Positions 1-13,613 of a stretch of DNA of 13,613 bases are shown one piece after another; positions within the stretch are counted from its first letter, which is position 1; each line of letters begins with the position of its first letter. The translations under genes were made by a program, and so were the position numbers. A model generated the notes under the pieces. That model ran no database searches. It saw only the letters and a program-made list of their open reading frames with translations, and had not been told where the DNA came from. Origin of the DNA: Candidatus Oleincola secundus (GTDB taxonomy: Bacteria; Atribacterota; Phoenicimicrobiia; Phoenicimicrobiales; Stramentimicrobiaceae); assembly GCA_018400815.1 (NCBI GenBank), contig JAGYLS010000045.1, positions 1 to 13,613 on the forward strand, given 5' to 3'.

Positions 1-2
1 TT

Positions 3-557
3 AAATATATAACAGATTGGGATAAAATTAGTTTGCCAGCTATATTACTTGTTCTTTATTCGTTATTATTCCCTATTTTTATATTTCCATTTGTAGGAAA
101 ACGACGTAGAAAAAACTATTTTGCAGAAAATGTAAATAATTGTATTATTGAAAGAGAAATTATAGATAGAGTGAGTATTAATGGTAGAGATAAATTAATT
201 CTAAAAGATGCCTTAGGATATCAGACAGAAAAAGATATAACAGGAATAAAGGATTTAAAAATTAGTACATCTCAAAAAAAATCTTGGTTAACGTTAGAAG
301 ACATTAAAATAGCTACGATGAGTCTAAGAGATAAACAATTACTGTTAAAAATGATTATAGGTTTAATAATATTTGGGGTCCCTACAGGGTATTTTGTGTG
401 GAACTTCATCAGTGTCGTTGATGATTGGGATAGAATAATGCACGCAAATGATATATTTATGTATATGGGTCTTTTCACGTTACCATTAATGGTAACAGTT
501 GAGTTATATGTAGTTGCATTTATTATTACCAAAAATTTATTTAAAAAGAAAAAATGA
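3..557 (+). CDS. Hypothetical membrane protein, probably 5'-truncated by the window edge
   Basis: The frame is open from position 3 (KYITDWDKISLPAILL...), and there is no RBS before the TTG at 33. About three hydrophobic segments and a Lys-rich C-terminus. Family not recognised. Confidence 0.6.
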   Translation, partial: KYITDWDKISLPAILLVLYSLLFPIFIFPFVGKRRRKNYFAENVNNCIIEREIIDRVSINGRDKLILKDALGYQTEKDITGIKDLKISTSQKKSWLTLEDIKIATMSLRDKQLLLKMIIGLIIFGVPTGYFVWNFISVVDDWDRIMHANDIFMYMGLFTLPLMVTVELYVVAFIITKNLFKKKK

Positions 558-984
558 TAACAAATTTAGATTAAGAGAAAATAACTTATCAAAGGTCGTA
601 TATTAGAACATGATATATATAGTTCGCCTATCTATCAAGAATCAATCTAGTCGCAGAGAGGGATCATTACTTTGCTAATCATTTTCGTTAATTGGACTAT
701 AACATTGGTTGGTGGAGAAATGTAAAAGACTATTATTATTGATTTTGTAGGATTTTTTTGGTTAATAAGTCTTTTCTTATACTATCAACAATACGGTAAT
801 TAGCTTGTCAAAGGATTTTACTCTTTCCAATCAATTGTGGATTTGTATCGGTGTAGAAAGTATTTTGTACCAAGCGTCTACCTGCTTTATTTCTAATGAA
901 AAATCAGTTAGTAAATCTTTAATCATTTTTCTCTTAGAAAACCAATTTGAACGGTTCTGAGAAATATAATATAAAGATAAAAAA

Positions 985-1013
985 TTGACATATGATTTAT
1001 ACAGTGCTAAAAT
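985..1013 (+). promoter_or_regulatory. Sigma-A promoter of the type III TA operon
   Basis: TTGACA (985-990), 17-nt spacer, then TGc-TAAAAT (extended -10, hexamer 1008-1013). A-rich UP-like sequence upstream. Predicted start near 1020, just before repeat 1. Confidence 0.85.
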
Positions 1014-1027
1014 TTAAAATGTATATA

Positions 1028-1129
1028 GGAGAGGTCTTGCCACAAGTAGACATTGAAAAAATAGAGAGTCCATGCTAAAAGTTGGAATTGAAAAAATGGA
1101 GAGGTCTTGCCACAAGTAGACATTGAAAA
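1028..1129 (+). ncRNA. Type III antitoxin RNA (ToxI/antiQ-like), about 2.9 tandem 35-nt units
   Basis: Units at 1028-1062, 1063-1097 and 1098-1129. Units 1 and 3 are identical over 32 nt (GGAGAGGTCTTGCCACAAGTAGACATTGAAAA), and unit 2 matches at 26/35. The array lies between the promoter and the terminator upstream of a toxN-like gene. Linkers are A-rich. Confidence 0.88.
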
Positions 1130-1158
1130 GCGACCAAATATTTGGTCGCTTTATTTTT
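1127..1158 (+). terminator. Intrinsic terminator between antitoxin array and toxin gene
   Basis: Perfect palindrome AAAGCGACCAAAT/ATTTGGTCGCTTT (1127-1152) followed by ATTTTT. This is the canonical position in type III TA loci. Confidence 0.88.
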
Positions 1159-1175
1159 ATACTGTAGGAGAAATT

Positions 1176-1658
1176 ATGAAATTATACTATGTTGATGAAG
1201 ATTATATTAATGAATTAAGAAATGTAGATGAGAGAGTATTATTAAATAAATCCACTCGTCCTTATTTAGGAGTTGTATTATCTATTAATGATCTTAATTA
1301 TTTTGTCCCCTTAAGTTCCCCTAAAGAAAATAAAAAACTAAATAATCAACTATCAATAAAATTGTTTGAGGTTAATAATATTCAAAATAGATTAGGATAT
1401 CTATTATTTTTAAATATGATACCTGTTCCTGATAAATATCTTTCTAAAATAGATATGCAATACATAAAGGAGCAAGATTTAGAATATTATAACTTATTAA
1501 CTAACCAATTAATTTTTATTAGGCAAGAAAATCAAAGAATCGTAAATAAAGCCCAAAAAGTATATAAAAATGCTGTGATAAAAAAAGTTTCATTTTTTGA
1601 ATCAATGTGTGTAGATTATTTAGCATTGGAAAGATATGTGAAAGATTTAAAACAGTAA
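1176..1658 (+). CDS. toxN: Type III TA toxin, ToxN/AbiQ-family endoribonuclease (160 aa)
   Basis: Family motifs MKLYYVDEDYINELR, RPYLGVVL, YFVPLSSPK, LFLNMIPVP and the C-terminal CVDYLALE. RBS AGGAG at 1166-1170 precedes ATG 1176, so the ORF-track start at 1107 is unlikely. Confidence 0.9.
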   Translation: MKLYYVDEDYINELRNVDERVLLNKSTRPYLGVVLSINDLNYFVPLSSPKENKKLNNQLSIKLFEVNNIQNRLGYLLFLNMIPVPDKYLSKIDMQYIKEQDLEYYNLLTNQLIFIRQENQRIVNKAQKVYKNAVIKKVSFFESMCVDYLALERYVKDLKQ

Positions 1659-1870
1659 AAAAGATAATTCTGTCAATAATTCCCCTCAACATACTCAGAA
1701 GAATTTTAGTGTAAAGTCTTTGTAATTGTCTATCTTAGTTAATTAGATGTTTACTATTATTTCTATATTAATATATAGCTAAAATTAATAAAATAGAAGT
1801 CATTAGCTGAATTACTTATGAATCAAAATAAATTTTATATACAAAATGTCATTTTTGAGTACGCTCTAAA

Positions 1871-1918
1871 TAAACAAAAATAGTCCTCTTATTAAAATAA
1901 GAGGACTATTTTTGTTTA
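1871..1918. terminator. Bidirectional intrinsic terminator between toxN and the GNAT gene
   Basis: Perfect 23-bp inverted repeat TAAACAAAAATAGTCCTCTTATT-aa-AATAAGAGGACTATTTTTGTTTA, 7 nt past the GNAT stop. Confidence 0.85.
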
Positions 1919-1925
1919 AAATTAT

Positions 1926-2453
1926 TCAAGACCATTCGCTTTCTAACATACTCATTTGCCATAAATTATAATATTCTCCATTTAATTTTCTAAAGTCTCT
2001 TTTTTCTCCTTCTTTTATAAATCCAATCTTTTTGTAACTTTTAATAGCTGATTTATTAAAGGCAAAAACACCTAATTCAATTCTGTGTAGTCCCAAATCT
2101 TCAAAAGCCTTTTTCAATAATTTCTTTATTATTTTAGGGCCTAATCCTTGGCCACGCATTTGCGGATCACCTACTAAAACTTTACTTAACGTGGCGGAAC
2201 AATTTTTAAAATCTATATTATTTAAAGCAATATGACCTATAATTTTTTTTGAATTATTTTCTTCAATGATAACTTTATAAATTATTTTACTAGAATTTTC
2301 TTTATTTGTGTCTTTAATATATTCCTTTAATTGTTCTTCATCTAGGGGATAATTAAAATCTGTACCTGCCCATTTGACTAAAAGTTCAGGAGAGTTTATC
2401 CAGTTTATTAATAAATCAAAATCTTTCTCCTCAAAATATTCAAACTTAATCAA
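1926..2453 (-). CDS. GNAT N-acetyltransferase, RimJ/RimL-like
   Basis: Acetyl-CoA motif RGQGLG, plus LGLHRIELGVFAFNKSAIKSYKKIGFIKEG and the MSMLESEW tail. TTG start with RBS AAGGAG (2461-2466). Confidence 0.88.
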   Translation of the reverse strand: MIKFEYFEEKDFDLLINWINSPELLVKWAGTDFNYPLDEEQLKEYIKDTNKENSSKIIYKVIIEENNSKKIIGHIALNNIDFKNCSATLSKVLVGDPQMRGQGLGPKIIKKLLKKAFEDLGLHRIELGVFAFNKSAIKSYKKIGFIKEGEKRDFRKLNGEYYNLWQMSMLESEWS

Positions 2454-2645
2454 TAAATTACTCCTTAAATAATAGGTTATTAACTATAAAAATTCAGTGA
2501 ATGTTGCAATATAAACAACCACTACAATTTTTTGATACTTTCTTCATCAACTTTCTATCTTAAATTTTCGATTTTTTATAAAGCGTTTTGTATTATCTAA
2601 ATAACTCTTTACAATTTACTGATTTTTAAGCTTTTGCTAATAGAT

Positions 2646-3302
2646 TTATGCAACTTTAATATTATAAGTAAATCTATGCACTTCATCATTAAATTTAAAT
2701 TCTGCCCAAATTTTATACATCCCTTTTTTAGGAAAATGAGCATAAAAGGTTGTAGAATCAGGTGATTCTGGGTGAACATGAATATAATCAGTTAATTGCT
2801 CATCAAATATAATCACATGTCCTAAAGCTCCTAAATAAGGTTGGGGAGTTAATTCTGTATTGAAAGTTAAAGGGACATGTTCATCTTCTTTAGCACTTAT
2901 AGAATTTAAAGTTACATGAACTCCTTTGTTAACTTTTACCCAATTTTTATCAGAATTTAAAGATGTTGTAGAGGTTATTTTATCTCCAATTTGCAGTTCA
3001 ATAGGATGAACGGAATACACATGGTTTTTTGGTGTAACATCAACAAAAGCCTGGTAAGTTCCTGGCTCTAATTGTTGGTTAATTATAAATAAACCTTCAT
3101 GCTTTTTTTGAGGGTGTAGGTGGTAATATTTCTCCATGTCATTAGATACTAAAACGAAATGCATTTCTTTTTCATGCATAGTATCTAATAATGGGGCATT
3201 ATTAAATTCATCTTCTAACGTAATTTCTATATTACCATCTCTATATACAACATTTGCTTTAATTTCGGGTTTGTTTGAATGATATTCATGATTATGATTC
3301 AT
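2646..3302 (-). CDS. His-rich putative metal-binding protein, fourth gene of the cop cluster (218 aa)
   Basis: RBS AAGGAGG (3311-3317) precedes ATG 3302. N-terminus MNHNHEYH, with motifs MHEKEMH...YYHLHP and YLGALGH...YIHVHP. Co-oriented directly after copZ. Confidence 0.75.
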   Translation of the reverse strand: MNHNHEYHSNKPEIKANVVYRDGNIEITLEDEFNNAPLLDTMHEKEMHFVLVSNDMEKYYHLHPQKKHEGLFIINQQLEPGTYQAFVDVTPKNHVYSVHPIELQIGDKITSTTSLNSDKNWVKVNKGVHVTLNSISAKEDEHVPLTFNTELTPQPYLGALGHVIIFDEQLTDYIHVHPESPDSTTFYAHFPKKGMYKIWAEFKFNDEVHRFTYNIKVA

Positions 3303-3329
3303 ATTTTTATCCTCCTTAATTTTTAATAA

Positions 3330-3354
3330 GGGCATATCATTAAACGATATGCCC
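3330..3354 (-). terminator. Stem-loop after copZ (weak terminator or processing/stability element)
   Basis: GGGCATATC-N7-GATATGCCC, followed on the minus strand only by TTATT. Confidence 0.5.
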
Positions 3355-3365
3355 AACTATTTAAA

Positions 3366-3575
3366 TTATTTAATTACATCGTAACCTTGATCTTCAATAG
3401 CTTCTTTAAAGTCGTTGAAAGCTACTTGATTTTCATCAAATTCAACTTCCACATTCCCATTCGCCAAGCTTACTTCTGAAGATGTTACACCATCTAATCC
3501 ATTTAATGCTTTTTCAATTGAATGCTTGCAATGGTCACAGCTCATACCTTCTACATTAATAACTTCGTTAGTCAA
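3366..3575 (-). CDS. copZ: Copper chaperone CopZ (69 aa)
   Basis: HMA motif GMSCDHC and C-terminal AIEDQGYDV. The RBS AAGGAGG (3584-3590) overlaps the track's GTG, so the in-frame TTG at 3575 is the likelier start. Confidence 0.93.
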   Translation of the reverse strand: MTNEVINVEGMSCDHCKHSIEKALNGLDGVTSSEVSLANGNVEVEFDENQVAFNDFKEAIEDQGYDVIK

Positions 3576-3608
3576 TGTTGTCACCTCCTTTCAAGAAATA
3601 TAAGATTC

Positions 3609-5996
3609 TTATAATTTCATACGTTTTAGACGTAAAGCGTTTGTGACAACACTTACAGAACTTAAAGCCATTGCTGCTCCCGCAACCCAAGGTGCTAGCA
3701 GACCAATTGCTGCTATAGGGATACCTGCAACATTGTAACCAAACGCCCAAAATAGATTTTGGCGAATATTACGAATTGTAGATTTACTTGCTTTTATTGC
3801 TTTTGGAATTAATAAAAGGTCTCCTCCTAAAATAGTTATATCAGCAGCTTCGATTGCAACTTCTGTACCTGTACCAATGGCAATACCAATATCTGCTTTA
3901 ACTAGTGCTGGAGCATCATTGACACCATCTCCAACCATAGCTACTTTTTTACCTTCAGATTGAATTTCTGCTACTTTAGAAGCTTTTTCTTCTGGTAAAA
4001 CCTCTGCAATAATCGTGTCTATACCAACTTGTTTTGCTATTGCTTGTGCGGTACGTTTGTTATCACCAGTTAACATAGCAACTTCAATACCTAATTCATG
4101 AAGTTTTTGAATAGCTTGTTGGGCAGTATCTTTAACTGTATCAGCTACAGCGACAACCCCTCTCAATTCGTTATCTACGCTTATAAGCATTGCAGTTTTT
4201 CCTTCTTTTTCAAATTGAGCGAGATTTGTTTCAGCTTCATTAGTTTGGATTCCTTTTTCACTCATTAGTTTTCGATTTCCGACAAAAAGTTCTTTACCAT
4301 CAATTGTTGCATTTATACCGCGCCCTGGTATAGCTTCAAAATGGTCTACTTCTAAAAATTCTAATGATTTTTCTTTAGCATAACTTACGATAGCTTCAGC
4401 TAGTGGGTGTTCAGAACCTTTTTCTGCACTAGCTAACAATTGTAATGTTTGATCATCTCCACTAAAATCAGTGACTTCAGGTGTGCCATTTGTTATAGTG
4501 CCAGTTTTATCTAAAACAACTGTATTAATAGCGTGTGTACCTTCAATGTGTTCTCCACCTTTAAATAGAATGCCATTTTCAGCAGCTTTTCCGGTACCCA
4601 CCATTATAGAAGTAGGCGTAGCTAAGCCTAACGCACAAGGACAAGCGATAACTAATACTGCTATTGCAGCAACTAAGGCTGGTTCAAATTGTCCCGGCTG
4701 AACTAATGAAATCCATATAATAAATGTGAAAATCGCGATACCTACAACGATAGGTACAAAATATCCAGAAATAATATCTGCTAGTCTTTGTATTGGCGCT
4801 TTAGAACCTTGCGCTTCTTCGACAACTTTAACAATGGAGGCAAGAGCTGTATCTTTACCAACTTTTGTTGCTTCAACAGTAATTGCTCCATTTTTATTCA
4901 TTGTTGATCCTATAACATTATCATTTTGCATTTTTTCAACAGGAATAGATTCACCTGTCAACATTGACTCGTCAATTGAAGTCATACCTTTAATTATTTT
5001 GCCATCTACTGGTATTTTTTCTCCTGGTTTGATAACTAAATAGTCTCCTTCTTTTACCTCACTTAAAGGAACCATAGTCTCTTCACCGTTGCGTAATATA
5101 CGTGCTTCTTTAGCTTGTAAATTCAACAATTTACTTAACGCATTTGTTGTTTGTGTTTTAGCACGTGCTTCTAAATACTTTCCGAAAAGAATTAAAGTAA
5201 TTAATACAGCACTTGTTTCAAAATATAGGTGTGGCTCATAATTTGTATTAATTAACCACTTAATCGATTCATAAATACTATAAAAGAAGGCTGCGCTTGT
5301 ACCTAAAGCGACAAGAACATCCATATTTGCTGACCCATTACGAAGGTTTTTATAAGCGCCTACATAAAATTGCCAACCAATAACAAATTGAACAGGCGTT
5401 GCTAATACAAATTGGAACCACGGGTTCATAAATATATGTGGTATTTGAATACCAAATAAATGAACGAACATTGTCATTAACAATGGAGCTGCTAAAACAG
5501 CTGAAACAACTAATTTAATTAACTGTCGTTTTAATTGTTTTTCTTTTTGGGAACTTTTTTCTGATGCTTCTTTTTTAGGTTGTGCCTCATACCCTAGGTT
5601 TTTAATACGTTGTTGAAATTCATCTACAGACGTCATATCAGGGTTGTATTCTACAGTAGCACTTTCTGTGGTTAAATTAACTGTAGCCTTATTTACACCT
5701 GAGATTCGATTTAAAACTTTTTCGATTTTATTCGAACAAGCTGCACACGTCATTCCCATTACATCGAGATCCACTTTTTCGGTTAAAACTCCATAACCTG
5801 TTTTTTGAATTGTATTTGCAATATCTTCTAATGATGTAACATTGGGGTTATATTCAATTGTAGCTTTCTCTGTAGAAGGATTTACATTAGCGTTAACTTC
5901 ATCTAATTTATTTAGATTTTTTTCTACTTTATTCGAGCAAGCTGCACATGTCATGCCTGTGATACCTAATGAGGTTTTTTTAATATTTTCACTCAA
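3609..5996 (-). CDS. copA: Cu(I)-exporting P1B-1 ATPase CopA
   Basis: Two GMTCAAC metal-binding domains, TGES, CPC, DKTGT, SEHP, GDGVND, YN and MALSS motifs. RBS AGGAGG at 6007-6012. Confidence 0.96.
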
Positions 5997-6010
5997 TTAT
6001 TTCTTTCCTC

Positions 6011-6286
6011 CTATTTTGAAAATTGTTTTAATACAACCATCAATTCTTTGATACTTTCTTCTCCGTTGCCATTTTTAATACCTTCACTTACACAATTAGA
6101 TATATGGTCTTCAGTTACTATAAAACCCACTTGTTTTAGGGCTGATTGTATTGCTGTTATTTGTACTAGTACATCTATACAATATCTATCTTCTGCTATC
6201 ATTGATTGTAAACCGCGCATTTGTCCTTCTAATCTTTTGAGTCTATTGAGCAATGCGTCATTGTTTTTAACAGTAGTAGTGTTCAA
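6011..6286 (-). CDS. csoR: Copper-sensing repressor CsoR
   Basis: LLNRLKRLEGQMRG and the Cys-His-Cys ligand set (RYCIDVL...DHISNCV). RBS GAGGAGG (6294-6300) favours TTG 6286 over GTG 6292. Confidence 0.92.
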   Translation of the reverse strand: MNTTTVKNNDALLNRLKRLEGQMRGLQSMIAEDRYCIDVLVQITAIQSALKQVGFIVTEDHISNCVSEGIKNGNGEESIKELMVVLKQFSK

Positions 6287-6302
6287 TTTCACCCCTCCTC
6301 AT

Positions 6303-6319
6303 ATACCCTAACGGGGTAT
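6303..6319. promoter_or_regulatory. CsoR operator 1
   Basis: ATACCCTAACGGGGTAT: ATACC...GGTAT dyad with C/G tracts, typical of Firmicute CsoR operators. Adjacent to the csoR RBS. Confidence 0.85.
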
Positions 6320-6334
6320 CTCTTGTTGGAATCT

Positions 6335-6363
6335 ATATTATACCCCTAGTAGGTATAAGTCAA
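6335..6363 (-). promoter_or_regulatory. cop operon promoter with CsoR operator 2 in its spacer
   Basis: Minus-strand TTGACT (6363-6358), 17 nt, TAATAT (6340-6335). Dyad TTATACCCCTAGTAGGTATAA at 6338-6358. Confidence 0.78.
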
Positions 6364-6460
6364 TACAAAAGTTTCATATAAAAAATTAATATTTATAGTT
6401 TGTTTTAAGAGGTACACTTGTATAAAATGTATGCTAAAACTTATATTAGGAGAGATATAT

Positions 6461-6736
6461 TTGGATAAAAATATACAACTTGAGCTTTACACAAGACCTA
6501 CATGCTCTGATTGCCAAGAATCAAAAAGGTATTTAAACTCTCAAGAGATTAGTTATAGTCATAAAGATGTAAGTCAAAATTTGGACTTAGAAGAAGAAAT
6601 GAAAAAAATATCAGGCAACCGAATTGTTCCCTTATTTGTTTTTTATAAAAAAATTTTTTGGGGTAAAAAAAAGTTGTTTAAATATTACGTGGGATTTGAA
6701 AATAACAAAAAAGATATATTAAATATATTGGAATAA
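6461..6736 (+). CDS. Glutaredoxin/NrdH-like redoxin (91 aa)
   Basis: LYTRPTCSDC (CxxC), cis-Pro motif RIVP and late VGF motif. RBS AGGAGA (6448-6453) precedes TTG 6461. Confidence 0.82.
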   Translation: MDKNIQLELYTRPTCSDCQESKRYLNSQEISYSHKDVSQNLDLEEEMKKISGNRIVPLFVFYKKIFWGKKKLFKYYVGFENNKKDILNILE

Positions 6737-6780
6737 TTAAATAAACAGCCATTATTAAAAAATAATGGCTGTTTATTTAA
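6737..6780. terminator. Bidirectional terminator between redoxin and czcD
   Basis: Perfect 20-bp inverted repeat TTAAATAAACAGCCATTATT-aaaa-AATAATGGCTGTTTATTTAA, filling the gap between the convergent stop codons. Confidence 0.85.
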
Positions 6781-7718
6781 TGATGATGTTGACTGTCTTC
6801 TTCTTTCACGATACAAAACAATTTTTCACTATGATTATTGTTAGAAGTTTCAGTCTGTATTGTGACATGTTGAATATTTTGATGATTGAGTTCATGTTCT
6901 ATACGTTTAAGTAAAAACTCATTTTCAGTAATGGTCATTGTATCTTCTACAACAATATGACAAGATAACGCGTTTAATCCGCTAGTTACTGACCAAACAT
7001 GAAAGTCATGAATATTTTTAACTTCTTTGAATTTTTTAATAGTTTTAATAATGTCTTTTGTATTTATATTGCTTGGTGCTCCCTCCATTAATACATGAAG
7101 ACTTGATTTTGTTACATAAAAGCCGCTACGTAGTACTAAAATTGCTACAATCACACTTGCTAAAGGATCCGCCCACCCCCATCTAAAAAATATAATGAGA
7201 AGGGCTGCTATAACTGCACCTATAGATCCAAGCATGTCGCTTATTACATGCAAATATGCTCCACGCATATTTAAGTTTTCTTCTACATCGCTCCCGCGCA
7301 GCATTATCCAAGCCACAATAATATTAATAAACAAGCCTACCAAGGCGATAATTAACATGCCTGTAGAAGCTACCTCAGGGGGGTTTTTAAATCTCTCAAT
7401 AGCTTCATAAAAAATATAGATAGCTATTAACATCAAAGTAATACCATTAAGTACAGCTGCTAGTATTTCAAACCTTTTGTAGCCAAAAGTTTTATTTGTA
7501 TTAGCTTGCTTCGCTCCTAAAGTAAATGCAATTAAAGCAATACCTAAAGAAATAGAATCACTTAACATATGACCAGCATCTGAAATTAACGCAAGACTGT
7601 TAGTAAAGAAACCACCTAACCCTTCTACAATCATGTAACTTGTAATAATAATAAAACTAATTAATAAAGTCTTTTTGTTCGCGCCATGTGTATGATTATG
7701 ATTGTGATCGTTTTCCAT
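6777..7718 (-). CDS. czcD: CDF-family Zn/Co/Cd efflux transporter (CzcD/CzrB-like)
   Basis: SLALISDAGHMLSD, TFGYKRFEILAA, NMRGAYLHVISD, HDFHVW and HVTIQ motifs. His-rich termini. RBS GAGGAGG at 7725-7731. Confidence 0.93.
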   Translation of the reverse strand: MENDHNHNHTHGANKKTLLISFIIITSYMIVEGLGGFFTNSLALISDAGHMLSDSISLGIALIAFTLGAKQANTNKTFGYKRFEILAAVLNGITLMLIAIYIFYEAIERFKNPPEVASTGMLIIALVGLFINIIVAWIMLRGSDVEENLNMRGAYLHVISDMLGSIGAVIAALLIIFFRWGWADPLASVIVAILVLRSGFYVTKSSLHVLMEGAPSNINTKDIIKTIKKFKEVKNIHDFHVWSVTSGLNALSCHIVVEDTMTITENEFLLKRIEHELNHQNIQHVTIQTETSNNNHSEKLFCIVKEEDSQHHH

Positions 7719-7831
7719 TTAATCCCTCCTCTTTTTAATGATGAAAAATATTTTCTATAATTTGAATTTTTGTTTTTATAACTATAGAGTTAAAAAATAT
7801 AAAATTTCAATTAATGTTTTGTTACTCGAAG

Positions 7832-7900
7832 AAAATCATACTAACTTATGAATATATGCTCATATATTCATAAGTTAGTATGATTTTTATCCTTTGTCAA
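7832..7900 (-). promoter_or_regulatory. czcD promoter with ArsR/SmtB (CzrA-type) operator inside a 27-2-27 palindrome
   Basis: Minus-strand TTGACA (7900-7895), 17 nt, TAACTT (7877-7872). The palindrome at 7832-7887 contains TATGAATATATGCTCATATAT, which resembles CzrA boxes. Confidence 0.7.
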
Positions 7901-8045
7901 TATAGAAATGCTTTGTATTTTGTATATTAAATAAAAACCCTACTTTGCTTTGGACAGTAGTGGGATTTTTGCATATGATAAACCACACTTCACTTGCTAA
8001 ATATTAACTATATTATAATTAACAAGTGATAATTTCTTTTTAGAG

Positions 8046-8087
8046 AAAATAATGTATTCACGCCTTTAGGCGTGAATACATTATTTT
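8046..8087 (-). terminator. Intrinsic terminator of the par-like gene
   Basis: Perfect 20-bp inverted repeat AAAATAATGTATTCACGCCT-tt-AGGCGTGAATACATTATTTT overlapping the stop codon. Confidence 0.85.
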
Positions 8088-8569
8088 TTTTTGAATAGTT
8101 TAGAAAAGATAGATTGTTTTTGTTCATTTTTTTTTGATGCTTTTGGAGTAATGATATCTTCTTTTGAATCTATATTATCAGTTTCTATTTTTTTGGTATT
8201 ACTTAATATATTTTGGCTATTTAAATTCAAAGATTGTTCTTGTTTTAATGCAATTGTTAAATCGTCAATTTGTCGATTCTTTTGTCGAATTTCTGATTCT
8301 AAATGCTCTATGTATTTATCGATATAACTGCTATATTGGTTATTTAATGATTCTGTTTTGTTTGTCGATTTTTCATCAAATTTTGTCGATTCTTTTGTCG
8401 TTTTTTTATTTAAAATTGTTTTTAGATAATCTATTGTATTATCATCTATTAATGATTTGTTACCTACTTTGTTTACCTTCAAATTTGAAGGTAAACTTTT
8501 TAAATGATAATGAATTGTTTGTTTAGAGACATCTAAAAGTTCAGAAACTTCCTTTACAGTTTTCATCAA
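8081..8569 (-). CDS. Plasmid replication-associated HTH / coiled-coil protein (pSK1 Par-like)
   Basis: N-terminal HTH MKTVKEVSELLDVSKQTIHYHLK, coiled coil IEHLESEIRQKNRQIDDLTIALKQEQSL and C-terminal SIFSKLF. RBS AAGGAGA at 8579-8585. Lies directly downstream of a rep gene end. Confidence 0.75.
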   Translation of the reverse strand: MMKTVKEVSELLDVSKQTIHYHLKSLPSNLKVNKVGNKSLIDDNTIDYLKTILNKKTTKESTKFDEKSTNKTESLNNQYSSYIDKYIEHLESEIRQKNRQIDDLTIALKQEQSLNLNSQNILSNTKKIETDNIDSKEDIITPKASKKNEQKQSIFSKLFKKK

Positions 8570-8584
8570 ATAACTGGGTCTCCT

Positions 8585-8852
8585 TTACTTTTTCATTTTT
8601 TGTAAAAACGCTTGACGTTCTTCTTCTGTATACGCAGATGTCTTAGATGTGGTTGGTTCATAAGTGTTATTTTTTAACCATTGTGGCGTCATTTCACGGC
8701 TTATATATTGTTTTGGTTTGCCTGTACTTATCATATTAGATTGTCGTTTCGAATGAATACGTTTCTCAGGTTCAAAAGAAAATTCTAACCATTCAATCTT
8801 TCGTCCTTTTTTAGCTTTAATTTTATTAATATTGAGATTTTTAAATAAAAAG
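8585..8852 (-). pseudogene. rep: 3' remnant of a Rep_3-type plasmid replication initiator, truncated by IS257
   Basis: FKNLNINKIKAKKGRKIEWLEFSF and REMTPQWL resemble staphylococcal Rep_3 C-termini. The first 12 residues of the track ORF come from the IS end. Confidence 0.75.
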
Positions 8853-9641
8853 GGTTCTGTTGCAAAGTAAAAAATATAGCTAATCACTAATATATCATGT
8901 CAGTGTTCGTTTAACTTGCTAGCATGATGCTAATTTCGTGGCATGGGGAAAATCCGTAGATCTGAAGAGACCTACGGTTCTTTTTATATAGAGCGTAAAT
9001 ACATTCAATACCTTTTAAAGTATTCTTTGCCGTATTGATACTTTGATATCTTGTCTTTCTTACTTTAATATGACGGTGATCTTGCTCAATGAGGTTATTC
9101 AGATATTTCGATGTACAATGACAGTCAGGTTTAAGTTTAAAAGCTTTAATTATTTTAGCCATTGCTGCCTTCGTTGAAGGTGCCTGATCTGTAACTACCT
9201 TTTGAGGCTTACCAAATTGTTTAATGAGACGTTTGATAAACGCATATGCTGAATGATTATCTCGTTGCTTACGCAACCAAATATCTAATGTATGTCCCTC
9301 TGCATCAATGGCACGATATAAATAGCTCCATTTTCCTTTTATTTTGATGTACGTCTCATCAATACGCCATTTGTAATAAGCTTTTTTATGCTTTTTCTTC
9401 CAAATTTGATATAAAATTGGGGCATATTCTTGAACCCAACGGTAGATCGTTGAATGATGAACGTTTACACCACGTTCTCTTAATATTTCAGATATATCAC
9501 GATAGCTCAATGCATATCTTAGATAGTAGCCAACGGCTACAGTGATAACATCCTTGTTAAATTGTTTATATCTGAAATAGTTCATACAGAAGACTCCTTT
9601 TTGTTAAAATTATATTATAAATTCAACTTTGCAACAGAACC
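8853..9641 (-). mobile_element. IS257/IS431 (IS6 family), 789 bp
   Basis: Terminal inverted repeats GGTTCTGTTGCAAAGT (8853-8868) and ACTTTGCAACAGAACC (9626-9641). The flanks ATAAAAAG and ATTTAGAA are not a target duplication. Confidence 0.96.
8911..9585 (-). CDS. tnp: IS257/IS431 DDE transposase (224 aa)
   Basis: MNYFRYKQFNKDVITVAVGYYLRY, WRIDETYIKIKG, NNLIEQDHRHIK. Full length and in frame. Confidence 0.97.
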   Translation of the reverse strand: MNYFRYKQFNKDVITVAVGYYLRYALSYRDISEILRERGVNVHHSTIYRWVQEYAPILYQIWKKKHKKAYYKWRIDETYIKIKGKWSYLYRAIDAEGHTLDIWLRKQRDNHSAYAFIKRLIKQFGKPQKVVTDQAPSTKAAMAKIIKAFKLKPDCHCTSKYLNNLIEQDHRHIKVRKTRYQSINTAKNTLKGIECIYALYKKNRRSLQIYGFSPCHEISIMLAS

Positions 9642-9651
9642 ATTTAGAATA

Positions 9652-10572
<921 letters not shown>

Positions 10573-10603
10573 TTATTATAAATAATTGAAAGAAGGTGTC
10601 AAA

Positions 10604-12361
10604 ATGGCTAAATTACTAATAATGAGCGTAGTAAGCTTTTGTTTTATATTTCTATTGTTAGTATTTTTTAGGTATATATTAAAACGCTATTTTAATTATA
10701 GTTTAAATTATAAAGTTTGGTATCTAACTGTGCTTGCTGGATTAATTCCTTTTATCCCAATTAAATTCTCTTTTATAAAATTTAATAATGTGAATAATCA
10801 ATCGCCCACAGTTGAAAGTAGGTCACACGACTTGAACCATAACATAAATACCACCAAACCTGTTCAAGAGTTCACAACAGATATCCATAAGTTTAATTGG
10901 GATTCAATTGATAATATCTGCACAGTTATTTGGATAGTTTTGGTTATTATTTTAAGTTTTAAATTTTTGAAATCCTTATTATATCTTAAATATTTAAAGA
11001 GACAGTCACTTTATCTAAACGAAAATGAAAAAAATAAAATAGATACGATACTTTTCAACCATCAATATAAAAAAAATATTGTGATTCGAAAAGCAGAGAC
11101 TATTCAATCTCCAATAACTTTTTGGTATGGGAAATATATTATTTTGATTCCTAGTTCATATTTTAAAAGTGTAATTGACAAAAGACTAAAATATATAATA
11201 TTGCATGAATATGCTCATGCTAAAAATAGAGATACTTTACATTTAATTATCTTTAATATCTTCTCTATTGTTATGAGTTACAATCCATTAATACATATTG
11301 TAAAAAGAAAGATAATTCATGACAATGAAGTAGAAGCCGATAGATTTGTTCTTAATAATATTAACAAAAATGAATTTAAAACTTATGCGGAATCTATTAT
11401 GGACTCCGTATTAAATATTCCATTTTTTAATAAAAATATATTAAGCCATTCATTTAATGGTAAAAAGTCATTACTCAAAAGAAGATTAATTAATATAAAA
11501 GAAGCCAATTTGAAAAAACAGTCCAAATTAATTCCAATTTTTATTTGTATTTTTACTTTTTTGCTCATGGTAATTCAAAGCCAGTTTTTGATGGGGCAAT
11601 CCATAACTGATTATAATTATAAAAAGCCCTTACAGAACGATCACCAAATTTTAGATGAAAGTAAAAATTTTGGTTCAAATAGTGGATCTTTCGTCATGTA
11701 CAGCATGAAGAAAGACAAATACTATATTTATAATGAAAAAGAAAGTAGAAAGAGATATTCTCCTGATTCAACTTATAAAATTTATTTAGCGATGTTTGGA
11801 CTTGACCATCATATCATAAGTGATAAAAATTCACGTATGTCATGGAATCATAAACATTATCCTTTCGAGTCTTGGAATAAGGAACAAGATTTAAATACAG
11901 CAATGCAAAATTCAGTTAATTGGTACTTCGAACGTATTAGTAATCAAATACCAAAGAACTATACTGCGGCTCAACTCAAGCAATTAAATTATGGTAATGA
12001 AAACTTGGGAAGTTATAAAAGCTATTGGATGGAAGATAGTTTGAAAATATCTAATCTTGAACAAGTAATAGTTTTTAAAAATATGATGGAACAAAATAAC
12101 CATTTTAGTAAAAAAGCAAAGAATCAATTATCTTCTTCATTATTGATTAAGAAAAATGAAAAGTATGAACTGTATGGGAAAACAGGTACAGGTATAGTAA
12201 ACGGGAAGTATAATAATGGGTGGTTTGTAGGTTACGTAATTACAAATCATGATAAGTATTATTTTGCTACACATTTATCAGATGGAAAGCCGTCTGGGAA
12301 AAATGCTGAATTAATCAGTGAAAAAATATTAAAAGAAATGGGTGTTTTAAATGGCCAATAA
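10604..12361 (+). CDS. blaR1: Beta-lactam sensor/signal transducer BlaR1 (585 aa)
   Basis: M56 metalloprotease motif HEYAH, LKRRL cleavage region, sensor domain STYK/SVN/KTG. ATG 10604 follows GAAGGTG. Confidence 0.96.
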
Positions 12362-12731
12362 GCAAGTTGAAATATCTATGGCTGAATGGGATGTTATGAA
12401 TATAATATGGGATAAAAAATCAGTATCAGCTAATGAAATTGTAGTTGAAATTCAAAAATATAAAGAAGTTAGCGATAAAACGATTAGAACATTAATCACA
12501 AGACTATATAAAAAAGAGATTATAAAACGATACAAATCAGAGAATATTTATTTTTACTCATCAAATATTAAAGAAGACGATATTAAAATGAAAACTGCTA
12601 AAACCTTTCTTAATAAACTGTATGGAGGGGACATGAAAAGTTTAGTGCTGAATTTTGCGAAAAATGAAGAATTAAATAACAAAGAAATTGAAGAATTGCG
12701 AGACATTTTAAATGATATTAGTAAAAAGTAA
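12351..12731 (+). CDS. blaI: Penicillinase repressor BlaI
   Basis: [30 protein letters not shown] and SLVLNF motifs, 126 aa. Overlaps the blaR1 stop. Confidence 0.97.
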
Positions 12732-12779
12732 TTAGAGATATGTTTCAAACATAATACATATGTAAACTATGCTTGACTC

Positions 12780-12970
12780 TTATTAAATTAGTTTTGTTAA
12801 TAACATTTAAAATATTTTATTAAATATGAGAGTGTCCAGAAAATAACCATTTTCTGTACACTCTCTTTTTATATCTAGATATATAGCTAGTATACATATT
12901 TTAGTGTTCAATAACCCAACAGAAAATCTATGTTCATAAATATGGTTAGAATTAAGTTATGGTACAATGA
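12780..12970. other. Resolution (res) site region of the Tn552-family bin gene (boundaries approximate)
   Basis: Lies between blaI and bin. Contains the 17-bp dyad GAGAGTGTcCAGAAAAT-aacc-ATTTTCTGtACACTCTC (12828-12865) and further TGTTCA-type half sites. Confidence 0.65.
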
Positions 12971-12994
12971 AAATCTACATAGGAGGTTTGTATT

Positions 12995-13573
12995 TTGAAA
13001 ATAGGTTATGCAAGAGTCTCAACTGGTTTGCAAAATTTGAATTTGCAGGAAGATCGATTAAATCAATATGGTTGTGAAAAAATATTTAGCGATCACATAA
13101 GTGGATCAAAAAGTAAACGTCCTGGTTTAGATAAAGCCATTGAATTTGCGAGGTCAGGAGATACGATTGTTGTTTGGAGACTAGATAGATTAGGACGTAA
13201 CATGGAAGATTTAATCACATTAGTTAATGAACTTAATAATCGAGGCGTGAGTTTTCATAGTTTAGAAGAAAATATAACAATGGATAAATCAAGTTCTACA
13301 GGACAATTGTTATTTCATTTATTCGCAGCATTTGCAGAATTTGAACGTAATTTAATTTTAGAACGTTCTTCAGCGGGGCGAATTGCAGCTCGTGCTAGAG
13401 GACGTTATGGAGGTCGACCCGAAAAATTAAATAAACAAGATTTGACTTTACTCAAAACACTTTATGATAATGGAACCCCGATTAAAACTATTGCAGAGCA
13501 ATGGAAAGTTTCACGTACAACAATCTATCGTTATCTCAATAAGTTAAATAACCAAGAAAATAAAGATAAATAA
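12995..13573 (+). CDS. bin: Serine resolvase/invertase Bin (192 aa)
   Basis: GYARVST catalytic Ser, VWRLDRLGR, FAEFERNLI, GGRP and C-terminal HTH. RBS AGGAGG. Located downstream of blaI as in Tn552-like elements. Confidence 0.93.
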   Translation: MKIGYARVSTGLQNLNLQEDRLNQYGCEKIFSDHISGSKSKRPGLDKAIEFARSGDTIVVWRLDRLGRNMEDLITLVNELNNRGVSFHSLEENITMDKSSSTGQLLFHLFAAFAEFERNLILERSSAGRIAARARGRYGGRPEKLNKQDLTLLKTLYDNGTPIKTIAEQWKVSRTTIYRYLNKLNNQENKDK

Positions 13574-13613
13574 AAAATATTACTGAGTTTTAAGAAAGAT
13601 AAAAGTTAGACAG

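Follow-up and report, generated by a model that had tools for sequence, protein, structure and literature searches.

Introduction

The standard plan of a toxIN locus has been set out in Blower 2012, which also gives a template for the ToxI unit, namely stem 1a, a loop of 3-4 nt, stem 2a, a loop of 1-2 nt, stem 1b, a variable loop and stem 2b. The ToxIN_Pa system of Pectobacterium atrosepticum follows this plan, and its antitoxin has been described as a two-tailed H-type pseudoknot that forms a 3:3 triangular complex with the toxin. ToxIN_Pa and its E. coli relatives carry 4 to 6 near-identical units of 36 nt, the number of which varies between near-identical plasmids. In AbiQ/antiQ of the Lactococcus lactis plasmid pSRQ900 there are 2.8-2.9 copies of a 35-nt unit, with a terminator between them and the toxin gene downstream, and ToxIN_Bt of the Bacillus thuringiensis plasmid pAW63 has 2.9 units of 34 nt. 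In papers of 2025-2026, as far as their text was available, toxIN repeats are called near-identical and non-identical repeats are presented as a peculiarity of tenpIN. Blower 2012 mentions some loci with greater variability between repeats, and the alignment given there is of consensus repeats alone. For Staphylococcus, a plasmid survey of 2023 reported a ToxN/AbiQ-family toxin on two MRSA plasmids with, according to the text available, no repeats found nearby (PMC10135026).

Here we describe a locus of the same plan with three antitoxin units in the order A-B-A, whose two unit types differ almost entirely by compensated base-pair changes. The window (the whole stretch of DNA analysed, 13,613 nucleotides) carries the array at 1028-1129.

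Results and discussion

The locus and its toxin gene

The toxin gene lies on the forward strand at 1176-1658 and encodes 160 amino acids, assigned by translation together with profile and structure matches. Residues 1-156 of the protein align to positions 1-157 of PF13958 (E 2.4e-38, 132 bits against a cut-off of 25). The protein also matches solved structures, namely B. thuringiensis ToxN (4ATO, 1e-28), AbiQ (4GLK, 3.4e-21), 2XD0 and 7D8O, and the solved relatives are 36-40% identical to it. Ser47, Ser48 and Lys50 are invariant among 29 aligned homologues; by their position these residues would be equivalent to Thr52, Ser53 and Lys55 of ToxN_Pa and to Ser51 of AbiQ.

Directly upstream and on the same strand lies the array, at a distance of 46 nt from the ATG. 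A promoter-like site at 985-1013 (forward strand), assigned by consensus match, consists of TTGACA, a 17-nt spacer and TAAAAT with a TG ahead of the -10 element. With 11 of 12 consensus positions matched it is the best among 10 sites found, and transcription of the array probably begins at about 1020-1021. Between the array and toxN we found the only terminator-like site (0.2 expected in shuffles), a forward-strand intrinsic terminator that was likewise assigned by consensus match (1127-1161; an 11-pair stem at 1127-1152, a 4-nt loop and a T-rich run). A ribosome-binding site, AGGAG, can be read at 1166-1170 on the same strand, 5 nt ahead of the start codon. The locus thus combines a toxin of the family with its serine/lysine region, an upstream array of units capable of forming a pseudoknot, a terminator and a promoter-like site, and it conforms to the plan of Blower 2012. 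Judged from its sequence, the array is the antitoxin of a canonical type III toxin-antitoxin locus of the toxIN/AbiQ family. The preliminary description, which had proposed a ToxI/antiQ-type antitoxin array adjoining a ToxN/AbiQ toxin, is borne out in this respect by the PF13958 and structure matches. An Rfam scan of 900-1300 returned eight weak matches, none of them near its gathering score and none to a type III antitoxin family.

Contigs with this stretch occur in three runs recorded as RNA, which shows the presence of DNA or RNA only. Depth in these contigs is higher downstream of about 1035, which is suggestive only, and they break within the array, as repeats do in assemblies. Two RNA runs searched as raw reads had no reads on the stretch and give no measure of transcription, ends or processing.

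Array architecture

Tandem Repeats Finder together with a reading of the sequence describes 1028-1129 as a tandem array of 2.9 copies of 35 nt with 73% matches. All three units are ToxI-like and on the forward strand. Unit 1 (1028-1062) is of type A, with GUCU/AGAC as stem 2. Unit 2 (1063-1097) is of type B, with UCCA/UGGA as stem 2 and UAG/CUA as stem 1, the latter using U1062. Unit 3 (1098-1129), again of type A and 32 nt long, forms its stem 1 (UGG/CCA) with U1097; it matches the first 32 nt of unit 1 exactly and terminates in an A-tract adjoining the terminator. In unit 1, stem 1 has only two of its three pairs because the base preceding the unit is A and not U.

Of the 35 positions, 9 differ between types A and B; eight of them are the two sides of four compensated base pairs. 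One of these pairs belongs to stem 1, where G-C in A is A-U in B. The other three belong to stem 2, in which G-C is replaced by U-A, U-A by C-G and U-A by A-U, while one C-G pair stays constant. Position 1078 is the sole uncompensated change, and two further differences at the 3' end of the A/B comparison are due to unit 3 running into the terminator. The loops AGAG, UG and AAGU and the tail are common to both types, one variable loop base excepted. Since the strands follow each other as S1a, S2a, S1b and S2b in an interleaved manner, the predicted fold is an H-type pseudoknot. These differences had been read from the sequence in the preliminary description, with the same division into four compensatory pairs and 1078 alone, and the unit comparison confirmed them; the strand positions also check for stem 2 (1104-1107 with 1118-1121 in A, 1069-1072 with 1083-1086 in B) and stem 1 (1097-1099 with 1110-1112 in A, 1062-1064 with 1075-1077 in B).

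Support for the pseudoknot

The differences between units of one array amount to a natural compensatory-mutation experiment, and they support the pseudoknot without probing. Among 300,000 random variants of A with nine substitutions, none had four or more compensated pairs and 86 had three or more. When the structure was left free, so that any pseudoknot of the family template that is valid in both units was allowed, none of 100,000 variants reached four pairs and 11 reached three.

Moreover, covariation was examined in 34 units (30 of them distinct) from 14 loci with common loop lengths, counting seven pairs; the alignment was chosen by hand and one row is one column off, which makes the following figures slightly conservative. 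Paired cells made up 97.6%, compared with 69.3% in shuffles, and none of 500 shuffles attained the observed value. The covariation score was 0.767 against 0.185 in shuffles, and both sides have changed in six of the seven pairs. When the 3' partner was shifted by 1-3 columns, at most 51% of the cells remained paired. Together with the random-variant test, this result backs the claim that A and B covary so as to retain an H-type pseudoknot. The A-G-U ahead of stem 2b is invariant or nearly so, in agreement with the guanine noted in the available text of Blower 2012, and the units of the window fit the template given there.

Plasmid setting and origin of the DNA

The 751 bases around the locus occur with at least 99% identity in 39 PLSDB plasmids from eight named Staphylococcus species, and all 30 among the matches listed are 100% identical to this region. 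Records labelled Cuspidothrix and Arcobacter contain the same locus DNA as well. Elsewhere the window encodes a P-type metal ATPase, a cation-efflux protein, an IS6-type transposase, blaZ, blaR1, blaI and a resolvase. The assembly that contains the window is of roughly 2 Mb in 213 contigs, is 86% complete and belongs to a small phylum, and a ToxN search of 86 genomes of that phylum gave a match in one genome only, the window's own. In a sample of 401 genomes of the class of Staphylococcus gallinarum three genomes had a match. Most likely the contig is DNA of a staphylococcal plasmid and its place in this assembly a binning error; the array is carried on a staphylococcal plasmid for beta-lactamase and heavy-metal resistance. 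Given its position beside blaZ, blaR1, blaI and metal-resistance genes, the locus may act in plasmid maintenance, in phage defence or in both. Besides, a ToxN/AbiQ toxin of staphylococcal plasmids now has its antitoxin, which would apply to the gene of the 2023 survey if the two are the same.

Conservation of both unit types

Toxin relatives in PLSDB are either at least 99% identical to the toxin of the window (39 records) or less than 60% identical (184 records), with nothing in between; homologues of 63-92% identity are present in the protein collection. One of these lies in S. gallinarum, which has the same locus with the A-B-A order kept and a toxin that is 85% identical. Between the two loci the array is identical at 100 of 102 positions, compared with 67.5% for promoter and leader, 80.9% for terminator and ribosome-binding site and 84.7% for the toxN DNA, in which 46 of 160 third codon positions (29%) have changed. 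B is identical at all 35 positions. Had B changed as fast as the third codon positions, it should carry about ten differences, and by rough arithmetic the probability of none is about 7e-6. B thus stayed unchanged next to a diverged toxN and is therefore under selection. The two differences in the array consist of an identical C-to-T change in each A copy, at a free loop position that is also the one differing between A and B. Units 1 and 3 have therefore changed in step, and B has remained distinct from them. Judged by this comparison, both A and B are under purifying selection.

The conservation of B bears on the reading that it is a spacer or decoy and not an antitoxin, or that its less stable stem 1 serves to adjust the release of toxin. 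Stem 1 of B (UAG/CUA, with one G-C pair) is indeed weaker than that of A (UGG/CCA, with two), and stability-dependent ToxIN activity is a theme in the published literature (PMC5772629, as far as its text was available). Nevertheless, B retains every feature of a ToxI unit, and its identity across species despite the third-position change in toxN argues for the same constraints as on A. We consider this reading improbable.

The exact 102-nt array was found in seven of 11 further loci checked, the other four being incomplete or partial. In the DNA compared (PLSDB, S. gallinarum and one incomplete metagenome locus) none of the close relatives had an array made up of A alone or of B alone. Exact 15-mers gave 23 matches for A and 16 for B in IMG/VR, all of them attributable to chance, and none extends into the rest of the unit.

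Mixed arrays across the toxIN family

In order to place the A-B-A array in its family we surveyed 40 arrays with 119 units. The loci came from IMG/VR (30 loci), PLSDB, GTDB genomes and metagenomes and were reached through likeness to the toxin of the window, so that they form a non-random sample. Stems were parsed by coordinates and curated by hand, in preference to an automatic finder of pseudoknot chains that was noisy in AT-rich flanks. Near-duplicates (survey loci L027, L030, L032, L038 and L041-L049) were dropped, as were one locus with no array (L063) and one with a single unit (L019). Both stems are canonical throughout in 110 of the 119 units.

Stem 2 is non-identical between units in 29 of the 40 arrays. 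Its pattern is ABA in 13, ABC in nine, AAB in three, AB in three two-unit arrays and AAAAB in one, and 11 arrays are homogeneous; the proteobacterial arrays of the survey are mostly of this last kind. At 60% identity the toxins fall into 27 clusters, 18 of which have a mixed array. In 56 adjacent unit pairs of the same template, with 407 stem pairs, 61 stem pairs have changed on both sides and still pair, 10 have changed on one side and eight involve a non-pair. The statement that ToxI repeats are usually near-identical within a locus, on which the preliminary description had relied, is therefore found in the available text of recent papers but does not describe the majority of the arrays surveyed here. 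With mixed arrays in 29 of 40 loci, unlike neighbouring units are a family trait, and thus a widespread habit of toxIN loci rather than a capture event. Our literature search, which did not include Short 2013 PNAS, Belanger & Moineau 2015 and the supplement of Blower 2012, returned no report of compensatory differences within one toxIN array. Strict repeat finders and consensus-based analyses will miss or flatten many mixed toxIN loci.

These data also speak to a second proposal of the preliminary description, that B was captured from another toxIN system and gives immunity to a second ToxN or, in a variant of this idea, cross-regulates it. Stem 2 and the neighbouring loops of B recur in antiQ and in unit 1 of survey locus L037, the toxins of which are only 34-37% identical to that of the window, and the gap between A and B (9 of 35 positions, compared with 1 of 35 for A between two species) would fit an old split or an import. 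However, the genome to which the window is assigned, 86% complete, gave a single ToxN match and no second one, and a 28.4-kb copy of the plasmid has one ToxN CDS within its annotated 19.4 kb. A and B share every base of loops and tail but one, B is conserved like A, and the same mixed pattern recurs in 18 of 27 toxin clusters. A single crossover with a foreign array should favour AAB or ABB, whereas ABA dominates when each pattern is counted once per toxin cluster (10 ABA, three AAB, no ABB). In TenpIN, moreover, two non-identical repeats act on one toxin; according to the available text, each neutralises it and each is present in the purified complex (PMC13682666), which makes this system the closest experimental precedent for isofunction. 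Capture for a second toxin is not supported by this evidence, and we regard dual specificity as very improbable.

Proposed function of A and B

We consider it probable that the locus is a type III antitoxin locus of a staphylococcal resistance plasmid in which A and B are isofunctional versions of one pseudoknot, serving the single adjoining toxin. Processing, binding and antitoxicity of both types are inferred by analogy with the solved relatives. As in ToxIN_Pa, ToxIN_Bt and AbiQ, the terminator would pass only some transcripts into toxN, and ToxN would cut the precursor within the A-tract of each unit. Three RNAs would then keep three toxins in a closed, inactive complex, which would last until the supply of RNA fails through plasmid loss or phage shut-off. 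The loops and tails, which are the toxin-contacting parts in solved complexes, would be fixed, and the helices could be rewritten by compensated changes.

A solitary unit in Bacillus phages

A sensitive search of 50,697 phage records with the array gave one place in each of three records, of Bacillus phages FADO and PK-3. The unit found there is single and intergenic, with A-type stems and loops. Compared with A over the stretch that runs from stem 1a up to the beginning of the tail, it has two changed bases, each of them lying in the variable loop. An identical unit core, though without the A-tract, occurs in phage PJN02. The gene that follows the phage unit, fado_160, was considered as a ToxN relative and rejected, having no Pfam match and an hhalign probability of 0.4%. 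From its sequence the solitary phage unit may be an antitoxin mimic. It recalls pseudo-ToxI of Pectobacterium phage PhiTE, where ToxI-like repeats are phage-borne (PLoS Genet 2012, PMC3475682, available text), but is unlike it in being a single copy, and it lies outside the window. The earlier suggestion that mixed units resist mimicry of this type has no support; an A-type phage unit exists, but whether a mimic is of type A or B should make no difference to the toxin that it neutralises.

Why neighbouring units differ

The recurrence of A-B-A poses the question of how a short essential repeat array keeps a fixed length. We rank genetic stability of the repeat number first among the possible reasons for unlike neighbours, neutral drift second and insulation of folding third. 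An array without identical adjacent units could not easily gain or lose units by slippage, and deletion between its only perfect repeat, A1/A3, would leave less than one unit, so that the copy number would be locked at three. For antiQ, a review reports that 0.8 repeat was inviable and that one repeat more or less lowered phage resistance (PMC5086642, available text).

Records of near-identical small plasmids of E. coli and Salmonella with homogeneous arrays cluster in length at about 6042-6044, 6078-6080 and 6115 bp, and a direct count of homogeneous arrays of the E. coli type gave four versus five core copies. No unit-sized gaps were found in 38 of 39 Staphylococcus records covering at least 80% of the query or in 38 Bacillus records with ABA-type arrays; this comparison is confounded, as the variable E. 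coli arrays also have more units. The idea of the preliminary description that mixed units resist array collapse thus fits the data, and we keep it as a leading guess, tentatively held. Against it, 11 of the 40 arrays are homogeneous and yet have about three units, ABA arrays that differ by a single compensated pair would hardly block slippage, and an 11-nt identical tract persists between adjacent units.

Drift would not need any selection for difference. Short arrays may homogenise poorly, helices tolerate paired changes, and the toxin would pin loops and tails. Across the family, stem bases differ only slightly more often (16.2%) than loop bases (9-15%), and therefore plain compensatory drift could explain much of the pattern. 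ABC arrays are common (9/40) and many differences are single compensated pairs, several ABA arrays differing by just one, which also favours this explanation. However, drift does not predict that the odd unit is central in 10 of 13 cases (binomial p 0.0016 against 1/3, for toxin clusters that may not be fully independent), nor that units 1 and 3 are identical while co-changing between species. Simple slippage from a two-unit array would likewise yield AAB or ABB and not ABA. Neutral compensatory drift as the whole explanation appears doubtful to us.

In addition, unlike helices might insulate folding: the 3' stem strand of a unit could then not pair in the precursor with the 5' strand of the unit that follows, and every unit would fold by itself. 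In a nested-fold model, which leaves out pseudoknots and protein, ABA has the fewest expected inter-unit pairs of eight unit orders (9.65 compared with 10.0-14.3), and B next to B mispairs strongly, with a probability of 0.56-0.66. Of the 51 adjacent pairs in the survey that have unlike stem 2 helices, 30 cannot form either cross-helix in full. On the other hand, one cross-helix still pairs fully in the remaining 21, the summed probability of native stem 2 is 1.19 for ABA and higher for ABB (1.28) and BBA (1.30), and for A next to A the mispair is barely present (0.003-0.012). Arrays of the ToxI_Pa type with four to six identical units also exist and are reported, in the available text, to work. 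Insulation is an unlikely reason for the A-B-A order.

Returning to genetic stability, a broader and speculative form of it, which we think rather unlikely to hold as a whole, would have toxIN arrays selected against identical neighbours, with A-B-A as a copy-number lock in which A1/A3 deletion kills through freed toxin and with the phage A-type unit as a working mimic. If this were true, RNA antitoxins encoded by repeats would share the copy-number lock as a general design rule, the picture of near-identical toxIN repeats would stem from a few Gram-negative models, and the A-type unit would be a target of phage counter-defence.

Comparison with known systems

The cleavage site is one point at which the scheme proposed here and ToxIN_Pa differ, since the Pectobacterium precursor is cut at AA^AU and not in the A-run, as described in the available text.

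AbiQ/antiQ resembles the locus of the window in unit length, copy number and order of parts. The antiQ RNA is homologous to the units described here, with the same spacing of stems and loops, G-G/C-C in stem 1, AGU ahead of stem 2b and AUUGA at the beginning of the tail. Its stem 2, UCCAA/UUGGA, has a core in common with B, and the likeness of B to the lactococcal repeat, which the preliminary description had noted, is thereby confirmed on pSRQ900. In contrast to the array of the window, whose middle unit has both helices recoded, the units of antiQ are near-identical and show just one difference, in unit 1. AbiQ and the toxin of the window are about 36% identical, and the locus described here is on a staphylococcal resistance plasmid. 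A weakened stem 1 in the first unit, as in unit 1 of the window, is shared by antiQ, a Listeria array and arrays of the pAW63 type.

Unlike units that keep the pseudoknot have also been described for TenpIN (Sci Rep 2025, PLoS Pathog 2026, available text). TenpIN is nevertheless different from the locus of the window in its toxin family, its longer units and its 2:2 complex. Within the toxIN family, ToxIN_Bt of pAW63 has the closest solved toxin (4ATO). Its ToxI_Bt array is distinct from that of the window in unit sequence and loop lengths. Similar to the array described here, however, it consists of three non-identical units with a compensated stem 2 (ACCU/AGGU, ACUC/GAGU and GCCU/AGGC), and relatives of this array in B. 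mycoides and B. cytotoxicus have the order ABA.

Discussion

The array analyzed here (1028-1129) comprises ToxI-like antitoxin units in the order A-B-A and precedes toxN, a ToxN/AbiQ-family toxin gene. Over this toxin-antitoxin locus the contig is matched by 39 Staphylococcus plasmids with an identity of at least 99%. The assembly to which the contig was assigned has a size of about 2 Mb and belongs to a small phylum, and no ToxN match was detected in the other genomes of this phylum that were searched. Moreover, the same DNA was found in records labelled Cuspidothrix and Arcobacter. The presence of the contig in this assembly is probably due to contamination or mis-binning. The region downstream of the toxin (1926-13573) encodes a GNAT acetyltransferase, a P-type heavy-metal ATPase, a glutaredoxin, a cation-efflux protein, an IS6-family transposase, blaZ, blaR1, blaI and a resolvase.

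In the RefSeq copies the toxin is annotated as a 552-base CDS, which corresponds to an open reading frame starting with TTG at 1107 (1107-1658, 183 aa) and overlapping the third unit (1098-1129) as well as the terminator (1127-1161). The annotated start is probably 23 codons too early and would thereby mask the array, because both the Pfam and the structure alignments of the toxin begin at the ATG at 1176 (1176-1658, 160 aa). A ToxN/AbiQ-family toxin has been described on two plasmids in a survey of MRSA plasmids from 2023, and that report states that repeats near the toxin could not be found (PMC10135026). If this toxin is the one analyzed in our study, the array would have been overlooked there.

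Two copies of the locus lack the array and also the 5' end of toxN (L068:1462-1902 and L011:1001-1441). The toxN part missing from them amounts to 27 and 12 codons, respectively, and unrelated DNA takes the place of the array and these codons. The former copy is located on the S. epidermidis plasmid NZ_CP033781.1, where a gene for aminoglycoside resistance is found close to the altered region. Antitoxin loss was seen only alongside a truncated toxin. A chromosomal ToxN homologue (G143:C1:2166655-2170059) contains one in-frame TGA and just a single ToxI-like unit upstream, and this locus is possibly decaying. Besides, plasmid records from Bacillus anthracis with a length of about 95 kb contain a match of about 80 bases with 86% identity to the locus of the kind found on the Bacillus thuringiensis plasmid pAW63 (ToxIN_Bt). 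This match covers the last ToxI unit and the terminator, has no annotated feature beneath it and looks like an orphan array remnant.

A solitary intergenic ToxI-like unit is present in Bacillus phage FADO (L069:900-945; OM236516.1, about 101486-101523) and also in the phages PK-3 and PJN02. The phage unit has the stems and loops of the A type (stem 2 GUCU/AGAC), two bases being changed relative to unit A of the window (variable loop); in PJN02 the core is kept without the A-tract. The gene downstream is not a ToxN, and the unit is a candidate antitoxin mimic.

The number of units varies between near-identical E. coli plasmids of 6042 bp and 6078 bp, which differ by whole 36-nt ToxI units and contain four versus five core copies by direct count. 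Records of 6115 bp among these small plasmids suggest six copies. Their arrays end with a variant unit, whose stem 2 comprises six pairs and carries compensated changes of its own. At two further loci (L013:595-637 and L040:517-560) the ToxI units carry an insert of 21-23 nt in the loop preceding the 3' strand of stem 2, which in the former itself forms a small hairpin. A similar hairpin insertion has been described for one Clostridium locus (Blower 2012).
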